DNA from: an uncultured archaeon
GTDB lineage: Archaea; Asgardarchaeota; Thorarchaeia; Thorarchaeales; Thorarchaeaceae
Assembly (NCBI GenBank): GCA_964473825.1
Contig: CAYYQL010000001.1
Coordinates: forward strand, 96,001 to 160,000
Length of the DNA stretch: 64,000 bases
Reading direction: 5' to 3'
Program-made: the position numbers and the translations under genes
In this document: positions 1 through 64,000 of the stretch, piece by piece
Position numbering within the stretch: the stretch's first letter is position 1
Layout: the number at the start of each line of letters is the position of its first letter
Notes under the pieces: model-generated
The model's database searches: none
Told to the model about the DNA's origin: nothing
Seen by the model: the letters and a program-made list of their open reading frames with translations, nothing else

Positions 1-531
1 GTTGCTCAGAATAACGCCCAAGTCGTTACGGACATCATGGCGCAGCAGTGAGGTGAAGATACCAAGTTCTCTATGTTGCTGAGCTCGCGAGAGTATCAAG
101 TCTTTTCTGCTCACAAATGCTGATACGTCATGTGCAACTGCATCCAGGAAGAAGACCTGTTCTTCTACGAGTCTTCTTGGATACTGTTCGGATTCAGCGG
201 ACATGTAGCATACCTGAATGTGCCCACGCTTACTACCTCGAACCTCTATGTCACAAGATATGCACAGATCAGTCTCAACAAATCCCTCCGTTGACCACTC
301 ATCATCATCCAGTCGGAGTTTCGCTGTGCTCATCGAAGGGTCGTGCCACCCTTCGGGAATAAGATGTACTAACTCATAGAAGATATCAGACACAGGTTTC
401 TCGATGTCTGAGAGGACTCGGGATATGTTTCGAAGGCACACAACTTGGTGAGCAATTCCTTCTAGCTTAAGGATTCTTGTTCTGAGTTCCTGCGTTTCAC
501 TGTCGAGCGAACTCGTATCAGGAATCTTCAA
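1..531 (-). CDS. Sensor histidine kinase with GAF-like input domain, 5' part (runs off the window start)
   Basis: Not in the ORF track. Manual translation from TTG at 531 gives an open frame to position 1: MKIPDTSSLD...LIPEGWHDP...RGHIQVCY...LLRHDVRNDLGVILSN, ending in an H-box (RHD-x-RN). Confidence 0.8.
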   Translation of the reverse strand, partial: MKIPDTSSLDSETQELRTRILKLEGIAHQVVCLRNISRVLSDIEKPVSDIFYELVHLIPEGWHDPSMSTAKLRLDDDEWSTEGFVETDLCISCDIEVRGSKRGHIQVCYMSAESEQYPRRLVEEQVFFLDAVAHDVSAFVSRKDLILSRAQQHRELGIFTSLLRHDVRNDLGVILSN

Positions 532-996
532 GGCTTACATATCTCCCTAGGTGAGGATTTGTTCGATGTGGTTGAGGGCATGCGATTTATGATATCCAAA
601 GCCTCTCGGCAACTCGTTACCATTTTAGCAACCGATTCCATCAATAAGAATATTTCCAATGAAGGGACCGAGCGTTGCTAGAGCGACAAATCCTGCTTTC
701 CCATCTTGGGCCAAGCATCACACCAAGAATAACTAAATACCATTGCCAAGTAATCTATTCTCACTACTGAGCAACATGTCAATACGTTCCTCAATTGCTG
801 GCGAATTGAGAATGGACAGCCTTCAAAATTGCCCTCACTGAGAGCAGGAAGGTGCAGTGTTCGACAGTTGTTGAGCAGTAGTGACTCAGGTTTCACGTGT
901 AGACAGAAGGGAACTGGAGGGAGGATCACGGCTCCACAAAAGGAAGAATCCAGCACGGACGGAATAGAATCAGAAGTAAATCCTTCAGGGTCAGAC

Positions 997-2220
997 ATGA
1001 CTGTTGCAATCGAGAACAACGAGAAAGTCTTGTTCCTTCTGAACAAGTTCACAGGTGTCGCACCGTATTCACACGAATTCCAGCTTGAAGGACTCGACCC
1101 GCAGCTGTTATCTGGTTTTGTCGGAGCCATGGGCAGTTTTCTAGGCGAATTTGCAGGTTCAGAGGAATCAACGTGGACGACGGCATATGGGAGCGACAGC
1201 ACCTTTGTTGTCGAAGTGGGCAAGTGGGTTGTTGGGGTCTTGGCCGTTTCCAGAGAAACCTCAAGACTGAGAAGTCAGTTACGAAGCATTGTACGAGAGT
1301 TCGAGCAGACGTTTGGAGCCTTGAAAGATGCTGATGGTTTAGAGGGCCATGTATTCGAGCAATTCGACCAGTTCGTACGAAGAGTATTCACGGAGGAGCT
1401 GATAACACCCAAGTCGCTGGTGTTCCGCAAGAGGAAACGGCACGAGGATCTGTTTGTGTCGCTTGATAGCCCGATGCAGTCATACCAGTTGACAAAGATT
1501 CTACTGTATCTCAAAGATGGAAAATCGGTTGCAGAGATATCAAGGTCAACAGAGATTCCCGAGAAAGCTGTCGAGCAGCTTCTTTCGCATGCATATTGGC
1601 AGAACATCGTCCATGTAAGATACGTACCGAGTGAAGGTGATATCCTTCAACTCTCAGAAAAAGCCTTGGGAAGAATATTCAATCCTGAAAATCCACTTTG
1701 CATCTCACACGTAGCCCGCGTGTTGCTTGCTTCATTAGACGGACGCACGACTCTCGGTTCTTTATTTCCCAAAGCAATAGAAGCCGAAAGAGAAGGGGTC
1801 CTTCGAGAGATTGGGAAGCTAATTTCGACGGGCTACGTGACTCGAATCCCTATCGAACAGAAACTGCTACTTGTCGACGAGTGCGTGTTGACACGATTCG
1901 GACGTGCCTGTTCCGACCTCCTCGACGGAAAGCGCATTGTTGAGTGTATCAAGAAGGAGATTGCAGAGAGCGCGGCCCAGCATCCTTGGCTCTTACGAGT
2001 GAATGTAGGAGACGATCTCAGAATTATCTGCGACTTGGGAGATATCATGAGCCCGGCCGAGTTCAATTGGGCTTCGGATGCTCTCGAGCATCTGCAAACA
2101 AAAGTCTTCGATAGAATATCAGCGAAACTCACAAGACGGAACGCGAAGGATATTCTTCTCTACGCCCGAAAGCACTGTCAAGAGGATTGGATGCCTGAGT
2201 TATGTGAGGGTCTGTTCTAA
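997..2220 (+). CDS. Longin-domain protein with two C-terminal winged-helix-like domains (Asgard-type)
   Basis: Likely start is ATG at 997. N-terminus has a longin pattern (KVLFLLNKFTGVAPYSHEF...DPQLLSGFVGAMGSF). Two wHTH-like DG motifs follow (LKDGKSVAEISRSTEI, LDGRTTLGSL...LISTGYV). Confidence 0.7.
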   Translation: MTVAIENNEKVLFLLNKFTGVAPYSHEFQLEGLDPQLLSGFVGAMGSFLGEFAGSEESTWTTAYGSDSTFVVEVGKWVVGVLAVSRETSRLRSQLRSIVREFEQTFGALKDADGLEGHVFEQFDQFVRRVFTEELITPKSLVFRKRKRHEDLFVSLDSPMQSYQLTKILLYLKDGKSVAEISRSTEIPEKAVEQLLSHAYWQNIVHVRYVPSEGDILQLSEKALGRIFNPENPLCISHVARVLLASLDGRTTLGSLFPKAIEAEREGVLREIGKLISTGYVTRIPIEQKLLLVDECVLTRFGRACSDLLDGKRIVECIKKEIAESAAQHPWLLRVNVGDDLRIICDLGDIMSPAEFNWASDALEHLQTKVFDRISAKLTRRNAKDILLYARKHCQEDWMPELCEGLF

Positions 2221-2506
2221 ACGAACGCATGGAAGCAGCCGTTCGTCCTTCTATCGAAATGACCAGTGAGGTATTCATCCGCGATGCGCTGGCGCATATC
2301 ACTCAGCAGTGTATCCGTCAAAATCCATGGCAGAAAGTAGAATGCCACCAGCTTTCTGTAGAGATACTTTATACTGATACACCCTACTACCCTCACTAAT
2401 AGAATCTACCGATGTGATTCTTCCTTCCGCCAAAGCAAGGCGAGCAGATTCTAGATACTGACCAATGTGGAGAGATGTAGGAATCTCTCCCGTCAAGGAC
2501 ATCTTC

Positions 2507-5500
2507 CTACTTCTTCCTCCGCTTCCTGTAGCCCTGCAACGGAACTACGACAACCGCGAATAATATCGGAACTCCAATGAACGAACCAACAAGGATGGAG
2601 TCGATGAGCGGTCCGAGCCCGCTTGGCGACGGTGGTGCAGGCGGAATCGGTGCAGGCAGTGTGTGTGCCACAACATAGACATGATCTCCACCGTAGCACA
2701 GGACATCCCTGCCATTCATGTCATAGAACCGTCCCACGATAGGATCGTGGTTGGCACCTAGGTCGTCTCTCCAGTAGTGCCACAACAGCCTTCCGGTCTC
2801 TCCGTCAACAACGTTGATATATTCCCTGTTTGTCAACACAAGGTCATCCCATGTGTCACCGTTCATGTCCGCGCAGACAATCTTCGTGTCCTTCCCGCCC
2901 AAGACCAGTGGGGCGTTATACTTCCAGACCTGCGTTCCAGCAGCATTGTAGCCCACTGCTCCTATTCGTTCAACGTTGATGATGACTTCTTCTGAGCCAT
3001 CATTATTGTAGACATCACCCACAGCAATGTCCCGCACGTGACCCGTCGGAAAGGCAATCGTGGGACCGCCTCCACCTATCGTGTCTAGGAGGTGGACATC
3101 GTAGGATGAATCCATTACAATAAGACGGTCATTGGAACCACCTGTGAGATTCCCTGTGAGAAGTCGGTACGTGGATGATGGACCAATGGCCCCATCTAGA
3201 CTACCGTCATCTCCATTGTAGATCCGTGGTCGTGTACCCGACGCACCGAAGACAACATCGAGCGAGCCATCGCCAGAGAGCCGTCCCATAACGAAGTGCC
3301 AAGATGAATATGACGATGTATAGCCATCTGCAAATGTGTTGTATAGCTCGTTCCCAGCCTCGTCGTACCACGCGACATATACATTCGAACCGCCCGACAC
3401 GCGTCTTTTCAGGACAGCAATCTCGTCATAGTCATCTCCGACCGCCGTGTCGAAGTTGCCAACAAGAAGGCCGCTTATTTCATAGCTATCGCCAGCGTAG
3501 ATCTCTGTCACGTTGGCACCAGTCAGACCATCAACAACGAGGACATCTCGCAGGCCGTACCAGATAGCCACATCCTTGTGTCCATAGCCATCTATGTATC
3601 CCGTCTGCACACCTTGAACCTTGCTATTGAACGAGATATTCCACACAGGATTGGCATTGGATCCCTCCAAGAGTAGAACACTGTACCCAGACGCTGTCCT
3701 CTGGGCGACAAGCACCTCATCTACATAATCGCCAACGACATCATCTACCCAAGCGTTGTAGACGCCAGGAATCTCAGCGTCCCAGTAGATCTCATGGTTC
3801 TCATAGGCAGCCTCTTCTGCTGCCTCAGTCGGGAGCACAGCCTGACACGCGACAAGGTCTTCATTCTCGACATCCCAAGCGACAATCGAGTCATACTCGC
3901 TGCCGGGAAACCGAGCCGCAACGACCTCGGTCAAAAGACCGTCAGAGTAGTTGAACCACTTCGGAATCCCGTTCTTTCCGTCCAGTGCAAGCATGATGCT
4001 CTCATTGAATGTAGTTCCACCAGCAACGATGATATCGTAATCACCTGTTCCACCGATATGTCCGACATCAGCAGCTATTGTGAACCAGGTTGAATCTGGC
4101 TCATAGTGCCACTGGGTGACACCCGACTTTACCTCTTCAAGATATACACCGTTCTCAAGAGTCAGCGCCAGAATCTCGGTTGTTCCGTCACCATCAAAGT
4201 CCTCGACGAAGAGATTCAGTATTGTTCCCATCTGAGTCGAATTGTAGTAGATAGAGCCATTGTGGATGTCGGCGACGCGGATATTATCCCATGAGAAGAT
4301 GATGTCATCAAAACCATCATCGTTGAAGTCATGCATTCGAAAGCGACTCCACGGAAACGCTGTGCTAGCAGGACTCTGATAGAAGACGGTGCCATTCAGG
4401 GGGTTTATCACATAGAGTTCTGAACTTGCGGAGATAGCGGCTAGTTGCGGACTATCTGCTTCAGTGAAGTTGCCAATGGCTAGCTGATATGGAATTGTAC
4501 CAGTGACGTTCCAGAGATAGCGCAGACTTCCTGAAACATTCAACACGAATAGACCGCCCAGTCTGTCGCCCATCACAATCTCGGGAATCGCATCACCCTC
4601 TAAGTTTCCTGTCGTGACGCTGTAGATATCATCAGTTGAGCCATTATAGCTCCAGAGATACCCGCCTGTGGTGATGTCCAAGACATACAGATTCGTGTCA
4701 TCAGAACCAGCAAGTATCTCGGGTACCGTATCATTATTCAGGTCTGATAACAGGATGCAGTTGAAGCCATCGCCTGCGTCAGTATTCTCCCAGAACAGAC
4801 TGCCATTTGGATGGTATGCAGCCACTCGTCCGATATCAGGATTCACTGTGAATATCTCATCGTAGCCATCTCCATCGACGTCGTAGACATCGATGAGGTC
4901 AGTCCAGTACATTAGGGCAGCATTGCCGTCGGTGGATGTCGTCCATAATTGCTCGGAGTACCAGAGCTCGACAGCTCCCTCGGAAGGATCAATATACTCC
5001 CAGATATAGACGTCGCCACGTTCTGTCGCAATGCCAATCTCGTCCCAGCCGTTTCCGTTCGTATCATAGACCGTGAGGCCCGTGACTGAGTTGTCGAATG
5101 GCTTGGAAAGCCAGGCCTCCTCGTAGGTCATGAAGCCTGTCCCATTTGTGGAGTGCTTCATCTCGTACACCGCGACTTGGTTGTCAAAGCCAACGACTAC
5201 CTCTCTCCGTCCGTCTGCATCGGTGTCTCCGGTATCGAGGTCAACCACCTCTCGCAGATGATTCATCGTCCAGTCAGACTGCGGATTGATGCCATAGACT
5301 ATGTCATGAAAGGTGTACCAGAAAGCATAGTCGCCAATCAATCCTGCAGGATAGAAGACAGCAAATGAGAACGTACACGTATAGATAAACCCTGAATCTT
5401 TCGCTGGTATTAGATCGGGAGAGAACGCAGACAGCTTATAGATTGGCCAAGGAGAGCTTCCCCAGGAATAGTGTATGTACCCGCTTGGCATCTCAGTCCG

Positions 5501-8500
5501 CACAATATACTCTGGAATTGTGTTCATGGTATTCTCGTAGTTCCATTCTCTGCCCAGAGTGGTGCTTGAAACCATACCGATACGGTCCTCTAATGATACG
5601 CCGATACTCTCGTAGATCACCATGAGAGCCCGTTCCCCTGACCTGGACTGTTCGATATCCACAAACATCTCATCGTCGTAAGATGTTGTCGCCTGGTGGG
5701 GATTGGCTCCTGTCCAGTTGAAGTTCGAGTCATCGTCGCATACGACTACCCAGACATCGGTGTCTGCCTTCGCAGAGCGCGTATAGACTGCCGACATTGC
5801 AATGGCAAACGAGAAGTTGCCATCAGCATCATCATCATAGAGCCTGACGATATCCACATCGTGTGCTTGGAAATAACTTCTGTCATTGAAGGACAGAGGC
5901 ATCCAAGTCCAAGAACCTGACAGGTCATCTGGACGAATGTAGCAACCCAGACCCCCGTAGGTATAGGTGCCAGGAAAGATTGGGCTATAGCTGTCATACA
6001 TGTAGACCAGTCCAACATGACTCGAGTTGAGCTGGAATACACTGGGATAGTATCGGTGTGTCCAACCCAGTCCTGAGAAGTCCTGCAAGAGGGTTATGCT
6101 GTTCCAGCCCACGCCTATGGTCCCCCACGCCAGCGCCAAGTATCGAGTGCCACCGCTGTCCTCTGCCTCCCAAGCAATGTAGATGTTGCCTTCCTCCGTG
6201 ATGACCATCGTCGGTCGAGTTTCCTTCACAATCGGACTTGAGTTCCCGCTGTAGGTAAGGCCGGCACCTCGAACGAACGGCGCTCCTGGCCACCATGTAT
6301 CCATTGGTTCCAGGTAAATCTTCATCCAGATCTCTGTCGAGTTCTCGTAGACCATCCAGATGTAATTCTCGTAATCCCCGGTACCCCGAGCCATATCCTT
6401 GATGGACCGCTCCGTGTTGACTGAGTCTAGAGCACCGTCTCCACTCACACCGAGAGACCTCAACGGAACCTTCGGATAATTGGGCGACGAGGTCACGTAC
6501 TCAACCTTCTGGTAGGTAGAATCGGTACCGGGAACCCACTCCCACATATCGAATCCATAAGTATGACCGATGATAATCTCCTGAGCTCCATCATAGTCCT
6601 GGTCGTCAAGCTTGATGACATTGACCGGGTTCCAGTAGGTCACCTCAGTCGGAGCCTCCCACACCTTGTAGAAGGTGCCGCCCTGACATTCATAGATATG
6701 AGCGAATCCATTGGGACGTTTAAGTCGCACATCCTCTGTCCCGCCAAGAATGACTTCTTTGTATCCGTCCTCATCTGTATCACAAAGCATCAACGTGTTG
6801 ATCTGATAGTATCTAAACTCCGTATACTCAGGATTTCCAACAAGGAAGTATCTACCTTCCAGCGATGGGCTCGTTACGAAGAACTCTCGGTCCTCCATAT
6901 CCTCGAAGGTCCCTTCAGGAATATTGTAGATGAACAGGTAGGGTCCTGCGGCAACGGCCAGCTCCAGCTCTCCGTTGTAGTCCAGGTCGTCACCGGCCGC
7001 CATCGCGGTGATCTTGCTGACATAGTCCCACGCGGGTCGACCATTCCAAGCTGTATCTCTCAGGTCGAAAGAATAGACGAACTGCACGGCATCTCCACCA
7101 TATAGACCCACCTCCTCGAAGACATAGACCTGTAGATTGGCGGCCACGATGATCTCTCTCAGACCATCTTGGTCTAGGTCAACACCGGCAACCAAGTGCT
7201 CTGCATGGTCCCAAATCCGGCGGTTGAAATCACCGGAGATTCCCTCGAGCTCCTCATAGAGATAGGGCGAAACATCTGTCGTTTCAGTATGGTTTAGATC
7301 GAAGGAACGGAACATCCGCTTGTAGGTGTTGTTGGCAAGGTGTTCGAATGCGTAGACATTGTTGTCATAATCTCCTACGATGAGCTCACCTTTTCCATCG
7401 TTGTCGACATCTGCTGACGTGATAGCCAAGGTCCAGTCCTTGAGGTCGGCATCGTTACTCCATGATTCGTGTACATGGAAGCCTATGTTGATATGTGCCT
7501 TGAAACCATCGACTGCATTGCTCATCAGATTGAAATCGAGTTGAGCCACTCTTGGATAACTCGCAACAACATAGCTCTCTGTGGTATCGAACTCAGGAGT
7601 CGCCCAGGCGATTCTCTGGTTCCATGGTCTATATCCGGCTAGGGTCCAGTCGAAATCCATTTCCCAGCCGTTCAGTTCGTACCAGCGCTCCATGGTATAG
7701 CCAGAGTAGTAGCCTCCGAACTTCGGCACTATGCGTACATCTGTGAAGTTCTGGTACTTCATGTTGGTTTCAGGATTGGGATTGGACATGACCTTCTTGT
7801 CTTCGACCCATACCGGATTCTCTGTCGTACCTTCATTGATCCAGCAAGTTGCACCATTACTGTTTGCATAACTTAGAATCAGGTCCATGTCGCCATCAGA
7901 GTCGATGTCCACCAGCTCGGGCTGACCCCAGACCTTGCTGGTATCCTTGTCATTAATGTCGTCGAAATATCCTCTCACCATCGTGAAGTTAAGGGTCTGA
8001 TCTGGGCCCTCGGTCTCCATCCACATATTACGAGCCATGTACAAATATCCATTGGATACCACAAAGTCAAGGTCACCGTCCTTGTCGAAGTCCGCGAAGT
8101 CCAGCTTCGGAGGAGCTCGAGCAAGATTGATCTGATCAACAAGCTCGCCTGTTGTGTCCATCTGGTAGAGATCCCTCCGCATGATGAAGTTGCTTGTGTC
8201 ATCTTCGCGGTAGTAGAACATAACTGCTGCGCGCGTAGGTGCATTAGTAAAGCTCGTCAGAGGAATGGTCTCGATGGATACATCGGGATTGAAAACGCCA
8301 AGAGCTATCATTGGATGCATAGTTTCGAGATCGTTCTGGGTGAACCATGGCGTTTCTACTGAAATATTGACCCAATCGTTCATTCCAAGCCAGGAATTGA
8401 TGCTGCTAAAGTAGCCGTCCGTTACGATGTCTATCTCTGGCATGGTGCCAGGCGGGAAGACATCGGGAACGGTGAATGCACGAATCTCCCCCTCGTTTGT

Positions 8501-10588
8501 GCCCATGAAGTAGTTGAAAGTAGCCGACCCAAACTGCCAGGGATTGAGGACTCCATAGCTCCATGAATTGTAGGTGTTTGCACCCACAGGATTCCAGATC
8601 ATACCGTACTGCCAGTTCCATGTTGGTACATTAGGCGTGTTGCCCACGTACTCCATATCCCAGATGTTTGCTCCAAAGGTGTAGAAGTCGTCATCTCCAC
8701 TGTCCCAGATGATGTCATAATCACCTTCAGTCGTGTTGTACTGGATAGCATTCAATTCGCCTGTGACACTTCCCACAAGTATCTTGTTCGGCTCAGAAGC
8801 ACCTGTGAGATAGGACATACCGTCCATTCGCAGAGGACCAATCTCAACACTTATTGCGTCCGTGAGCGTGTTGTACACCTGGACAAGATCCAGCCCATTG
8901 ATCTCGTAGACAGCATCATTGAACACAGATATCTTGACGTACCGGAAGTAGTCCCACTTTCTGCGAGAGAGTGCATCATCCACATCGATGTACATCGTGC
9001 TGGACAGCGCCCAAGCACGGTCCAAGGAGACCTGTTCGAACTCATCGCCATCTTTGGAGATGCTGAAGTTGAACTCATTCGGCATCTCAGCAAGATTAAG
9101 AGTTGTTCCTGATTTGAAGTATATCTTGACATCGGCCCTGTCGTTCGCGCCACCGGTCCCCTCCTCGTCCTGCCCGAAGTCAAGTACCGCGGTGCAGTTA
9201 TCTACGCCCGATATCGACGAGTCGAATGTAGAGAAGTTTCCGTCCATGCCGCTCTGCAGCACGTTTGGTCCTGCCATACCTGTGTTATAGGGATAGACGC
9301 TTGCATCGGGCAAGAATATACCTAGTCCCTCGTTCCAGACGTATTCTATAGGCTCATCAACATGGAGTGATGAGTTCACTGGGTCATGATAGGTCACATT
9401 GTTTGCTTCGATCATGCGGTCAACATAGAAGTCGAGCTGCCAGAAGCCAAAGGTCTCCCATTCCTCATAATCGCGGTACACCTTCTCATAGTCATAGGTG
9501 CCTCGTAGTTCATTCCAGTCAAGCGTGAATACGCCTTGACCCTGAGCAACAAGAGCGATTTCGTCGCCAAAGGTACCGTCAAGTTCACCCACAGCCATGG
9601 AGAGGATTGGAGTCCAAGTGTAATTCTGGCTGGTCCAGTTGAGGTAGTAGTGATTGTCATTGATGAGGGGGAACGGATAATCGTTGATCATGATGACCAG
9701 ACCATCGTTTTCGAAGACATAGACCCGACCCTCGCGGGTACCACAGATAACCTCGGGGAGGCCGTTGTTATTCGTGTCTCCTGTTTCTATGGAATAAATC
9801 CGCTCATCCTCACCGACCTGAAGTGTGGCCACCTCGTCGTAGGTTATCCAGTGCTCCTCGGCGAAGGGATACCCAGAGTGATTGTCATACTCGAAGATGT
9901 GTATCTTGCTATCCCAACCACCCGCGATAATATCTGGGCGATAGTCACGGTCGATGTCATCAACCTTGACATCAAAGACTCGGAACATGTTCGGGCTTGT
10001 CCACACATGGTCGAACTGATTCTCAGTGTTTGCGTAAGGATCGTAGATATGGCGCTGCTCGAAGACATAGACATGTCCATCTGAACAGCCAGCCACAATC
10101 TCAATGAAGTCATTGAGGTCCGTATCTCCGAAGTCAAGAGCCATCACATCGCTCTTGAAGATGCTGTCACCTGTGTCCCAGACCTTGTCCCAGAGTCTGG
10201 TCTCAGTGTTGAGACGGAAGATGTGGATCTGGTTGTCATACAAGTATCCGCCGCCCAGAGCAAGGAAGCCAGTGCCTTCGTCATACGCAATGGCGTGAAT
10301 GGCTGCCTTGGATCGCCATGGCTCGTAGGTCAATCTGTAGTCGTTCATCCTGTCGCCGAGAACAAGGCCAATGTCCTTGTCTGCAGGAAGCGACTGCTCT
10401 GTTTCGGCCACGAGGTTCTCAATCGAAGGCCGTAGGTCGTCGGGAACATCATCCCAGAGTCCAGTGGGCTCGGCTTCAGTATTGTCAGTATTTGTGGCCG
10501 TATTAATCACTGGAACATTCGGAATCACACCGAATGCCCCGACCATCATCACCATCATGAACATGAGTGTAAGTATTCGTTTCTTCAC
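2507..10588 (-). CDS. Giant (~2690 aa) membrane-anchored FG-GAP/VCBS-repeat beta-propeller surface glycoprotein
   Basis: GTG start at 10588 after a GGAGGTG SD, 1 nt after the upstream stop. Signal peptide (MKKRILTLMFMMVMMVGAFG); many D-x-D-x-DG-xx-EI motifs; many N-x-S/T sequons; Pro-rich stalk; C-terminal TM helix and RKRRKK tail. Confidence 0.85.
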   Translation of the reverse strand: MKKRILTLMFMMVMMVGAFGVIPNVPVINTATNTDNTEAEPTGLWDDVPDDLRPSIENLVAETEQSLPADKDIGLVLGDRMNDYRLTYEPWRSKAAIHAIAYDEGTGFLALGGGYLYDNQIHIFRLNTETRLWDKVWDTGDSIFKSDVMALDFGDTDLNDFIEIVAGCSDGHVYVFEQRHIYDPYANTENQFDHVWTSPNMFRVFDVKVDDIDRDYRPDIIAGGWDSKIHIFEYDNHSGYPFAEEHWITYDEVATLQVGEDERIYSIETGDTNNNGLPEVICGTREGRVYVFENDGLVIMINDYPFPLINDNHYYLNWTSQNYTWTPILSMAVGELDGTFGDEIALVAQGQGVFTLDWNELRGTYDYEKVYRDYEEWETFGFWQLDFYVDRMIEANNVTYHDPVNSSLHVDEPIEYVWNEGLGIFLPDASVYPYNTGMAGPNVLQSGMDGNFSTFDSSISGVDNCTAVLDFGQDEEGTGGANDRADVKIYFKSGTTLNLAEMPNEFNFSISKDGDEFEQVSLDRAWALSSTMYIDVDDALSRRKWDYFRYVKISVFNDAVYEINGLDLVQVYNTLTDAISVEIGPLRMDGMSYLTGASEPNKILVGSVTGELNAIQYNTTEGDYDIIWDSGDDDFYTFGANIWDMEYVGNTPNVPTWNWQYGMIWNPVGANTYNSWSYGVLNPWQFGSATFNYFMGTNEGEIRAFTVPDVFPPGTMPEIDIVTDGYFSSINSWLGMNDWVNISVETPWFTQNDLETMHPMIALGVFNPDVSIETIPLTSFTNAPTRAAVMFYYREDDTSNFIMRRDLYQMDTTGELVDQINLARAPPKLDFADFDKDGDLDFVVSNGYLYMARNMWMETEGPDQTLNFTMVRGYFDDINDKDTSKVWGQPELVDIDSDGDMDLILSYANSNGATCWINEGTTENPVWVEDKKVMSNPNPETNMKYQNFTDVRIVPKFGGYYSGYTMERWYELNGWEMDFDWTLAGYRPWNQRIAWATPEFDTTESYVVASYPRVAQLDFNLMSNAVDGFKAHINIGFHVHESWSNDADLKDWTLAITSADVDNDGKGELIVGDYDNNVYAFEHLANNTYKRMFRSFDLNHTETTDVSPYLYEELEGISGDFNRRIWDHAEHLVAGVDLDQDGLREIIVAANLQVYVFEEVGLYGGDAVQFVYSFDLRDTAWNGRPAWDYVSKITAMAAGDDLDYNGELELAVAAGPYLFIYNIPEGTFEDMEDREFFVTSPSLEGRYFLVGNPEYTEFRYYQINTLMLCDTDEDGYKEVILGGTEDVRLKRPNGFAHIYECQGGTFYKVWEAPTEVTYWNPVNVIKLDDQDYDGAQEIIIGHTYGFDMWEWVPGTDSTYQKVEYVTSSPNYPKVPLRSLGVSGDGALDSVNTERSIKDMARGTGDYENYIWMVYENSTEIWMKIYLEPMDTWWPGAPFVRGAGLTYSGNSSPIVKETRPTMVITEEGNIYIAWEAEDSGGTRYLALAWGTIGVGWNSITLLQDFSGLGWTHRYYPSVFQLNSSHVGLVYMYDSYSPIFPGTYTYGGLGCYIRPDDLSGSWTWMPLSFNDRSYFQAHDVDIVRLYDDDADGNFSFAIAMSAVYTRSAKADTDVWVVVCDDDSNFNWTGANPHQATTSYDDEMFVDIEQSRSGERALMVIYESIGVSLEDRIGMVSSTTLGREWNYENTMNTIPEYIVRTEMPSGYIHYSWGSSPWPIYKLSAFSPDLIPAKDSGFIYTCTFSFAVFYPAGLIGDYAFWYTFHDIVYGINPQSDWTMNHLREVVDLDTGDTDADGRREVVVGFDNQVAVYEMKHSTNGTGFMTYEEAWLSKPFDNSVTGLTVYDTNGNGWDEIGIATERGDVYIWEYIDPSEGAVELWYSEQLWTTSTDGNAALMYWTDLIDVYDVDGDGYDEIFTVNPDIGRVAAYHPNGSLFWENTDAGDGFNCILLSDLNNDTVPEILAGSDDTNLYVLDITTGGYLWSYNGSTDDIYSVTTGNLEGDAIPEIVMGDRLGGLFVLNVSGSLRYLWNVTGTIPYQLAIGNFTEADSPQLAAISASSELYVINPLNGTVFYQSPASTAFPWSRFRMHDFNDDGFDDIIFSWDNIRVADIHNGSIYYNSTQMGTILNLFVEDFDGDGTTEILALTLENGVYLEEVKSGVTQWHYEPDSTWFTIAADVGHIGGTGDYDIIVAGGTTFNESIMLALDGKNGIPKWFNYSDGLLTEVVAARFPGSEYDSIVAWDVENEDLVACQAVLPTEAAEEAAYENHEIYWDAEIPGVYNAWVDDVVGDYVDEVLVAQRTASGYSVLLLEGSNANPVWNISFNSKVQGVQTGYIDGYGHKDVAIWYGLRDVLVVDGLTGANVTEIYAGDSYEISGLLVGNFDTAVGDDYDEIAVLKRRVSGGSNVYVAWYDEAGNELYNTFADGYTSSYSSWHFVMGRLSGDGSLDVVFGASGTRPRIYNGDDGSLDGAIGPSSTYRLLTGNLTGGSNDRLIVMDSSYDVHLLDTIGGGGPTIAFPTGHVRDIAVGDVYNNDGSEEVIINVERIGAVGYNAAGTQVWKYNAPLVLGGKDTKIVCADMNGDTWDDLVLTNREYINVVDGETGRLLWHYWRDDLGANHDPIVGRFYDMNGRDVLCYGGDHVYVVAHTLPAPIPPAPPSPSGLGPLIDSILVGSFIGVPILFAVVVVPLQGYRKRRKK

Positions 10589-10589
10589 T

Positions 10590-13500
10590 CTACGCACCTC
10601 CCTTCTTGCTCTTGCTTGAGCTTCCTTTCTTCTTACTCGTCGACTTCTTCTTACTCGTCGACTTCTTCTTGCTTGTGGACTTCTCAACCTTCGCCTCTTC
10701 CTCGGGCGGCGATTCGGCAGCCTTGGCTGCCTGCCGTTTCTCCCAGTATTCCTTGATTCTCGGAAGACCGAAGAGAATGAAGAGGATGGCAAAGACACCA
10801 ATTCCTGCCCCGATGGCCAACATGACCAAGGGGTGGAGGGGCTCTGGATAGGTAGGTACTGCAGCCACAGTGAAGTACCGTTGTGCAGCGTGGGTATCGC
10901 CCTCCGAATCAAGAGCAAAGACCTGTAGCACATACCCACGTTCCTCCCATTGAACTGTGGTATTCGTCCACGTCATGGTACTCGGGTTATAGGTCAGGGA
11001 GAAGTTTGCACTCCACCCGTCGCTTGTGTTGTACCTGTAGTACATCTGCTCAAAAGGCGTGAAGTTGAGCACGTTTACGTCTGCTGTGATAGCGTTCTTG
11101 ACAGCCCCCATCGGCATCAGGATATCCATGGAAGCCTTGCCCCGCATCACAGACAGATAGTACTCATAATCCGTCCGGGTCGTGTTGGTCAGGGGGTCAG
11201 TCCCTATCGACACCTCCATACCGTCGGGGTAACCGTCTCCATCGCTATCGGTCTTACCCGGATCTGTGCCGTAGAGGTAGTATTCGGCACCATCAGGAAG
11301 ACCATCTGCATCCGAATCCGGATTGAAAACGCCACCTCCAGCCCAGTACAAGCCAAGTTTAAACTCTAGACCGTCCTCCAGCCCATCGAAGTCAGAGTCG
11401 AACTCCATTCCATCTTCTATCCCGTCGTTGTCCGAGTCGCTGTCCATCGGATTCGTGTGATAGAAGTTGATCTCAGAGCCGTCCGGCAGCCAGTCATCAT
11501 CGGAGTCCGGATCGGTCGCCAGAGTGGGATACAGCGGTTCCTGTGCCAGAGCAAAGACCGGCGTGACTGACCCTTCCGCCGTTGAGAAACCGTTCTCCCA
11601 TGCGGCCAGATACTCAGCCGGTTCCATACCTATGCTCCAGTTCTCCGGCGGCCACGGCCCATACGGGTAGACCTCTACCAGAGTCTCCTCAAAATCGTAA
11701 AGTCCATCGCCATCCGTATCGTTGAACAGCGCTGATGTGTTGTAGATCCAGATCTCTTGGTAGTCTGTTAGCGTGTCATTATCTGTGTCGTTATTGTACG
11801 GTTGCGAGTTGAAGACCATGACCTCTTGATAATCCGTGAGTAGGTCTCCATCAGAGTCGGCGTCAACGGGTGACGTATTATAGCGGTACACCAAGGTCAT
11901 GGCCCTGAACGGATAGATGAGACCAGAGACATTTTCGATGGCAAGCTCTGAGCCGTCCGGGATGAGGTCCCCGTCGGTGTCCTTATTGTTTGGATCCAGG
12001 GCTATTGGGTCCGTCCAAGGAATTAGACCTGAATTGAGGTACAACTCAATAGAGTCACGCAGTCCGTCTTGGTCACTGTCTGCATCTGTGGCGTTCGTAT
12101 GGTAAATCATGACCTCATCATAGTCGCTGAGCGGGAAGGTCATCTCTCCATCTTGATTTGGCTCTGTGATAGAGTCACCGTCCGTATCCCAGACAAGTGG
12201 ATCGGTCCCGTACAGCTCGACCTCTTCGCCGTCTGAAAGTCCGTCCCCATCGGTGTCGTATTCGAAGGGATCAGTGTACCAGACTTTGATTTCCTCGAAA
12301 TCTGTGAGTCCGTCGTTGTCACCGTCTTCGTCCATGGGGTCGGAGCCGTATATCAGCACCTCTACACCATCGGGCAGTCTGTCTGCATCCGAGTCATCAA
12401 TCAATGGATTCGTGTGCCAGAAGAAGACCTCTTCTCCATCCGAAAGTCCGTCAAAATCAGTGTCCCATAGCAGCGGATTCGTGAAGAACTTGTAGAACTC
12501 ATCACCATCGGAGATCATGTCACCATCTGAATCCTGGGAACGGGGGTCTGTTCCCAGTAGAATCTCCTGCATGTCGAACAGGCCATCATCGTCCGTGTCC
12601 GGATCAAGAGGATTCGTGTGGTTGCTGTACTGGCTTAGGACGCCCTCGAGACCGTCCAGAAGACCATCATCATCACTGTCTCCGTCCGTCGGATCAGTGG
12701 GCGGTGTCTGGGCCAGTTCGTACCCGTCAGAGTTCAGCCACGCACCGGGCTGCGGGGTTCTGTCCGTGACGCCAGTATCTCCATCTGTGTCCGGGTTGCA
12801 GGGATTCGTGAATACCTGCTTGTTCTCTGGTTCACCCTCATCATCATAGACGATGATCCAGAATCCTGCGACCTCTGCACCGTCATTCATGTCCTTGAGG
12901 AACAGATAGGCTTGAGAGTCCACGACACCATTATAGAGCTGTAGCTCAGAATCGTCATCCGTATCGGCATCCAACGGGTGAGTAAATCCACCATTGAAGA
13001 TGAGGGGGTTCGGGTCCATGACCCAGTCGCCTGTGTCCTCGTCCTCGGTGTCGTTGTAGAGGGCAGGGTCTCCATAGTAGGCACCCATGGGTCCCTCGTC
13101 GCCATCCAGGAGGCCATCGCCGTCAGTGTCCGGATTCAGAGGGTCGGTTCGATCGTTGTATGACTCGCCGCCGATGATGACCTCGGTGACCGTGGGGGTC
13201 ACGTTGCTGATATCGAGTTTGGTTCGGATCTCGTATGCATCCGAGAGCCCATCGCCGTCGGTGTCTTGTATCAAGGGGTCAGTGAGATATTTCCGGACCT
13301 CGTCATAATCACTGACATCATCCCAGTCAGTGTCCTCGCGCATCGGATTTGTTCCGAGCTCCCACTCCTCTCCGTCTAGCAGCCCATCTCCATCTGTATC
13401 CGGATTGACAGGGTCGGAACCGATGGTCTGCACCTCAAGCTTGTCATTAGCCCCGTCGTCGTCCGTGTCAGCCTTGTTCTTGTCTAGGCCTGGCACGCTG

Positions 13501-16500
13501 TCTTCGTATGAGTCGGAGAGACCATCACCGTCCGAGTCAAATCCAACACCTGACGACTCGTACTCGTCCTCGCCCTTGCTGGGACTGAGGTCCCACGGAC
13601 CGCCGGGCTCCCAGGTGAACTTGGCCGAATCGGATATGAACAGGAATCGGAACTTCACCTTGACGGTGAATATCAGCCGTAACGTGATCTTCATGGGCGA
13701 CGGACTCGCAAAGTCTTGGAAGAACGTCAGTATGATCTCCAAGGACCCGTCGATGGTGATGGCCACGATGATGAGTTCAATCGGAATATGTATCGCCACA
13801 CCAAAGATGATGGTGAGCGTCATGCTGGAGACTTCGGGTTCGGTGGACGATGCTGCCTTCTTGATTATGTCAATGATTATTTCGAAATAGACCTCGACTG
13901 TTATGGAGTCAAGGCCCAAGAACTCTGCCACTGCGTTGAGTGCTCCCCCACCCACACCTGCGGTGAGGAAATCGAGCAGCGTGAAGACTTTGCCGATGTG
14001 GATCTTGATGTGCAGGCCCCACTCAACAATGCGGAAGAAGTTATCAAAGTCAAACTGACCGTTCTTGAAGGTAAAGAGATTGAGAACGAACTTTGCACTG
14101 CCCTCGAAAGAGAGCTTAAGACCCAGAGTAGTGAGCATGGTCTTCATCAGGGGGTTCTTCTCAGTATCGAAACCACCCACACCGAGCTCCGCGTAGAATT
14201 GCGGACTGATTTCGAAGAAGGAGAACAGGGTCTTGAAAAAGTCGCCAATGTTCGCCATCGAGAAAACTTCGCGAGCATCGAATATCATGCTGACTACCAT
14301 GTCGAATATTGGGTCCAGGTCAATGGCGAAGTTTGCGCGTATGCCTAATGCATACGTCAGGTCGAACAGCGACCAATCCCCAAGACCGACGGGCAGGCTC
14401 CCGGAGAAGCCTAATATGTCGTCAAGGCCTGCAAAGAGACCTTCAATGGTGTTCTCGATGTCCTCAAGAACTGGATTGAGAAGACCACCTAGCCAGTCGA
14501 ATACCTTACCAAGTAACCATTTGACACCGTTGGTAAAGATGTCCTTGATGTCCATAAAGAAGGAGAGAATCTCCTTGACCATTTCTAGGTCTAGTGAACC
14601 TCCGATGAGCCCCTCTGCGAGATCGAGGATCTCATCGATGATCTGGATGGCACTGGGCATATCGTCCTTGTCTAACCCAAAGGCCTCCGGGAAGAACGAC
14701 TGGAAAAGTTTGAGAACAGCATCGATGGGTACATCATCAAAAGCAGGGAAGCTACCCAAGATGGAGCCAGCACTCATCAGAAGAGCCTGCATGACTCCCT
14801 GGAAGCTCTGACCTTTGATACCCTGCACCATGTTTATGATGCCGCCAACAATCTCACCAGCCGTGTCAAGAATCGCATCCAGCTCACCGTCTGCTGCAAG
14901 AGCAACGGGGCCAGGCGAAGTCGGAAATGCATCCTCAGTATCAAGGAACTTGATCACGTTCTTGACCATGCTCGGTATGTCGCTAAGCTCAGAAACGAAA
15001 TTGTCCACGGTCTTGCTGACCATCTGCTTCAGCGCGTCTTTGTTTGTAGCAATGGCAATTACCCCGAGGATGGGCTTGAGAGCCTGATTGAATGCCTCGA
15101 CGACATCGGCCACTCCTGAGCCGAGAAATTCGGTCGCCACATCCTCAGCTATCTCAAAGATATCGGGCAGTGCACTCTTGTCGAAACCTTCTACAAATAG
15201 ACCCGAAACCAGCGAAATAACATCACGCACGATATCCTTGACTTCACCAGATACTCCGGTAATTCCGCTGTCGAGAATGGTTTGAATCTGACTGGTGAAA
15301 GCCGAGAAGTCTGAGAGACCATCCTCTTGGAATGTCTTGATGACACCGAAAATATCCTTGGCCAAGTCCTCGACTCCGCCGGGGATGTTTGAAGCTCCAA
15401 CAATGTCGTCAAGCATGCTCTGTGCCAGCTGAATCAACGTCGTCGTGTCAAACTCGTCCACTAGGTCGACAACGCTCATGGCCATGTGGATGATGGACAT
15501 GACCTTGTCCACGACGTCCTCAAGTCCCGTCACCGAGAGAATAGAACCGAGGAGATCGGTGCCCACCTCTTCAATGAAGTCCAAGAAATTGCCACTGGTA
15601 ATGAAGCTAACAATCGATTTGATGAAACTGACAATACGAGGGAGGAGAGTAGAAACCTCGCTGGGAATCATGCCGATAGTCGCGGCCAAAGTCTTATTGA
15701 GTAATGACTCGAGTGTGTTGGTTGTGAAGAAACTGAAGATTGCATCAAAGATTCCCTTCTCACCTTTCACTAGGGAGCTGATTGCATTCCAGAGCCCATC
15801 ATCAGCGTCGAGGATCTGCCCTATGAAGTCCTTCAACATGTCGGGAACGCTGTCAGGCAGGAGAACCTGCACGAGGTCACCCACAATTTCCAGAATACTT
15901 CCTAGGTCACCCCTGAAATTGAAGAGGGCCTTCATAATGATGTTGAGATAGTCCTTGAACTCGGCCATGAACGGGAACTCATTAGCCAAGGCATTGATGA
16001 CAGACTTCAGAGGAGACTCCATGTCGAAGTCCGCCACAATCCCGATGATGGGTTCTATGACCGAGAAGAGCTGCTGAATTGTTTCTATGAGGTCACTGGG
16101 AATCGATATAACAGTGGATCCTGAGTCACCAAGAACGCTCAGCAATACATCGATAATCTCGCCTATTGGCCCGCGTAGGGCAGATAGCAGAGGTATCTCA
16201 CCCAAAACTAGGTCGTCTGCATTGAGTTCAGCTTCAGAACTGATTTTGATTGGCGGCGTGAAGTCTTCAGGGAGTTCTTCTTCAGTGAGCTCCTCAAGCT
16301 GACCATCTTCAGACATGTGATAGTACGTCTTTTCAATCGTGGGGGCATGTTGCTCCCACATCCTTCTTGTCCTTTCTTCGCGGGATGCCTCATCTACTTC
16401 ACCGACAGGATTGATCGGCTCAACTGTTCGTTTGAAGAAAGCGTCGAAATTATCACCGTATATCTTGAGAGCCATAGTTTGAATGTCTTCGTGAGCCTTC

Positions 16501-17132
16501 TTGTAGTCACTATTGGTCTCTGATCGCTTGGCCAGTGCATCTTGGATTTCCCAGAGATCGTAGAAAATGAGAACGAGACCATCTATCTGCTCAGCCTCAC
16601 TCTGACGTATATTGGTCATCTCTTTGTCGATATGCGGAGCTAGTGACAGGGTGTTGCCCATGCCGACTACATGCTGGGTTGACCCGTGGTCGGCAAGGAC
16701 TTGATAGAACTTGTACCACGTCATATTCCTATCAGGGAACATTACGTGTTTCAGACTCGACCGTAATGCATAGACGGCAAGCCACGGCTCATCAAGAAGA
16801 TAGAAATTGAGGATGTCATACGAGTCGACTGGAATCATGATGATATTCTGAAGCCTGAAACTGAGGACTTCATTGACCGATTCCGCGATAGCACACATCA
16901 ACTCATCATCGGGGTCGTAGAAGATGTAGATGTAGTCCAAATCGTACTTCTTCGTAGGATCGGGTAGAAGCTCCTCACTTCTTTCCACGGCCTGCCCAGC
17001 CCAGACAGCCCCTGGAACCATATTCAAAAGCACAATAGTCATGAAAACTAGTGATAAAACTCTCAGTCGATGCATTTCCCGGTTTCTCAATCTCCGAGCC
17101 TCCTCTATGGATAACCGATCAGAGGAGGTCAT
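10590..17132 (-). CDS. Giant (2180 aa) surface protein: amphipathic helical region, beta-rich region, thrombospondin type-3-like Ca-binding repeats, Ig-like domain, C-terminal TM helix and K/S-rich tail
   Basis: N-terminal hydrophobic signal; about 25 D[TS]DxDG[L]xD..E...GT[DN]P repeats; TM helix (LVMLAIGAGIGVFAILFILFGL); tail KKKSTSKKKSTSKKKG. Confidence 0.85.
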   Translation of the reverse strand: MTSSDRLSIEEARRLRNREMHRLRVLSLVFMTIVLLNMVPGAVWAGQAVERSEELLPDPTKKYDLDYIYIFYDPDDELMCAIAESVNEVLSFRLQNIIMIPVDSYDILNFYLLDEPWLAVYALRSSLKHVMFPDRNMTWYKFYQVLADHGSTQHVVGMGNTLSLAPHIDKEMTNIRQSEAEQIDGLVLIFYDLWEIQDALAKRSETNSDYKKAHEDIQTMALKIYGDNFDAFFKRTVEPINPVGEVDEASREERTRRMWEQHAPTIEKTYYHMSEDGQLEELTEEELPEDFTPPIKISSEAELNADDLVLGEIPLLSALRGPIGEIIDVLLSVLGDSGSTVISIPSDLIETIQQLFSVIEPIIGIVADFDMESPLKSVINALANEFPFMAEFKDYLNIIMKALFNFRGDLGSILEIVGDLVQVLLPDSVPDMLKDFIGQILDADDGLWNAISSLVKGEKGIFDAIFSFFTTNTLESLLNKTLAATIGMIPSEVSTLLPRIVSFIKSIVSFITSGNFLDFIEEVGTDLLGSILSVTGLEDVVDKVMSIIHMAMSVVDLVDEFDTTTLIQLAQSMLDDIVGASNIPGGVEDLAKDIFGVIKTFQEDGLSDFSAFTSQIQTILDSGITGVSGEVKDIVRDVISLVSGLFVEGFDKSALPDIFEIAEDVATEFLGSGVADVVEAFNQALKPILGVIAIATNKDALKQMVSKTVDNFVSELSDIPSMVKNVIKFLDTEDAFPTSPGPVALAADGELDAILDTAGEIVGGIINMVQGIKGQSFQGVMQALLMSAGSILGSFPAFDDVPIDAVLKLFQSFFPEAFGLDKDDMPSAIQIIDEILDLAEGLIGGSLDLEMVKEILSFFMDIKDIFTNGVKWLLGKVFDWLGGLLNPVLEDIENTIEGLFAGLDDILGFSGSLPVGLGDWSLFDLTYALGIRANFAIDLDPIFDMVVSMIFDAREVFSMANIGDFFKTLFSFFEISPQFYAELGVGGFDTEKNPLMKTMLTTLGLKLSFEGSAKFVLNLFTFKNGQFDFDNFFRIVEWGLHIKIHIGKVFTLLDFLTAGVGGGALNAVAEFLGLDSITVEVYFEIIIDIIKKAASSTEPEVSSMTLTIIFGVAIHIPIELIIVAITIDGSLEIILTFFQDFASPSPMKITLRLIFTVKVKFRFLFISDSAKFTWEPGGPWDLSPSKGEDEYESSGVGFDSDGDGLSDSYEDSVPGLDKNKADTDDDGANDKLEVQTIGSDPVNPDTDGDGLLDGEEWELGTNPMREDTDWDDVSDYDEVRKYLTDPLIQDTDGDGLSDAYEIRTKLDISNVTPTVTEVIIGGESYNDRTDPLNPDTDGDGLLDGDEGPMGAYYGDPALYNDTEDEDTGDWVMDPNPLIFNGGFTHPLDADTDDDSELQLYNGVVDSQAYLFLKDMNDGAEVAGFWIIVYDDEGEPENKQVFTNPCNPDTDGDTGVTDRTPQPGAWLNSDGYELAQTPPTDPTDGDSDDDGLLDGLEGVLSQYSNHTNPLDPDTDDDGLFDMQEILLGTDPRSQDSDGDMISDGDEFYKFFTNPLLWDTDFDGLSDGEEVFFWHTNPLIDDSDADRLPDGVEVLIYGSDPMDEDGDNDGLTDFEEIKVWYTDPFEYDTDGDGLSDGEEVELYGTDPLVWDTDGDSITEPNQDGEMTFPLSDYDEVMIYHTNATDADSDQDGLRDSIELYLNSGLIPWTDPIALDPNNKDTDGDLIPDGSELAIENVSGLIYPFRAMTLVYRYNTSPVDADSDGDLLTDYQEVMVFNSQPYNNDTDNDTLTDYQEIWIYNTSALFNDTDGDGLYDFEETLVEVYPYGPWPPENWSIGMEPAEYLAAWENGFSTAEGSVTPVFALAQEPLYPTLATDPDSDDDWLPDGSEINFYHTNPMDSDSDNDGIEDGMEFDSDFDGLEDGLEFKLGLYWAGGGVFNPDSDADGLPDGAEYYLYGTDPGKTDSDGDGYPDGMEVSIGTDPLTNTTRTDYEYYLSVMRGKASMDILMPMGAVKNAITADVNVLNFTPFEQMYYRYNTSDGWSANFSLTYNPSTMTWTNTTVQWEERGYVLQVFALDSEGDTHAAQRYFTVAAVPTYPEPLHPLVMLAIGAGIGVFAILFILFGLPRIKEYWEKRQAAKAAESPPEEEAKVEKSTSKKKSTSKKKSTSKKKGSSSKSKKGGA
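10627..10683. repeat. 18-bp tandem repeat (about 3 units) encoding the KKKSTS cytoplasmic tail
   Basis: Two exact copies of ttcttcttactcgtcgac followed by a degenerate ttcttcttgcttgtggac. Confidence 0.85.
11222..13540 (-). repeat. Coding TSP3-like repeat array (about 25 DxDxDG units)
   Basis: Repeated DTDGDGLSD/DSDGDGxxD units, mostly 22-24 aa apart; degenerate at DNA level. Confidence 0.8.
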
Positions 17133-17641
17133 CGTGTGACATCGAAGCGGTTCTCACAAAGGTGGCGCTTCATGAGTTCGCGCTGGGAGTGCGTGGCCTC
17201 CCGGGGTCGGTCAACCCAGCGATAACCCGTCATAAACAAATGCCCCCATATAACCCTTTGCAGAAAATCACGTGGAATCGCGCTTTATAAAGGAAGAAGG
17301 ACTTCATACGTCCGGAGGACCAAGCCTGATTCTTTCTCGCATCTCTGAAAGAGACCCCCTGATCCCGTGAACATCCTCAAGCCACCAAGTGACTCCGAGA
17401 TCCATCCATGGCTGAAGCGTGTCGATGTCCGCAGCCACATCTTCTCCCGTAGTTTCACCACAGACAACGATGTCAAATCCTGCAAGATTGCCCCGTTCGG
17501 CAACAAAGATGTCAAGAATCTCTTGCAGGTGTGAGGGCTCCAGAGTCTCCGGCCAGGCCGAGTGTACAGGAATCACACCGTCGTACTTTGCAGCTCGCCG
17601 GAACGGTGCCATGTGGGGGTTGCAGACAGCAGCCTAGAAGG

Positions 17642-17657
17642 TGGACAAGATTGGACA
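17642..17657. repeat. Left-end TnpA-binding-type repeats (TGGACA x2, 10-bp period)
   Basis: gtggacaagattggacac; the reverse complement occurs at the right end. Confidence 0.7.
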
Positions 17658-17686
17658 CGTATTAGATAGTTGTCTAAGGTCATGCT

Positions 17687-18310
17687 ATGCATTCCATATC
17701 ACAAGCCGCCCTCCGTCTGGGCGTGTGCACCAGAACCATCCGCCGCTGGGATGCCCGGGGCATCATCCACTGCCGTCGCACTCCCGGCAACCACCGCCGG
17801 ATTACTCCCGCTGAGGTGGACCGCCTTCTTGGTGTCTTGCACAGGTCAGTACGGGAGCATGCGGTCACGAAACACTGTGCCATCTATGCCAGAGTCTCAG
17901 GCCATCGTCAGAAGACTGATGGTGACCTGGACAGGCATCTCAAGACCCTGTATCTGGAGAATCTGAAGAACTACCAGCCGCCCAGAGGGTATGGCACTCA
18001 CTCGTGGCGGCTATCGAACAATCTCTGGTCCAAGGTGCTGGACACCATACGGTACATGCGACAGACCCTTGGCCACCGCTACGGCGGAATCTGGACGGTG
18101 AGCCCGGCGTGGACCTCCCAGACCTGCCATGTCTGTGGGGGGCGGGGTGTCCGGGTGGAGCATGAGAGTTCCACGAGGGAGAGAAGGGGTGGGGAGTACT
18201 TCTACTGTGGGAGGTGCGATGAGCACTTCCATGCCGATGTGAATGCGGCACGAAACATCATTCACGTGCAAGATCACCAGTCCAGTGCCGCTCCTGGACG
18301 GACTGCTTGA
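17687..18310 (+). CDS. Chimeric ORF: IS607 TnpA N-terminus (MerR HTH plus YARVS) fused in frame to TnpB C-terminus (RuvC-II/III, Zn ribbon)
   Basis: TnpA part: SISQAALRLGVCTRTIRRWD...TPGNHRR and AIYARVSGHRQK. TnpB part: YLENL, VSPAWTSQTCHVCG and FYCGRCDEHFHADVNAARNI. Confidence 0.85.
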   Translation: MHSISQAALRLGVCTRTIRRWDARGIIHCRRTPGNHRRITPAEVDRLLGVLHRSVREHAVTKHCAIYARVSGHRQKTDGDLDRHLKTLYLENLKNYQPPRGYGTHSWRLSNNLWSKVLDTIRYMRQTLGHRYGGIWTVSPAWTSQTCHVCGGRGVRVEHESSTRERRGGEYFYCGRCDEHFHADVNAARNIIHVQDHQSSAAPGRTA

Positions 18311-18326
18311 TGTCCAAGTTTGTCCA
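18311..18326. repeat. Right-end TnpA-binding-type repeats (TGTCCA x2, 10-bp period)
   Basis: tgtccaagtttgtccaac, immediately after the stop codon of the chimeric ORF. Confidence 0.7.
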
Positions 18327-19066
18327 ACTTAAAATGAACGGTAGCCTCCACCCACCCATATAGGAATTCGAGGTTCCTGCCTTGGCTTAGGCAAGAAGGT
18401 CATCTCACTCAGATTGTAGTGTTTGCCATGATGGGAGAAGGACTCACCAGACCAGAGACCAGTCAGAATATCGAGTGATTCATCAAGCTTCTCAGCTCGG
18501 ATACGTGCGCTCGTCTCCTCACCAAAAAGACCGTATTCAACCTCAGGAGGAGCCCCGATACCCACACCCAGCGTCAGACGCCCTTTCGAGATATGGTCCA
18601 GTGTGACGGTTTCTCTCGCCAGTTTCCAGGGCCGCCGGCGCGGCAGAGGAGTTACCATGGTTCCAATCCTCATGCGCTTCGTGTTAACTGCGATTGCGGT
18701 GAGAGCAATCCAGGGGTCTACGAAGGGAACAACAGGCTTGGGATGAAAGACGAGGAGATGATCCCAGAGGAAGAAACCGTCCCACCCAGCATCCTCAGCC
18801 TCCACTGCAACTTCGATGAGAAGGTCTGTATCTGCAAACCAGCCAAAGTTGATAGTCGAAATCCCGAACTTCATCTTTTCTTCCGAGGCCCATGGGGGGA
18901 CTACCTCGATATGACTTCATCACTCGGTTTCTTTGAGTCAGGGATAACGAAAACAGTTTGGACCCCAAGCGGTTAGTAACAGACAGGAAATGCATATTTG
19001 CAGGTATCGACCCCTAGTCGCTCTAAAGGTCAGTCTGCTCCCCGCAGGGCCAAAGAGGAACCTACC

Positions 19067-20131
19067 GTGCAATCGCTAGAACTGGTCCCGTATCTGCTTG
19101 CGTCTGCTGCCATCTCAGGCATCGCCATGATAGTGATTGTCAGATCGTGGTGGAGAACCAGACGCCTTCCCACTCTGCTCTACACGCTGGCAATTGCATC
19201 CTTCTCAGCAATGGCAATAGACCTCCTACTCGACCAGATATACATGCCATTCAGAAACTGGGAAGTATATATCGGTGACCAACGTCTGTGGATGTCCAAC
19301 GTGCTCCTCGCATTCTTCATCGTCGGAGGATTCCTGTTCTGGTACTATGCCATCATGTACAGTCAGTATGACTCGCTTCCTCCAAGAGCCAATGCGGTTG
19401 CTTTCATGGCAGGTGCAGCTCTACTGGGAGAACTCGAGAAGATGGATTGGTCCGAGACCATTCCAGTCGTCCTAGAGGCGGCAGCTTTTCTTCTCCTAGC
19501 ATTCGAGATTGTGCGTTATGGTTTTAGAGTCATCAATATTGAAGAGGACCCTCAACGAAAGAAGATGATTGCAGCCTATTTCTTGGGTTTCTTCATCTGG
19601 ATGATTGCGGGAGTGTTCGGTGTCGTCATAGCGGGGATTCCCGGCATCCCTCAGCAGATTGGTAGCGTATGGCCCATCCCATATACGCTGGGCCTGCTCC
19701 TCGTTGCCGTCACAGTTGCATGGAACCCCAAGATGCTCTTCATAAGTGAAGCTAGGCCACTTGACCTCTTAATCCTCGATTCAGAGGGAACGCTAGTATA
19801 CAGCTATCGCTTCCGTGACTACCCTGACAGTGTAGACCCCGAACTCATCGGTTCCGCCATGTCCGGCGTTATCAGCTTGATGAAGGAGATGCTTGCAAGC
19901 GAGAGTGCCCTTGACAGGGTTGACCATGGAGACGTACGGATTCTTGTGGAAACGGGCAGCATCACAAGAGCTCTCCTTATTGTCACAAAGGAGACCCCTA
20001 GTCTGCGACACTCATTCAGAAATGCAATGATGGAGTTTGAGGTCAATCATAGAGAACAGCTGACCAGTGACACGGCATTGGTCACCACGTTCAAAAAATT
20101 TGATGAACGGGTATCCGACATCTTTGAATAG
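19067..20131 (+). CDS. Multi-pass (~7 TM) membrane protein with C-terminal cytoplasmic longin-like domain
   Basis: About 7 hydrophobic segments, then LLILDSEGTLVYSYRF...VDPELIGSAMSGVISLMKEM...VDHGDVRILVETG. GTG start at 19067 assumed. Confidence 0.75.
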   Translation: MQSLELVPYLLASAAISGIAMIVIVRSWWRTRRLPTLLYTLAIASFSAMAIDLLLDQIYMPFRNWEVYIGDQRLWMSNVLLAFFIVGGFLFWYYAIMYSQYDSLPPRANAVAFMAGAALLGELEKMDWSETIPVVLEAAAFLLLAFEIVRYGFRVINIEEDPQRKKMIAAYFLGFFIWMIAGVFGVVIAGIPGIPQQIGSVWPIPYTLGLLLVAVTVAWNPKMLFISEARPLDLLILDSEGTLVYSYRFRDYPDSVDPELIGSAMSGVISLMKEMLASESALDRVDHGDVRILVETGSITRALLIVTKETPSLRHSFRNAMMEFEVNHREQLTSDTALVTTFKKFDERVSDIFE

Positions 20132-20149
20132 CCGAACACTAAGAGTAAG

Positions 20150-21184
20150 TTGATGACTCCTGATAAAGCAGCCGAGACGAAGGTTCTCTTCATCTGGGAT
20201 GTCCCCGAAAGACTGGCAGACTATCTTAATTCGGGTCTTGATGACCTCGAAGATCTCATACTTGTATATCCGGACAGGCATGACGAGGAGGAGTACCTTC
20301 GATTGGTCGAAGATGCAGACATCATCGTCGGATGGAGACCGTCCGAGGAGCTGTTCGAGGCGGCACACAGATTACAGCTGCACATCAATCCTGGAGCAGG
20401 AGTGCAGCATCTCCTCCCTAGGTTCCGAGAGTTTTACAAAGAGAACACAGTGACCCTCGTCAACGGGCACGGCAACTCGTATTTCACAGCGCAGCACGCA
20501 GTGGCCCTGCTTCTTGCTCTGACCAATAAGGTTGTCCGACATCATAATGGGATGGTGAGCGGACTCTGGAGAACGGCCAATGCAGAGGCAAGGAGTACTC
20601 CTCTTCGTAACAGACACATTGGTCTACTCGGATATGGTGCGGTCAATAGTAAGACACACCGATTCCTCTCTGGTTTCGATGTGGAATTCTCTGTCCTGAA
20701 GAGATCCTGGAACAAGAACGAGAAACTGCCTACTCAGGTGAACAGATTTGTGCCAACCCAGTTGCATGAGTTTCTGGAGCGTATTGACACACTCATCATT
20801 GCAGTGCCCCTAACCGAGGAGACTGAGGGCCTTATCGGGGAGGAGGAACTGAATCTACTAGGTGAGGACGGTTTCTTGGTGAACATGGGAAGAGGAGGCA
20901 TTGTCGTGCAAGAAGCCCTTTACAGGGCTCTATCAGACGGGAAGATTCGGAGTGCAGCTATCGACGTATGGTATGACTACAACCCCAAGCCTGATGACGA
21001 GGGACGATTCTTCCCTTACGAATACAAGTTTCACGAGTTGGAAAATGTAGTTCTCTCTCCCCATAGGGGTGCTTCGCCGATGAATGACCTCAAGCGTTGG
21101 GACGAGGTCATTGAGAACATCAAGCGATTTCATCAAGGGCGTTTTGATCTTATCAACGTGGTCGATGTCGAGAGAGGATATTAG
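20150..21184 (+). CDS. D-isomer-specific 2-hydroxyacid dehydrogenase
   Basis: Rossmann motif GLLGYGAV; PLTEETEGLI; LVNMGRG; AAIDVW; LSPHRG. Confidence 0.9.
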   Translation: MMTPDKAAETKVLFIWDVPERLADYLNSGLDDLEDLILVYPDRHDEEEYLRLVEDADIIVGWRPSEELFEAAHRLQLHINPGAGVQHLLPRFREFYKENTVTLVNGHGNSYFTAQHAVALLLALTNKVVRHHNGMVSGLWRTANAEARSTPLRNRHIGLLGYGAVNSKTHRFLSGFDVEFSVLKRSWNKNEKLPTQVNRFVPTQLHEFLERIDTLIIAVPLTEETEGLIGEEELNLLGEDGFLVNMGRGGIVVQEALYRALSDGKIRSAAIDVWYDYNPKPDDEGRFFPYEYKFHELENVVLSPHRGASPMNDLKRWDEVIENIKRFHQGRFDLINVVDVERGY

Positions 21185-21219
21185 GCGCAAACAACCAGGA
21201 TCTCGCTTAGCCCCTGATG

Positions 21220-21479
21220 AATACACTCCGCACGTTCCGATTCACATAGACGGGACCGAGGACTTCGAGTTGCAGGGCTGGCCCTGGGAACAAACCGAAG
21301 AGAACCCGTACATGATATCTGGGTTGAACATCACCCGAGAACTGGGCGTTGTACTGATAGAGATCAAGAACACATATGCTCACTTCTTAATCCAAGACTG
21401 CTATGTCAGACAACTCTCGAGTGTCCCAGCAGCAGTCATTGAGAATACAACCCATGCAAGTCTCGAATACAACTCCTGA
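21220..21479 (+). pseudogene. Remnant of the N-terminal cap of a NosD/parallel beta-helix surface protein
   Basis: YTPHVPIHIDGTEDFELQGWP..TEENPYMISGLNI...FLIQDC resembles the start of common Asgard beta-helix proteins. No signal peptide, and it stops after about 85 aa. Confidence 0.55.
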
Positions 21480-21485
21480 ACAGAG

Positions 21486-21527
21486 AAAGAAAAAGGAAGG
21501 GAGGAGAGGGTGCTCCCTCTCCGTCCC
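21486..21527 (-). terminator. Hairpin plus T-rich terminator downstream of the 781-aa gene
   Basis: ggagaggg-tgct-ccctctcc stem followed on the minus strand by ttcctttttctttc. Confidence 0.5.
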
Positions 21528-21540
21528 CTGCGAACTGGGA

Positions 21541-23886
21541 TTACTTCTTTACCTTCACGAAGTATACTATTGCCACAATGGCAACTGCTGCGCCGACGCC
21601 ACCAACGACTATGAGAGCAGGGCCGAGATCATCCACGCTTTCAGCAGAGAGACCTAGGTACTTGATTGGCGGTGGAGAACCCAGAACATTCGTAGTGAAG
21701 GGCTCGATTATGACGTCAAGACTGCCTTCGCCGGCTAGAACACGTTCCACATAGAAGATCAGGTTAAACTGCCCTTCTAGGGTTCCAAACTGAAAAGCAG
21801 CCTCGTCGGAGGTCGAACCAACCAATGTATCGTCGAGATCTAACCATCTAAGGACCTGAGCGCCGAACGGGGCTTCCTGTCTGACAGAGGCTGTCCAAGA
21901 TGTCACGTCAGAAACCACGACAGTGACATTGTGCCAGACTCCTGCAGAGGCATCCACACTGAGCATGTATATCTCAGTGGATTCACCAGGATCACCAAGA
22001 GTGAAGTTGTGTATCGCAATGCTGCTTCCCACACTCAAGCTTCCGGTTCCATTGAAATAGTCATCCGAGAGCGGATCGAAATGGATGCCGTAGTCAACGG
22101 TGTATTCATGATACTCATTGCTTCCCCCAGGTGTGTTGTTCACCACTTGATAGGGCACGACTGCAATGATACTTCTTTCACCGGAGAATCTGTCATAAGT
22201 TATTGGAAGTCCAAGGTCCTTTGACGTCCAGTTTGCCGATACCTTCTGCCAGCCCAAGCCAGCTCTTCGGTTCCCGAGATCTTGGATCCAGGTACTGATG
22301 GTGCTTCCATAGTCTCCAAGTACCACATACCGCCCAGATACAGTGACATTGTCGCGGGTCTCAAGAGTCAGATTCGCGCGGTAGAAGTTGATGGGATCGG
22401 TATCCACACTCACCCCTATGATCCGCCCTGCGTCAACAGCGACTTGGCCAGTTCCATCGAGAACTGGACCAACATTGAACTCGTAGAATCCTTTGTCATC
22501 CATGCCAGAGGATGTGGCAACCAGCAGGTATCGCCCAGCAGGTAAGTAGAAAGGCGAAGCGGACTCGAGGTCCTGATGAGTGGGGATAGTCCTGTACCGG
22601 TAGCAGTTGTTATCATCAACGGTCCAAACAGTCCAGTCGAATGGGTTGCTCTCTGTGGATCGATTAACCACAAAGACCGAGTCCTGCGCCAAGTTAAGCT
22701 TGAACGCCTGTCTGCTTCCATCCTGATACGGGCTCTCAATATAGAACTCTTGGTTCAAAGGCAGCGCCGGGGTATCAGGAACCTCGTTGAGCAGGGTGTA
22801 TTGTGTTTCATCCATTCCGATGACGGTGAAATAGTAAGAACCATTCCTGAAACTCTGATACCAATAGGTGTCTCCAGGACTACCCATTCCATCCATGAAA
22901 CCCGCCAGTTCATTGCTGCAGTAGAAAGAGTCGCCAGTAACGATGATGAACGGCTCCGTACCTCCCATCATAGCCATATAGTTGAAAGAGTATCTGAGCC
23001 GCCCGGGATGAGTGTAGTTCCCCGTCACCTGGTATGTCATTGCAGACGGGGGAATCTCAGTATACACGAAATCGCCGTCGTCTTGTCTGACCTTCATCTC
23101 TGAGCCGGGAAGCAATCCCTCGACAATCTGGTCAGGTTCAAGAAGAATAGGCTCAACTGCTTCGAGGAGTAGATCAGCTGTCAAGATTCCGCGGTTTCCA
23201 GACACTGCGTAGAGTACAACAGTATACATTCCCGCTACTGATGGATTGAATGGCATCAGTTGGATGTCACCACTCTCCAGATAAATCTCCGTCAAAGGTC
23301 TACCTAAAGGATCCACAACCATGGCACCCATCTCACAGTCATCTTGGCGAGAAGCCAGTGTGAAGTGGAAGAACTCATCCACTGACGTCAGATTGAAAGT
23401 GCCATAATATGCACGATTAGACTCGATGAGAACCGAGAACTCTTCTCCAACTACAACTGGAAACTCATGCCTCATATGCTCAAGTGAGAGTGTGAAGTCG
23501 TCCGTTGTGTTGACAAAGTCATAGAAGTATGGATACCTTGTTCCGTTGGATAGCCAACCTTGATTATCAATTGAGTCTCTTCCCAAGTAAGTGTACATCG
23601 TGGCAGGACCTTCGAACGTGCCAGTGTTTCGGCTCCAAGAGGATTGGCCGTAGTCATACCTGATATAGTCAACATCTTCATCTACAGTGAGCAGATGCTG
23701 GTCACCATAAACTCCATCATCTCCGTCTACTCTCAGGTATGCATGACCGTTGTCTTCCCTTGTGAGGGACTGACTCTGGCTCCATGACTGAGTCTGGACG
23801 TAGATTGCGTTCACATTTACACATACTGATGCTATGATTAGAACCATTGCGAATATTGCTGTTTTTGCTCTCCACCCAATGGGCAT
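21541..23886 (-). CDS. Secreted, C-terminally anchored beta-sandwich surface glycoprotein (781 aa)
   Basis: Signal peptide (AKTAIFAMVLIIASVC); beta-rich repeats; N-glycosylation sequons; C-terminal TM helix followed by KVKK. Confidence 0.75.
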   Translation of the reverse strand: MPIGWRAKTAIFAMVLIIASVCVNVNAIYVQTQSWSQSQSLTREDNGHAYLRVDGDDGVYGDQHLLTVDEDVDYIRYDYGQSSWSRNTGTFEGPATMYTYLGRDSIDNQGWLSNGTRYPYFYDFVNTTDDFTLSLEHMRHEFPVVVGEEFSVLIESNRAYYGTFNLTSVDEFFHFTLASRQDDCEMGAMVVDPLGRPLTEIYLESGDIQLMPFNPSVAGMYTVVLYAVSGNRGILTADLLLEAVEPILLEPDQIVEGLLPGSEMKVRQDDGDFVYTEIPPSAMTYQVTGNYTHPGRLRYSFNYMAMMGGTEPFIIVTGDSFYCSNELAGFMDGMGSPGDTYWYQSFRNGSYYFTVIGMDETQYTLLNEVPDTPALPLNQEFYIESPYQDGSRQAFKLNLAQDSVFVVNRSTESNPFDWTVWTVDDNNCYRYRTIPTHQDLESASPFYLPAGRYLLVATSSGMDDKGFYEFNVGPVLDGTGQVAVDAGRIIGVSVDTDPINFYRANLTLETRDNVTVSGRYVVLGDYGSTISTWIQDLGNRRAGLGWQKVSANWTSKDLGLPITYDRFSGERSIIAVVPYQVVNNTPGGSNEYHEYTVDYGIHFDPLSDDYFNGTGSLSVGSSIAIHNFTLGDPGESTEIYMLSVDASAGVWHNVTVVVSDVTSWTASVRQEAPFGAQVLRWLDLDDTLVGSTSDEAAFQFGTLEGQFNLIFYVERVLAGEGSLDVIIEPFTTNVLGSPPPIKYLGLSAESVDDLGPALIVVGGVGAAVAIVAIVYFVKVKK

Positions 23887-24036
23887 CGGGCGCGCACCTC
23901 ATCACAACCGGTAACATGGTTCAATAAAACCTTTGTGCGACCTGTGTCACAACCACAGTCTGCTCCTTTTATTCCCCTCCAGAGTATTTCATGCTGGATG
24001 CGAAAGCTTGAAACAGCGGTCTTCGCTTGCACACCC

Positions 24037-24990
24037 ATGAAACTCGGCGATATTTACCATATGATTGTAGAAATGGGTATCAAGGCGGATCCCCGCGGCA
24101 AGGATAGGGTCAGAGAGATTCTAGACGACTCGAAGGGAAAATATGAGAAGCTCGAGGGAAAGAAGAAGGAACTCGCAGATTCCGATGTTGTCTGGAACCC
24201 GTATACCGATTGTAGGTTGCTCTATGGAACAGAGGATAGGGAGGTCGGTAGTGTTCTTGCCGGTATCGATATCACACCGGGCGAGATTGTTCTTGCTGAC
24301 CGAATGAGTGACAAGGGAACCAAGATAGACCTCGTTCTAGCTCATCACCCCCACGGGATTGGCACCAGCCACCTCGACTGGGTGATGAAGCTGCAGCCTG
24401 ACCACTGGGCGAAGCTCGGGGTACCGATTGCCCAGGCTGAGTCTGCCATGGCAAAGAGACTCAAGGAGGTTCATTTCGCGACCAAGGGACGCAACCATAC
24501 GCAGACAATTGATGCCGCGCGACTCATCGATATGCCCTTCATGTGTTCGCATACGCCGGCCGACTCATTGGGATATCAGTTTCTAGACGAGTATCTCAAG
24601 AAAAGAGCACCATCAACTCTAGGTGACTTGGTCGAAGCGTTGTTAGAGATACCTGAATATCAAGAGGCTGAGAAGTACGGTGCAGGACCAGAGATTCTGG
24701 TGGGAAGTGAATCAGGGACCTGTGGTGAAAAGTTTGTGTTCTTCACCGGAGGGACTTCGCCAGGACCAGAGGCAATAGGCAAACTCGGCAGAGCAGGTGT
24801 AAGCACGATAGTCACCATGCACTTGACTGACAAGCTGAAGGAAGCGTGTGAGAAGGAAGGACTCTACGTTGTCATAGCTGGGCATATGAGCAGTGACTCC
24901 ATCGGGATGAATCTGATTCTCGATGAGTTAGAGAAGAAAGACCTTGAGACCTATGCATGCTCAGGTCTCTTCAGACACAAACGTGTCTAG
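24037..24990 (+). CDS. NIF3/NGG1p-interacting-factor-like metal-binding protein
   Basis: MKLGDIY...GIKADPRG, NPYTD, LAHHPHG, SHTPAD, TMH and IAGHMSSDSIG motifs. Confidence 0.8.
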   Translation: MKLGDIYHMIVEMGIKADPRGKDRVREILDDSKGKYEKLEGKKKELADSDVVWNPYTDCRLLYGTEDREVGSVLAGIDITPGEIVLADRMSDKGTKIDLVLAHHPHGIGTSHLDWVMKLQPDHWAKLGVPIAQAESAMAKRLKEVHFATKGRNHTQTIDAARLIDMPFMCSHTPADSLGYQFLDEYLKKRAPSTLGDLVEALLEIPEYQEAEKYGAGPEILVGSESGTCGEKFVFFTGGTSPGPEAIGKLGRAGVSTIVTMHLTDKLKEACEKEGLYVVIAGHMSSDSIGMNLILDELEKKDLETYACSGLFRHKRV

Positions 24991-25052
24991 AAACCTTGGG
25001 GAGAGGTTTCATTAGAAGCCTCGTCGTATTATTCTCTCAGAGGCTGAAAACA

Positions 25053-25919
25053 GTGCAGGTGAAAGACGTATCAGAGAGAGGTGTGCTATTCGCCTTCGAT
25101 GACCCATACATAGGCAACGTCTATGCGATAGTAGGAGAGTCATCACTATTTATCTGCGACACATTCTGTGGCCCTGACCCAATGAGAAGGGTGATGACAC
25201 ATCTATCCAAAAACTACGATCTACCCTCACGTGTCGTCATCTTCAATTCACATGCAGACTACGATCACATCTGGGGAAACTGCCATTTCGAGGGGGAACT
25301 GATCATTTGTCACGAGTTGTGTCGGGAACGAGTTATGAAAGAATGGGACGAAGTGCTTGAGAGGAATTCAGAACATCAGCGAGGGAATGTAATCAGGCTT
25401 CCTCCCAATGTCACTTTTCAAGAGAAACTGGATTTCGTTGAGGAGGAGGTTGAGTTCTTTCACACGCCCGGGCATACACGAGACTCTGCCAGTTGCTTTG
25501 ACAAGAGAGACAGTATCCTGTTTGTTGGAGACAACATCGAGAGTCCAATCCCATACATCAATCAGATGAACATTAAGGAATACAAGGCAACGCTTGGCAG
25601 CTATCTCCAGGCTGACGCGAGACTGATAATCTCTGGGCATGATCCACCGCAGGACAACTTGGATCTGGTGAGAGCCAATCTAGAGTATGTCACTGACTTC
25701 GGACGGTGGACCGTTGACATCGGGTCGCTCAATGACCGTGCACGGCAGGCCCACCTCATGAATGTCGTTCGAGTCGCAGACGATGTCAAGGAGGGAGAAA
25801 TCACCGCGGAGGCGATTCTCCATTACAAAGCAGTCAAGGATGCTCTCCAATCAATGGAGAGAACTGGCTTTGTAAGCGATGCTCTCAGCAAAGTTCAGGA
25901 AATCATCAGCAAAGCTTAG
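25053..25919 (+). CDS. MBL-fold metallo-hydrolase
   Basis: NSHADYDHIWGN, TPGHTRDS, LFVGD and ISGH motifs. GTG start assumed. Confidence 0.8.
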   Translation: MQVKDVSERGVLFAFDDPYIGNVYAIVGESSLFICDTFCGPDPMRRVMTHLSKNYDLPSRVVIFNSHADYDHIWGNCHFEGELIICHELCRERVMKEWDEVLERNSEHQRGNVIRLPPNVTFQEKLDFVEEEVEFFHTPGHTRDSASCFDKRDSILFVGDNIESPIPYINQMNIKEYKATLGSYLQADARLIISGHDPPQDNLDLVRANLEYVTDFGRWTVDIGSLNDRARQAHLMNVVRVADDVKEGEITAEAILHYKAVKDALQSMERTGFVSDALSKVQEIISKA

Positions 25920-26782
25920 ACATCATCGAACTCATCTATCTCAAGCGTCAGACGGCGCGGGTTCGCAAGCAGGCTGACTTCGAACCGCTCTTGCAAAGGT
26001 GTACCCTTGCTGTCCGTAAGAACCTCCAAGCCCCGTGAGATTTTCTTCCAGATGTCCTTTCTGTACTTGATTGTCGTTGAGAATGCCTGAAGAACTCTAC
26101 AGAACCAATCATTCTTTGCCAGAATCGGATCACGTATCTTGACAGTGCACTCGCCACCTATGTTAGCCAACTTGCTGTCTATCTCAGCCACAGTTGCGTC
26201 GTCTGTGGCCATTACTACACGGAAATCGTCGCCCATGGTGATTCTCTTTCCTTCGATTCTGAAGACTTGGAACTGGCCATCGTTACCAACCATAAAGAAG
26301 GAATAACTCTCAGTGTCGACCGGACCCCGACGATTCTGACTGATTCGTGTGAGAATCTCATTCTCATCGGTCAAGACAGCAAATGACACCAACGGCATCT
26401 CTGCAGAGAAACTCCTGGCATATTCATCCGCCAACATCTCTTCGATGGTCGCATACCAGTTCCCGGTGTCCGTAAACAGCTTGAGAACTAGCCTCTTCGA
26501 ATACTCATTCGGAGCATCATCCCAAGGTTTTTCTCGTTGGACGATAAACCCCTCTTTCTCCAAGTCAGGCATCGAATCCGAAGCAGAACTTCGTTGCGAA
26601 GTCTCCACTTTTCCAATTATCTCCGAATCCGTTGTATACTGACGACTTCTAGACCTCCACTCTTCTTGCTGCTTGATTCCGATTTCTTCAATGTGTAAAT
26701 CCGTTGCATAGAAATCTTGAGATAATACCCGATAGACGGTATCTCCACCGCGTTTGACGTCTTCTTCTGGCAACTCTATCAC
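25916..26782 (-). CDS. Hypothetical protein, possible Tubby/LURP-one (scramblase-like) fold
   Basis: 288-aa ORF. FRIEGKRITMGDDFRV...VAEIDSKLANIGGECTVKI resembles LURP-one beta repeats. Confidence 0.55.
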   Translation of the reverse strand: MIELPEEDVKRGGDTVYRVLSQDFYATDLHIEEIGIKQQEEWRSRSRQYTTDSEIIGKVETSQRSSASDSMPDLEKEGFIVQREKPWDDAPNEYSKRLVLKLFTDTGNWYATIEEMLADEYARSFSAEMPLVSFAVLTDENEILTRISQNRRGPVDTESYSFFMVGNDGQFQVFRIEGKRITMGDDFRVVMATDDATVAEIDSKLANIGGECTVKIRDPILAKNDWFCRVLQAFSTTIKYRKDIWKKISRGLEVLTDSKGTPLQERFEVSLLANPRRLTLEIDEFDDV

Positions 26783-26968
26783 TTCTCAATAACGATAGTA
26801 AACTGTTCCCCCTTTTGTCGGTTTCTATATGACGTGTAAGATCTTACACAGAATCATTCATGTTCGAGTATGCATACCATATTTTTTGACTAACAAACCT
26901 CTATGGCTTGTTCTGTCATCCGACCCCGTGGCATGGCAAAGGAGGAAGTGGAGAACCGGGGCCTAGGG

Positions 26969-27093
26969 CCTCTGTTTGACTCAAACGGAGGATAACAAAT
27001 GAAATATGTTATCTAACCGGGAAGGTTGACCGCGAGTCACTTCGTGCAGCCGTGCGTACAGACAGTCCAGCTCTGCTCGTGGTCAACTGACCC
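26969..27093 (+). ncRNA. Candidate structured non-coding RNA (unclassified)
   Basis: Three adjacent stems: 26969-78/26982-91, 26991-97/27007-13 and a 13-bp stem 27024-36/27076-88. G-U pairs favour the + strand. Confidence 0.35.
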
Positions 27094-27108
27094 AAATCTC
27101 CTTCATTC

Positions 27109-27582
27109 CTAAAATGAATCACTTCTGACCTTGGTCACACTCTCGAAATCTGTCACGATGTACAGCCAATCTACAGTGACCTTCATGATGGCAGTATCTT
27201 CTGAACGGACGAAATCGGAGAGATATGGATGCTTCTCTAGCAGGAAATCCATGTACTTCCTTCTCTCTTTGTTCTCGGTTTCTGCAGCGGTGCCAAGAAC
27301 AGTCAAGGATGTGACTCTCTGAAAATCATCTGGGCGGTTCTCACGATCATCAAAGATCATGCATACGTTATGATTCTCCATCATCATCCTGTACTTCAGT
27401 CGGTCACGTCTTGTGGCAAAGATGACACATCCCAAGTCTTCTGTGAACCTGAAGCTCACGAGACATGAATAGGGCTTGCCCTTACTTGTCGTGGAAAGAA
27501 CTCCCACGAGCTGATTCTCCACCAACTTGGTGACTCTCTCACGAAGCCCCGCATCCATGTCCATCTCAGCCCATCCTCCCAA
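27109..27582 (-). CDS. Pyridoxamine 5'-phosphate oxidase-like FMN-binding protein
   Basis: VGVLSTTSKGKPYSCLV, FATRRDRLKYRMM..N.NV and FLLEKHPYL. Exact start uncertain. Confidence 0.85.
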   Translation of the reverse strand: MGGWAEMDMDAGLRERVTKLVENQLVGVLSTTSKGKPYSCLVSFRFTEDLGCVIFATRRDRLKYRMMMENHNVCMIFDDRENRPDDFQRVTSLTVLGTAAETENKERRKYMDFLLEKHPYLSDFVRSEDTAIMKVTVDWLYIVTDFESVTKVRSDSF

Positions 27583-27620
27583 TGTTCATTCGGTTTATCG
27601 TCACAGACGCATCTCTCCTC

Positions 27621-29078
27621 TCATTCATCATCCTCATACTTCGAAGCCTCCACAGCATGTTGGTGACCAGGGATTCCTGGCGATGTCATACGTTCAGGGG
27701 ACAGAAGAACATCTAGATAGCTCTCATCGAGAATTCCTTCCTCTAGAACAATCTCACGGATGGTCTTCTTCGTATCAAGAGCCTTCTTAGCAATTCGAGT
27801 TGCCGCCTTGTAACCTAGAACAGGATTCAGAGCAGTCACCAGCCCGATGCTCCTGTGAACAACATCAAGACCCTCTCTGTTGGGTTCAATTCCCTTAATG
27901 CACTTGTTGGTCAGAATGGGCATCGAGTTTCGAAGCAGCTTAACAGCCTGAAAGAAGTTGTAGGCAATAACTGGTTCATAGGCATTCAACTCAAGCTGGC
28001 CAGCTTGCGCAGCCAACGATATCACTGCATCATGACCAATGACCTCATAGGCACACTGAATGACCATCTCGCAGATGACAGGATTGACTTTACCAGGCAT
28101 GATCGAGCTCCCAGGCTGAACGGCAGGGAGGGTGATCTCATGAAAGCCACCTATAGGACCGGATGAGAGTAGAATTAGATCATTGCATATCTTGCTTAGA
28201 TTTGTGGCAAGTACTCGAAGCAATCCAGATGCATGGACAAACTCATCGCTATTCTGAGTGTCATCAATCAGGTTCTCAGCAGTCGAGAGTCCATCAAGAC
28301 CTGTTACATCTCGTAGATGCCTCTCCGCTCCTCGGATGTATTCAGGATCCGCGTTCAGAGAAGTGCCTATTGCAGTCGCCCCGATATTGTGCTTTTCCAG
28401 CACATCTACCGCCAAGCCGATTCGTAGCAGATCGCGCTTCAGACATGCAGACCATGCCGAAAACTCCTGACCGAGAGTGATGGGTACAGCATCCTGCATC
28501 TCTGTACGACCAAGCTTCAGTAGGTCACTGCATTCTCGCGCCTTCTCGTCCAGTGCCAGAATCAACTGCTCCAAAGCTGATGACAAGTCTGAGAGACCGA
28601 AGATTGCAGCAATCTTGATTGCAGTCGGATAGACATCATTAGTACTCTGGGCCATGTTCACGTGGTCGTTAGCAGACACTGGGCTCATGGAGCTCCGCGG
28701 ATGTCCCAGTATCTCGTTTGCACGAGAGGCAAGCACTTCATTCATGTTCATATTCGTACTTGTACCTGCCCCTCCCTGAAGCATATCAACAATGAATTGG
28801 TCATGCATCTGTTCATCAATAATCTCATCGCATGCCTGAATGATGGCATCGGCATACTCATCTCTCAGGTGACCAAGGGCTTGGTTGGCCATCGTACAGG
28901 CCTTCTTGACCATGGCCAGCGCTTGGACAAGGGTAGTGTAGTTACTCAACGGTATCAGTGAAACCCCGAAGTTCTCCGTCGCCCGAAGAGTCTGTACACC
29001 CCAATAGGCATCTTTCGGTATTCGACGCGTGCCAAGCAGGTCACTCTCTTCTCGATATTCGATTGACTCTTCATCCAT
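27621..29078 (-). CDS. aspA: Aspartate ammonia-lyase (fumarase/aspartase family)
   Basis: YWGVQTLRA, QGGAGTSTNMNMNEV, QSTNDVYPT, GRTEMQDA and the signature GSSIMPGKVNP. Confidence 0.9.
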   Translation of the reverse strand: MDEESIEYREESDLLGTRRIPKDAYWGVQTLRATENFGVSLIPLSNYTTLVQALAMVKKACTMANQALGHLRDEYADAIIQACDEIIDEQMHDQFIVDMLQGGAGTSTNMNMNEVLASRANEILGHPRSSMSPVSANDHVNMAQSTNDVYPTAIKIAAIFGLSDLSSALEQLILALDEKARECSDLLKLGRTEMQDAVPITLGQEFSAWSACLKRDLLRIGLAVDVLEKHNIGATAIGTSLNADPEYIRGAERHLRDVTGLDGLSTAENLIDDTQNSDEFVHASGLLRVLATNLSKICNDLILLSSGPIGGFHEITLPAVQPGSSIMPGKVNPVICEMVIQCAYEVIGHDAVISLAAQAGQLELNAYEPVIAYNFFQAVKLLRNSMPILTNKCIKGIEPNREGLDVVHRSIGLVTALNPVLGYKAATRIAKKALDTKKTIREIVLEEGILDESYLDVLLSPERMTSPGIPGHQHAVEASKYEDDE

Positions 29079-29171
29079 AATTCTCACAACCCATAGCGTC
29101 AATTAGGAACCAGACTTTCGTTTCTGCGTATCGACCCCGGCCGATTTCAGTCTATGCATCAGGAACGGAAA

Positions 29172-30758
29172 CTAAAAACCGGCAGCTTGGCCGTCCTTCC
29201 TGAAATCAGAACCTGCAATCCATGAACCTTCTAGCTTGAAGATTGCCTGCCCCCCTCCGAAACCGAAGGAGGTCTCATGGGCAAGTACGTGGCCGAGTTT
29301 TCGAAGATCACCCTGGATATGTGGTGGAACACCGTTCTCTAAAGCTACAGTATTAGATTCTTGATCGTGATGAAACCTTGGATAGTCAAGGGCCTCTTGA
29401 GGACTCATCTCGTAGTCTATCATGTTACTGATGAACTGAGCATGTGCTTGCGCCTGATGTGGACCGCCCATAATGCCGAAAACACCTTCCACCTTTTTGT
29501 TTCTGTATACAGCCCCTGGAATGATTGTGTGGAACGGTCTCTTGTTAGGAGCATAGGCATTCGGGTGTTCAGGATCTAATTGGAAAAGGCTACCTCGGTT
29601 TTGGAGCTTGATTCCAGTTCCAGGTACAACCAACCCGCTTCCAAAGCCCATGTAAAGGCTGTTGATGAAACTGATCGCGTTCCCGTCCCTGTCAGCTGCG
29701 GCCAGATAGACAGTATCGCAATCATAGCCCAGACCCGAGTCTGGGAGTTTCATGGCTGCATCCCTGTCTACCATATGAGCACGCTTCTGCAAATACTCTC
29801 GTGAGAGGAAAGTCTCCAGTGGTGCGTCATAGAAATCGGGATCCGCATTGTGGGCATAGAGGTCCGCATAAGCGAGCTTCTTGGCCTCAATCATCAGGTG
29901 GTACCGTTCAGCGCTCATTGTAGGTTCAGTTGATGATTCAAGCTCCTCCATTAGTCCCAGCATAATCAGAGCAGCGAAACCTTGGCCATTGGGAGGATGC
30001 TCATATACATCATGCCCGTGGTAACTCAAGGAGATGGGCTCGGTAACCGTTGTAGAATGCACCTTCATATCCTCGGGAGTCAGAAAGCCTCCATCATCCT
30101 GTACTGTTTCAACAATCCGTCTGGCTACCTCCCCCTCGTAGAAATACTCAAGCCCGTCCCTACCGACACCTCTGAAGACATCTGCAAGGTCAGGGTTCTT
30201 CATGAGCTGACCTCTTCGGGGAGGAGCCCCCTCTACGGTAAAGACCTCCCGGGCGTATTCGCTCCTGAGAACACCAGTCACAAAACCCCAAACCTCGGAA
30301 ATGACAGGAGACACCGGGAATCCCTCTTCTGCGTATCTGATTGCTGGAGAAAGAACATCTGAGAACTCAAGTCGTCCATGGGCATCAACAAGAGTATGCC
30401 AGAGATGCATAGCTCCGGGGACCGTGACAGTTGGTCCACCCCGAGTCGGCATGGCTTCCCATCCGCGCTCACGTAGGTCAGACAGAGCCACCAACGAACC
30501 AGAACGCCCTGAGCCGTTGTAGCCAATTGGTCTAGTCGAACCCGTCAGATGGACGAGTGCAAACGCATCTCCACCGCATCCAGTCGAAAACGGCTCAACA
30601 ACATCGAGGACAGCTGCTGCAGCTATGGCAGCGTCGATAGCATTGCCTCCCTTCTTCAGAATCTCTACCCCGGCCTGTGTGGCAAGCGGCTGGGAAGTCG
30701 CAACTGCTCCATTCTGCGCAATGATATCAGAGCGACCGGTCTTGCGTTGCCAGAACAT
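29172..30758 (-). CDS. ggt: Gamma-glutamyltransferase
   Basis: GGNAIDAAIA, GCGGDAF, catalytic DTVYL...INS, LQNRG, KRPFHTIIP and GSDFRKDGQA. Confidence 0.92.
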   Translation of the reverse strand: MFWQRKTGRSDIIAQNGAVATSQPLATQAGVEILKKGGNAIDAAIAAAAVLDVVEPFSTGCGGDAFALVHLTGSTRPIGYNGSGRSGSLVALSDLRERGWEAMPTRGGPTVTVPGAMHLWHTLVDAHGRLEFSDVLSPAIRYAEEGFPVSPVISEVWGFVTGVLRSEYAREVFTVEGAPPRRGQLMKNPDLADVFRGVGRDGLEYFYEGEVARRIVETVQDDGGFLTPEDMKVHSTTVTEPISLSYHGHDVYEHPPNGQGFAALIMLGLMEELESSTEPTMSAERYHLMIEAKKLAYADLYAHNADPDFYDAPLETFLSREYLQKRAHMVDRDAAMKLPDSGLGYDCDTVYLAAADRDGNAISFINSLYMGFGSGLVVPGTGIKLQNRGSLFQLDPEHPNAYAPNKRPFHTIIPGAVYRNKKVEGVFGIMGGPHQAQAHAQFISNMIDYEMSPQEALDYPRFHHDQESNTVALENGVPPHIQGDLRKLGHVLAHETSFGFGGGQAIFKLEGSWIAGSDFRKDGQAAGF

Positions 30759-30760
30759 GC

Positions 30761-32137
30761 TTAGTCCTTCTCTAGAGGGAGTCCTGCCTCCCGCCAAGAT
30801 TTTAGGCCTTCGACAGGCACACCAACTTTCTCAAAACCATTCTTCTTGAGGATGCTCGCTGCTGTGGTGCTTCGAATTCCAGATGGGCAAATCGTAACGA
30901 TTTCTTTATTCTTCCTAAGAGAGCCCATCTTCTCGTCTATTGACGTAAGGGGGATGAAGTGGGACTCCTTCATAGTACCCCGATGATACTCATGAGGCTG
31001 CCGCACGTCCACGATCTGAACTCCGCCTCTATCTAGACGCTCATTCAGCTCATGGGTTCCGTAGTTCTTCATTGAACTTGCTACATTGCCAGCTTGCTTC
31101 CAGCCCTCGAATCCCCTTGCAAGATAACCCAATACATTATCATAACCAACGCGGACCAAGTAGCTTCTTGCTTCTTCCATGTCTGCCGGGTTACGAAGCA
31201 CTAGCAAAAATGTTTCATCGGGATTGAAGACCCATCCAGCAATCATCCCCATGGCTCCTAGAAAGCTGCTGATTGAGTCAGGGATGTGTCCTTCAAGAAA
31301 CGTTCCAGGCTCACGCGTATCAATGACTACGTGCTTCGGCTGGTTCCTCATCTCTTCAAATGTGTCAACATCAAGTGTTTGAACAGGATCTCTACCAGTA
31401 AGAAGGGGAGGGCCAATGGTGTTCAGTTTCTCACAGTGCTTGAAGTAAGGTGACAATATGAGCTTCTGCTCGAGCTTTTCCTGTACAAACTCGCTTCGGT
31501 CCATTGACAGCCACTTGTTATTTCGTTGTTCATATCCAATTGTGGAGAACTCGCGTTCACCGATGTCCCCACCACAGACAGATCCCGCTCCGTGAGCAGG
31601 ATGGATGATAACATGATCTCCGAGTGGCAAGACCTTCTCATGAAGACTATCATACAATACTTCGGCAAACTCACCGGTTCTGTCTGGGTCTACAAGGTCC
31701 GTTCGTCCGACTTCGTTAACGAACAGTGTATCCCCTGTGAATACAACAATCGGATCAGTGCTCACAGATTCATCAGCAACCGCATAACACATACTGTCGG
31801 GGGTGTGACCTGGTGTGTTTATGCAGGTGACTTGCATGGCCCCTATCGCAATGAGTTCACCATCGTGTATAGAATCGTCACCGAACTCGAAATTGATGGC
31901 ATCACTGTGTCCGATCCGTGCAGAGGGCATTCGATTCTTCAGTTCCAATGAGCCAATGACATAGTCCTCATTTCTGTGGGTCTCGAAGATGTGCTTGATT
32001 TCGCAGTCATTCTCCTCAGCTAACTTCACGTAAACGTCAATGTCCCTTCGGGGGTCAATTACAAATGCATCATTCCCAGAATGTACGAAATAGGAGAGAT
32101 GCGAGAGCCCTTCCGAGCGTATCTTTACAACTCTCAT
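30761..32137 (-). CDS. MBL-fold hydrolase/persulfide dioxygenase-like protein fused to two rhodanese domains
   Basis: VIDPRRD, ETHRNEDY, TPGHT, FTGDTLF, HPAHGAGSVCG; rhodanese loop CPSGIRS. Confidence 0.88.
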   Translation of the reverse strand: MRVVKIRSEGLSHLSYFVHSGNDAFVIDPRRDIDVYVKLAEENDCEIKHIFETHRNEDYVIGSLELKNRMPSARIGHSDAINFEFGDDSIHDGELIAIGAMQVTCINTPGHTPDSMCYAVADESVSTDPIVVFTGDTLFVNEVGRTDLVDPDRTGEFAEVLYDSLHEKVLPLGDHVIIHPAHGAGSVCGGDIGEREFSTIGYEQRNNKWLSMDRSEFVQEKLEQKLILSPYFKHCEKLNTIGPPLLTGRDPVQTLDVDTFEEMRNQPKHVVIDTREPGTFLEGHIPDSISSFLGAMGMIAGWVFNPDETFLLVLRNPADMEEARSYLVRVGYDNVLGYLARGFEGWKQAGNVASSMKNYGTHELNERLDRGGVQIVDVRQPHEYHRGTMKESHFIPLTSIDEKMGSLRKNKEIVTICPSGIRSTTAASILKKNGFEKVGVPVEGLKSWREAGLPLEKD

Positions 32138-32222
32138 TTCAAATTCCCTACAATGCACAACTCGCCGGCTCGCTTTTAAGATGTGAGGTAACACATCGTG
32201 CAAGCCGAAGCCTCTATCTCCA

Positions 32223-33374
32223 CTATGAATGGTCCCATCTTTTCAAGAGTCGAACAGCACTGTTCACCTTGTTCAGATGGGCATAGGAAAGCAGGAGGCT
32301 AGAGTTCTCAGTATCAGGTACTACTTCAGTGAGCAGACCGGTCTTTGTACTTTCAATATGGGACTGGATCAAGCGATAGCCATCTTCATCAAGCTGATCT
32401 TGCAGACGCGCAACATCGTCGACGCTATCCAATGCAGCAAGAGTTGCTCTAAGAATCGAGAGAGCTTTAAGCACAATAGTTTCGTTGCCGCGAGCATCAT
32501 GGCTCTGCATCAACCTAGCAACCGTGCATCTGGCTTCTTCCATATCCGGCTCCTCGGCTCTTGTCGAAGAACCATCGTCGGCAAGCTGCCCGATTTCCCG
32601 AAGCAACAGGTCGTGAAGCGAGTCTATTGTGGCTATGGTCGTTAAGGCGCTGTTGCCTAAAGCCGCCTCAAAGCCTCCTCTCGTGAGCGGATGACGAACA
32701 ATGTCTTCGTGTAGAGAGAAACTGCTTCCAGCACAGAGTACAGGATGGTCTGGGTCAATATCTCGTGTCCTACATCCTGCAAGTATTGAAAGCAAATCAC
32801 ATCCACAACACTCGCATACAACTGCACCGAGTATGACACTCTCAATCCTCTGAAATATCTCAGAGACTGATTCCTTGTTCTCGACTCTACGAATATTCAC
32901 ACGGCCGTCCTGCAGCACGGTGATACTCATCTCAGAAGCCTTGATCCGCCCATACCCCAGTTCACGACTACACTTCACGTCTTCAAAGGGAACTTCTAAG
33001 CATTCTAACAGGTCACAGAGAATAAGAGGGTCGAACTGTTGGAAGCGAACGGGTTCACCAAGCTCTATCCCATTGTAGACTCTGAGCTCAGCCATGAGAC
33101 GCTTATCCGTGTCCTTGCAGGGTCTTGTATACAAGACGCCACCCTTTGGTCGGTCGGGTGCGATTCTAGGACGCGCCTCCATTCTTCCCGCGCGATTGGT
33201 TTCCAACTCCTCCCTGTCATCTGCGAACTCAGGTAGACCTAGGATGGGGCATGCCGCAACTTCCAAGTCGCCCACAAGAACCGCCCGCGAGAAACTCGAG
33301 CAGGTATTCCGCCCACATAGACCGCAGTCGATTTTCGGTGTGCTCTTCCATGTTCTGACCCAGATGCTGCTCAT
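32223..33374 (-). CDS. (Fe-S)-binding protein
   Basis: N-terminal PKIDCGLCGRNTC...ACP Fe-S motif; later RPC and CECCG motifs. Confidence 0.7.
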   Translation of the reverse strand: MSSIWVRTWKSTPKIDCGLCGRNTCSSFSRAVLVGDLEVAACPILGLPEFADDREELETNRAGRMEARPRIAPDRPKGGVLYTRPCKDTDKRLMAELRVYNGIELGEPVRFQQFDPLILCDLLECLEVPFEDVKCSRELGYGRIKASEMSITVLQDGRVNIRRVENKESVSEIFQRIESVILGAVVCECCGCDLLSILAGCRTRDIDPDHPVLCAGSSFSLHEDIVRHPLTRGGFEAALGNSALTTIATIDSLHDLLLREIGQLADDGSSTRAEEPDMEEARCTVARLMQSHDARGNETIVLKALSILRATLAALDSVDDVARLQDQLDEDGYRLIQSHIESTKTGLLTEVVPDTENSSLLLSYAHLNKVNSAVRLLKRWDHS

Positions 33375-33643
33375 GGTGGGGTGCCTCTTGGAAGAGAAAA
33401 GGCCCAGAGGCACAAATTTAAGCTTTTGTTGTGGGCCAATTCTCGGCTCTGTAGAATAATTCACATCAGGTGTGGGAGCGAGTCCTGTCCTTGTTCCAGA
33501 ATGTCCGGATGTGAACATTATGCTAGCAAACTGATGATGATCATGGTCATCGCGACCCTAGTCCCGTTGACTTTTTCTACAGAGCCCCAATTCTCAGAAG
33601 CCTTATTAGCCGACCAAAGTCCCCAGGTATCGAGCGTAGAGCC

Positions 33644-34213
33644 ATGGAACGTACCCGCAAAGCCCTTGACTGGGACAACAGGTCCGAGATGGTGAAGACA
33701 GGCATTCTCCTAATCCTTGTTGTAGGTGTTACACTGGGTGGTTATGGTGTCTTCATGGCTGCAATGGGCACGACCACACCGCTTGTTGTGGTAACAAGTG
33801 AGTCTATGGTTCCGTCAATCAATGTCGGAGACCTTCTTGTCCTCCAAGGCAGAACCGAAGAGGGGATACAGGTCGGCGATATAGTTGTTTATCAGGACGA
33901 CTGGAACCCAAATCCCATTGTGCATCGCGTCGTAGAGATTGAGGAGATAGATGGCGTCTTCTTCTATTACACGAGAGGGGATGCAAATTCGCAGAGGGAT
34001 CCCGGAAATCGAACCATCGATGATATCGTAGGAGAGGTTGTTCTCATCATTCCACAGATTGGCCATGTGAGCCTTTGGCTGAAAGAACCTCTTGGTCAGA
34101 TCACGATAGTGCTCATCTTCATCCTCATCCTCGTAGTGCCTGAGATTGCATGCAAGGAAGAGGAAGATGAAACAGAATCACCCGAGGCAAACGGTGAGGA
34201 AATCCTCGATTGA
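33644..34213 (+). CDS. Signal peptidase I (archaeal/Sec11 type)
   Basis: TM helix, VVTSESMVP (catalytic Ser), PIVHRV (His) and TRGDAN. Confidence 0.92.
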   Translation: MERTRKALDWDNRSEMVKTGILLILVVGVTLGGYGVFMAAMGTTTPLVVVTSESMVPSINVGDLLVLQGRTEEGIQVGDIVVYQDDWNPNPIVHRVVEIEEIDGVFFYYTRGDANSQRDPGNRTIDDIVGEVVLIIPQIGHVSLWLKEPLGQITIVLIFILILVVPEIACKEEEDETESPEANGEEILD

Positions 34214-34238
34214 GAGGGGCAATGACGTCGGTAGAGAT

Positions 34239-35843
34239 TCACATCGCTTCAGATGGACCAAAGACACTGCCAATCAAATCCAGAAACACAGCCTTTCGTG
34301 CTTCACTGAGACTTGCCCGGTTCGTCATCTCAACCAGTTGTTTCGCAGTGGTCTCATTCAAGCGAAGCTTGAACAACCTTCTACCCAGTGAGGCACTGAT
34401 AGACTCGAATTTGGCACCACGCGACTCCTCAGGGATGGCGATAACAGCAATCTCAGCCTCGCCTTCATCAAGAGCACTCTGGAGTCTCTTTGCGGAGTAG
34501 TAGGCAGCCACACCACCGCTTCGATTCCAGTCTTTGACATTTGGCACATCAATTGACACCCTATGCTCATCTCCGTCCCGGTGCAGGACGACAGTGGCCG
34601 ATGTTTGGGATTTCTCGCCGCCTGATGCAGTATGCAGTCGCACCTCAACATCCATCTTCAGGCCAGCGATGAGGATAGCTTTCACAATGGCACCGATGAC
34701 CACATTCGGAGTCAACTTGACAACGTAATCGTCCTGTTCTTCAACAGCTGTTTCTTCCCGGCCGAGCAGAATCCCATCGAGACGATTGATGATGTGCCTT
34801 ATCGCCTCACGGGGAACACCCCTAGATTTGGTGAATGCAGTGTCAATATCCTCCTCTGAGAGTGGGAATAGTGGATTGGGTGGAGGGTCAACGTTCTTCT
34901 CTTCCCAATACCTGTTCATGGTGCGGGCCACGAATCCGGCCACGTCGTTCTTGGTGAAGTGGCGTAATTCCACAGGCTCTTCCATACGGGACTTCATTGG
35001 AGCATCAGCTAGCTCGTAGATTCTGGGCCAGATTTCAGTCAAGCAAGACGCCACAATTACGATGTTCTTTGATTCATTGTATAACCGTTTCATGACCTCA
35101 AGGAACTGCCTCTCACCGTGATCTCCATGTGTATTGTAAGGCCCCTCCATCTCGTCTATGAATAGTGTAAGCGGCTCCTGTGCCCCCTCCGATAAGACCT
35201 TGATTGTTGCTAATGTGACATCATCATCCTCTAGCACAGTATGGACATCTAGGCTATCAATCTCTTCTTGACTCAACGCGTCTCCAAGAAGCCATCTTCT
35301 GGCAAGCACCCTTCGCTTTGGATCTAGCTGATAATGAAGTAACACTTTGACTGCATCTGAGCTGATACCGGGATACTCTTCCAAGGCGCGGTCCATTATA
35401 TGGTCGATATCTTGACTGCCGTTATCGGAACCATCGCCAAAACGGGCGACTAACATTCTTCCGGCACTCGCAAACAACTCATCCCCCGCCTCGTCAACGA
35501 TGCAGGCGTGGAAGTGCAAAGGTACGCGTGCTGGACTCGGTGGAGAGGGAACGTAGATGGTGGTGTAAGGACCAAACTTGGGATCCACTTCTCGTTCCTT
35601 CAACACCCAGAAGAAGTGTGTCTTTCCCATCCCTGCACTGCCGAGCACCGGTTGAAACCGAGGGGTCCCATCGCTCTTCGTGAAACGGATAGCCCTAGCA
35701 ATCGATCGGTCTGCCTCTTCATGTGGTCCCCGGATGTCCACTCCGTCAGGCGTATCTCCTCTGGAAACATACCGTTTCATGGGAAGGTCATTCTGCAAAA
35801 TGTCAAGATACATCTCTTTGTCGAATTGAGTGCTTTCCTCCAT
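34239..35843 (-). CDS. P-loop AAA+-type ATPase with uncharacterised C-terminal alpha/beta domain
   Basis: Walker A GSAGMGKT; Walker B LFIDEME; SRM arginine finger; GVPREAI sensor. Confidence 0.75.
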   Translation of the reverse strand: MEESTQFDKEMYLDILQNDLPMKRYVSRGDTPDGVDIRGPHEEADRSIARAIRFTKSDGTPRFQPVLGSAGMGKTHFFWVLKEREVDPKFGPYTTIYVPSPPSPARVPLHFHACIVDEAGDELFASAGRMLVARFGDGSDNGSQDIDHIMDRALEEYPGISSDAVKVLLHYQLDPKRRVLARRWLLGDALSQEEIDSLDVHTVLEDDDVTLATIKVLSEGAQEPLTLFIDEMEGPYNTHGDHGERQFLEVMKRLYNESKNIVIVASCLTEIWPRIYELADAPMKSRMEEPVELRHFTKNDVAGFVARTMNRYWEEKNVDPPPNPLFPLSEEDIDTAFTKSRGVPREAIRHIINRLDGILLGREETAVEEQDDYVVKLTPNVVIGAIVKAILIAGLKMDVEVRLHTASGGEKSQTSATVVLHRDGDEHRVSIDVPNVKDWNRSGGVAAYYSAKRLQSALDEGEAEIAVIAIPEESRGAKFESISASLGRRLFKLRLNETTAKQLVEMTNRASLSEARKAVFLDLIGSVFGPSEAM

Positions 35844-35964
35844 GGTCGCGCAACCTCCAGTGGGTACATAACGGTATTCGGAGAAGGATTATGAATCTGT
35901 TGCCTTGAAGTTTCTAACCTCTGGAAGCACCGGGTTTATCAGATGGTGTCTATCTGGAAGAATC

Positions 35965-36945
35965 ATGACATCCGCCATCTCTGTTAAGGACCTCACGAAG
36001 AAGTTTGGAGATTTCACGGCTGTGGATCATATCAGTTTCGAGGTGCAACAAGGTGAGGTCTTTGGGTTCCTAGGCCCCAACGGAGCAGGGAAGACGACGA
36101 CGACCCGCATGCTGACTGGCATCTCTACTCCTACTGATGGAACAGCAAGAATCATGGGTCATGATATCCAGCATGAGGCCTTCGCTGCCAAAGAGATAAT
36201 GGGTGTCGTCACGGACCTGTCCAACGTGTACAACGACCTCAGTGCTTGGGACAATCTCATATTCACAGCCAAACTCTACGGACTCGACAGACACAGACGT
36301 GAGGAGAGGGCTGGGGAACTGCTGGAGATGTTCGGTCTGCAGGAAGTCAGAGATGATAACGTACGCGAGTTCTCTGGGGGTATGAAACGACGCCTCACTA
36401 TTGCAATGGCTCTGATCAACGACGCTCAAGTTCTGTTTCTCGACGAGCCCACTACAGCCCTTGATGTTCAAAGCGTGAGAACGATTCGAGGACTTGTGCG
36501 CGAACTCAATGAGAATGGCACGACTATCTTTCTGACCACACATAATATGCAAGAAGCAAATGAACTCTGTAGCAGAATTGCAATCATCAACCAAGGCCGA
36601 ATAGGAACCATCGGACCCCCTGAGAAGTTGAAACAGGCAATGGAGAAGATGCACTCAATAGAGGTCGCCTTTGATAGGGTAAACGATTCGCTCTCTTCGA
36701 CGTTAACAGATCTTGAAGGTGTAAGGGAAGTCCAGAAACGGGGAGATAAGTTCAGACTATTCACCCTGACTCCACCTGAAACCCTTACGAGCATCTTCGA
36801 ACTAGCGAAGCAAAATGGAATGAAGCTGCTAAGTGTGAACACCCTTGGACCCACCCTTGAGGACGTATTCTTGGAACTGACGGGAGAAGAGATTGTTCAC
36901 AGAGGGAAGTATCAGACAGGAAACATGAAGAAAAGGAGGCAATAG
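35965..36945 (+). CDS. ABC-2 exporter ATP-binding subunit
   Basis: GPNGAGKT, FSGGMKRR, FLDEPT and LTTH motifs. Confidence 0.93.
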   Translation: MTSAISVKDLTKKFGDFTAVDHISFEVQQGEVFGFLGPNGAGKTTTTRMLTGISTPTDGTARIMGHDIQHEAFAAKEIMGVVTDLSNVYNDLSAWDNLIFTAKLYGLDRHRREERAGELLEMFGLQEVRDDNVREFSGGMKRRLTIAMALINDAQVLFLDEPTTALDVQSVRTIRGLVRELNENGTTIFLTTHNMQEANELCSRIAIINQGRIGTIGPPEKLKQAMEKMHSIEVAFDRVNDSLSSTLTDLEGVREVQKRGDKFRLFTLTPPETLTSIFELAKQNGMKLLSVNTLGPTLEDVFLELTGEEIVHRGKYQTGNMKKRRQ

Positions 36946-36948
36946 TCG

Positions 36949-37719
36949 TTGTCGAATGATGCAACAATCATCGCCAGAATCCGAAAGGAAGCGTCGCGAG
37001 CATGGGCAATTGGATGGAAAGACATCAAGGTCTACTACCTCTCACCCCCCACTCTGATGTTTGGAGTGATGTTTCCATTTGCATTGTTCTTCACATTCAC
37101 CGTGGGGAGAAATCTCAGCATCACCGAGATGCTACCGGTCCTGTTTGCACAGACTGTATTCTGGGCCGCCTCAACTGTAGGACCGGTTGTCATACCACTT
37201 GAGCGGAGAACAAAGACTTTTGACAGGTATCTCTCAGCCCCAATGTCATTGTTCTCAGTCATTCTGGGGAAGTCATTGGCTGGAGTGGCCTTTGGCCTGA
37301 TTGTATCAGTCATTCCATTTCTTGCGGGATGGTTGTTCTTCTCACTCAAGGTTGTCGATGTCATTCTCTTTATGTTGGGAATCTTCCTCTCATGTATAGC
37401 CTTTGCATCTATGGGAATCATGTTTGCTAGCATCCCTACAGAGAGTGTTGGGAACATCATGATGCCAATGAACTTCATCCGTATACCGCTACTCTTCATC
37501 AGCGGGATATTCATCCCCATAGAGAGTCTGCCTTTCGTCGGACAAGTAGTATCGATGTTTTCTCCCTTGACGCATACATTAATCCTCATCCGTCTAGGTC
37601 TCGGAGTAGAGTCATTCGCCGTGCCTCCTTTGATTAGCATCGCCGTCCTCCTATTCACAAGTCTGCTCTTCTTCTTCGTGAGTAAGCAGTTCCACGAGAT
37701 AAACAAGAGAAGAGAGTAG
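36949..37719 (+). CDS. ABC-2 exporter permease
   Basis: 6 TM helices; ERRTKTFDRYLSAP; ILGK; FISGIFIP. Confidence 0.9.
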   Translation: MSNDATIIARIRKEASRAWAIGWKDIKVYYLSPPTLMFGVMFPFALFFTFTVGRNLSITEMLPVLFAQTVFWAASTVGPVVIPLERRTKTFDRYLSAPMSLFSVILGKSLAGVAFGLIVSVIPFLAGWLFFSLKVVDVILFMLGIFLSCIAFASMGIMFASIPTESVGNIMMPMNFIRIPLLFISGIFIPIESLPFVGQVVSMFSPLTHTLILIRLGLGVESFAVPPLISIAVLLFTSLLFFFVSKQFHEINKRRE

Positions 37720-37832
37720 GACGAAGGGACTCCGATCACGACAAGCATCTCAACAGATGGCCGCAGGCCAATCATTTATGTAAATGTGCCACTCCGCCTA
37801 CTACAGTACCCCCTTGAGGTAGGTGAGATAGG

Positions 37833-39164
37833 ATGCCCTCAAGCCCAGATAGCTCTGTCATTGATGTGAATTCAGCAGAGAAGATGACGCGGCTTTCAAT
37901 TCTCACGGCTACGAGTCGACTAGGCTGGTCATTCAACATCGTTGTTCTTCCATTGTTCGCTATCAGCATCGGGCAAGATGAGGCGTTCTATGGCCTCATG
38001 GTGGCTGCGGCCGGCTACGTCCAGTCAGCGGTTCTCTTTCCTGCAGGGACCTTCAGTGATAGAGCCGGAAGAGGAAAGGCCATACTCATCGGCAGTGTCG
38101 CAAGCGGTCTATGTATGTTTGCACTACCCTTTACAAGTGGACTCTGGTCGCTCATGGTGTATGCCCTTACAGGAATAGGAACTGGATTCACCAGTACATC
38201 GGTAGACTCTCTCGTTGCCGATTATACCGAGAAGGGAGAGGAGAGAACAAGGTCCTATGGAGTGACGCAGGCAGCGGCAACTCTATCCGGTACTGTTGCA
38301 CCCTTTCTCGGAGGCTTTATTCTCGATCCCCTTGCAGCTCCGTTTCTTGATGCCATCAACATCCCCGGAGTGTCCAGTGCACTAACTCGATTTGCAGTCA
38401 TCTTCTTCATCATGGGAGCAATCACAGTAGTGACTGGCCTCTACGGGATTCGGACTGAGAGATGGTTGGAGCAGAACTATGTCATGGAAGCTCCTCCCGC
38501 AAATGAAGAATTGCCCAGACTGGAGAGCCTTGAGGACCCCACAGAGAATGATGCAAAGACCTCTCTCCTGTTTGGGGTTAATAGCCTGATCATGGGGCTG
38601 GCCTCGGGCATGGTCGTCCCCTATCTCATTCCCTGGATTAACAAGGCATTCACAACTAATCCGCTAATACTAGGAAGCGTGCCCACAATCTCAAATCTGC
38701 TTCTCACGACCGGCACCCTATTTGTTGGTTTTTCCAGTGAGAGAATAGGAAAGCTACGACTTGTGTTCCTACTGTACCTTATGGCGCCCATTCTAACAGT
38801 AGGGATGGTATATGCACCATACTTCTTCGTAATGGTCATCTTCTATGTCATTAGGATGGCTGTTGCTAACATGGCGAGACCGGCCACGCACTCGTTATTT
38901 ATGGGCGAAATCACGAGCTCAAGAAGAGGGCGCTCTTGGGCGGTGAATCGCATAATGTGGACATTTCCACGTCAGACAGGTACACTCTTGACCTCCCTGA
39001 TGTTATCTGCAGGAATCTTCAGCGGAATCGTGCCATTCGGGGTCTTTTTCTTCCCAATCGCGATGAGTCTGTACCCACTCTCTGTTCTTCCCATGTACAT
39101 TGCAGTAAAACGCAATGAAGGGAGAAGAGGGGAGATCCTATCTGTCGACGAGAATGGCGTCTGA
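37833..39164 (+). CDS. MFS transporter
   Basis: About 12 TM helices; motif A GTFSDRAGRG and a second copy SERIGK. Confidence 0.88.
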   Translation: MPSSPDSSVIDVNSAEKMTRLSILTATSRLGWSFNIVVLPLFAISIGQDEAFYGLMVAAAGYVQSAVLFPAGTFSDRAGRGKAILIGSVASGLCMFALPFTSGLWSLMVYALTGIGTGFTSTSVDSLVADYTEKGEERTRSYGVTQAAATLSGTVAPFLGGFILDPLAAPFLDAINIPGVSSALTRFAVIFFIMGAITVVTGLYGIRTERWLEQNYVMEAPPANEELPRLESLEDPTENDAKTSLLFGVNSLIMGLASGMVVPYLIPWINKAFTTNPLILGSVPTISNLLLTTGTLFVGFSSERIGKLRLVFLLYLMAPILTVGMVYAPYFFVMVIFYVIRMAVANMARPATHSLFMGEITSSRRGRSWAVNRIMWTFPRQTGTLLTSLMLSAGIFSGIVPFGVFFFPIAMSLYPLSVLPMYIAVKRNEGRRGEILSVDENGV

Positions 39165-39250
39165 TCGCTCCGCCAGAGACCTCAGCAAGATTCATTATTC
39201 AGCAAGGACCTAGCAAAATCAACCAATCAGAAGGGAGCGAGATTGCAGAT

Positions 39251-39889
39251 ATGACCATCATCCGAGACAGCAGGGTTCGCACACTACCTCTGGTAGCATT
39301 AGTATTGTGTTACAGTCTAGCAAGTAGAAACGGGATTCTTACCATGCTATCTATCTTTGGGCTCATTGGCATTGTGTGCTCAAGAGAAGAAAGAGTTGAG
39401 GGGGCAGTGGCCTCATCCGCTAAGGTCATGGCCGTTTCCGAGGATGTCACCGAATCCTATGTCCCACAAGTTGAGCAACCTCGTGCCGAGCTTGTTGAAC
39501 TACCTGTTGAAACAGTCGAGGGAATCGGCCCCAAGTATGGGAAGAAACTCCGTGATGCAGGTATCAAGAACTTGGCAGATCTCCTGAGCAGCATGGCTGA
39601 CGAGGTTGCAAATGTCTGTAATGTGAGTCTGGAGGAGGCACAGATATGGATTGCAGTCAGCAGGTTCTGTTGGCTCCTATCGGTGTCGCAAGAAGATGCT
39701 GAGGCAATCGTATACGGTGGGGGCATTATAGACCTCAAAGAATTGGCCTCGGCGAATCCTCAATCATTGCTTGGACGCATCAACGATGCTGTGCAACTCG
39801 GGCATGTAACAATTCCTGAAGGGTACGAGTTCAAGATTAAGAGAGTCAAGGCTTGGATCTCCGAGGCTCAGGATCTCTTGAGCGACTAA
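39251..39889 (+). CDS. Membrane-anchored helix-hairpin-helix (DUF4332-like) protein
   Basis: N-terminal hydrophobic segments; VEGIGPKYGKKLRDAGI; C-terminal VKAWISEA. Confidence 0.7.
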   Translation: MTIIRDSRVRTLPLVALVLCYSLASRNGILTMLSIFGLIGIVCSREERVEGAVASSAKVMAVSEDVTESYVPQVEQPRAELVELPVETVEGIGPKYGKKLRDAGIKNLADLLSSMADEVANVCNVSLEEAQIWIAVSRFCWLLSVSQEDAEAIVYGGGIIDLKELASANPQSLLGRINDAVQLGHVTIPEGYEFKIKRVKAWISEAQDLLSD

Positions 39890-40105
39890 TCCTGTCTGAG
39901 ATTCGGCTTTTCTCGGAACTGGGTAACGCCAGAACAAAGAGACCACGCCGCACCATGTCTTTCTACTCCAAAGAGAGATTCCATAAGAAAACAACAAGCC
40001 GATTAGTCACCGAACGAAGCCCATAAATAGCTAGCATATTGAGCCCGAGGCAGATACGACGCAATACTGTCTCGTAATAGTAACGTCACTATAACGGTGA
40101 AGATA

Positions 40106-41299
40106 ATGGCTAAGAGAGACCCAACGAAATGGATGAAAGATGAATATGAGAGTCTAGTTGAGCAGGACCTTAATTGGGAGATTAGAGAACTGCAGGGCCC
40201 AAGTGAGCCGATATCCAAGGTAGACGGTGTAGAGGTCATAATGCTCTGCAGCAACAACTACCTCAATCTTGCCAATCATCCGAAACTTAGGGAAGCAGCT
40301 TTAGAGGCTATCAGAACTCACGGTGTTGGCTCGGGTTCTGTGCGAGCAATCGCAGGTACCATGGACCTACATTTGGAACTCGAGAGAAGACTTGCCAATT
40401 TCAAAGGTGCCGAAGCCTCACTGACCTATTCAGCAGGCTTCACAGCCAACGAGGGGCTTATTCCTCAGCTTGTTGACAAAGAAGATGCCATCATATCTGA
40501 TGAGCTGAATCATGGAAGTATTATTGATGGCGTACGACTGACAAAGGCCAAGCGGTTCGTGTATAAACACAGTGACATGGCGGACCTTGAAAGAGTTCTG
40601 GACGAAGTCGAGAAGGATGATCCACGGCGAATGCTGATTATTACCGATGGTGTGTTCAGCATGGACGGAGACATCGCACCTCTCGATGAGATAGTGAAGC
40701 TTGGTAAGGAGCACGGAGCCATGATCTACGTGGACGATGCCCATGGTGAGGCAGTCCTTGGTGAGGGCGGAAGAGGGATTGTATCACACTTTGGCCTCAC
40801 TCACAAGGATGTTCATTTTGAGATGGGAACTTTCTCAAAGGCCTTCGGAGTTATGGGCGGTCATGTGTCTGGAAGCGACCACATGGTCAAGTATGCACTC
40901 AACAAGAGCCGTTCCTGGCTTCTCAGTGCTTCACATCCACCAGCCACGGCTGCCGCGTGCATTGCTGCAATCGATATTCTTGAAACAGAAGAGCAGCATG
41001 TTAAGACGCTGTGGAACAATCGCGAGTACTTCAAGAAAGGACTTCAAGAGCTTGGCTATGATACTGGCTTCAGTCAGACCCCAATTCTGCCTGCAATGGT
41101 AGGAGAGAGTTCCAAGGCCAACGAGCTTAGCAGCGGCCTATATGATGAGGGAATATTAGCGCTCCCCATTGTGTTTCCGATGGTTGCCCGAGATAAAGCT
41201 CGCATCAGAAACATGATGAACAGCGGCCTCACAAAAGAGCACCTGGACAAGGCGCTCAATGCCTATGAGAAAGTCGGCAAGAAGCTCGACATCATCTAG
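40106..41299 (+). CDS. PLP-dependent glycine C-acetyltransferase / 8-amino-7-oxononanoate synthase family
   Basis: CSNNYLNLA, SDELNHGSIIDG, TDGVFSMDGD, VDDAHG and GTFSKAFG (PLP lysine). Kbl is the more likely activity. Confidence 0.9.
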   Translation: MAKRDPTKWMKDEYESLVEQDLNWEIRELQGPSEPISKVDGVEVIMLCSNNYLNLANHPKLREAALEAIRTHGVGSGSVRAIAGTMDLHLELERRLANFKGAEASLTYSAGFTANEGLIPQLVDKEDAIISDELNHGSIIDGVRLTKAKRFVYKHSDMADLERVLDEVEKDDPRRMLIITDGVFSMDGDIAPLDEIVKLGKEHGAMIYVDDAHGEAVLGEGGRGIVSHFGLTHKDVHFEMGTFSKAFGVMGGHVSGSDHMVKYALNKSRSWLLSASHPPATAAACIAAIDILETEEQHVKTLWNNREYFKKGLQELGYDTGFSQTPILPAMVGESSKANELSSGLYDEGILALPIVFPMVARDKARIRNMMNSGLTKEHLDKALNAYEKVGKKLDII

Positions 41300-41414
41300 G
41301 AACGCTATAAGATAGCTGAGGTGTTTCTCATCCGGGAAATACCTCATACCTCTTCTTCTTCGTAGAATTGCGAGAGGTCTAACCTTATCTGCATTGACAG
41401 CTTCTATTGATATC

Positions 41415-41651
41415 ATGAACCAACCAGATAAACTACCGAATCTTAGAGCAGTCTTAATCTGGGCGTCCAAGGAGGAAATCGACCTCAAACTGTATGGGCG
41501 CGACTCTAAGACTCTATCAGAAGGAAGAGTTGCATATATTGGTGACGATGTTGTTGCAATACTGCACAACAAAGATGACAAACCTGACGAGTTCTTACGT
41601 CTTGACGAGATAACCAAGATCACAATTCTCGGTAAGCGACCTCACGTCTAG
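41415..41651 (+). CDS. Small hypothetical protein, possible Sm/Hfq-like fold (paralog 1)
   Basis: Helix followed by beta strands EGRVAYIGDDVVAI...EFLRLDEITKITI; aligns with the ORF at 41877. Confidence 0.65.
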   Translation: MNQPDKLPNLRAVLIWASKEEIDLKLYGRDSKTLSEGRVAYIGDDVVAILHNKDDKPDEFLRLDEITKITILGKRPHV

Positions 41652-41876
41652 AAGCACCTCGGATACCCAGTCTGACGCAACATGCTGAACACTGCAACAA
41701 TCCCAAGACAGAATCTGACACCAAGTTTCTCTTGAGGGTGTATAGCCCAAGCGCCAAAGCACTAACGATGAGGTCTTGCCGTATCATCTGGGCTAGATGA
41801 CAATCAACGGGCCATCAGCTCGAACCCGGAAATCGAATTGGAAACCGTTATTGCGATTGGAATTCAATGGCATACC

Positions 41877-42110
41877 ATGAATGAGAGCAATTTGCGATCG
41901 CTGGAATCAGTCCTCAGATGGAGCAAGGATACCGGAAAGAAGCTTCGATTCTTTGGACACGCAATGGTCATACTAGCAGAAGCCTTGGTCGCTGAAGTTG
42001 GAGATGACATCGTCGCCCTGAAACACCAAGAGAAGGAAGAGCCGAGCGAGTTCTTGGTGATGTCCGAGATTGTCAAGACTCAGATACTAGGCGAGTCACA
42101 CCATTTCTAG
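41877..42110 (+). CDS. Small hypothetical protein, possible Sm/Hfq-like fold (paralog 2)
   Basis: EALVAEVGDDIVAL...EFLVMSEIVKTQILG; clear paralog of the ORF at 41415. Confidence 0.65.
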   Translation: MNESNLRSLESVLRWSKDTGKKLRFFGHAMVILAEALVAEVGDDIVALKHQEKEEPSEFLVMSEIVKTQILGESHHF

Positions 42111-42300
42111 GTTTCCTCTGAGTTTCATAGTAACCCGTTCGCGCATGAACAGAAGCGCATCACTCGAATGTGTACAGCCTTGAGATGCGTGAATAGGCAG
42201 GATGCTATGCTATCAGTAGTCTTCGGATATCTGTCTGGATGGAGTACTGCAACGGTGGCGGCTAGGTTCACATCAATGATCCGCTACACATATCGGTTTC

Positions 42301-42882
42301 TTAGCTGTCCTCCGCGAGGACGGTTCTCACAACATTCGAGGCGGTTCTACCCACGGCAATCACAACCATCTGCACAAGGAATGCGAGCATGAATCCACCA
42401 AGAGATATTCCAAAACCGAATACACTCAAAGAGGTGGCCGCCATTGCTTCAAAGAAGTACTTCCATACCAACCAGTAACCATACATGCCCATTACGAGAA
42501 CAAGACCTACAGCAAGCCCGTAGATGAGCACGACTGTCTTGACGCGTGGTTTAGATAGATCCACTTGACCCACACCCTCCCAGAAAACTGTGCGGCCCAG
42601 CTTCCTGTTGACCCTGACAAAGAAACCAATTGTCCCCAAGAAGAAGAATAGCGTAATCATGGAGCCTAGTAGGAATAGGAAGATCAACACATCATCCTCT
42701 AGAAAGTCCAAGAAGCCCGAGTTACTTACTACGAAAGCGACACCCGAACCGAGCATCATGATGGCCGTGACAACCTCGACCATGAATGTGACTGTAGCTG
42801 TCCCCCTGAATAGCGAGCCGATGTCGAGAGTATCGTCTTCAGGTTCAGGTCTGTCTTCAGCTGATTCATTGATGTCTGGCAA
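42301..42882 (-). CDS. Hypothetical 4-TM membrane protein
   Basis: TTG start at 42882 preceded by a GGAGTGA SD; four hydrophobic helices. The longer ORF-track version overlaps ppa antisense. Confidence 0.7.
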   Translation of the reverse strand: MPDINESAEDRPEPEDDTLDIGSLFRGTATVTFMVEVVTAIMMLGSGVAFVVSNSGFLDFLEDDVLIFLFLLGSMITLFFFLGTIGFFVRVNRKLGRTVFWEGVGQVDLSKPRVKTVVLIYGLAVGLVLVMGMYGYWLVWKYFFEAMAATSLSVFGFGISLGGFMLAFLVQMVVIAVGRTASNVVRTVLAEDS

Positions 42883-43017
42883 TATGTGAATCACTCCGTA
42901 GAATAGGGAATAACAGTCCGTAAAAAACCCTTGCTGAGGATACCTATTCCAGCAAGCGAATGCCAAGTGGCAAACCTCATTAGAAGGGACACTATCGAGA
43001 GCATTAGGCAGAGACTG

Positions 43018-43560
43018 ATGACGAACTACCTTCACGACATACCTCCTGGACCAGATCCTCCAAGTGAGATATACGTCATAATCGAGATGACCAGAGCTAG
43101 CAAGAACAAACTCGAGTACAATGTAGAGTACAACTGCTTTCATGTGGACAGAGTCCTTTATACCTTTGCGCCGTTCGATTATGGTTTCATGCCGCAGTCT
43201 CTTGACTGTGATGGAGACCCTCTGGATGTTGTCTTGCTGATTAAGGAACCAACGTTCACCTCCTGCCTTGTGCATGCCAGACCCATTGGAATGATGGAAA
43301 TGGAAGACGCTGGACGCATTGATGACAAAATCATTGCAGTACACGTCAACGACCCCTATTATCGTGAAGTGAACAGCATTCTTGACCTCCCCAAGAGTCA
43401 GATCAATGAAGTCGCGCAGTTCTACCGCTTCTATAAGGTCTACGAGGGTGTTCACACAGAGGTCAAGAAATTCAAGCAACTCAAAGATGCATATGTATCG
43501 ATCAACAGATGTATAGAAGACTACAAGAGACATCAACGCGGAGAGGACACATCGTGTTGA
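43018..43560 (+). CDS. ppa: Inorganic pyrophosphatase (family I)
   Basis: VIIEM...KNKLEY, VDRVL, DYGFMP, DGDPLDV and DDKIIAV motifs. Confidence 0.93.
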   Translation: MTNYLHDIPPGPDPPSEIYVIIEMTRASKNKLEYNVEYNCFHVDRVLYTFAPFDYGFMPQSLDCDGDPLDVVLLIKEPTFTSCLVHARPIGMMEMEDAGRIDDKIIAVHVNDPYYREVNSILDLPKSQINEVAQFYRFYKVYEGVHTEVKKFKQLKDAYVSINRCIEDYKRHQRGEDTSC

Positions 43561-43672
43561 GTTCAGCAGTCTTCTGAAGGACGTGGCAAGATACCAAACC
43601 TGTATTCTGGGTCAACCTTGTACGACCAAAAGTGTTTAGAAGAACTATCTGAGTCATTGAAAGGCCTAGGCG

Positions 43673-44341
43673 ATGAACATGAAAGAGCCAATCCCGTGCA
43701 CTGCAGTCATCCTTGACTTTGACGGAACGCTAGCAGACAGCATGCCCTTTTTGGAGAGAATTGGTGTCAGAACCATGATGAAGTACTACGACATCACCAG
43801 CGAAGAAGCCACCAAGAGATACAGGACTACAACAGGATTACCATTCGAACAGCAGATACAAATCAACTTCCCTGACAGAACTGAGAATGAGCGTGCTATC
43901 GATGAGTTTGAGAAACTTAAGATAGACTGCATCTATGACCAGAGACTCTTCCCTGACACGGTCAGGACGCTCGCCACGCTTAACGACAGGGGTTTTTCAG
44001 TCTTCGTTTCCTCGTCGACTTTTCAGTCAACGATTGAGAAGTATTTCGACAGAAGGAACCTAAAGAACTTCTTCGATGAGATATTGGGATACAGGCCCGG
44101 GTTCGAAAAGGGTAAAGACCATTTCAAGTATGTGCAAGACCACCACAACATCAAGATGTCAAGCATTGTCTTTGCTGGAGATTCTATCAAGGACTATGAG
44201 AGAGCAGAGGGATACTGCTCCTTCGTGGCGGTTGCCGGGATGTTTTCTGAGGATGATTTCAGACAGGCGGGACATAACGGGCCCGTAATTGAAGAACTAT
44301 CTGAGCTGCTTGATGTAATCAGACTTCGAGAAGAGAACTAG
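43673..44341 (+). CDS. HAD-superfamily hydrolase
   Basis: ILDFDGTLADS, VSSS, KG and AGDSIKD motifs. Confidence 0.88.
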   Translation: MNMKEPIPCTAVILDFDGTLADSMPFLERIGVRTMMKYYDITSEEATKRYRTTTGLPFEQQIQINFPDRTENERAIDEFEKLKIDCIYDQRLFPDTVRTLATLNDRGFSVFVSSSTFQSTIEKYFDRRNLKNFFDEILGYRPGFEKGKDHFKYVQDHHNIKMSSIVFAGDSIKDYERAEGYCSFVAVAGMFSEDDFRQAGHNGPVIEELSELLDVIRLREEN

Positions 44342-44526
44342 CTCGCCCGTCTGATACACACTCAGGACACCGGAATACTTCATTTCCAGAATAGAATTCT
44401 AAGTGGTCGGTTGTGTAAATTGGCCTAGTCCGTTCTCGGAGATTCCATCGCTTGAATTCGAGGAGCAACCTATCGCGATATCGAGATGGAGCTCCAGACG
44501 ATTGATGCAATCTGGTTCGATTCAGA

Positions 44527-45483
44527 CTAATGGGAAGCAGTGGCAGTTTCTGCCTCTTCGCGTGCCTTGAGGCGGTTCATCTTCTCTAACACACGGCGTA
44601 TATGATCAGTCATGTGACTCGGAACCGTCACTCGATAATCGGAAGGCAAGTCTTCTAAGACATGAAGAATCTTCTCAAGAGTAATCCTCTTCATAGTCCT
44701 ACATACTGCAGTCGGCTTTGCAGCCATGATTATCTTGTCAGGATGATCAGCCTGAAGCTGCTCTACTAAGCCTAACTCAGTGGCTATGATGAACTTTCGG
44801 GCTGAAGACTCAGCAACAACCTGAACCATTTTCCCCGTCGAACCAACAATATCCGATACGTCTTGAACCTCCGGAGGACATTCCGGATGGGCAATAGCAA
44901 TAGCATCAGGATGCTCGTCCTTCAGTCGAGTGATATCGTCTGGCACGAATTGGAGGTGAACATAGCAGCTCCCGCGAGGTTCTATGTCTACAATTTCACA
45001 GTCAGTCTGCCTCCGAACATACTCAGCTAGATTCCTGTCTGGACCGAAGAGAACCTGTGAAGCACCAAGAGATTCGATGACCTCGACGGCATTGCTGGAA
45101 GTGCATATGACGTCACATTCGGCCTTGGTCTCTGCAGTCGTGTTGACATAGACTACTACTGGAGCATCAGGATACTCTCTCCGTCGTGAACGAATCTTCT
45201 CAGGATGGATCCAAGCAGCCAAGGGGCAAAGAGCATCTGAATCCGGGATGTAGACCGGGATGTCCGTCAAGACAGCCGACATTTCTGCCATAAATCGTAC
45301 CCCTGCAAAGATGACCATATCAAAGCCCTCAATCTCTGATGATTTCCTAGCGAGCTGCAGTGAATCACCAACGAAATCTGCTATCTGTTGCACTTCAAGC
45401 GTTTGATAATTGTGAGCTAGGATGAGTGCATTACGCTTTGCTTTCATTTCGACAATGCGTTTCTGAAGTTCGTTGAGTTTCAT
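44527..45483 (-). CDS. nadA: Quinolinate synthase
   Basis: LAHNYQ, GDSLQL, GVRFMAE, CPLA, YVNT, CTSSNA, CYVH, AHPEC and CRTMK, including the three Fe-S cysteines. Confidence 0.95.
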   Translation of the reverse strand: MKLNELQKRIVEMKAKRNALILAHNYQTLEVQQIADFVGDSLQLARKSSEIEGFDMVIFAGVRFMAEMSAVLTDIPVYIPDSDALCPLAAWIHPEKIRSRRREYPDAPVVVYVNTTAETKAECDVICTSSNAVEVIESLGASQVLFGPDRNLAEYVRRQTDCEIVDIEPRGSCYVHLQFVPDDITRLKDEHPDAIAIAHPECPPEVQDVSDIVGSTGKMVQVVAESSARKFIIATELGLVEQLQADHPDKIIMAAKPTAVCRTMKRITLEKILHVLEDLPSDYRVTVPSHMTDHIRRVLEKMNRLKAREEAETATASH

Positions 45484-45542
45484 CCTTGGTCAAATCCGTC
45501 ATAATTAAGCATCAAAGGGGGTATTTTAACAAAATCTCAACC

Positions 45543-45607
45543 GGCAATAATTGACCCATCAATGAAGCCTCGGCAATAATTGCCCAAGAGTGTGAGTGTA
45601 ATCACTC
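45543..45607. promoter_or_regulatory. Candidate operators between divergent nadA and NAD-kinase-wHTH genes
   Basis: GGCAAT-A-ATTGAC (45543-55), perfect GGCAAT-A-ATTGCC (45572-84) and GAGTG-TAAT-CACTC (45594-607). Confidence 0.55.
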
Positions 45608-45692
45608 TTACAATTTGGCACTCAATTTAAGAGGGTAAACTCAAACGTCAAGACACGGCCCCGTCTGGGAGGAATGAAACACGAAGATTGGT

Positions 45693-46742
45693 TTGATTTC
45701 CGGGAATGAGTCAAGCATGATTCAGGACGCCAAGTCAGTCCTGTACCTGTTGAATCAGGAGGGGGCCGACGTCATTCTGGAATATGCGCTGGCAGAAGCC
45801 TTAGGTTCGTCGGGTACACAGCTTGATGAGATAGATGCGGATATCCTGGCTATCGTTGGCTCTGACCGAACAGTCCTTAACACGCTACTGAAGATGGGCG
45901 ACTCCCCAATCCCGATTCTGCCCATTTCTTCGCGAGGGCAGCCAGACTTCTTCTTTGACGTTACAACAGGCAATTTCGAACTTGCCGTCGAAGACTTGAT
46001 TGCTGGCGAGTGGACTGAAGATCATCGTTCTCGGCTTTCAATCACTGTTGGCGATAGGGTATTTCCATCCGTACTCAATGAGGTGGCCATCTTCGCGAAA
46101 CGTAATGCTACACTGATTAGGTATTCACTGAATCTCGATGGAGAGGAATTCTGGAAAGACGGTAGTGACGGCCTTATCATAGCCACTCCTACCGGGAGTA
46201 CAGCCTACTCCTTGAGTACAGGTGGTCCCATAGTGCTATCTCCTGCCTCTGTTCTCTCTGTGATACCGGTGAACAGCACAAATCCAGCAAGAAGACCACT
46301 TATTGTATCAGACAATGTAGTAGTCGAGATTCGCAACCTGACCAGCCCGGTCATGGTAGAGGCTATACTAGATGGGCAGCTGAGGCATAACGTGAACTCT
46401 GGCCCGATCATTGCTAGAAGAGCAGATAGCGATGCAATATTCGTGAAACTTACTGAAGAGAGAATTGCCGCTCTACGCGGCAAGCTGCAAAAGAAAACAG
46501 ACATCCTTGAGGATCTTGCTCAAGATCTACCTCCCAGTGCGAAGCTCGTACTCAAAGTGCTGGAATACCATGAAAAACTGACAGCCAGACAGATTACAGA
46601 GGAAACCATGCTATCTGCGAGAACAGTAAGACATGCTCTCTCCATCCTGATGGCTGAAGGACTGGTCAAGAAGCACCTGTCACTCCGCGACAGCAGACGA
46701 GGACTATTTATGGCTGTCAAGCCAATCGAGCGCCAATCCTAG
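45693..46742 (+). CDS. NAD(+) kinase-like protein fused to a C-terminal winged HTH
   Basis: VLNEV, DGLIIATPTGSTAYSLSTGGP and LDGQ are present; the GGDG motif reads GSDR. C-terminus LPPSAKLVLKVLE...TARQITEETMLSARTVRHALSILMAEGLV is a wHTH. Confidence 0.85.
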   Translation: MISGNESSMIQDAKSVLYLLNQEGADVILEYALAEALGSSGTQLDEIDADILAIVGSDRTVLNTLLKMGDSPIPILPISSRGQPDFFFDVTTGNFELAVEDLIAGEWTEDHRSRLSITVGDRVFPSVLNEVAIFAKRNATLIRYSLNLDGEEFWKDGSDGLIIATPTGSTAYSLSTGGPIVLSPASVLSVIPVNSTNPARRPLIVSDNVVVEIRNLTSPVMVEAILDGQLRHNVNSGPIIARRADSDAIFVKLTEERIAALRGKLQKKTDILEDLAQDLPPSAKLVLKVLEYHEKLTARQITEETMLSARTVRHALSILMAEGLVKKHLSLRDSRRGLFMAVKPIERQS

Positions 46743-46755
46743 TAGATGATAAACC

Positions 46756-48891
46756 ATGACACTAATAGAACAACTCCGGGAAGATGCCTCCACAAAAGTG
46801 ATTCAGGATTTCTTCTCCCGGGTCTCGGCACATTCTTCATCCGAAGGAGGATCTGCTGTTTCAGACTTGGAGGGGCCATTGAAACGAAGCATGGAAATTG
46901 CAGTCTTACAGGCCAGAGAAGCCATCGATCAGGATATCGAGGGATTAGAACATGGTGAGAAGGTGAGAGAAACCTTACGCAAAATCTTTCTGAGCGAGGT
47001 AGACGGATTATCGTTGCAGGAATATCTCGATGCACTGGCAATGTGTTGCTATGGTTATATCTTCGGAAATTTCGATGAGGAAGACCTTCGATATGTATAC
47101 CGATACTCTCTCGGGAAGCTCCCTCATCAAGGCGTAGATACGCTTCTGAAGAGGGCCCTTCTTCTCATCGAAATCGCATCTGGAAAGGACGCGAGGCAGG
47201 CAATGACTTGTCTAAGAGAATGGATTGCGTTCTTGGGATCTCCCTACTGTATGCCGGAGGATTTCAAAGAACCTGCCACAGAACTTGGCTTGAATCTGGG
47301 AACAGCCCTGGAATCTGATGACTTCAGACTCACAGATTCCATCCGCAGATATCCGGAGTACTTGGAGGAGGCTCTGCGGGGCAAGGAATACTTGGATGTC
47401 TATAAGGCAACTCGAAGCTGGCTGCCTGACGTGCTGTCATCTAGGATTCTAGGTATATTCCGAAAGAGAGTCAATCAAGAAGCACAAGAGAAGATTGGCC
47501 CAGACACAGGTGTTTCAGAGGCATATGCTGTCATTCAGAGAGTCTATAAGAAGAGGGAATTCATGAGTGCTGAAGGTAGAGTACTGCCCATCCGCCTGCA
47601 AGATCTTGATTCGCCACCTCCTCCTGAAGCAGTTGAACCCGTCCTCTTTGAGATGATTCCACAGAAACTGCGAGTAGAACTGATGTCGTCAATTGCGTAT
47701 TCTAGAAAGACCAAGCAAGTAGAGATAATATTCCTTGGTGGGCCAGAAATTGGCAGAAGTGGCATCTTGGTGAGGACCGATACCAGTGCCATCCTCCTTG
47801 ATTACGGCCTTTCAGTTGCTAACCAGAGAATCCCTGAATGGGTTCCTGAACTTGAGATGATCGACTCTGTGCTTATCACACACTCACATCTTGATCACGT
47901 TGGAGGACTTCCTGCACTCTATGAGCACTATTCGGGGAAGTGGTGTGCAAGCGGGGTCACAGGGGCAGTCTCGATGACTCTTCTTGAGGATGCCCTCAAG
48001 GTAGGGACTCCACTTCCGCCAAGACGCAATGATAAGTATGACATGGTCTCGTGGTTCAATCGGACGAACATAGACAAAGTCAAGAGAAACTACGTACAAC
48101 TAGAAACGGGGACAGCAAGCGAATTAGCAGGAGGGATTGTTGTCACCCCGATTGAGGCAAGACACATTCCCGGAAGCTTGGCTTTCATCGTGGATGTGGA
48201 GGGAACCAGAATTCTCTACACAGGCGACTTCAATCTTGACAAATCCGTTCTCTTCCACGGGGCTACACTACCTACAGACTGTGATTTGACCATCTTTGAT
48301 GGCACATATTGGGAAAGGGAGGATTTCGACAGAAGACAGGTATCTGACCAGGTCTCGCAGACCATAGCCAGACACGGTCCAGTCATTATTCCAACCTTCG
48401 CCGTTGGCAGGTCACAGGAAGTCCTTGTCATGCTGGACGAACTCGGGATAACCTCATCGAGAAACGTGATTGTGGCCGGCATGGCAGAGCGAGTGACCAA
48501 GCTGACAGGGTACGATGGCGACTGGACAGGCATGAAAAAGAACAAAGTCGTTCTCGAAGATGACGACATTCTGGTGGCTGGAGGCGGAATGCTCGACGGC
48601 GGCTTTGCCAAAATGCACTATAATGAGCATCGACATAACCCAGATGCAGCTGTTATCTTGTGTGGGTACCTTGCACCACGCACAACTGGATGGAATCTCT
48701 TGCATGGACACGAAGATCACAAGTGTGCTGTTGAATATGCAAGGCTTAGTGCCCACTCATCAGCCTCAAGGCTTACAGAGTTCGTTGCTTCTTGCACGGG
48801 CAAGAAGGCCATGGTTCATACTCCAATCAAGAAGACCGGTGGCGATATCCTACTACCCCAATATAGGGAGAGGATCGTGCTTGACGTCTAG
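46756..48891 (+). CDS. Beta-CASP/MBL ribonuclease-like protein with ~320-aa N-terminal extension
   Basis: FLGGPEIGRS, LLDYG, THSHLDHVG, HIPGS, YTGDF, DGTY, FAVGRSQE and LSAH motifs. Confidence 0.85.
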   Translation: MTLIEQLREDASTKVIQDFFSRVSAHSSSEGGSAVSDLEGPLKRSMEIAVLQAREAIDQDIEGLEHGEKVRETLRKIFLSEVDGLSLQEYLDALAMCCYGYIFGNFDEEDLRYVYRYSLGKLPHQGVDTLLKRALLLIEIASGKDARQAMTCLREWIAFLGSPYCMPEDFKEPATELGLNLGTALESDDFRLTDSIRRYPEYLEEALRGKEYLDVYKATRSWLPDVLSSRILGIFRKRVNQEAQEKIGPDTGVSEAYAVIQRVYKKREFMSAEGRVLPIRLQDLDSPPPPEAVEPVLFEMIPQKLRVELMSSIAYSRKTKQVEIIFLGGPEIGRSGILVRTDTSAILLDYGLSVANQRIPEWVPELEMIDSVLITHSHLDHVGGLPALYEHYSGKWCASGVTGAVSMTLLEDALKVGTPLPPRRNDKYDMVSWFNRTNIDKVKRNYVQLETGTASELAGGIVVTPIEARHIPGSLAFIVDVEGTRILYTGDFNLDKSVLFHGATLPTDCDLTIFDGTYWEREDFDRRQVSDQVSQTIARHGPVIIPTFAVGRSQEVLVMLDELGITSSRNVIVAGMAERVTKLTGYDGDWTGMKKNKVVLEDDDILVAGGGMLDGGFAKMHYNEHRHNPDAAVILCGYLAPRTTGWNLLHGHEDHKCAVEYARLSAHSSASRLTEFVASCTGKKAMVHTPIKKTGGDILLPQYRERIVLDV

Positions 48892-48894
48892 CTT

Positions 48895-50868
48895 CTAAGC
48901 CACAATCTCAAGAACGCCAGAAAGCACAAGCTTGGTCGCGACGAACTTCATAGCGTTGTAGCTTACACCGACCTTCTTCACGACATCTTCCAGAGGTGTT
49001 TCGCCATCACAGTAATCCACGAATTTGACTACTGCAGTGCCATAAGCCTTGACTGTGTTAGGATCAGGATTCTTAACTTTCCTAGGAATGCTCTGTGGCC
49101 CGAGATCAACTTGGAAGCTGATCCATCCAAAGTGCTCCATGATCTGCAGCGCTCCAGTGACGTTCTCCCGGGGAAGGTCTAGGCTCCTAATCAAGCCTCC
49201 AATAGTTTCGGTTCCTTCTATTGCACTCTTGACCTCCACAATAGAACGTCCCACCTCTCTACTGTCGAATGATAGGGGACGACCAGCCTCACGGGCGCGG
49301 ACTACATAGTCGAAGCTAATGGGGCTCATTGGTATCTTCTGTAGAAGTGAAAAGACGGTGGGTTCAAAGATGGTCACATCGCCATCCCAGGTCTCCCAAG
49401 TTCCTTGATACGCTTCTTCGAACTCGAAGAGCAGAGAGGACATAATCTTTCGATACTTCTCCTCTTCACTGTCATTGGTGACTGTCACACCTAACAAGAA
49501 ATGGTCAGACTTCTCGACCATGACCAGGTTTCCTTCGTGCTCGATTCTCTTCAGGGCGTCGCTCTTATCGGCTATACCGCTGGGATCACCGTCGATTCCG
49601 CCGAAGGAATCAAGAGCTGAGATCAGAGATGTGATTGCGGTGGCGTCCACTTCCTCGTTGGCGTAGTTGAGCTCGTAGCAGGTATGGAACGTCCCGCCGT
49701 CTTGAACGATCATAATCACATGGAGAACCCGCGCCTGCTCAGCAATCTTGTCAGGAATCTCAACAACCGTATCAGATTCGGACTCGATATTGACGGGGTA
49801 GTCGATTGCCGAGTCCCCACTTACTCCGCCCGCTCTCAAGTCACCCGAGGGTGCGCTCTCTCCAGTATTCTGAGCTTCGACCCACTCCCCTGTCTCACCA
49901 GATGTGGCACCTGTAGCACTCCGAATATCACCAGGTCGTGGAGGTAACTCAGCCTCCTTGTCCTTTCTGTGAACAGTGATCATCTCACTCAGAGGCCTGT
50001 CGGGCAACTCAACTCCCACTGTCTTTGTAGCCACTTCCAGCATCAATCGAATGAATTCGTCCCTCCGAGTCTTGTCCGTTGCAACCATTGGGAACGTAGG
50101 AGCACCCAAGAGCCGCTGAATCTTCTCAGCTCGCATGGACTCTGGGAGGTCCTGCTTGTTTGCAATGATAAAGAGGGGAACCGCAGGAGCTTCCTTCCGA
50201 ATGGTTCGTAGCAGGCTCTTGGTCTGCATCACATTCCGGAAACTGCTGTCCGTAATCAGAAAGATGACGTCTGTTCCTGAGAAGTAGAAGGCCCAAAGAT
50301 CTTGAAATACCGCCTGCCCGGCGAAGTCCCATAAAGTTACCAGAAAAGTGCCGAATTGTATCGTTTCTGAGGAGTCTACGGCCACGTTGATGGTGGGAAC
50401 ATAGCCGCCAGGTGCTGGTTCCTTACCAAACAATAGTCTGAGCAATGTGCTCTTCCCAACACCACCGGAGCCAACAAAAGATACCTTGAACCTTGTGAAG
50501 ACCAGCTCATCTAGAATATCATCCAGATTGTCTTTCACATACCCTATGCTGTTGCCTCTCAGTGCAGTAGATATCCGGGCAGCCCCTTCTCGGGCCTTTC
50601 GGATAATTGTTCGATCCTCATCTCTGCCATCGGTAACAAGCATGAGCTGAATATCATCATCAACAAGAGAGTGGAATACCTTATGCTCACCGACATAGAC
50701 TGGCGTGTCTGGAGAGAGACCCTCAGTGTCCATGAGGTCCGAATACCCACTCATGAAATCATGTATATCATCATCAGTGAATTCTATCTTCCAGAATCTG
50801 ACCCTAGTGACGACCTCTCCAGTCGCCTTCTCGATGAGTATAACGTTGTGAATCAGATTGCAGCACAC
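48895..50868 (-). CDS. Longin - Arf-like small GTPase - longin - 2x wHTH fusion protein
   Basis: G1 GSGGVGKS, G2 YVPTI, G3 WDFAGQ, LWAFYF and G4 IANKQDLP; flanking longin patterns; IEGTETI and CDGETPL wHTH motifs. Confidence 0.88.
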   Translation of the reverse strand: MCCNLIHNVILIEKATGEVVTRVRFWKIEFTDDDIHDFMSGYSDLMDTEGLSPDTPVYVGEHKVFHSLVDDDIQLMLVTDGRDEDRTIIRKAREGAARISTALRGNSIGYVKDNLDDILDELVFTRFKVSFVGSGGVGKSTLLRLLFGKEPAPGGYVPTINVAVDSSETIQFGTFLVTLWDFAGQAVFQDLWAFYFSGTDVIFLITDSSFRNVMQTKSLLRTIRKEAPAVPLFIIANKQDLPESMRAEKIQRLLGAPTFPMVATDKTRRDEFIRLMLEVATKTVGVELPDRPLSEMITVHRKDKEAELPPRPGDIRSATGATSGETGEWVEAQNTGESAPSGDLRAGGVSGDSAIDYPVNIESESDTVVEIPDKIAEQARVLHVIMIVQDGGTFHTCYELNYANEEVDATAITSLISALDSFGGIDGDPSGIADKSDALKRIEHEGNLVMVEKSDHFLLGVTVTNDSEEEKYRKIMSSLLFEFEEAYQGTWETWDGDVTIFEPTVFSLLQKIPMSPISFDYVVRAREAGRPLSFDSREVGRSIVEVKSAIEGTETIGGLIRSLDLPRENVTGALQIMEHFGWISFQVDLGPQSIPRKVKNPDPNTVKAYGTAVVKFVDYCDGETPLEDVVKKVGVSYNAMKFVATKLVLSGVLEIVA

Positions 50869-50965
50869 TCCAGCAGAGCCCGTTTGTTTTATGTGAGATG
50901 ATGTTTTCCTTCAGGACGTGTAGTTAAATCAACCTCTATGAACCTTTGGTGGGGATACTGAGAGT

Positions 50966-52690
50966 CTATTTGAACGCAACCATACCCCGTTTATGAAGGT
51001 CTCTCAGCACATGAAGCACGACCCCAACATCGATTCCTGTCACTCCAGAGATGGCCTTTATTGTCTTGGCTCCGTCCACAGCCCTCAGGATACGCTCAAG
51101 GTCTGCATAGAGCTTGAGTACCTCAGGATCGGGGGGACTCGACATTTGAGGGATGTCCTCGGAAGTGATGAGTAAGTCAAAGCCTATGGAATCAAGCGCT
51201 TTGAGCAAGTGAATGGCACCCAAGCTCATCTTCGGACCCGCACCTTGCACAATTGTTTCGATAGTCAACGAACCATCAACCGTGTTCCAGACAGCCATCA
51301 GAAAGTCACGTACGAGCTCTGACTTGAACCGGTCCCAATCGGGAGCAGAAAGACGGTATGGAGCCATTCGATTCGAGAGTGTTTCGGGAGGGAGAGTGGC
51401 GAGAAGTTTGAGAGTAAAGGGTGGAGAGGCATAGAGGTCATCTCCTGCGGCAACCTCTTCGGGCTGCTCGTCTGCGTACAAATCTGGCAGAAACGAAAAG
51501 GTCTGTCTGAGCTCGTCCACATCACCCCTGTTGCCTGTTATCAGAGTAAAGATGAGGTCACCCCGTTCTATCATGATGTAGGTGAGATTCCCTGCTTTGA
51601 ACACCTCAGTCTTCATCTGCTGCATGGATTCCACATTGAACATGGACAAGGCCGCTACAATGTTTGGGGCGCGTGACAGAACGGTTGACTTTGATTCGTA
51701 GTAGTATGTATAGACTGCGTCACCCAAGTTCTTGTCAACAACGAAGAAGGCTTGGTGCCCGAGGACTTTCTCCTCACTAAGAACTCGGTCTTGTTCATCC
51801 TTCTCGAATAACTCGGTCCTCCATCGTTTCATTGCAAGCTCGGGATGCATGTCCGTGAGGCCACTCATTGCCAGTGTGGACAGAACCAGATGAGTTGAAT
51901 CGCCAGATGAAGCATCAGATAGCACAAGATCAAGTTCATACTCAAGGTTTCGAGCCAATTCCAAACACTCTTCGTGGCCGGGTACGATGACTATTTCATC
52001 GCTATGTACTTCTCTGACCCTTGATACAACGGAACGAATCTCGTCTGTTTCTGCCTCAGAATTAACGACAATGGTGTATACATTGCAGGACTGCATCTCT
52101 GAGGGCAGACCTTGGGAAGCAGCGGCATCAAGATCAATCTGGCAGAATCTCACACCTAAGGGACCGAACGAAAACGGCGATGTGAAGAAAGAACCGTTCT
52201 TCTTCTTTTGTTCGACGATTCGACTGACCGCGAGTCCAGTTCGGTTCCCCGGAAGAGGTTTCGAGGGACTGATGAAGCATACTCTGACTTCCTTTTGGAG
52301 AATGTCGGATGCCATGGAGGGAAAGCTGTCCTTCTCTTCGAGGGCTGAAGACGACGCTATCAAATCCTGAATTGCGGTTCTGAGCTTCTTGAAACTGGAC
52401 ATCTCTTCAGCATCACACTGCTCTCCCTCGATGACACAGAGCAACGCAGTCCGCTCATCCAGACGGCCAACCAGACACTTGAAGTCTACTGCACTGATTG
52501 TGGTACATTCTGCGTCGGGTTCACGCTCAACAACATCATAGACCCTCTCCATAATCAAGCCAAATCTCGTCTTCACTATACTCTCGTTCTCGAAGCTCAT
52601 CTCTGACAGGATTTTCGAGCCTATGAGGTCTATAAGATACGCAGAACGTATCACTGGATTGATTCTCCTTATTGGGGCAACGACGGCCAT
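50966..52690 (-). CDS. Longin - degenerate GTPase-like - longin - 2x wHTH protein
   Basis: Same domain order as the downstream gene. The GTPase strands are recognisable (VRVCFIS, FCQID, NVYTIVVNS, IVIVP) but GKS, DxxG and NKxD are absent. VDGSLTI and VDGAKTI wHTH motifs. Confidence 0.7.
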   Translation of the reverse strand: MAVVAPIRRINPVIRSAYLIDLIGSKILSEMSFENESIVKTRFGLIMERVYDVVEREPDAECTTISAVDFKCLVGRLDERTALLCVIEGEQCDAEEMSSFKKLRTAIQDLIASSSALEEKDSFPSMASDILQKEVRVCFISPSKPLPGNRTGLAVSRIVEQKKKNGSFFTSPFSFGPLGVRFCQIDLDAAASQGLPSEMQSCNVYTIVVNSEAETDEIRSVVSRVREVHSDEIVIVPGHEECLELARNLEYELDLVLSDASSGDSTHLVLSTLAMSGLTDMHPELAMKRWRTELFEKDEQDRVLSEEKVLGHQAFFVVDKNLGDAVYTYYYESKSTVLSRAPNIVAALSMFNVESMQQMKTEVFKAGNLTYIMIERGDLIFTLITGNRGDVDELRQTFSFLPDLYADEQPEEVAAGDDLYASPPFTLKLLATLPPETLSNRMAPYRLSAPDWDRFKSELVRDFLMAVWNTVDGSLTIETIVQGAGPKMSLGAIHLLKALDSIGFDLLITSEDIPQMSSPPDPEVLKLYADLERILRAVDGAKTIKAISGVTGIDVGVVLHVLRDLHKRGMVAFK

Positions 52691-52729
52691 TGTGAAATAG
52701 TTATGTGCTATAAATCATGTCCAATGCTC

Positions 52730-54040
52730 TTACAAGGTTCTGGGGTCTTGCACTTGCGGGTCTGCTCGTCGCTTGAGAAAGTCACTGACATCTGTGATGC
52801 CTCTCATCGCTTTCTGATATTCATACTCTGGATCAGATATCGAATTCCCAGAGGCTTCATAGACCTCGCCGGTCTCCAAAGGAGGGAGATCAGAAATCGC
52901 CTCTTTGACCGAAACGGGCTTGGGCAGACCAGGCGGGTCATAGACGGGTTCCGATCGGTTAGTGCCAACTTTTACCGCTGAGAACAGGGATATCGGTCTT
53001 GCTGGTGGCTCACCTTCCGTAGAACCTACAATGAAGACGCGCCTTCTCCTCTGAGGTACGCCGAATTGTTCAGCCTTCAGAATGAACCAGTCTACCGCAT
53101 AACCCAGCATCTCAGTCCTCTCAATCAACCCTCTGAGGATTCCGCCCTTTCCAATCCATGAGAGGCCCGTCACATTCTCAATAACAAAGTAGTCTGGTGA
53201 CAAGTCTTCAATTGCTCTAACCATTATGCCGATGAGATTGTTGCGATTGTCTGACACACTCCACTTCCCGGCGGTTGAGAATCCTTGACAAGGTGGACCT
53301 CCCACCAACAAACTGGGCCTCTCCGTTCCCAGAGTCTCATCTATAGTAGACATCAATGCCGCATATTCGCTAGGGACAGACAGATCGGCCTGTATGGTCT
53401 TCACATTGGGATGATTGAATGAGTATGCTTCACACATCGCCTTCTCCACATCAGAGGCAAGAGCAATCTCATGTCCTGCGAGCTGAAGGCCACATGACAG
53501 GCCTCCCGCTCCAGAGAACAGGTCCACAGCTGTTCCCGGAGGGATTGTCATGCCAACAGCTCGTGCAAGCAGAGGTGGTACTGCGTTGCCGACCTGCTTG
53601 TACTGGGAACTTGCTGAGCCCAGAAACCTGTAGTCATCGAAGAAGGACTGGAGCCTAGCTGCCTCTCGAACCGAAATCATGCGGTCTTGCTCAGGGTGGG
53701 CAAAGCTACCATTTCCAGGACGATGGAAGTATGTGCTGACGGTGTAGCTTGGGAGGTCATTTCTCAAACGGCCATAATATGTGGTACGACCACCGGACCT
53801 TCGGATTTGCATGATTCTCTTGGACTTCTTGGCAATAGTGAGGGGGATGTCGTCCCAGTTGCCGCCAGGCGGCACCGACTTGATGATTTCTATGTCGAGT
53901 TCACTGAGAGAAGGAGCCACATGATTATAGAGAACAGCTCTAGTCTCATCCGTGGTTTCAAGTCCCAAGTCGATGGTCATCAGGTACACCAAGTCCAGAG
54001 TGGAATTCTCTGTCACACTGAAAAATGTACTGCGTGACAT
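52730..54040 (-). CDS. Circularly permuted DNA (cytosine-5) methyltransferase (Alw26I/Eco31I/Esp3I-like)
   Basis: TRD plus motifs IX (SVREAARLQSF) and X (QVGNAVPP) precede I (DLFSGAGG), IV (GGPPCQGFS), VI (ENV) and VIII (QRRRR). Confidence 0.9.
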   Translation of the reverse strand: MSRSTFFSVTENSTLDLVYLMTIDLGLETTDETRAVLYNHVAPSLSELDIEIIKSVPPGGNWDDIPLTIAKKSKRIMQIRRSGGRTTYYGRLRNDLPSYTVSTYFHRPGNGSFAHPEQDRMISVREAARLQSFFDDYRFLGSASSQYKQVGNAVPPLLARAVGMTIPPGTAVDLFSGAGGLSCGLQLAGHEIALASDVEKAMCEAYSFNHPNVKTIQADLSVPSEYAALMSTIDETLGTERPSLLVGGPPCQGFSTAGKWSVSDNRNNLIGIMVRAIEDLSPDYFVIENVTGLSWIGKGGILRGLIERTEMLGYAVDWFILKAEQFGVPQRRRRVFIVGSTEGEPPARPISLFSAVKVGTNRSEPVYDPPGLPKPVSVKEAISDLPPLETGEVYEASGNSISDPEYEYQKAMRGITDVSDFLKRRADPQVQDPRTL

Positions 54041-56217
54041 TACATGGCTTCATCCATTCTTACCACGATATCTTCAACTTCCTTCTCCTCTGCGGCAAGG
54101 TGAGATAGAACGATCCGGGCCTGTTCAGAAGATATCTTATAGAGTTGAAAGACATGGCCTTCCAATCTATAACTACAAGCCGTGTTTCCATTCAACATGG
54201 CTCCGACATCTTTCACAATCGCATCATAGAGATTCTCCTCTTTTGCTGTTAGATCAAAAGGAGGTGGAATCGGTAGGTGCCCCAATTCCCTATTGGAAAC
54301 ATGATTGTTGGTATTCGTAATGGCAAACCGCCAGTTCAGGAGTGAAGAGTTCAGAAGGCCCAAAAGGTAGAGAAGGAGAAACCCACGCTCCTGGGACGTA
54401 AGAGTCAGATAGTTGCAGGAGTTTGCCAACACTACATGAGGTTCTACGAGCGCGAATTTCAATCTCCAGCGTTGTTTGCGATTCGAGACCTGCTGACAAG
54501 CGATGCGTTCGCGCTCTGAATGAGCAATCCGCTCTGAGGTGCTATGCTTCTCTCTGAAAGCATCATAATCCACAAAGTCCTCTATCTCAATACTCGAGGT
54601 ATGAGCGAATCTTCTGATGTGTGACCCTCTGAGCAGCGGAGGCTTATCAGGATCTGCACTTATCAGATTCTTGTCCAGAGTGAGGTCAAGCTCCCCCCTA
54701 CATATTCGTACCCAGTCATGCCTGTTCAAGCTTGCTTGCTTGTGCATAATGTCAAGTATCTGCCAATCCTGTGAGTTCAATCGTGGAATGATATACTCAC
54801 TTCCTGAAAGGTTTTCTATCCTTTGAACAGAGATATTCTCAAGACGTGGCTTCGAACGGGAATGCAGATGCTGAAGACCGAAAGCAGCAGGGATGATACC
54901 GCTGGGTCTTCCCTTCTTCACACTCATAATACATAGAGCCTGTGTCACATTGGGGAAAAGCGAAGAGCCTTCTTGGTATTCTTCAAGGCGATAGATGGAG
55001 TGCTTGGTGAGAATCTCTTCTCTCAAAGCTGCAGCAGAGAGGTCTCCGAGAACCGATGCAGGAACGATGAAACCCAGTCGAGCATCACTTCTTGAGATAC
55101 GAAGTGCTCGCTCAATGAACAGCCTGTGAGTGTCTAATGTGTACTTGTTTGCAAGGGTGTACTCACCAGAGTTCCTGAAGTACCCGACTCTTTCCTTCAA
55201 CTCAGTCTTGTATGCCTCAAACCCTTCCATATCGACTTCGCGTTCGCCCTGAGAAAGACGCTCTCTGATGTACTCAGCACGGCTTGGATGGAGTCTGTCA
55301 TATGGAGGATTCATCACCACGAAGCGGAATCCGCCTTGGTCTAGAATCTCGCACTCGAAACGTTCGTTCCAATTAAGCTCATTTATCGATGGGGCAGATA
55401 GATACTCCTTTGGAGCACATGACTGCCCCCTAAGAGAGCCAATCAAAGAATCACCTTGAATTATGTGTCCACTAGGTATCCGCTTCTCCAGTCCAAGCTC
55501 TGTCAACCTGTGGTTCAGTACTCTATGCGCAACCTCCACACTAGCCCCATCAAGGTCAACTCCATAGAAACCGTCAAGAAACCAGGACAGATACTGTCCG
55601 TAGTCAGTCTTGTCACATGACCGCTTAAGCCGGCTGGACATATAGTCAACTGCGGAAAGAAGGAACGCCCCTGGGCCGCAGGCCGGGTCGATTAATGTGA
55701 ACTCATCAGCAGCGCGCTCCCAAGCAGAAGAGCTCTCCTGGAGGATTCTCTCTTCCAGCCAAGGTCCAAGAGTGATTCCAACGATATGTTGAGCTACAGG
55801 CATAGGTGTGAAGTAGCTTCCAAGAATGCGCCGTCGTTTCTGAACCGTAGAAGCGCTGACGGGTCTAAAGGCCCCTATTGAATGAACTTTAAGCATAAGG
55901 CTGGTAGGACTATAGCATGGAGAATGCCCAAGTTCTTCCATCAAGCTGCTACCGCAGAACTCCTCCAGCAGTTGCCGGACATCGTCGATAATACGCGGCT
56001 GATCGAGTCCTGATCTCTCTCCAAGGAATGTAAGCCTTCGAAAGAACAACTCATCATCCGCATTGTTGTTGCGGCGATAAAGCCAGTTGAGTGCAGCCAG
56101 ACGTGTGCATTCCATGACATGGCGCTGGGAGTGCTCAGAAGCGATTCCGAGACGGTCTGCGATCTGCCTTGTCTCGTCTACTATTCTCAGAGCAACATTG
56201 CCATCAAGGGCACTCAT
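54040..56217 (-). CDS. N6-adenine DNA methyltransferase (Alw26I/Eco31I/Esp3I-like)
   Basis: GSYFTP, DPACGPGAF and MNPPY; C-terminal RIACQQVSN...LANSCNY...LNSSLLNWRF. Its stop overlaps the m5C MTase start (TAATG). Confidence 0.88.
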   Translation of the reverse strand: MSALDGNVALRIVDETRQIADRLGIASEHSQRHVMECTRLAALNWLYRRNNNADDELFFRRLTFLGERSGLDQPRIIDDVRQLLEEFCGSSLMEELGHSPCYSPTSLMLKVHSIGAFRPVSASTVQKRRRILGSYFTPMPVAQHIVGITLGPWLEERILQESSSAWERAADEFTLIDPACGPGAFLLSAVDYMSSRLKRSCDKTDYGQYLSWFLDGFYGVDLDGASVEVAHRVLNHRLTELGLEKRIPSGHIIQGDSLIGSLRGQSCAPKEYLSAPSINELNWNERFECEILDQGGFRFVVMNPPYDRLHPSRAEYIRERLSQGEREVDMEGFEAYKTELKERVGYFRNSGEYTLANKYTLDTHRLFIERALRISRSDARLGFIVPASVLGDLSAAALREEILTKHSIYRLEEYQEGSSLFPNVTQALCIMSVKKGRPSGIIPAAFGLQHLHSRSKPRLENISVQRIENLSGSEYIIPRLNSQDWQILDIMHKQASLNRHDWVRICRGELDLTLDKNLISADPDKPPLLRGSHIRRFAHTSSIEIEDFVDYDAFREKHSTSERIAHSERERIACQQVSNRKQRWRLKFALVEPHVVLANSCNYLTLTSQERGFLLLYLLGLLNSSLLNWRFAITNTNNHVSNRELGHLPIPPPFDLTAKEENLYDAIVKDVGAMLNGNTACSYRLEGHVFQLYKISSEQARIVLSHLAAEEKEVEDIVVRMDEAM

Positions 56218-56271
56218 GGATATTCGAGCGATTCATTCACAGGGGATAGAGATAGGTCTTGTGCAGTTGAC

Positions 56272-57540
56272 TCATAGAACTCCAATGGGCATGATGTATA
56301 CACAGGTGAACCCTTCAGGAGCTTGAACTACTTGGGCAACCTGATCCTTATAGAGCCCGCCTACTGCAACAGTACCCAGACCTAGGGACGCGCACTTGAG
56401 ATAGACAATCTGGCTCAGCATTCCGATATCGTAAAGCATCACCCTCCACTGAGAATCCGCATCATGGAATTGCCGCGTCCATCCGAAATCTGCAGAGATG
56501 ACCAGATTGACCTGTGCCTCGCGAATCCAGGGCTGGCTGAGACCTGCTTCGAAGATGCTTTCAACCAGATTCTCATCACTCAGCATTACAAGGGACCCAT
56601 TTGTCCAAGAGAATTCGTAGAGTCCTGCATGAAGCAGCGTAACATCTCGCGATACCAGATGTAAGTTGTAGTGTGATGCATCGCCTCCAATCAGAGGGGC
56701 CAAGGTGCAATTGCTGAGGATTTCAAGAAGATTCTCATTAGGAAGACTGGCGTTCAGGTAGTCTCTCACAGAACGGCGACTACTGATTGCCTGCTCGACG
56801 CTCATTTCAGTACCATCTAACGGAACGTTTCTCAATGGTCCAAGAGTCGCAGGTCTTCCAACAGGCAAGACGAGCATGGGATGATAAGCTGTATTCAGGA
56901 ACCTTTGAAGCATTCCCTCATCCAAAGTCAGTATCGGCCTGGTTCGCAAATCAAGGGCTGCCATCTGGAGAAAAGCATTCTGTAGTACATGCCCGACCTC
57001 CAGATGAACATACTGAATCCCTCTTGCACCGTACCTCTCCGTTGTTCGTGCATATTCAGCGAGGACTACCAACACAGCGGCCGCTTCCTCCAGAACCCCC
57101 CTATCATCAACAACAAAGCAATCTGCAAGAGCTAGGCTTTCGTTGATAGAAACTTCGGTCAAAGAATGACCATTGGGATTGTAGCGATAGAAACCGGTTT
57201 CTAGGTCTGACACGCGCTTCACAGCTACAAAAACCTCAAGCGGATATGTTCCCCCTGCAGAAGGAGCGACTCTAAACCCAGCAGCACTTGTTATCCCCTG
57301 CATCGACCACAGAAGTTGGGAAACATCGGTCAGGTCCAGAGCCTGAGATTGAAAAGAATCATCAATGACATCAATACCCAAGGCATCAGAGAGAGGGAGG
57401 TAACCCACCATGTCGGGTGCAGGCAATGGCGTAGTAGAAGGATCCTTTGTTAAATGCCAGATGAGAATCGGAGTAGAAAAGACAGCTATTGCTACGAGTA
57501 TGAGAATGCCGAAACGACCAACTTGTCGGGAGGTTTTCAT
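56272..57540 (-). CDS. Membrane-anchored tandem SagB/ThcOx (nitroreductase-like) protein
   Basis: N-terminal TM helix; RVAPSAGGTYPLE and RYGARGIQYVHLEVGHVLQN; second domain with RRSVRDY and LGLGTVAVG. Confidence 0.8.
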   Translation of the reverse strand: MKTSRQVGRFGILILVAIAVFSTPILIWHLTKDPSTTPLPAPDMVGYLPLSDALGIDVIDDSFQSQALDLTDVSQLLWSMQGITSAAGFRVAPSAGGTYPLEVFVAVKRVSDLETGFYRYNPNGHSLTEVSINESLALADCFVVDDRGVLEEAAAVLVVLAEYARTTERYGARGIQYVHLEVGHVLQNAFLQMAALDLRTRPILTLDEGMLQRFLNTAYHPMLVLPVGRPATLGPLRNVPLDGTEMSVEQAISSRRSVRDYLNASLPNENLLEILSNCTLAPLIGGDASHYNLHLVSRDVTLLHAGLYEFSWTNGSLVMLSDENLVESIFEAGLSQPWIREAQVNLVISADFGWTRQFHDADSQWRVMLYDIGMLSQIVYLKCASLGLGTVAVGGLYKDQVAQVVQAPEGFTCVYIMPIGVL

Positions 57541-57705
57541 CAATGACACCTCTCCATACGCATATCTCCACATCTATATCCAGTACCACTTAGATAAGAC
57601 CTCCGAATCAGTTACCATAGCATATCATGTGATTGCCTGTCGGCTCTGTCCATCTAGTCGGCGCGAGTCGGTGAGCACTCTCTTGACAATAGGCCAAAGA
57701 AGAAG

Positions 57706-57780
57706 TGGAGCCGGCTCTGGGATTTGCACCCAGGTGGTACAGATCTGCAGTCTGTTGCGTAGCTGCTCCGCCAAACCGGC
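57706..57780 (-). tRNA. tRNA-Cys (GCA), intronless, with encoded CCA
   Basis: Acceptor stem GCCGGTT/AGCCGGC; anticodon arm ACAGA-CTGCAGA-TCTGT; T arm CTGGG-TGCAAAT-CCCAG; U73 discriminator plus CCA. Confidence 0.93.
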
Positions 57781-57896
57781 TTTCTTGTCAGAATCACCGT
57801 CAGACTCCTTAAAATAATATCGGCAATTCTTGCTCCAATAGAGCTAGGACCTCATGCAATGGTTAGTTTTATGTCAAGGAACCTGTCATCTATGAA

Positions 57897-58196
57897 GTGT
57901 GTATGACAATGAGGATCAAGTCAGTTCTTCGTGACAAGGATATCCTGAACATGGAAGAGGGGTCAGAAGAGAGAATCACGGCTACGGTCAGTAAAAACTT
58001 CGATAGGGCTGTTAACATCAATAGCCTGCTGAGAGTGATGGGGATGGATGCAGAACAGAGAATTGATCTTCTTAGGGCACTCGGAAAGAAGCCGTATCAC
58101 ATTTGGCTTGCGAATCAAGGCAATCAGCATGTTATCTATATCTCCGAAGCAGAGAAACCTCAAGATGAGGAGATTGTTGGCTATATGTGGCAATAG
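57897..58196 (+). CDS. Small hypothetical protein
   Basis: ~97-aa ORF with protein-like composition filling the gap between the tRNA and the TPR gene; start is 57897, 57903 or 57909. Confidence 0.6.
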   Translation: MCMTMRIKSVLRDKDILNMEEGSEERITATVSKNFDRAVNINSLLRVMGMDAEQRIDLLRALGKKPYHIWLANQGNQHVIYISEAEKPQDEEIVGYMWQ

Positions 58197-58213
58197 ACCA
58201 ATGCGAGTTACTC

Positions 58214-58969
58214 TCACTCAGAAACTGACCTCTGCGATATCAGTTCATTCGCCGCAGCAAGGACACCGGGAGATAGCACATCTCTGTTGGACTCAATATG
58301 ATCCTGCAAAGAGCATACTTCAGCTATTACCCGGTCGATTTCATCATCGAGAATCTCACGTCTATCCTCAATCTCAAGCGTCTGTTGTTCAACCTGTTCC
58401 AGCATCCGTCGGTAAACCGAATACTGCTCAAGAAGATTTGAAAGAATTCTGAGAAGATTCTCGGGTCTCTCAAGATCGCTATCGAGGAAGGAGTCCATGT
58501 CGTCTTCAATCTTGAGCAGGACCACTCGAAGAGCGTAATATGCCTCATAGTCTCGCGGGTATGCCTCTGCATGTTCCCTAGCAAGGCTGAGAGCCTCAGG
58601 TGCTCTCCCTTCAGACACCAGCAACCGGACTAGGTCTTCAAAGACATGATGGCTCCTTGGTTCTAGCTCGATTATGTCACGATAGATGGCCTCGGCCTCA
58701 TCGCTTCGAAGACAACTATCAAGTAGATGTCCAAGAGCTCCTGCGGCTCTCTCATGTGTAGGATTGCCGTGAAGAACACTGCGTAGAACTCTTTCAGCCC
58801 TCTCATCCCGAGCCATTGACGCAAGAGTGATGCCAAGGTCAACCTTCAGCTCTTCGTTATCAGGATACGCCTCTAGACCTTCGCGGAGAATACTCTCAGC
58901 CTCTTCGTATCGCTCATCGCGGCGTAGTTCACGAGATCGTTCTATGAGCTTTTCTGCGTCTTCGTCCAT
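58214..58969 (-). CDS. Tetratricopeptide-repeat protein
   Basis: Repeated YEEAESILREGLEAYP / AEAIYRDIIELEP TPR-like helices; start at MDEDAE. Confidence 0.78.
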   Translation of the reverse strand: MDEDAEKLIERSRELRRDERYEEAESILREGLEAYPDNEELKVDLGITLASMARDERAERVLRSVLHGNPTHERAAGALGHLLDSCLRSDEAEAIYRDIIELEPRSHHVFEDLVRLLVSEGRAPEALSLAREHAEAYPRDYEAYYALRVVLLKIEDDMDSFLDSDLERPENLLRILSNLLEQYSVYRRMLEQVEQQTLEIEDRREILDDEIDRVIAEVCSLQDHIESNRDVLSPGVLAAANELISQRSVSE

Positions 58970-59255
58970 TCTAAGGTCTCCGCAGTCATCCTTCAGTACC
59001 GAACCACTGTGCTGGAATGATATAAAAGTCGCGACCCTCGGCAACCCATCGAAGAACAGCTAACATGTGAACCTGTCATCGATGCATCTAACAGGGCCAG
59101 TCAGAGTGTTGACTCGTCCTACAGTACTTTGCAGCTCAGTTAGTTGAAGTTGTGGATTATCATTGTATTCTGTCCAATAGTGTTCTCAAGAGAAGTATGG
59201 GCAAATGTTGCAGAGGCCTTTTTATGTCAACAAAGCTTTCCTCAAGTCGGTAGAT

Positions 59256-60692
59256 ATGATGATCGAACTCTACAACACCCGTACACGCAAGAAAGAAGAA
59301 CTCCGGCCGCTCAACGACAGGAAAGTTGGCATGTATGTTTGCGGTCCAACAGTGTACGATTACCCACATATTGGGAATGCTCGATCATTTGTTGTCTTTG
59401 ACATGATCCGACGCTATCTCGAGTATCGCGGATTCAATGTCTACTACGTCACGAATTTCACGGATATTGACGATAAGATGATCAAACGAGCAAACGAAGA
59501 AGGCATAGAGGTCTCCGAGCTCGCAGAGAAGTTCATTGCTGAGTACAGACAGATTGCCAATGAGCTTAATCTAAAACCGGCAAACATCAATCCCAGAGCA
59601 ACGGAACACATTCCTCAGATGATAGAAATGATCGAGAAAATCCTTGAACACGGCAAGGCTTACGTCGTGGAAAGTGATGTTTACTTCGATGTCAGCGAGT
59701 TTGAACGATATGGCGAGTTGTCCGGCGTTGACCCAGAAGAGCTATCGGCGGGCGCAAGAGTTGGAATTGATGATAAGAAGCAAGATCCTCGCGACTTCGC
59801 CCTGTGGAAAGCTGAGAAACCCGGTGAGCCTTCTTGGGATAGTCCGTGGGGGAAGGGTCGACCCGGCTGGCACATGGAGTGCTCCGTTATGGGGAAGCAC
59901 TATCTCGGAGTCCCATTCGACATCCACGGGGGCGGTCAAGATCTGATATTTCCACACCATGAAAACGAGATTGCCCAGACGTCAGCTGCATACGATGTGG
60001 ATGTGCCCGTCAGGTACTGGCTGCATAATGGATTTCTCACCATAAATACTGAGAAGATGTCCAAGTCCGAAGGCAACTTCTTCACCGCACGAGAGGTTCT
60101 GGATAATTTTGACAATCAAGCAGTGAGGTTGTTCCTCATGTCCGGTCACTATCGGCAACCGCTTGATTACAACACCCAAGCACTTCAACAAGCAGAACAG
60201 TCAATGGAACGACTCCGCAATGCAGCAGACACTATCCGCGGCAGAATCTCCATACTTGAACGGAAAGGTCTTGGTCATACTGATTCAGACGATATCTTGA
60301 GGACCGCAAACGAGGTTGTAAGACACAGCTTTGAAAGTGAGATGGATGACGATTTCAACTCACCCGGAGCGTTTGCAGCACTCTATTCTTTCGTTCGCGA
60401 AATCAATACTCATTCCTCAGAAGCCGAGAATCCAGCGGTGCTTCGAGAATCACTCGCTACACTATCAGAACTTCTTGCAGCTCTCGGACTCGACATAGAG
60501 AGATCAACGGATACCCGAACCGACGCGTCACAGAAGATGCTTAAAGAAACTGTTGAGCTACTCCTTGAACTCAGAGAGAGAGCACGAGAGGAGAAAGACT
60601 ACGAAACTGCTGACATGATCAGAGAGAGATTGGGCGACGCGGGAATATCTATCTCTGACACCAAGGATGGTCCCACCTGGAAAATCGAGTAG
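59256..60692 (+). CDS. cysS: Cysteine--tRNA ligase
   Basis: YVCGPTVY, HIGNAR, GRPGWHMEC, FPHHENE and KMSKS motifs. Confidence 0.97.
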   Translation: MMIELYNTRTRKKEELRPLNDRKVGMYVCGPTVYDYPHIGNARSFVVFDMIRRYLEYRGFNVYYVTNFTDIDDKMIKRANEEGIEVSELAEKFIAEYRQIANELNLKPANINPRATEHIPQMIEMIEKILEHGKAYVVESDVYFDVSEFERYGELSGVDPEELSAGARVGIDDKKQDPRDFALWKAEKPGEPSWDSPWGKGRPGWHMECSVMGKHYLGVPFDIHGGGQDLIFPHHENEIAQTSAAYDVDVPVRYWLHNGFLTINTEKMSKSEGNFFTAREVLDNFDNQAVRLFLMSGHYRQPLDYNTQALQQAEQSMERLRNAADTIRGRISILERKGLGHTDSDDILRTANEVVRHSFESEMDDDFNSPGAFAALYSFVREINTHSSEAENPAVLRESLATLSELLAALGLDIERSTDTRTDASQKMLKETVELLLELRERAREEKDYETADMIRERLGDAGISISDTKDGPTWKIE

Positions 60693-60797
60693 ACAGCCCG
60701 AAACAGATTGCGTCTTCTTAGTACAACGGCCTCTTGGTCGATATTGACAGTTGACTCGGTCGTAGTACTTTTCGGGGCAAACTCAATCGAAGCCTGT

Positions 60798-62183
60798 TCA
60801 ACGGTTCTTGACATTGATAAGGAGCCCAGGGTCATCCAGCACATAGATGCGTGGATTCTTGTCTTCAGTGTTCTCTTTCAAATACCGCTGAACCAGCTCT
60901 CTCAACACACGTTGACTATCTTCAGGAGTTTCAGGATTACAGGCCTCCATCCGATAGATATCACCCATTTGCTCAGGATCGAGCTCAGTCACAACTTTGA
61001 TGTTCTTCTCCGCCACATCAAGCAGGATTCTCAAAAGGTCAGGCGGCTTCTGATTTCCTATCTTGAATGTCTGTTCAGAGCCATACTTCTCAATCACAAA
61101 TCTAAGAGCGTCTTTCACCATCATGTCCTTAGCAGCAGTCATTGCCTCCTCATATGCTGCACTTCCCACGCCTTCTTGGCAAGGCGCAAGAAGAACAATC
61201 CAACCTTGGAGGTCATGACGAACAGCATTCCATGCGGCGTGGATCCCCTTGCCGGCCTGGTACAGATTGATTCCGAGCTCGCCCACAGATACAAACACAA
61301 CATCGGCGGGTTCCTGTACATCTACGACTCTTAGATCTCTGAGAGGAGCAGAAGCTGCCTTGTGGCAATCGATGATGTCACCCGCCTGAAGGTATACAAT
61401 CTCACCATGGTGTACAATGGTGTCAATGCAGAATATCATGAGATGCTCCTTCATCTGCTCAGTGATCTCAATCATATCTTGGATGACAGGATTGTCCTCG
61501 GTGTTCCCAAGTCGACAGCCGGGAACAAATCCCTTCTCTACATCAAACATTTTCGGATGATTGACTCGGATGGTCTCTCGGCCGGCCACACCAGGGCAGA
61601 AGAGCTTCACGGTACCTGCTTGCCCGGCGAAGTAATGGTATTCCGAGTCGCTCAGCGCTATGACAAGGCACGAATCTATGACCCGTTCATCAATGAAAAT
61701 CGGAGTACCTCGAGATGTCTTTCCCATGTGGCGGTTGCCTGAGTCACAATCATGAATCAGTATGTTATCCTTCCACTCCGCATAGAGCTCAGGATTGAGA
61801 ATCTTGTTTTCGAGTGCAGATGCCCTCGGTGGGACGTGTGACCCACTGGCAACGATAATCTTGATGTCCTCTTTGCTTACGCCATTCTTCATCAATCGTT
61901 CTGTCAATCTAGGCAGAATAGCTCTTGTGTGAATATTCGGACGTGTATTGTCATCAACTATGATGATGACCGTCGCTCCCTCAGAATAAAGGTCTGAAAC
62001 CATTGTGTCAAATGGCCTCGTTCCTAGAGGATTGGCAAGCACCTCATTGAGCTTCTCTTCAAAATCTGAAAAAACCGGTTCAAACTCTTCAATCTTGAGA
62101 ACCCGAACGTCAGTGAAGGATTTTGGAATGAATTCGTCAATAACGTAGTTCCCGTACTTCAAGGGTGTATTGTGATAATGCAT
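60798..62183 (-). CDS. LarA-family (nickel-pincer) racemase/epimerase
   Basis: DDNTRP, ASGSH, HD, HYFAGQAGTVK and NLYQAGKG motifs; substrate not predictable. Confidence 0.82.
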   Translation of the reverse strand: MHYHNTPLKYGNYVIDEFIPKSFTDVRVLKIEEFEPVFSDFEEKLNEVLANPLGTRPFDTMVSDLYSEGATVIIIVDDNTRPNIHTRAILPRLTERLMKNGVSKEDIKIIVASGSHVPPRASALENKILNPELYAEWKDNILIHDCDSGNRHMGKTSRGTPIFIDERVIDSCLVIALSDSEYHYFAGQAGTVKLFCPGVAGRETIRVNHPKMFDVEKGFVPGCRLGNTEDNPVIQDMIEITEQMKEHLMIFCIDTIVHHGEIVYLQAGDIIDCHKAASAPLRDLRVVDVQEPADVVFVSVGELGINLYQAGKGIHAAWNAVRHDLQGWIVLLAPCQEGVGSAAYEEAMTAAKDMMVKDALRFVIEKYGSEQTFKIGNQKPPDLLRILLDVAEKNIKVVTELDPEQMGDIYRMEACNPETPEDSQRVLRELVQRYLKENTEDKNPRIYVLDDPGLLINVKNR

Positions 62184-62291
62184 AGCAGCTCACCCTTTCA
62201 ATGATAGACACGAAGATAACCATTGCGGCCTTTGTGAAAACCCTCAGAATAAGGTCCGTGTGACAAGCCTTATATTGCTCTCCTCTTGGAT

Positions 62292-62328
62292 TTAGATAAG
62301 TCTAAGTTCGAGTTAGTCGTAGCTAACT
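62292..62328. promoter_or_regulatory. Two DtxR/MntR-type metal-repressor boxes upstream of feoAB
   Basis: TTAGA-TAAG-TCTAA (62292-305) and AGTTAG-TCGTAG-CTAACT (62311-28) both fit TTAG-N6-CTAA. Confidence 0.6.
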
Positions 62329-62404
62329 TTGGTGTCTAAGCTCAAAATCAAGCAGAGGGCTCTCCATAAGGTCAGATTAGTACACAGCAAGGAAGCAGAA
62401 GCAT

Positions 62405-62800
62405 ATGGATAAAACCGGTTCACATGACGAGAAAACTTCAGCAGTTCAGAGGCTTACAGAGGCAGAACCGGGCGCAGAATACGCGATAGTAGGTCTTGCA
62501 CGAAGCAAGTCGGATACGGGCGTCGGGGCTAGAAGAGGACGTGGTCACGGCCGCCGAGGTAGACGTCACAAGTCCATGAAAGGACCCTTCAAGCAGCATT
62601 TCGCAAGAAACCCTCATTCTGAGATGAGAGAGATAATGGGAAGACTTGTCGATCTGGGGCTTACAAGAGGATGTAAATTCAAGGTGGTTCAGGGAGGAAC
62701 AAAGGGACCTGTGCTTGTAGAGATAAGGGGAACCAGAATTGCCCTCGGACACGCGTTAGCTGAGAGGGTACTAGTTAAGGAGGCGACATCAGCAAGATGA
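62405..62800 (+). CDS. feoA: Ferrous iron transport protein A
   Basis: RLVDLGLTRG...GPVLVEIRGTRIALGHALA; ATGA overlap with feoB. Confidence 0.88.
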   Translation: MDKTGSHDEKTSAVQRLTEAEPGAEYAIVGLARSKSDTGVGARRGRGHGRRGRRHKSMKGPFKQHFARNPHSEMREIMGRLVDLGLTRGCKFKVVQGGTKGPVLVEIRGTRIALGHALAERVLVKEATSAR

Positions 62801-63609
62801 AGGTTCGTGTTGCTCTGATAGGGAATCCAAACGTTGGAAAATCAGTGGTCTTCAACAACTTGACAGGTTTGAAGCAGCACACAGGGAATTGGCCGGGAAA
62901 GACCGTTGAGCAGAAGACAGGGTTCTTCGAGTACAAGGGGCATGAATTTGAGATTGTGGACCTCCCAGGTGTATATAGCCTGAGTGCACTCTCCGAAGAT
63001 GAGAGGGTTGCCAGAGACTATCTCATACACACAAGGCCAGATGTGGTTGTTGATATCGTCAATGCCTCTCAGGTCGAGAGGAATCTCTACCTCACTCTTT
63101 TGCTTGTGGAGCTACAGCTTAACCTCGTTGTAGTTCTGAACATGTATGACGTAGTCAGAAGTCGAGGAGATAAGATCGACACACAGAAACTTTCAGAGAA
63201 GCTTGGAACAAAGGTTGTCACGACTGTAGCCACAAAGGGGGAGGGAATGGACGACCTCAAGGAGGCGATTCTTGAGGCTGCTGAAGAACACGCACTGTCG
63301 AAGGAGAGGTATGAAAGAGCAGACCTCCACCTGCCAGGTGACATCAATGGAGGAGACCACCTTCACTATCATCCTCGAGAGCATCACCACGGAGAATACG
63401 AGCGATTGAAGCCACCAAGGATCAAGTACAGTACCGATATTGAGAGGAAACTGAAGCGGATTCTGGAGATTCTGCGAGATGAACGAGAGATTCTTGACAG
63501 ATTCCCGCCGCGTTGGCTTGCCTTGAGGATACTAGAACGTGATCCCGATGTTATGAGTTTGATTGGTGATGAGGAACTCCAAAGCCAACTGTTGGAGGTG
63601 ACCGTTTGA
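62797..63609 (+). CDS. feoB: FeoB cytoplasmic GTPase/GDI domain (split feoB, N-terminal part)
   Basis: GNPNVGKS, GNWPGKTVE, DLPGVYSL, ERNLYL and LNMYD; no TM region. Confidence 0.88.
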   Translation: MKVRVALIGNPNVGKSVVFNNLTGLKQHTGNWPGKTVEQKTGFFEYKGHEFEIVDLPGVYSLSALSEDERVARDYLIHTRPDVVVDIVNASQVERNLYLTLLLVELQLNLVVVLNMYDVVRSRGDKIDTQKLSEKLGTKVVTTVATKGEGMDDLKEAILEAAEEHALSKERYERADLHLPGDINGGDHLHYHPREHHHGEYERLKPPRIKYSTDIERKLKRILEILRDEREILDRFPPRWLALRILERDPDVMSLIGDEELQSQLLEVTV

Positions 63610-64000
63610 AAGCGACCGAGAATACCAGAAGGAATGGTGAAGCCCTTGTTGAGGAGCAGCTCATAATCGATCCTCAGATTGTATTGGCTGATGAGCGTTA
63701 TGAGGTCATTGGAGAAATCCTTTGCGAGGTATATGAACCTGGAGCAGGTAAGTGGCACCTTAGCGACATGCTCGACGAGGTTTTTCTTCACAAGTATCTC
63801 GGAGTGCCAATCTTCTTGGTAACCATGTGGGCCATGTTCACCTTCACCTTTGAGGCGTCACTAGTATTCATGACTATGATAGAGGCTCTGTTTGAATGGC
63901 TAGGAGGATTCACATCGCAGATCCCCGTTCCATGGTTAGCATCACTTGTTACTGAGGGGATTCTCGGAGGGGTGGGATTCATTCTGACTTTCATTCCACC
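63606..64000 (+). CDS. feoB: FeoB membrane domain (split feoB, C-terminal part; runs off the window end)
   Basis: Not in the ORF track. TTG at 63606 overlaps the TGA stop and follows a GGAGGTG SD; translation reads ...LADERYEVI...SDMLDEVFLHKYLGVPIFLVTMWAMFTFTF. Confidence 0.85.
   Translation, partial: MKATENTRRNGEALVEEQLIIDPQIVLADERYEVIGEILCEVYEPGAGKWHLSDMLDEVFLHKYLGVPIFLVTMWAMFTFTFEASLVFMTMIEALFEWLGGFTSQIPVPWLASLVTEGILGGVGFILTFIP

Follow-up and report, generated by a model that had tools for sequence, protein, structure and literature searches.

The protein encoded divergently from the quinolinate synthase gene nadA in an uncultured archaeon of the Thorarchaeia combines an NAD kinase fold with a winged helix-turn-helix domain (wHTH) at the C terminus and is probably an NAD(P)-sensing transcription factor that arose from a duplicated NAD kinase and acts on nadA. 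Two palindromes lie between nadA and the fusion gene and were found only in genomes that carry this fusion, so the protein very probably represents a hitherto undescribed factor controlling the transcription of NAD synthesis genes. The original prediction that a repurposed kinase with a wHTH domain controls nadA through these palindromes is thus supported by comparative evidence, namely, the presence of a canonical NAD kinase paralog, the conservation of an altered GSD[RK] motif, the linkage to NAD synthesis genes in six Asgard families, and the co-occurrence of the palindromes with the fusion gene. Within the window (the whole stretch of 64,000 nucleotides that was analyzed), the locus comprises the following features:

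44527 to 45483, minus strand: nadA, quinolinate synthase of 318 aa, the predicted regulated gene (PF02445, E = 9.7e-101)
45667 to 45672, plus strand: Shine-Dalgarno-like GGGAGG (in orthologs, GGAGG lies 5 to 9 nt before the aligned start)
45681 to 46742, plus strand: gene for the NAD kinase fold/wHTH fusion, 353 aa counted from ACG 45681
46524 to 46700, plus strand: C-terminal MarR-type wHTH domain (PF12802, AF2 model, conservation)
46756 to 48891, plus strand: metallo-beta-lactamase/beta-CASP gene, 711 aa (Pfam; synteny conserved in Thorarchaeota)

Domain architecture of the fusion protein

The product of nadA also scores 350 bits with the NCBIfam model NF006878 (cutoff, 294 bits). A gap of 209 bp separates nadA from TTG 45693 of the divergent fusion gene, whose frame could be read from that TTG (349 aa), from ATG 45717 (341 aa), or from ACG 45681, 5' of which it is shut by an in-frame TGA at 45675 to 45677. 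The ACG codon stands 8 nt past the GGGAGG sequence, and translation most likely starts there rather than at TTG 45693 or ATG 45717. The beta-CASP gene begins 14 nt past the stop codon of the fusion gene, a spacing from which the two genes are probably cotranscribed.

The fusion protein consists of a two-domain NAD kinase fold followed by a MarR-type winged helix, so the early claim of a wHTH domain attached to the C terminus of a kinase fold holds, on the strength of the PF12802 match and the AF2 model. The best Foldseek matches of that model (353 residues; pLDDT, 88.8) were the solved NAD kinases 4hao, 2an1, and 7qvs, with E values of ~1e-24 and TM scores of 0.83 to 0.85 on the target; 4hao aligned over 265 columns (E = 1.5e-24; TM score, 0.83 on the target). 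For the solved NAD kinases among the Foldseek matches listed, the alignment ends within the kinase fold and covers no more than 303 of the 353 model residues. Pfam searches identified NAD_kinase_C (PF20143) at residues 128 to 238 of the 349-aa frame (E = 3.7e-20), did not detect PF01513 (NAD kinase) in the fusion protein, and placed MarR_2 (PF12802) at residues 278 to 336 of the same frame with 27.3 bits (cutoff, 27), a score of 30.7 bits being reached with the isolated wHTH domain. PF12802 matched all 26 members of the fusion family that were scanned. The modeled wHTH domain comprises helices 285 to 296, 302 to 309, and 313 to 325 and strands 329 to 333 and 341 to 345; its stretch PPSAK...LTQKEI...RTVRYAL is kept even at 25 to 30% overall identity, and conservation of the recognition helix spans families. 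Among the NCBIfam NAD kinase equivalogs, whose cutoffs are at least 211 bits, the best score was 138.3 bits with NF002984 (cutoff, 326), and the fusion falls below the cutoffs of all 18 models listed. The Pfam and NCBIfam searches of the fusion listed only NAD kinase and wHTH families and no Nudix domain.

Kinase motifs and canonical paralogs

Three kinase motifs are relevant here:

45858 to 45872, plus strand: GSDRT in place of GGDGT, aligned to GGDG of the Pseudomonas aeruginosa NAD kinase
46077 to 46082, plus strand: NE motif (NAD contact), conserved in homologs
46185 to 46208, plus strand: TPTGSTAY of conserved region II (NAD contact), conserved in homologs

The replacement of GGDGT by GSDRT, with NE and TPTGSTAY intact, was confirmed as initially described. 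Compared with GGDG, the GSDR sequence retains the first Gly and the Asp alone. Among 120 close homologs, Ser occupies motif position 2 in 117 and Arg or Lys position 4 in 113; with GSD[RK] fixed in 113 to 117 of the 120, random decay of the GGDG motif can be ruled out. The NE motif reads as an invariant Asn followed by Asp or Glu in all 120 close homologs and in 30 of 30 diverse fusions, TPTGSTAY is exact in 117 of the 120 (its Gly, Ser, and Thr residues being invariant in all of them), and DGQ is intact in the same set. The GGDG motif was kept in all 8 canonical Asgard NAD kinases sampled versus 5 of the 30 diverse fusions; GGDG(T) is retained in the fusions of Micrarchaeota, Geothermarchaeota, and Asgard family f8 (Asgard families are denoted f1 to f27, labels of this analysis). 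GGDG has been described as conserved in all NAD kinases, the NE/D motif and conserved region II have roles in NAD binding, and these enzymes are dimers or tetramers with the NAD site at the dimer interface (PMC8553519).

A search for a separate canonical NAD kinase, which the original prediction had called for, revealed a 301-aa GGDGT enzyme encoded on contig C11 of the same genome, along with a 377-aa GGDGT relative on contig C7, ruling out the fusion as the sole NAD kinase of this organism. A canonical NAD kinase is present alongside the fusion in most fusion-bearing Thorarchaeota genomes. Genome G007 (96% complete) has a fusion with an unchanged GGDGT motif, and a search of it revealed no additional NAD kinase of standard length; since such lineages exist, the family is not uniformly a pseudo-enzyme. 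Some residual kinase activity may persist in the fusion studied here, as the catalytic Asp of GGDG is retained.

Phylogenetic distribution and gene neighborhoods

Besides being conserved across Asgard families, the fusion occurs in Bathyarchaeota, Geothermarchaeota, Micrarchaeota, and Methanobacteriota, which rules out its restriction to Asgard archaea. A quick maximum-likelihood tree, whose backbone is unresolved, placed 7 of the 8 canonical Asgard NAD kinases apart from the fusions; it fits one or several origins of the fusion, neither demonstrating nor excluding a single one. The proposed linkage to NAD synthesis genes turned out to be conserved in six Asgard families: divergent from the fusion gene are nadA in f1, f2, and f15 and nadA-nadC in f5, and a nicotinate phosphoribosyltransferase (NAPRTase)-family gene adjoins it in f20 (same strand) and f16 (convergent). 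Within Thorarchaeota, the block HAD-nadA-fusion-beta-CASP is syntenic and contains no other regulator gene.

Predicted operators and promoters upstream of nadA

The intergenic region contains the following elements:

45522 to 45529, minus strand: TATA-like box of nadA, TATTTTAA on the plus strand and TTAAAATA in the nadA sense
45531 to 45541, unstranded: AAtctCAAnc, 12-nt spacer separating site 1 from the TATA box of nadA, conserved across Thorarchaeota loci
45543 to 45555, unstranded: site 1, predicted proximal operator, imperfect palindrome GGCAATAATTGAC, its distance to the TATA box of nadA constant in Thorarchaeota loci
45572 to 45584, unstranded: site 2, predicted distal operator, perfect palindrome GGCAA-N3-TTGCC, GGCAATAATTGCC (conservation, co-occurrence)
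45594 to 45607, unstranded: local palindrome GAGTG-TAAT-CACTC in the length-variable part of the region, probably outside the system
45625 to 45631, plus strand: TATA-like box ATTTAAG of the fusion gene/beta-CASP transcription unit, conserved

The two palindrome copies noted earlier in the 209-bp gap are present, with their starts 29 bp apart, and the pattern GGCAANNNTTGMC has three matches in the window versus 0.13 expected from shuffles (0 of 100 shuffles reach 3). Throughout the Thorarchaeota, site 1 is upstream of the TATA box of nadA at a constant distance of 12 nt, its GGCAA half being conserved and its right half variable. In the Thorarchaeota intergenic alignment, nine of the ten core columns of site 2 score 2.0 bits; four loci with a one-mismatch site 2 are misregistered in this alignment. 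The additional palindrome GAGTG-N4-CACTC exists as originally noted, but its role as a third operator can be rejected, as orthologous intergenic regions do not preserve it and it falls in their length-variable part.

The TATA-like box of nadA lies 38 nt before the ATG codon; its TTTTAA core is conserved in orthologous Thorarchaeota intergenic regions (~1.0 to 1.4 bits per column) and retained even in genomes without the fusion, and it presumably has a promoter role. Similarly, ATTTAAG[TA]G is conserved 6 to 63 nt downstream of site 2 in Thorarchaeota loci, and the ATTTAAG box still precedes the beta-CASP gene in loci that lack the fusion gene. Both TATA assignments were made by sequence only. 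Because the spacer next to site 1 likewise persists where the fusion is absent, it is probably a core promoter or BRE-like element rather than part of an operator.

Co-occurrence of the palindromes with the fusion gene

A distal palindrome with at least 9 of the 10 core bases was found at positions -99 to -104 of nadA in all 19 loci with an adjacent fusion gene, and the 29-bp two-site layout in 19 Thorarchaeota loci as scored and in all 25 aligned by reading of the sequences, counts that overstate independence because these closely related Thorarchaeota loci share their synteny. At none of the nine nadA loci without an adjacent fusion, which come from five genera, did any match within up to 300 nt exceed 7 of 10 core bases; six of these nine palindrome-free genomes were searched genome-wide, and no fusion was found in them. 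Unlinked second copies of nadA in the fusion-bearing genomes G027 and G098 have both sites at the same position, and the perfect palindrome has disappeared from no fewer than five separate genome groups that lack the fusion. The promoter-proximal half of site 1 persists, together with the spacer, in genomes without the fusion, so part of the seeming operator may belong to the core promoter. In other comparisons by family, sites related to these palindromes were found in f15, f2, and f5, a different, everted palindrome was seen in f16, and no clear operator was recognized by eye in f20, f8, f22, and f14.

Site 2 is the sole intergenic perfect copy of GGCAA-N3-TTGCC in the 3.27-Mb genome. No wider regulon was found in this genome: the ten other perfect copies are all located within long open frames, and noncoding sites with at most one mismatch are at the chance level (9 versus 8.8 expected). 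The motif scan proposed for the regions upstream of nadB, nadC, and nadE revealed no site in this genome: no more than 8 of the 10 core bases were matched upstream of nadB, the nadC operon, nadE, the NAPRTase-like gene, or the canonical NAD kinase gene. Of the suggested control of de novo NAD synthesis and of the regulator's own gene, the part that concerns nadA and the fusion's own unit is supported, and the part that concerns nadB, nadC, and nadE is not; the predicted regulon here accordingly consists of nadA and the transcription unit of the fusion itself.

Comparison with known regulators

To our knowledge, the four known families of NAD regulators (NadR, NiaR, NrtR, and NadQ) are all bacterial. 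Their effector domains are NMNAT plus RNK, 3H, Nudix, and NadQ's own domain, and the effector of NrtR is ADP-ribose. None of these domains was found in the fusion by Pfam and NCBIfam searches. According to the NrtR paper (Rodionov et al. 2008, PMC2330246), this protein resembles the fusion in combining an enzyme-derived effector domain with a C-terminal wHTH-like domain over NAD synthesis genes, and differs from it in being a bacterial repressor of the Nudix fold that has no sequence or fold relation to the fusion; the paper makes no mention of NAD kinase. NadR, as outlined in PMC5397151, is similar in that an NAD pathway enzyme is fused to a DNA-binding domain and regulates nadA-type genes. 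It differs as a catalytically active, trifunctional enterobacterial repressor/NMN adenylyltransferase/ribosylnicotinamide kinase with an N-terminal HTH and other folds.

The archaeal riboflavin kinase/wHTH regulator RbkR (Rodionova et al. 2017, PMC5397151) is also a cofactor pathway regulator in which a kinase of that metabolism is fused to a MarR-type wHTH domain. Its operators are palindromic, sometimes two and adjacent, and lie 1 to 12 nt upstream of promoter elements (PMC5397151), a layout that recurs here, with two palindromes in a shared intergenic region and the proximal one next to a TATA-like box. RbkR has its own gene in its regulon, and nucleotide ligands of its kinase domain modulate DNA binding (PMC5397151), as is proposed for the fusion. 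There are also differences: RbkR contains a CTP-dependent riboflavin kinase, unrelated to the NAD kinase/DAGK-type fold of the fusion; its wHTH domain is N-terminal rather than C-terminal; and it is an active enzyme that never occurs alongside RibK, whereas the fusion has an altered loop and co-occurs with a canonical NAD kinase.

Canonical NAD kinases (EC 2.7.1.23; PpnK/NadK; 4hao, 2an1, 7qvs, 1suw, and 1u0r) have in common with the fusion their NE/D and region II motifs as well as the two-domain fold (TM scores of at least 0.8 on the target), whereas the fusion has the altered GGDG loop and an extra linker helix plus wHTH domain of ~95 residues. MarR family members are stand-alone proteins of ~150 aa that dimerize by flanking N- and C-terminal helices; in the fusion, the wHTH is a C-terminal module of ~65 residues after the linker helix, and any dimerization would, on the model, come from the kinase fold.

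Proposed mechanism and alternatives

In the proposed mechanism, the NAD(P) pocket of the kinase fold is kept (the Asp, NE, and region II motifs) and the phosphoryl donor loop is remodeled (GSD[RK] for GGDG); a protein with these properties would most likely sense the NAD(P) pool, the cell's NAD kinase being the separate canonical gene. The C-terminal winged helix is predicted to recognize GGCAA-N3-TTGCC. Given the oligomeric state of NAD kinases and the location of their NAD site between the subunits of a dimer (PMC8553519), both palindromes could be filled by two wHTH pairs of one oligomer, and a ligand bound between those subunits may alter DNA binding. The proximal site lies just upstream of the TATA box of nadA, where archaeal activators such as RbkR typically bind. 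This favors activation: nadA would be turned on when the sensed nucleotide is low, and the promoter of the fusion and beta-CASP genes would be controlled as well. By this analogy, the fusion is more likely an activator than a repressor of nadA.

That the same transcription factor instead acts as a repressor, its ligand-bound form shutting off nadA in the manner of bacterial NadR, NiaR, and NrtR, is a serious, if less probable, alternative. Judging by published descriptions, every characterized regulator of bacterial NAD metabolism is a repressor; three Thorarchaeota loci have site 2 just 6 nt from the TATA box of the fusion gene, which fits autorepression, and a dimer on site 1 would come close to the BRE of nadA. 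However, both sites are upstream of the nadA TATA box, neither over nor downstream of it, and RbkR sites 1 to 12 nt upstream of promoter elements were interpreted as activator sites (PMC5397151). It appears unlikely that the fusion is a bifunctional trigger enzyme, that is, a still active NAD kinase that also regulates nadA, like RbkR, BirA, and NadR, with NAD, ATP, and NADP modulating its DNA binding. The retention of the catalytic Asp and of all NAD-contact motifs and the GGDG(T) motifs of the f8, Micrarchaeota, and Geothermarchaeota members are consistent with such an enzyme, and the situation in G007 suggests that the ancestral form was probably bifunctional. Against it, both flanking glycines of a motif that all NAD kinases reportedly share (PMC8553519) are replaced (by Ser and by Arg or Lys) and fixed in this lineage, a canonical GGDGT paralog co-occurs, unlike the complementary RbkR/RibK pattern (PMC5397151), and the fusion scores far under the NCBIfam equivalog cutoffs. 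It is very improbable that another regulator reads the palindromes, with the wHTH domain serving for protein contacts or other DNA and the nadA linkage being inherited synteny: the whole Thorarchaeota block is syntenic, so that adjacency alone is weak evidence, and loci without the fusion retain part of site 1, but the perfect palindrome has been lost repeatedly where the fusion is absent, it occurs at unlinked nadA paralogs only in fusion-bearing genomes, linkage recurs with nadA-nadC and the NAPRTase-family gene in distant families that lack the Thorarchaeota synteny, and the block has no further regulator gene.

Implications

A broader extension of the preferred reading of the fusion as an NAD(P)-sensing regulator of nadA is speculative and, taken as a whole, rather doubtful. 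It would describe a pan-archaeal family that was a bifunctional NAD kinase/regulator at its origin and repeatedly lost catalysis after duplication; the oligomeric pseudo-kinase, with a conserved ACG start, would span a pair of operators separated by three helical turns and switch on nadA in response to the NADP(H)/NAD(H) pool, making it the first transcription factor with an NAD kinase fold and the first archaeal regulator of NAD synthesis. The literature searched contained no description of an NAD kinase/wHTH fusion, nor of the control of NAD synthesis in archaea. Each of the current annotations "NAD kinase," "sugar kinase," and "MarR family regulator" describes these genes incompletely and can lead reconstructions of metabolism astray. 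With intact (GGDGT) and variously remodeled loops in one family, these proteins are suited to studying the transition from trigger enzyme to pseudo-enzyme. If the proposed function is correct, the fusion would be a clear case of an enzyme turned sensor and a DNA switch of natural origin that binds NAD(P) and might be used as a biosensor, and it would provide a concrete and testable answer to how NAD synthesis is controlled in Asgard archaea and several other archaeal phyla.

Gene organization and predicted structure of the fusion protein

The nadA gene and the divergent fusion gene, which combines an NAD-kinase fold with a C-terminal MarR-type domain, a winged helix-turn-helix (wHTH), are arranged in the window as follows.

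44527-45483, minus strand: nadA, quinolinate synthase (PF02445, E 1e-100)
45543-45555: site 1 (nadA-proximal), a copy of GGCAAT-A-ATTG(A/C)C
45572-45584: site 2 (nadA-distal), a copy of GGCAAT-A-ATTG(A/C)C
45594-45607: GAGTG-TAAT-CACTC
45693-46742, plus strand: fusion gene, 349-aa frame (NAD_kinase_C, residues 128-238, E 3.7e-20; MarR_2, residues 278-336)
45858-45872, plus strand: GSDRT motif, located in the fusion sequence
46077-46082, plus strand: NE motif, located in the fusion sequence
46185-46208, plus strand: TPTGSTAY motif, located in the fusion sequence
46756-48891: metallo-beta-lactamase/beta-CASP gene (711 aa), starting 14 nt past the fusion stop

By its homologs, the source genome belongs to Thorarchaeota, a lineage of Asgard archaea. 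The original prediction described an NAD kinase with an altered GGDGT motif (GSDRT) and intact NE and TPTGSTAY motifs, a wHTH fused at its C-terminus, and two palindromes 29 bp apart plus GAGTG-N4-CACTC in the gap to nadA; all of these were found at the places listed. In the AlphaFold2 model, for which 37 sequences were aligned (mean pLDDT 88.8), the kinase fold (residues 1-256) is followed by linker helices (residues 259-280, of which 267-277 have low confidence) and a winged helix (residues 285-345). The best Foldseek matches in the PDB are the NAD kinases 4hao, 2an1, and 7qvs (E ~1e-24, TM 0.83-0.85 on the target), in alignments that span the kinase part only. Each of the 26 family members scanned has a MarR_2 match in the wHTH, whose recognition helix region, P-x-RTVR-Y/N/H-AL, is kept down to 25-30% overall identity. 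The N-terminal ~330 residues of the beta-CASP protein are unassigned; its gene is syntenic throughout Thorarchaeota.

The aligned N-terminus of the fusions, T/M-[KR]-I-G-V-V-S-G, forms strand 1 of the model (pLDDT ~96) and starts with ACG in 13-14 of 29 loci (the window included), with ATG in ~10, TTG in 2, and TCG in 1. In Thorarchaeota orthologs, GGAGG is found 5-9 nt upstream of this position (both within 45667-45695 in the window). The ACG loci (listed are L007, L010, L012, L013, L015, L020, L022, L024, L026, L027, and L029) lack any canonical in-frame start from the upstream stop to the ACG; in several of them none follows for at least the next 12 codons either, and in L020 a TAA stop immediately precedes the ACG. 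Gene callers choose a Met 12 codons downstream, so that strand 1 would be lost. Together, the position of strand 1, the GGAGG, and the lack of a canonical start suggest that translation in this Asgard archaeon may begin at a near-cognate ACG codon.

Relation to NAD kinases

The possibility that the fusion is the NAD kinase of the cell was rejected, since the source assembly (3.27 Mb, 95.7% complete) carries two further genes of the same fold and the fusion scores 138 bits against the best NCBIfam NAD-kinase equivalog, below the cut-off of 326. A search for a separate canonical NAD kinase returned a 301-aa protein with an intact GGDGT on contig C11; the other gene, on contig C7, encodes a 377-aa relative, also with GGDGT. 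The latter type, which we take to be COG3199, is also present in other Asgard genomes (loci L068, L070, and L081). The C7 gene and, 15 nt downstream of it, a 249-aa gene occupy 727-2625 of locus L003; the 249-aa gene, judged from its sequence alone, resembles DUF62/SAM hydroxide adenosyltransferase.

All NAD kinases conserve GGDG, NE/D, and region II, the Asp of GGDG is the catalytic base, and 124 of 127 archaeal NAD kinases have GGDGT (PMC8553519, PMC3769651). In a phmmer alignment, the GSDR of the fusion falls exactly on the GGDG of the Pseudomonas aeruginosa NAD kinase. Of the 120 homologs closest to the fusion, 117 have Ser at loop position 2 and 113 have Arg/Lys at position 4, and N[DE], TPTGSTAY, and DGQ are nearly invariant. 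In a wider sample of fusions, the loop varies by lineage.

Loop sequences of the fusions (f numbers are the search tool's anonymous Asgard families)
Thorarchaeota (f1): GSD[RK]
f2: GND[KR]
f15: GDDG
f20: GRD[RG]D
f5: GD[TAS]G
f16: GGAA
f22 and f14: fully degenerate
f8 and a Micrarchaeota member: GGDGT, intact
a Geothermarchaeota member: GGDGD

Each of the 8 canonical Asgard NAD kinases and of the 4 extracted 377-aa relatives keeps GGDG, but only 5 of 30 diverse fusions do, while NE/ND is kept in all 30 and region II in nearly all. Selection thus acts on the NAD pocket, while the phosphoryl-donor loop was released or repurposed on several occasions. In G007, an f8 genome that is 96% complete, a PF20143 search found the GGDGT fusion as the only standard-length NAD kinase, which fits a bifunctional enzyme/regulator as the ancestral state.

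Distribution and genomic neighborhoods

Among 201 sampled Asgard genomes, matches extending through the wHTH were found in nine of the tool's families, including ~2/3 of the genomes of the Thorarchaeota family. A search of 1.84 billion representatives with a wHTH-plus-linker profile detected ~40 fusion clusters of 318-358 aa and many related stand-alone wHTH proteins of ~90 aa; the DNA-binding module of the fusion is therefore related to numerous small wHTH proteins of archaea that form a large family, the presumed source of its recruitment. Many stand-alone proteins of ~80-125 aa (within P0154-P0278) match the fusion wHTH profile with E values of 1e-18 to 1e-25, among them a haloarchaeal protein with an ArsR-family regulator annotation. 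Named fusion members belong to Bathyarchaeota, Geothermarchaeota, Micrarchaeota, and Methanobacteriota, and the source annotations read NAD kinase, sugar kinase, MarR-family regulator, or hypothetical protein.

In all Thorarchaeota loci whose flanks are long enough, the gene order is HAD hydrolase, nadA (reverse), fusion (forward), beta-CASP, an inherited synteny that alone argues weakly for a functional link. The linkage to nad genes held beyond this group, recurring with different partners in distant families: divergent nadA in f2 and f15, a divergent nadA-nadC operon in f5 (8 of 9 fetched loci), and a nicotinate/quinolinate phosphoribosyltransferase-family gene directly downstream on the same strand in f20 and convergent in f16. 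No NAD gene adjoins the fusion in the fetched loci of f8, f22, and f14 and in one f5 locus.

Candidate operators and their co-occurrence with the fusion

By chance, 0.13 copies of the palindrome pattern would be expected per window, and its observed count was reached by none of 100 shuffles. In Thorarchaeota, the orthologous intergenic regions have the same elements in the same order: a TTTTAA box (which reads TTAAAA in the nadA sense and, in the window, precedes the nadA ATG by 38 nt), a conserved 12-nt spacer, site 1 (GGCAA-N3-TTGAC with a variable right half), and site 2 (GGCAA-N3-TTGCC). The start-to-start distance scored 29 bp in 19 loci, the remaining six being misregistered or scored at 30 bp. 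An ATTTAAG box follows site 2 at 6 to 63 nt, ahead of the fusion gene; the site geometry is thus constant with respect to the promoter of nadA and variable with respect to that of the fusion. The same two-site arrangement (29-30 bp) occurs in f2 and f15, and f5 has a distal GGCAA-N3-TTGCT plus a weaker site ~14 nt upstream of a TTTAAATA box. In f16 (L038/L039), the 86 nt upstream of the fusion gene include an everted palindrome, TTGC-TTAA-GCAA, with half-sites pointing the opposite way to those of Thorarchaeota, which could be a lineage-specific operator variant.

From the Thorarchaeota family, 30 nadA loci were fetched and compared. The palindrome pair tracks the presence of the fusion, at nadA promoters both in cis and in trans, although the compared genomes are kin and the locus counts thus not independent. 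All 19 loci with an adjacent fusion (one of them a remnant) match at 9 or more of the 10 core bases, in a position -99 to -104 relative to the start of nadA, whereas the best match in the 9 loci without one (genera g2, g5, g6, g9, and g10) is at most 7 of 10 anywhere within up to 300 nt. The unlinked second nadA copies of the fusion-bearing genomes G027 and G098 both have a perfect site at -101 and a second site 29 bp off, and a locus cut by a contig end, with the neighboring gene out of view, has the site. No fusion was found genome-wide in the six searched genomes of the 9 without an adjacent one. The losses span five genera, of which g2, g6, and g9 also include fusion-bearing members.

In one Thorarchaeota genus (genome G152, locus L104, C17 2606-2752), the fusion has decayed to a start-less wHTH-coding remnant between nadA and beta-CASP, and site 2 carries one mismatch; the gene seems to be in the course of being lost. 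In several fusion-less loci, nadA directly faces the beta-CASP gene, which sits right behind the same ATTTAAG box and may therefore share the promoter and operator of the fusion.

Fusion-less loci still have the two TATA-like boxes, the spacer, and, of site 1, the TTGCC half, so this stretch is probably part of the core promoter; the half of site 1 nearer the promoter may be a BRE-like element of the core promoter or a site of another factor. In L090, L095, and L110, which have neither fusion nor distal palindrome, TTGCC-G[GT]TTGA[GA]ATT and a TTAAAA box are still found upstream of nadA.

Predicted regulon

Of the 11 perfect palindromes in the 3.27-Mb source genome, 10 lie inside long open frames. 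In ~298 kb of crudely defined noncoding DNA, 9 sites with at most one mismatch were observed versus 8.8 expected, the nadA pair being the only perfect or tandem case. The motif scan suggested for nadB, nadC, and nadE gave nothing above background in this genome: only background matches lie upstream of nadB (C7), the nadC operon (C2), nadE (C20), an NAPRTase-like gene (C51), and the canonical NAD kinase. The regulon is therefore predicted to consist of nadA and the fusion/beta-CASP unit. A single site without a partner, GGCAATTCTTGCT (57822-57834 in the window; 9 of 10 core bases), lies in a short noncoding stretch 5 nt after a TTAAAATAA box; the number of such sites is at chance level.

Proposed mechanism and relation to known regulators

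The fusion thus combines a kinase fold with a conserved NAD pocket and an altered donor loop with a conserved wHTH, and would bind the palindromes as an oligomer occupying both sites, which would account for their spacing of ~three helical turns. NAD kinases are dimers or tetramers with the NAD site formed at the dimer interface (PMC8553519), offering a direct path by which a ligand in that site, with NAD+, NADH, NADP+, and NADPH as the candidates, could change the wHTH geometry. The fusion would then activate nadA, a reading somewhat favored over repression because the sites lie upstream of the TATA box, as in RbkR, whose sites 1-12 nt upstream of promoter elements are read as activating (PMC5397151).

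RbkR is the closest known system, but its fold, domain order, catalytic state, and phyletic pattern are not those of the fusion. The regulators NrtR, NadR, and NiaR occur in bacteria and have folds unrelated to that of the fusion; NAD kinase goes unmentioned in the NrtR paper (PMC2330246), and a full-text search of the literature accessible without subscription found no paper describing an NAD-kinase/wHTH regulator. The fusion very probably represents a new transcription factor family of a known type, the enzyme-derived sensor joined to a wHTH.

Follow-up and report, generated by a model that had tools for sequence, protein, structure and literature searches.

A tandem GTPase and pseudo-GTPase with a common longin–G domain–longin–probable winged-helix layout in one Thorarchaeal family

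Two paralogous genes 97 bp apart

Within the window (the whole stretch of archaeal DNA that was analysed, 64,000 nucleotides), two neighbouring genes on the minus strand encode an active-type GTPase (48895-50868, 657 aa; downstream) and a pseudo-GTPase, its partner (50966-52690, 574 aa; upstream). The open reading frames confirm the co-oriented arrangement originally described, with a 97-bp gap from the TAG stop of the pseudo-GTPase (50966-50968) to the GTG start of the GTPase (50868). Both proteins consist of a longin, a G domain, a second longin and two probable winged helices. Comparison of the two family alignments with hhalign gave one collinear alignment of 550 columns (probability 97.8%, E 1e-12) that pairs residues 11-573 with residues 3-652, i.e. 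nearly the full length of both families, and the C-terminal halves of the two proteins align by BLASTP at E 1e-5. The proposed five-part layout common to both genes therefore holds beyond chance, and sequence comparison supports their being paralogs with one active-type and one pseudo G domain.

The GTPase gene (48895..50868) is read from GTG 50868, whereas the start in its orthologs, present in 76/87 class genomes at 57-69% identity, corresponds to CTG 50856. As the original prediction had it, the downstream product has an intact Arf-like G domain with all four quoted motifs (GSGGVGKS at residues 133-140, WDFAGQ at 180-185, LWAFYF at 191-196 and NKQDLP at 237-242), and it exceeds the Pfam cut-offs for Arf (E 2.3e-17; 63.5 bits, cut-off 22.3), Roc (57.4 bits, cut-off 27) and Ras (47.7 bits, cut-off 21.6). 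Gtr1_RagA scores just below its cut-off (21.3 bits, cut-off 22), and some orthologs carry a precomputed PF04670 match. G1 (GSGGVGKST), G2 (T159), G3 (WDFAGQ) and G4 (NKQD) are invariant across 49 relatives; the protein thus combines the G1-G4 motifs with a family model above cut-off, as expected of a Ras-superfamily small GTPase.

The AF2 model and fold matches place a longin with a connecting helix at residues 5-124 (50497..50856, minus strand, as for all features below): residues 5-126 (VIA) match the delta-COP longin 5mu7_B (Z 12.5, 114 aligned, rmsd 2.5), and this first longin matches that of VAMP7 at Z 11.3. The N-terminal amphipathic helix of eukaryotic Arf is not found in the GTPase; a 120-residue longin precedes the G domain instead, an arrangement also reported for some Asgard Arfs (PMC11914678). 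The G domain (residues 125-290; 49999..50496), supported by Pfam and by fold, has G1-G4 and a G5-like ATDK, shows 92% identity across genera, and over residues 126-286 matches LokiRagO 8yl2_A (Z 12.5, tied best) and Rab23 (Z 12.4). An acidic, poorly conserved and probably disordered linker (residues 296-375; 49744..49983; net charge about -8, 17% identity across genera, pLDDT 22-30) leads to longin 2 (residues 380-490; 49399..49731), which has the strand-helix order bb-a-bbb-a; residues 380-514 match AP-3 sigma 9c5c_M (Z 11.2), AP2 sigma (10.9), and sedlin and TRAPP (10.7). The remaining residues 491-657 (48898..49398; net charge about 0 to -2) form a conserved connector and two probable winged helices at about residues 537-600 and 601-657.

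The pseudo-GTPase gene (50966..52690) belongs to a family that is single copy in 76/87 class genomes. It is read from ATG 52690, but its true start is likely GTG 52654 (562 aa), since profile position 1 and the ortholog N-termini map there and GGAG lies 10 nt upstream. Longin 1 (residues 13-120; 52331..52654) is assigned from VIA fold matches over residues 12-178 (Z 11.5-13), namely the COPI zeta/sigma-type longin 9qpq_L (Z 13.0), VAMP7 (12.2) and the longin of chain 9o5a_H (11.5), a chain of a KICSTOR-GATOR1 entry that we take to be NPRL2; in addition, a GTPase ortholog is hit at its N-terminus by the A1 profile (E 8e-6). The pseudo-G domain (residues 130-281; 51848..52303) retains the small-GTPase fold: its superpositions (VIA) on Rab28, Rab2A, Rheb and RhoA reach Z 10.5-11.5 over 135-149 aligned residues, with rmsd ~3.3 (3.1-3.5) and ~9% identity, and the score nearly equals that of the true G domain of the GTPase (11.7-12.6). 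In the hhalign register of 49 sequences, however, an E/D-rich loop takes the place of the P-loop and PGSD that of NKxD, and column counts show DxxG (G3) to be absent across the 49 relatives. The G-domain fold of this middle domain, on which the original prediction was staked, is thus recovered in the model, and the reported loss of G1, G3 and G4 extends to all 49 relatives. By modelled fold and motif loss, the upstream protein classifies as a pseudo-GTPase.

Longin 2 of the partner (residues 309-408; 51467..51766) has the order bb-a-bbb-a by DSSP and aligns to longin 2 of the GTPase, with a Fuz_longin_1 match under cut-off (E 6.3e-4; 20.4 bits, cut-off 26.1). The longin fold (b-b-a-b-b-b-a) accordingly appears in all four copies, in three by superposition and in this one by DSSP, hhalign and the sub-cut-off match. 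In the partner, longin 2 is followed by a connector and two probable winged helices (residues 409-574; 50969..51466; DSSP), the connector being the most conserved part, with many invariant residues between 395 and 468. As a whole, the pseudo-GTPase model is confident (pLDDT 82), and its best Foldseek matches are Gtr2/RagA/RagC, LokiRagO, Mon1/Ccz1 and GATOR1/SEA-complex chains (E 2.6e-6 to 1e-4).

The C-terminal domains of both models follow the order H-S-H-H-S-S (DSSP), which makes two winged helices per protein probable; HTH_47 matches the GTPase at E 0.057 (below cut-off) vs E 4.4e-9 for a stand-alone paralog. Partner residues 309-574 have an atlas shape match to a 291-aa stand-alone Thorarchaeota cluster (TM 0.67). 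In genomes of the same family, stand-alone copies of the longin-wH-wH module frequently come in tandem pairs, a precedent for the arrangement seen here, and the genome studied encodes three such proteins and about 20 other small GTPases.

The spacer (50869..50965) contains a conserved element, AAAGGTTCATAGAGG, at 50933-50947, which is a candidate BRE/TATA of the GTPase gene, and a GGAG at 50868-50871. When 12 orthologous spacers are aligned, aaaG-TTCATAg-like motifs stand out in most of them, as does GGAG/GGTG 11-12 nt ahead of the orthologous GTPase start.

Distribution, age and gene order

The pseudo copy was found in 71/79 genomes of one archaeal family vs 0/299 other Asgard genomes (E 1e-15), with only 48 matches in 1.84 billion representative proteins, and the sister family carries only the GTPase. 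Given this restriction to a single Thorarchaeal family, the duplication is, on this sequence distribution, lineage-specific; the original suggestion of an ancient event does not stand. The reading frame is intact, at about 560-590 aa, and the alignment contains 53 invariant columns; together with its single-copy presence in 71/79 family genomes, this indicates that the pseudo-GTPase is under selection. It nevertheless evolves faster than the GTPase (about 38% vs 64% identity). The relaxed part comprises longin 1 and the pseudo-G domain (22-30% identity), and longin 2 with the connector is conserved at 55-56% in the partner vs 55-57% in the GTPase.

Counted from gene coordinates in both ortholog sets, the two genes adjoin in the same order and strand, partner upstream, with a ~100 bp gap in about 60/76 genomes with the pair. 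This order persists down to 32-36% partner identity, and is kept in a genus that has lost both neighbouring methyltransferases (L009). The synteny in relatives is real, but it is weak evidence of coupling, since the whole ~15 kb block, which involves both strands (HAD-NadA-NADK_wH-betaCASP-GTPase-pseudoG-C5MT-N6MT; at least eight genes), is syntenic across the 13 loci compared, from at least 10 genera, and the adjacency may simply be inherited order. One genus includes four genomes in which the GTPase and pseudo-GTPase genes lie 1.9-3.6 kb apart; at the one locus inspected, the insert is an oppositely oriented gene of 526 aa. Furthermore, the partner was not detectable by profile in G059 (single-contig) or in the sister-family genome G001 (96% complete), both of which have the GTPase ortholog, so an obligate heterodimer is unlikely.

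A predicted two-part switch and its alternatives

The original prediction held that the active and pseudo copies dimerise through their longins. Complex prediction of GTPase residues 1-490 with partner residues 1-410 lends weak support to a heterodimer as such: the score of 0.60 beat the best control (0.32) by 0.28, and the runs had at least 18% of contacts in common with a partner pLDDT of at least 74, but one of the three scored 0.02 (0.60, 0.62, 0.02). The mark used was reached by 58/80 solved complexes and 2/110 mismatched pairs, and scores of 0.60 or less comprised only 7 of the 80 solved complexes as well as both passing mismatches; where there is no good prior reason to expect a complex, a pass of this kind is more often false than true. 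As similar complexes (Rag, longin pairs) have already been solved, the pass may also reflect likeness to them.

Taken as a whole, the explanation that we favour, by a modest measure, is that a tandem duplicate gave rise to an active/pseudo pair forming a lopsided two-part switch. The sequences show that a five-domain protein, made up of a longin, an Arf/Rag-like G domain, a second longin and two probable winged helices, underwent tandem duplication in the common ancestor of a single Thorarchaeal family. Judging from its motifs, the downstream copy stayed a working GTP switch. The upstream copy kept the G fold but shed the motifs for nucleotide binding, and its N-terminal half evolved fast. By analogy with the Rag/Gtr GTPases and the longin pairs NPRL2-NPRL3 and Mon1-Ccz1, the two would pair side by side via their longins and the conserved longin-connector-winged-helix halves, giving an asymmetric complex in which only one subunit can bind GTP. 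Its pseudo-GTPase subunit may then act as a fixed scaffold, or as a regulator of the active copy's nucleotide state or output, and the near-neutral winged helices may dock other proteins rather than DNA. In some lineages, this pairing would probably be non-obligatory.

Somewhat unlikely, in our estimate, is the alternative that the paralogs no longer cooperate and that the upstream copy has become a scaffold in its own right, e.g. by forming a homodimer or by binding another small GTPase or one of the stand-alone longin-wH-wH proteins; the two genes would then be neighbours only because the region is rarely rearranged. The syntenic block on both strands, the one genus that tolerates an opposite-strand gene between the two, the GTPase found alone in G059 and G001, the promoter-like motif and Shine-Dalgarno that each gene seems to have of its own, the supply of other possible partners in the genome and the weak heterodimer prediction all agree with separate roles. 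Yet about 60 genomes preserve order, strand and the ~100 bp spacing, including cases in which flanking genes have disappeared, the best-conserved part of the partner is the longin2-connector region that is also conserved in the GTPase, and the prediction does exceed its controls.

A role as GTP-dependent DNA-binding regulators, in which tandem winged helices bind DNA, the GTP state gates them and a link to the m6A/m5C methyltransferase pair may exist, seems improbable. Each protein does end in two winged-helix-like domains, and the conserved orphan m6A/m5C pair lies directly upstream of the pseudo-GTPase on the same strand; the gap from the C5 enzyme to the annotated ATG is 39 bp in the window, and most of the 66 genomes with this enzyme have it immediately before the partner gene. 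However, the winged helices range from neutral to acidic (mean net charge -0.1 to -3.1) and contain recognition helices with a charge of 0 to +2, unlike typical DNA-binding wHTH domains, and the pair is kept in the genus that lost both methyltransferases and in another genome that lost the C5 enzyme. Matches to the wHTH of CodY, LrpA and TrmB (E 0.2-0.9) are weak, with E-values far too high for significance, and tandem winged helices also mediate protein-protein contacts in eukaryotic complexes such as ESCRT-II and NPRL2/3.

That the upstream gene is a functionless, decaying duplicate, as the loss of every GTP-binding motif and its faster evolution might suggest, is hardly credible, because the conservation data contradict it: a frame that is intact and keeps the same length in the majority of ~70 carrier genomes, many near-invariant columns beside the 53 invariant ones, a confidently modelled fold and single-copy retention across the family.

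Relation to known systems

A bolder claim, which we consider doubtful, is that no heterodimer of a GTPase with a pseudo-GTPase has come from a prokaryote before this one, which would push the Rag-like design to just one nucleotide site and add an NPRL2/3-like longin-winged-helix module per subunit. If this is true, the pair would unite the switch, a built-in longin regulator and an output platform in one two-gene unit, and would offer a simple, testable model for how Rag-Ragulator/GATOR-type signalling assemblies were built from longin and G domains.

In MglA-MglB and the actinobacterial 'conservons', a small GTPase, a Roadblock/LC7 regulator and an HTH-containing protein form one functional unit. 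Unlike in the pair, these components sit on separate proteins and include no pseudo-GTPase, and no Pfam Roadblock/LC7 or DUF742 match occurs on the pair among the matches listed. Eukaryotic pseudo-GTPases, e.g. CENP-M and the pG domains of p190RhoGAP, likewise keep the G fold without nucleotide-binding motifs and serve as protein-interaction modules, but they are unrelated to the pair in sequence and context. Pseudo-GTPases are reviewed in PMC10211241, and our literature search turned up no account of an archaeal pseudo-GTPase that pairs with its active paralog.

The longin heterodimers NPRL2-NPRL3 (GATOR1), FLCN-FNIP, C9orf72-SMCR8 and Mon1-Ccz1 also consist of paralogous longin-containing partners and regulate small GTPases, but lack a G domain of their own. 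According to Liu et al. (10.1101/2020.10.19.343400), most Thor genomes contain an NPRL2-like family with a longin and a C-terminal domain. We rejected membership of the pair in the NPRL2/NPRL3 family: Pfam NPR2/NPR3 gave no match at E up to 1-5, and the 'GP' motif that marks GAP longins (PMC12290439) is absent from the beta1-beta2 loops of the pair's longins (ATGE, GSK, DGGT, NLGD), leaving only the general longin fold in common.

Among Asgard multidomain Rag-like and Arf-related GTPases, LokiRagO (PDB 8yl2) ties for the best G-domain match, as given above. The original prediction knew of no described system with this exact architecture. This has to be narrowed: for a Lokiarchaeon, fusions of longin, GTPase and roadblock have been published, along with an operon pair whose predicted dimerisation resembles that of Gtr1/Gtr2 (Tran et al. 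2024, PMC10933270), and longin-bearing Asgard Arfs appear in PMC11914678. Still, the available portions of these reports and of that on LokiRagO describe neither a pseudo-GTPase partner nor a tandem winged-helix tail, and the pair studied here is confined to one Thorarchaeal family. What sets it apart within this already published kind is the combination of an active/pseudo pair with a probable winged-helix tail.

With the pseudo copy as query, Foldseek ranks the Rag/Gtr heterodimers (RagA/B-RagC/D, Gtr1-Gtr2) highest (E 2.6e-6 to 4e-5 over about 310 columns), and they too are paralogous pairs in which a Ras-like G domain is followed by a dimerisation domain of the longin/roadblock superfamily. 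They are also functionally asymmetric in the nucleotide states of their two subunits. Rags, however, have neither an N-terminal longin nor winged helices, and in our pair the strands of the domain that follows the G domain are ordered as in longins, not as in roadblock domains. Both Rag subunits bind GTP, whereas G1, G3 and G4 are lost in one copy here.

Architecture and paralogy of the gene pair

Both open reading frames of the predicted pair are present on the minus strand of the window and lie 97 bp apart in its sequence: the partner gene (50966–52690, 574 aa) is located upstream, by direction of transcription, of the GTPase gene (48895–50868, 657 aa, GTG start), and the 657-aa protein carries all four motifs quoted in the original prediction. 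For the partner, the annotated ATG at 52690 (−) is probably wrong; its orthologs start at GTG 52654 (−), as does the family profile, and a GGAG (52665–52668) stands 10 nt ahead of this codon, while a TATA-like ATTTATAG lies near the partner start at 52708–52715 (−). GTPase orthologs begin with M-I-H-N, corresponding in the window to CTG 50856 (−), with a GGAG 11 nt upstream as in other genomes (50854–50871); the ORF-finder start, GTG 50868, overlaps this GGAG. Directly past the partner's stop, a conserved AAAG-TTCATAG element (50933–50947, −) could be a promoter of the GTPase gene's own. A search for sequencing runs turned up DNA from microbial mats and sediment, and no RNA.

Pfam assigned GTPase residues 125–256 to Arf/Roc/Ras (Arf: E = 2.3e-17, 63.5 bits, cut-off 22.3), with Gtr1_RagA narrowly below its cut-off (21.3 versus 22 bits). 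The partner had no significant match in Pfam or NCBIfam, the only hint being Fuz_longin_1 on residues 315–400 (E = 0.011 for the whole protein, 6.3e-4 for the excised domain). BLASTP aligned the C-terminal halves of the two proteins alone (20% identity, E = 1e-5). We then aligned 49 relatives of either protein (A1, partner; A2, GTPase) and compared the two sets with hhalign, which returned one collinear alignment of 550 columns (probability 97.8%, E = 1e-12) pairing partner residues 11–573 with GTPase residues 3–652; the A1 profile also cross-matched the N-terminal 128 residues of one GTPase ortholog (E = 8e-6). By these profile comparisons the two proteins are paralogs of one layout, and the proposed five-part architecture (longin, G-type domain, longin, two probable winged helices) is borne out over the full length.

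A sequence search against solved structures gave nothing meaningful (best E = 0.08–0.9; designed Rossmann protein, CodY, LrpA). AlphaFold2 models built with the A1 and A2 alignments reached a pLDDT of 82.4 for the partner and 68.4 for the GTPase, in which residues 296–375 are disordered. An exhaustive VIA-align search of the GTPase model recovered three domains: a first longin (residues 5–126; delta-COP 5mu7_B at Z 12.5 over 114 aligned residues, rmsd 2.5), the G domain (126–286; Asgard LokiRagO 8yl2_A at Z 12.5, Rab23 at 12.4) and a second longin (380–514; AP-3 sigma at Z 11.2, AP2 sigma at 10.9, sedlin and TRAPP at 10.7). In the partner, residues 12–178 matched longins (Z 11.5–13), and the pseudo-G domain (130–281) matched Rab28, Rab2A, Rheb and Rho/Rac/Cdc42 at Z 10.5–11.5 (135–149 aligned, rmsd ~3.3, ~9% identity), nearly equal to the genuine G domain of the GTPase (Z 11.7–12.6). 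Its top Foldseek matches were two-domain Rag/Gtr chains, LokiRagO, Mon1/Ccz1 and chains of GATOR1/SEA-complex entries (E = 2.6e-6 to 1e-4). The middle domain of the partner is therefore a G-like fold, and not the unrelated fold that the original prediction had named as its refutation. Winged helices are probable at both C-termini and are backed less directly than the longin and G domains: their helix-strand order fits in both models, HTH_47 is weak on the GTPase (E = 0.057) and clear on a stand-alone paralog (E = 4.4e-9), and partner residues 309–574 resemble a 291-aa stand-alone Thorarchaeota cluster in shape (TM 0.67). The fold searches used whole models, and these small domains were never among the top matches.

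GSGGVGKST, T159, WDFAGQ and NKQD are invariant across the 49 GTPase relatives, and between genera the G domain keeps 92% identity, which points to strong constraint imposed by several interaction surfaces. In the hhalign register, the P-loop site of the partner family is an E/D-rich loop (consensus C-F-I-T-x-E-E-P-S-P-E-D), a DxxG-like stretch is absent, and the NKxD site is a conserved P-G-S-D. Each of the sites that the upstream copy was said to have lost (G1, G3, G4) thus differs family-wide. Because these motif sites are replaced, we infer that the partner has lost nucleotide binding.

Distribution and probable modular origin

GTPase and partner are each single-copy and each found in 76 of the 87 genomes of the window's class. 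In ~60 genomes, a coordinate comparison placed the partner immediately upstream of the GTPase, co-oriented with it and ~100 bp away; where adjacency is lacking, contig breaks mostly account for it. In four genomes of one genus (G063, G064, G066 and G068), 1.9–3.6 kb separates the two genes. At the one locus of the four inspected, that of G066, a 526-aa gene of opposite orientation occupies this interval (L003 2732–4312, −), its only hint of identity being a weak one to DUF7408.

The partner family occurs in 71 of 79 genomes of one family-level clade versus none of 299 other Asgard genomes (E threshold 1e-15). Among 1.84 billion representative proteins it had 48 matches (E up to 1e-3), the weakest being GTPase-family members and stand-alone modules. 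In the sister family, genome G001 (96% complete) encodes an ortholog of the GTPase (45% identity) beside the same beta-CASP gene, and the partner was found nowhere in that genome. The 500-aa gene upstream of this ortholog was considered as a diverged partner and rejected as a CUB-PPC-caspase protein. The single-contig genome G059 likewise has the GTPase and lacks the partner; the GTPase can exist alone. Given a clade-restricted partner and partnerless GTPases in G001 and G059, the duplication is, on this sequence distribution, lineage-specific, contrary to the ancient event originally proposed.

Related half-modules occur in the window's own genome. Outside the window, a 601-aa paralog (G000:C11:22994-24799; L006 2994–4799, −) has the longin-G half in common with the GTPase (39% identity over residues 5–297); its C-terminal half is unrelated and looks acidic-rich. 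Further longin-GTPase or plain-GTPase genes are present, and three stand-alone proteins of ~280–300 aa match GTPase residues 437–653. Two of these, of ~280 aa, stand in tandem, likewise outside the window (G000:C1:315305-316872; L007 1785–3529, −), and comprise only the longin-wH-wH module that ends both GTPase and partner, one with a clear HTH_47 match. Tandem pairs of this kind turn up in many of the family's genomes and may be heterodimers themselves. With these half-modules at hand, the five-domain protein appears to have arisen when a longin-Arf-like GTPase was joined to a longin-wH-wH module, and the fused gene was later duplicated whole; the C-terminal half of the partner is closer to that of the GTPase than to the stand-alone proteins.

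Possible coupling of the two proteins and competing readings

A tblastn search with the window's proteins at 13 orthologous loci, drawn from at least 10 genera, showed a conserved block: HAD – NadA – NADK_wH – betaCASP >< GTPase – pseudoG – C5 MTase – N6 MTase. Within it, the window encodes a fusion of an NAD-kinase C-terminal domain with a MarR/GntR-type winged helix, divergent from nadA (45693–46742, +, and 44527–45483, −), a gene pair conserved at most compared loci of the family. Since the whole block is conserved, the adjacency of GTPase and partner could be inherited order; the predicted synteny is real, and by itself speaks weakly for coupling. Counted for coupling are the constant gene order, strand and spacing of the pair, and the similar conservation of the second longin plus connector (55–56% in the partner versus 55–57% in the GTPase); the partner's first longin and pseudo-G domain are relaxed (22–30%). 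The pair is also intact where both methyltransferases (locus L009) or the C5 enzyme (locus L010) are lost, and the 92% identity of the GTPase's G domain counts on this side too. The conserved connector (partner residues 395–468) is the leading candidate for an interface. Two genomes that lack both genes (G022, G025) were set aside as evidence of co-loss: their gap extends to the beta-CASP neighbour, and the entire block is either absent or unassembled there.

We predicted the complex from GTPase residues 1–490 and partner residues 1–410, each with its own alignment, a construct spanning both longins and both G-type domains, with the conserved connector and winged helices outside it. The heterodimer scored 0.60 (runs 0.60, 0.62 and 0.02; best control 0.32), with at least 18% of contacts common to the runs and a partner pLDDT of at least 74. 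Of 80 solved complexes, 58 reach the score mark, as do 2 of 110 mismatches; just 7 of the 80 lie at 0.60 or under, together with both passing mismatches. Rag and longin dimers have already been solved, so the pass may mirror likeness to them. The predicted heterodimer exceeds its controls, with one failing run, and is weakly supported. A heterodimeric switch with a single nucleotide site is our best reading, held at somewhat better than even. That the two are independent paralogs is the less probable reading and stays a serious one.

The pair might instead be DNA-binding regulators, as would be suggested by its winged helices and by the methyltransferase gene that immediately precedes it (by 39 bp in the window), a placement retained in the family; against this, the winged helices carry a neutral to acidic mean net charge (−0.1 to −3.1), and the pair survives methyltransferase loss. 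The methyltransferase genes, of C5 type (52730–54040, −) and N6 Eco57I/TaqI_C type (54040–56217, −), have one base in common and are kept here in most genera of the family (N6 and C5, ~50% and 36% identity). They jointly match PDLC03237, a 1036-aa PADLOC type II model (positions 220–576 and 652–1015), and by this match resemble the two halves of one bifunctional m6A+m5C enzyme; they were seen to have no adjoining nuclease gene. A defence system was rejected, PADLOC matching these two enzymes and neither GTPase nor partner, and a decaying duplicate is ruled out by the conservation of the partner. What stands of the original interpretation is a paralogous active/pseudo pair with a G-like fold in both members, without the ancient age and without synteny as proof of coupling.

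Relation to known Asgard GTPase systems

Asgard archaea have many small GTPases and longin/roadblock proteins, almost none of them tested with a partner, and here a defined pair, conserved across its family, has one subunit predicted to be catalytically dead. If the pair binds, it would be a compact system in which to study longin domains as readers or setters of G-domain state, and would show how asymmetric Rag-type dimers can arise when a gene is duplicated and function is lost, and what tandem winged helices recruit. If it does not, it would still clearly illustrate how a duplicated GTPase becomes a pseudo-enzyme.

The claim that no such system has been described holds in part. In the literature we found neither an archaeal pseudo-GTPase paired with an active paralog nor a description of the winged-helix tail; longin-GTPase fusions and an operon pair are published. 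Asgard Arfs with longin N-termini were described by Zhu et al. (PMC11914678), and Liu et al. (10.1101/2020.10.19.343400) reported longin-GTPase fusions, together with a family of NPRL2-like longins that most Thor genomes encode. Among our structure matches, LokiRagO is represented by its crystal structure (8yl2). For a Lokiarchaeon, Tran et al. (PMC10933270) described longin-GTPase-roadblock fusions and an operon pair whose predicted dimerisation resembles that of Gtr1/Gtr2.
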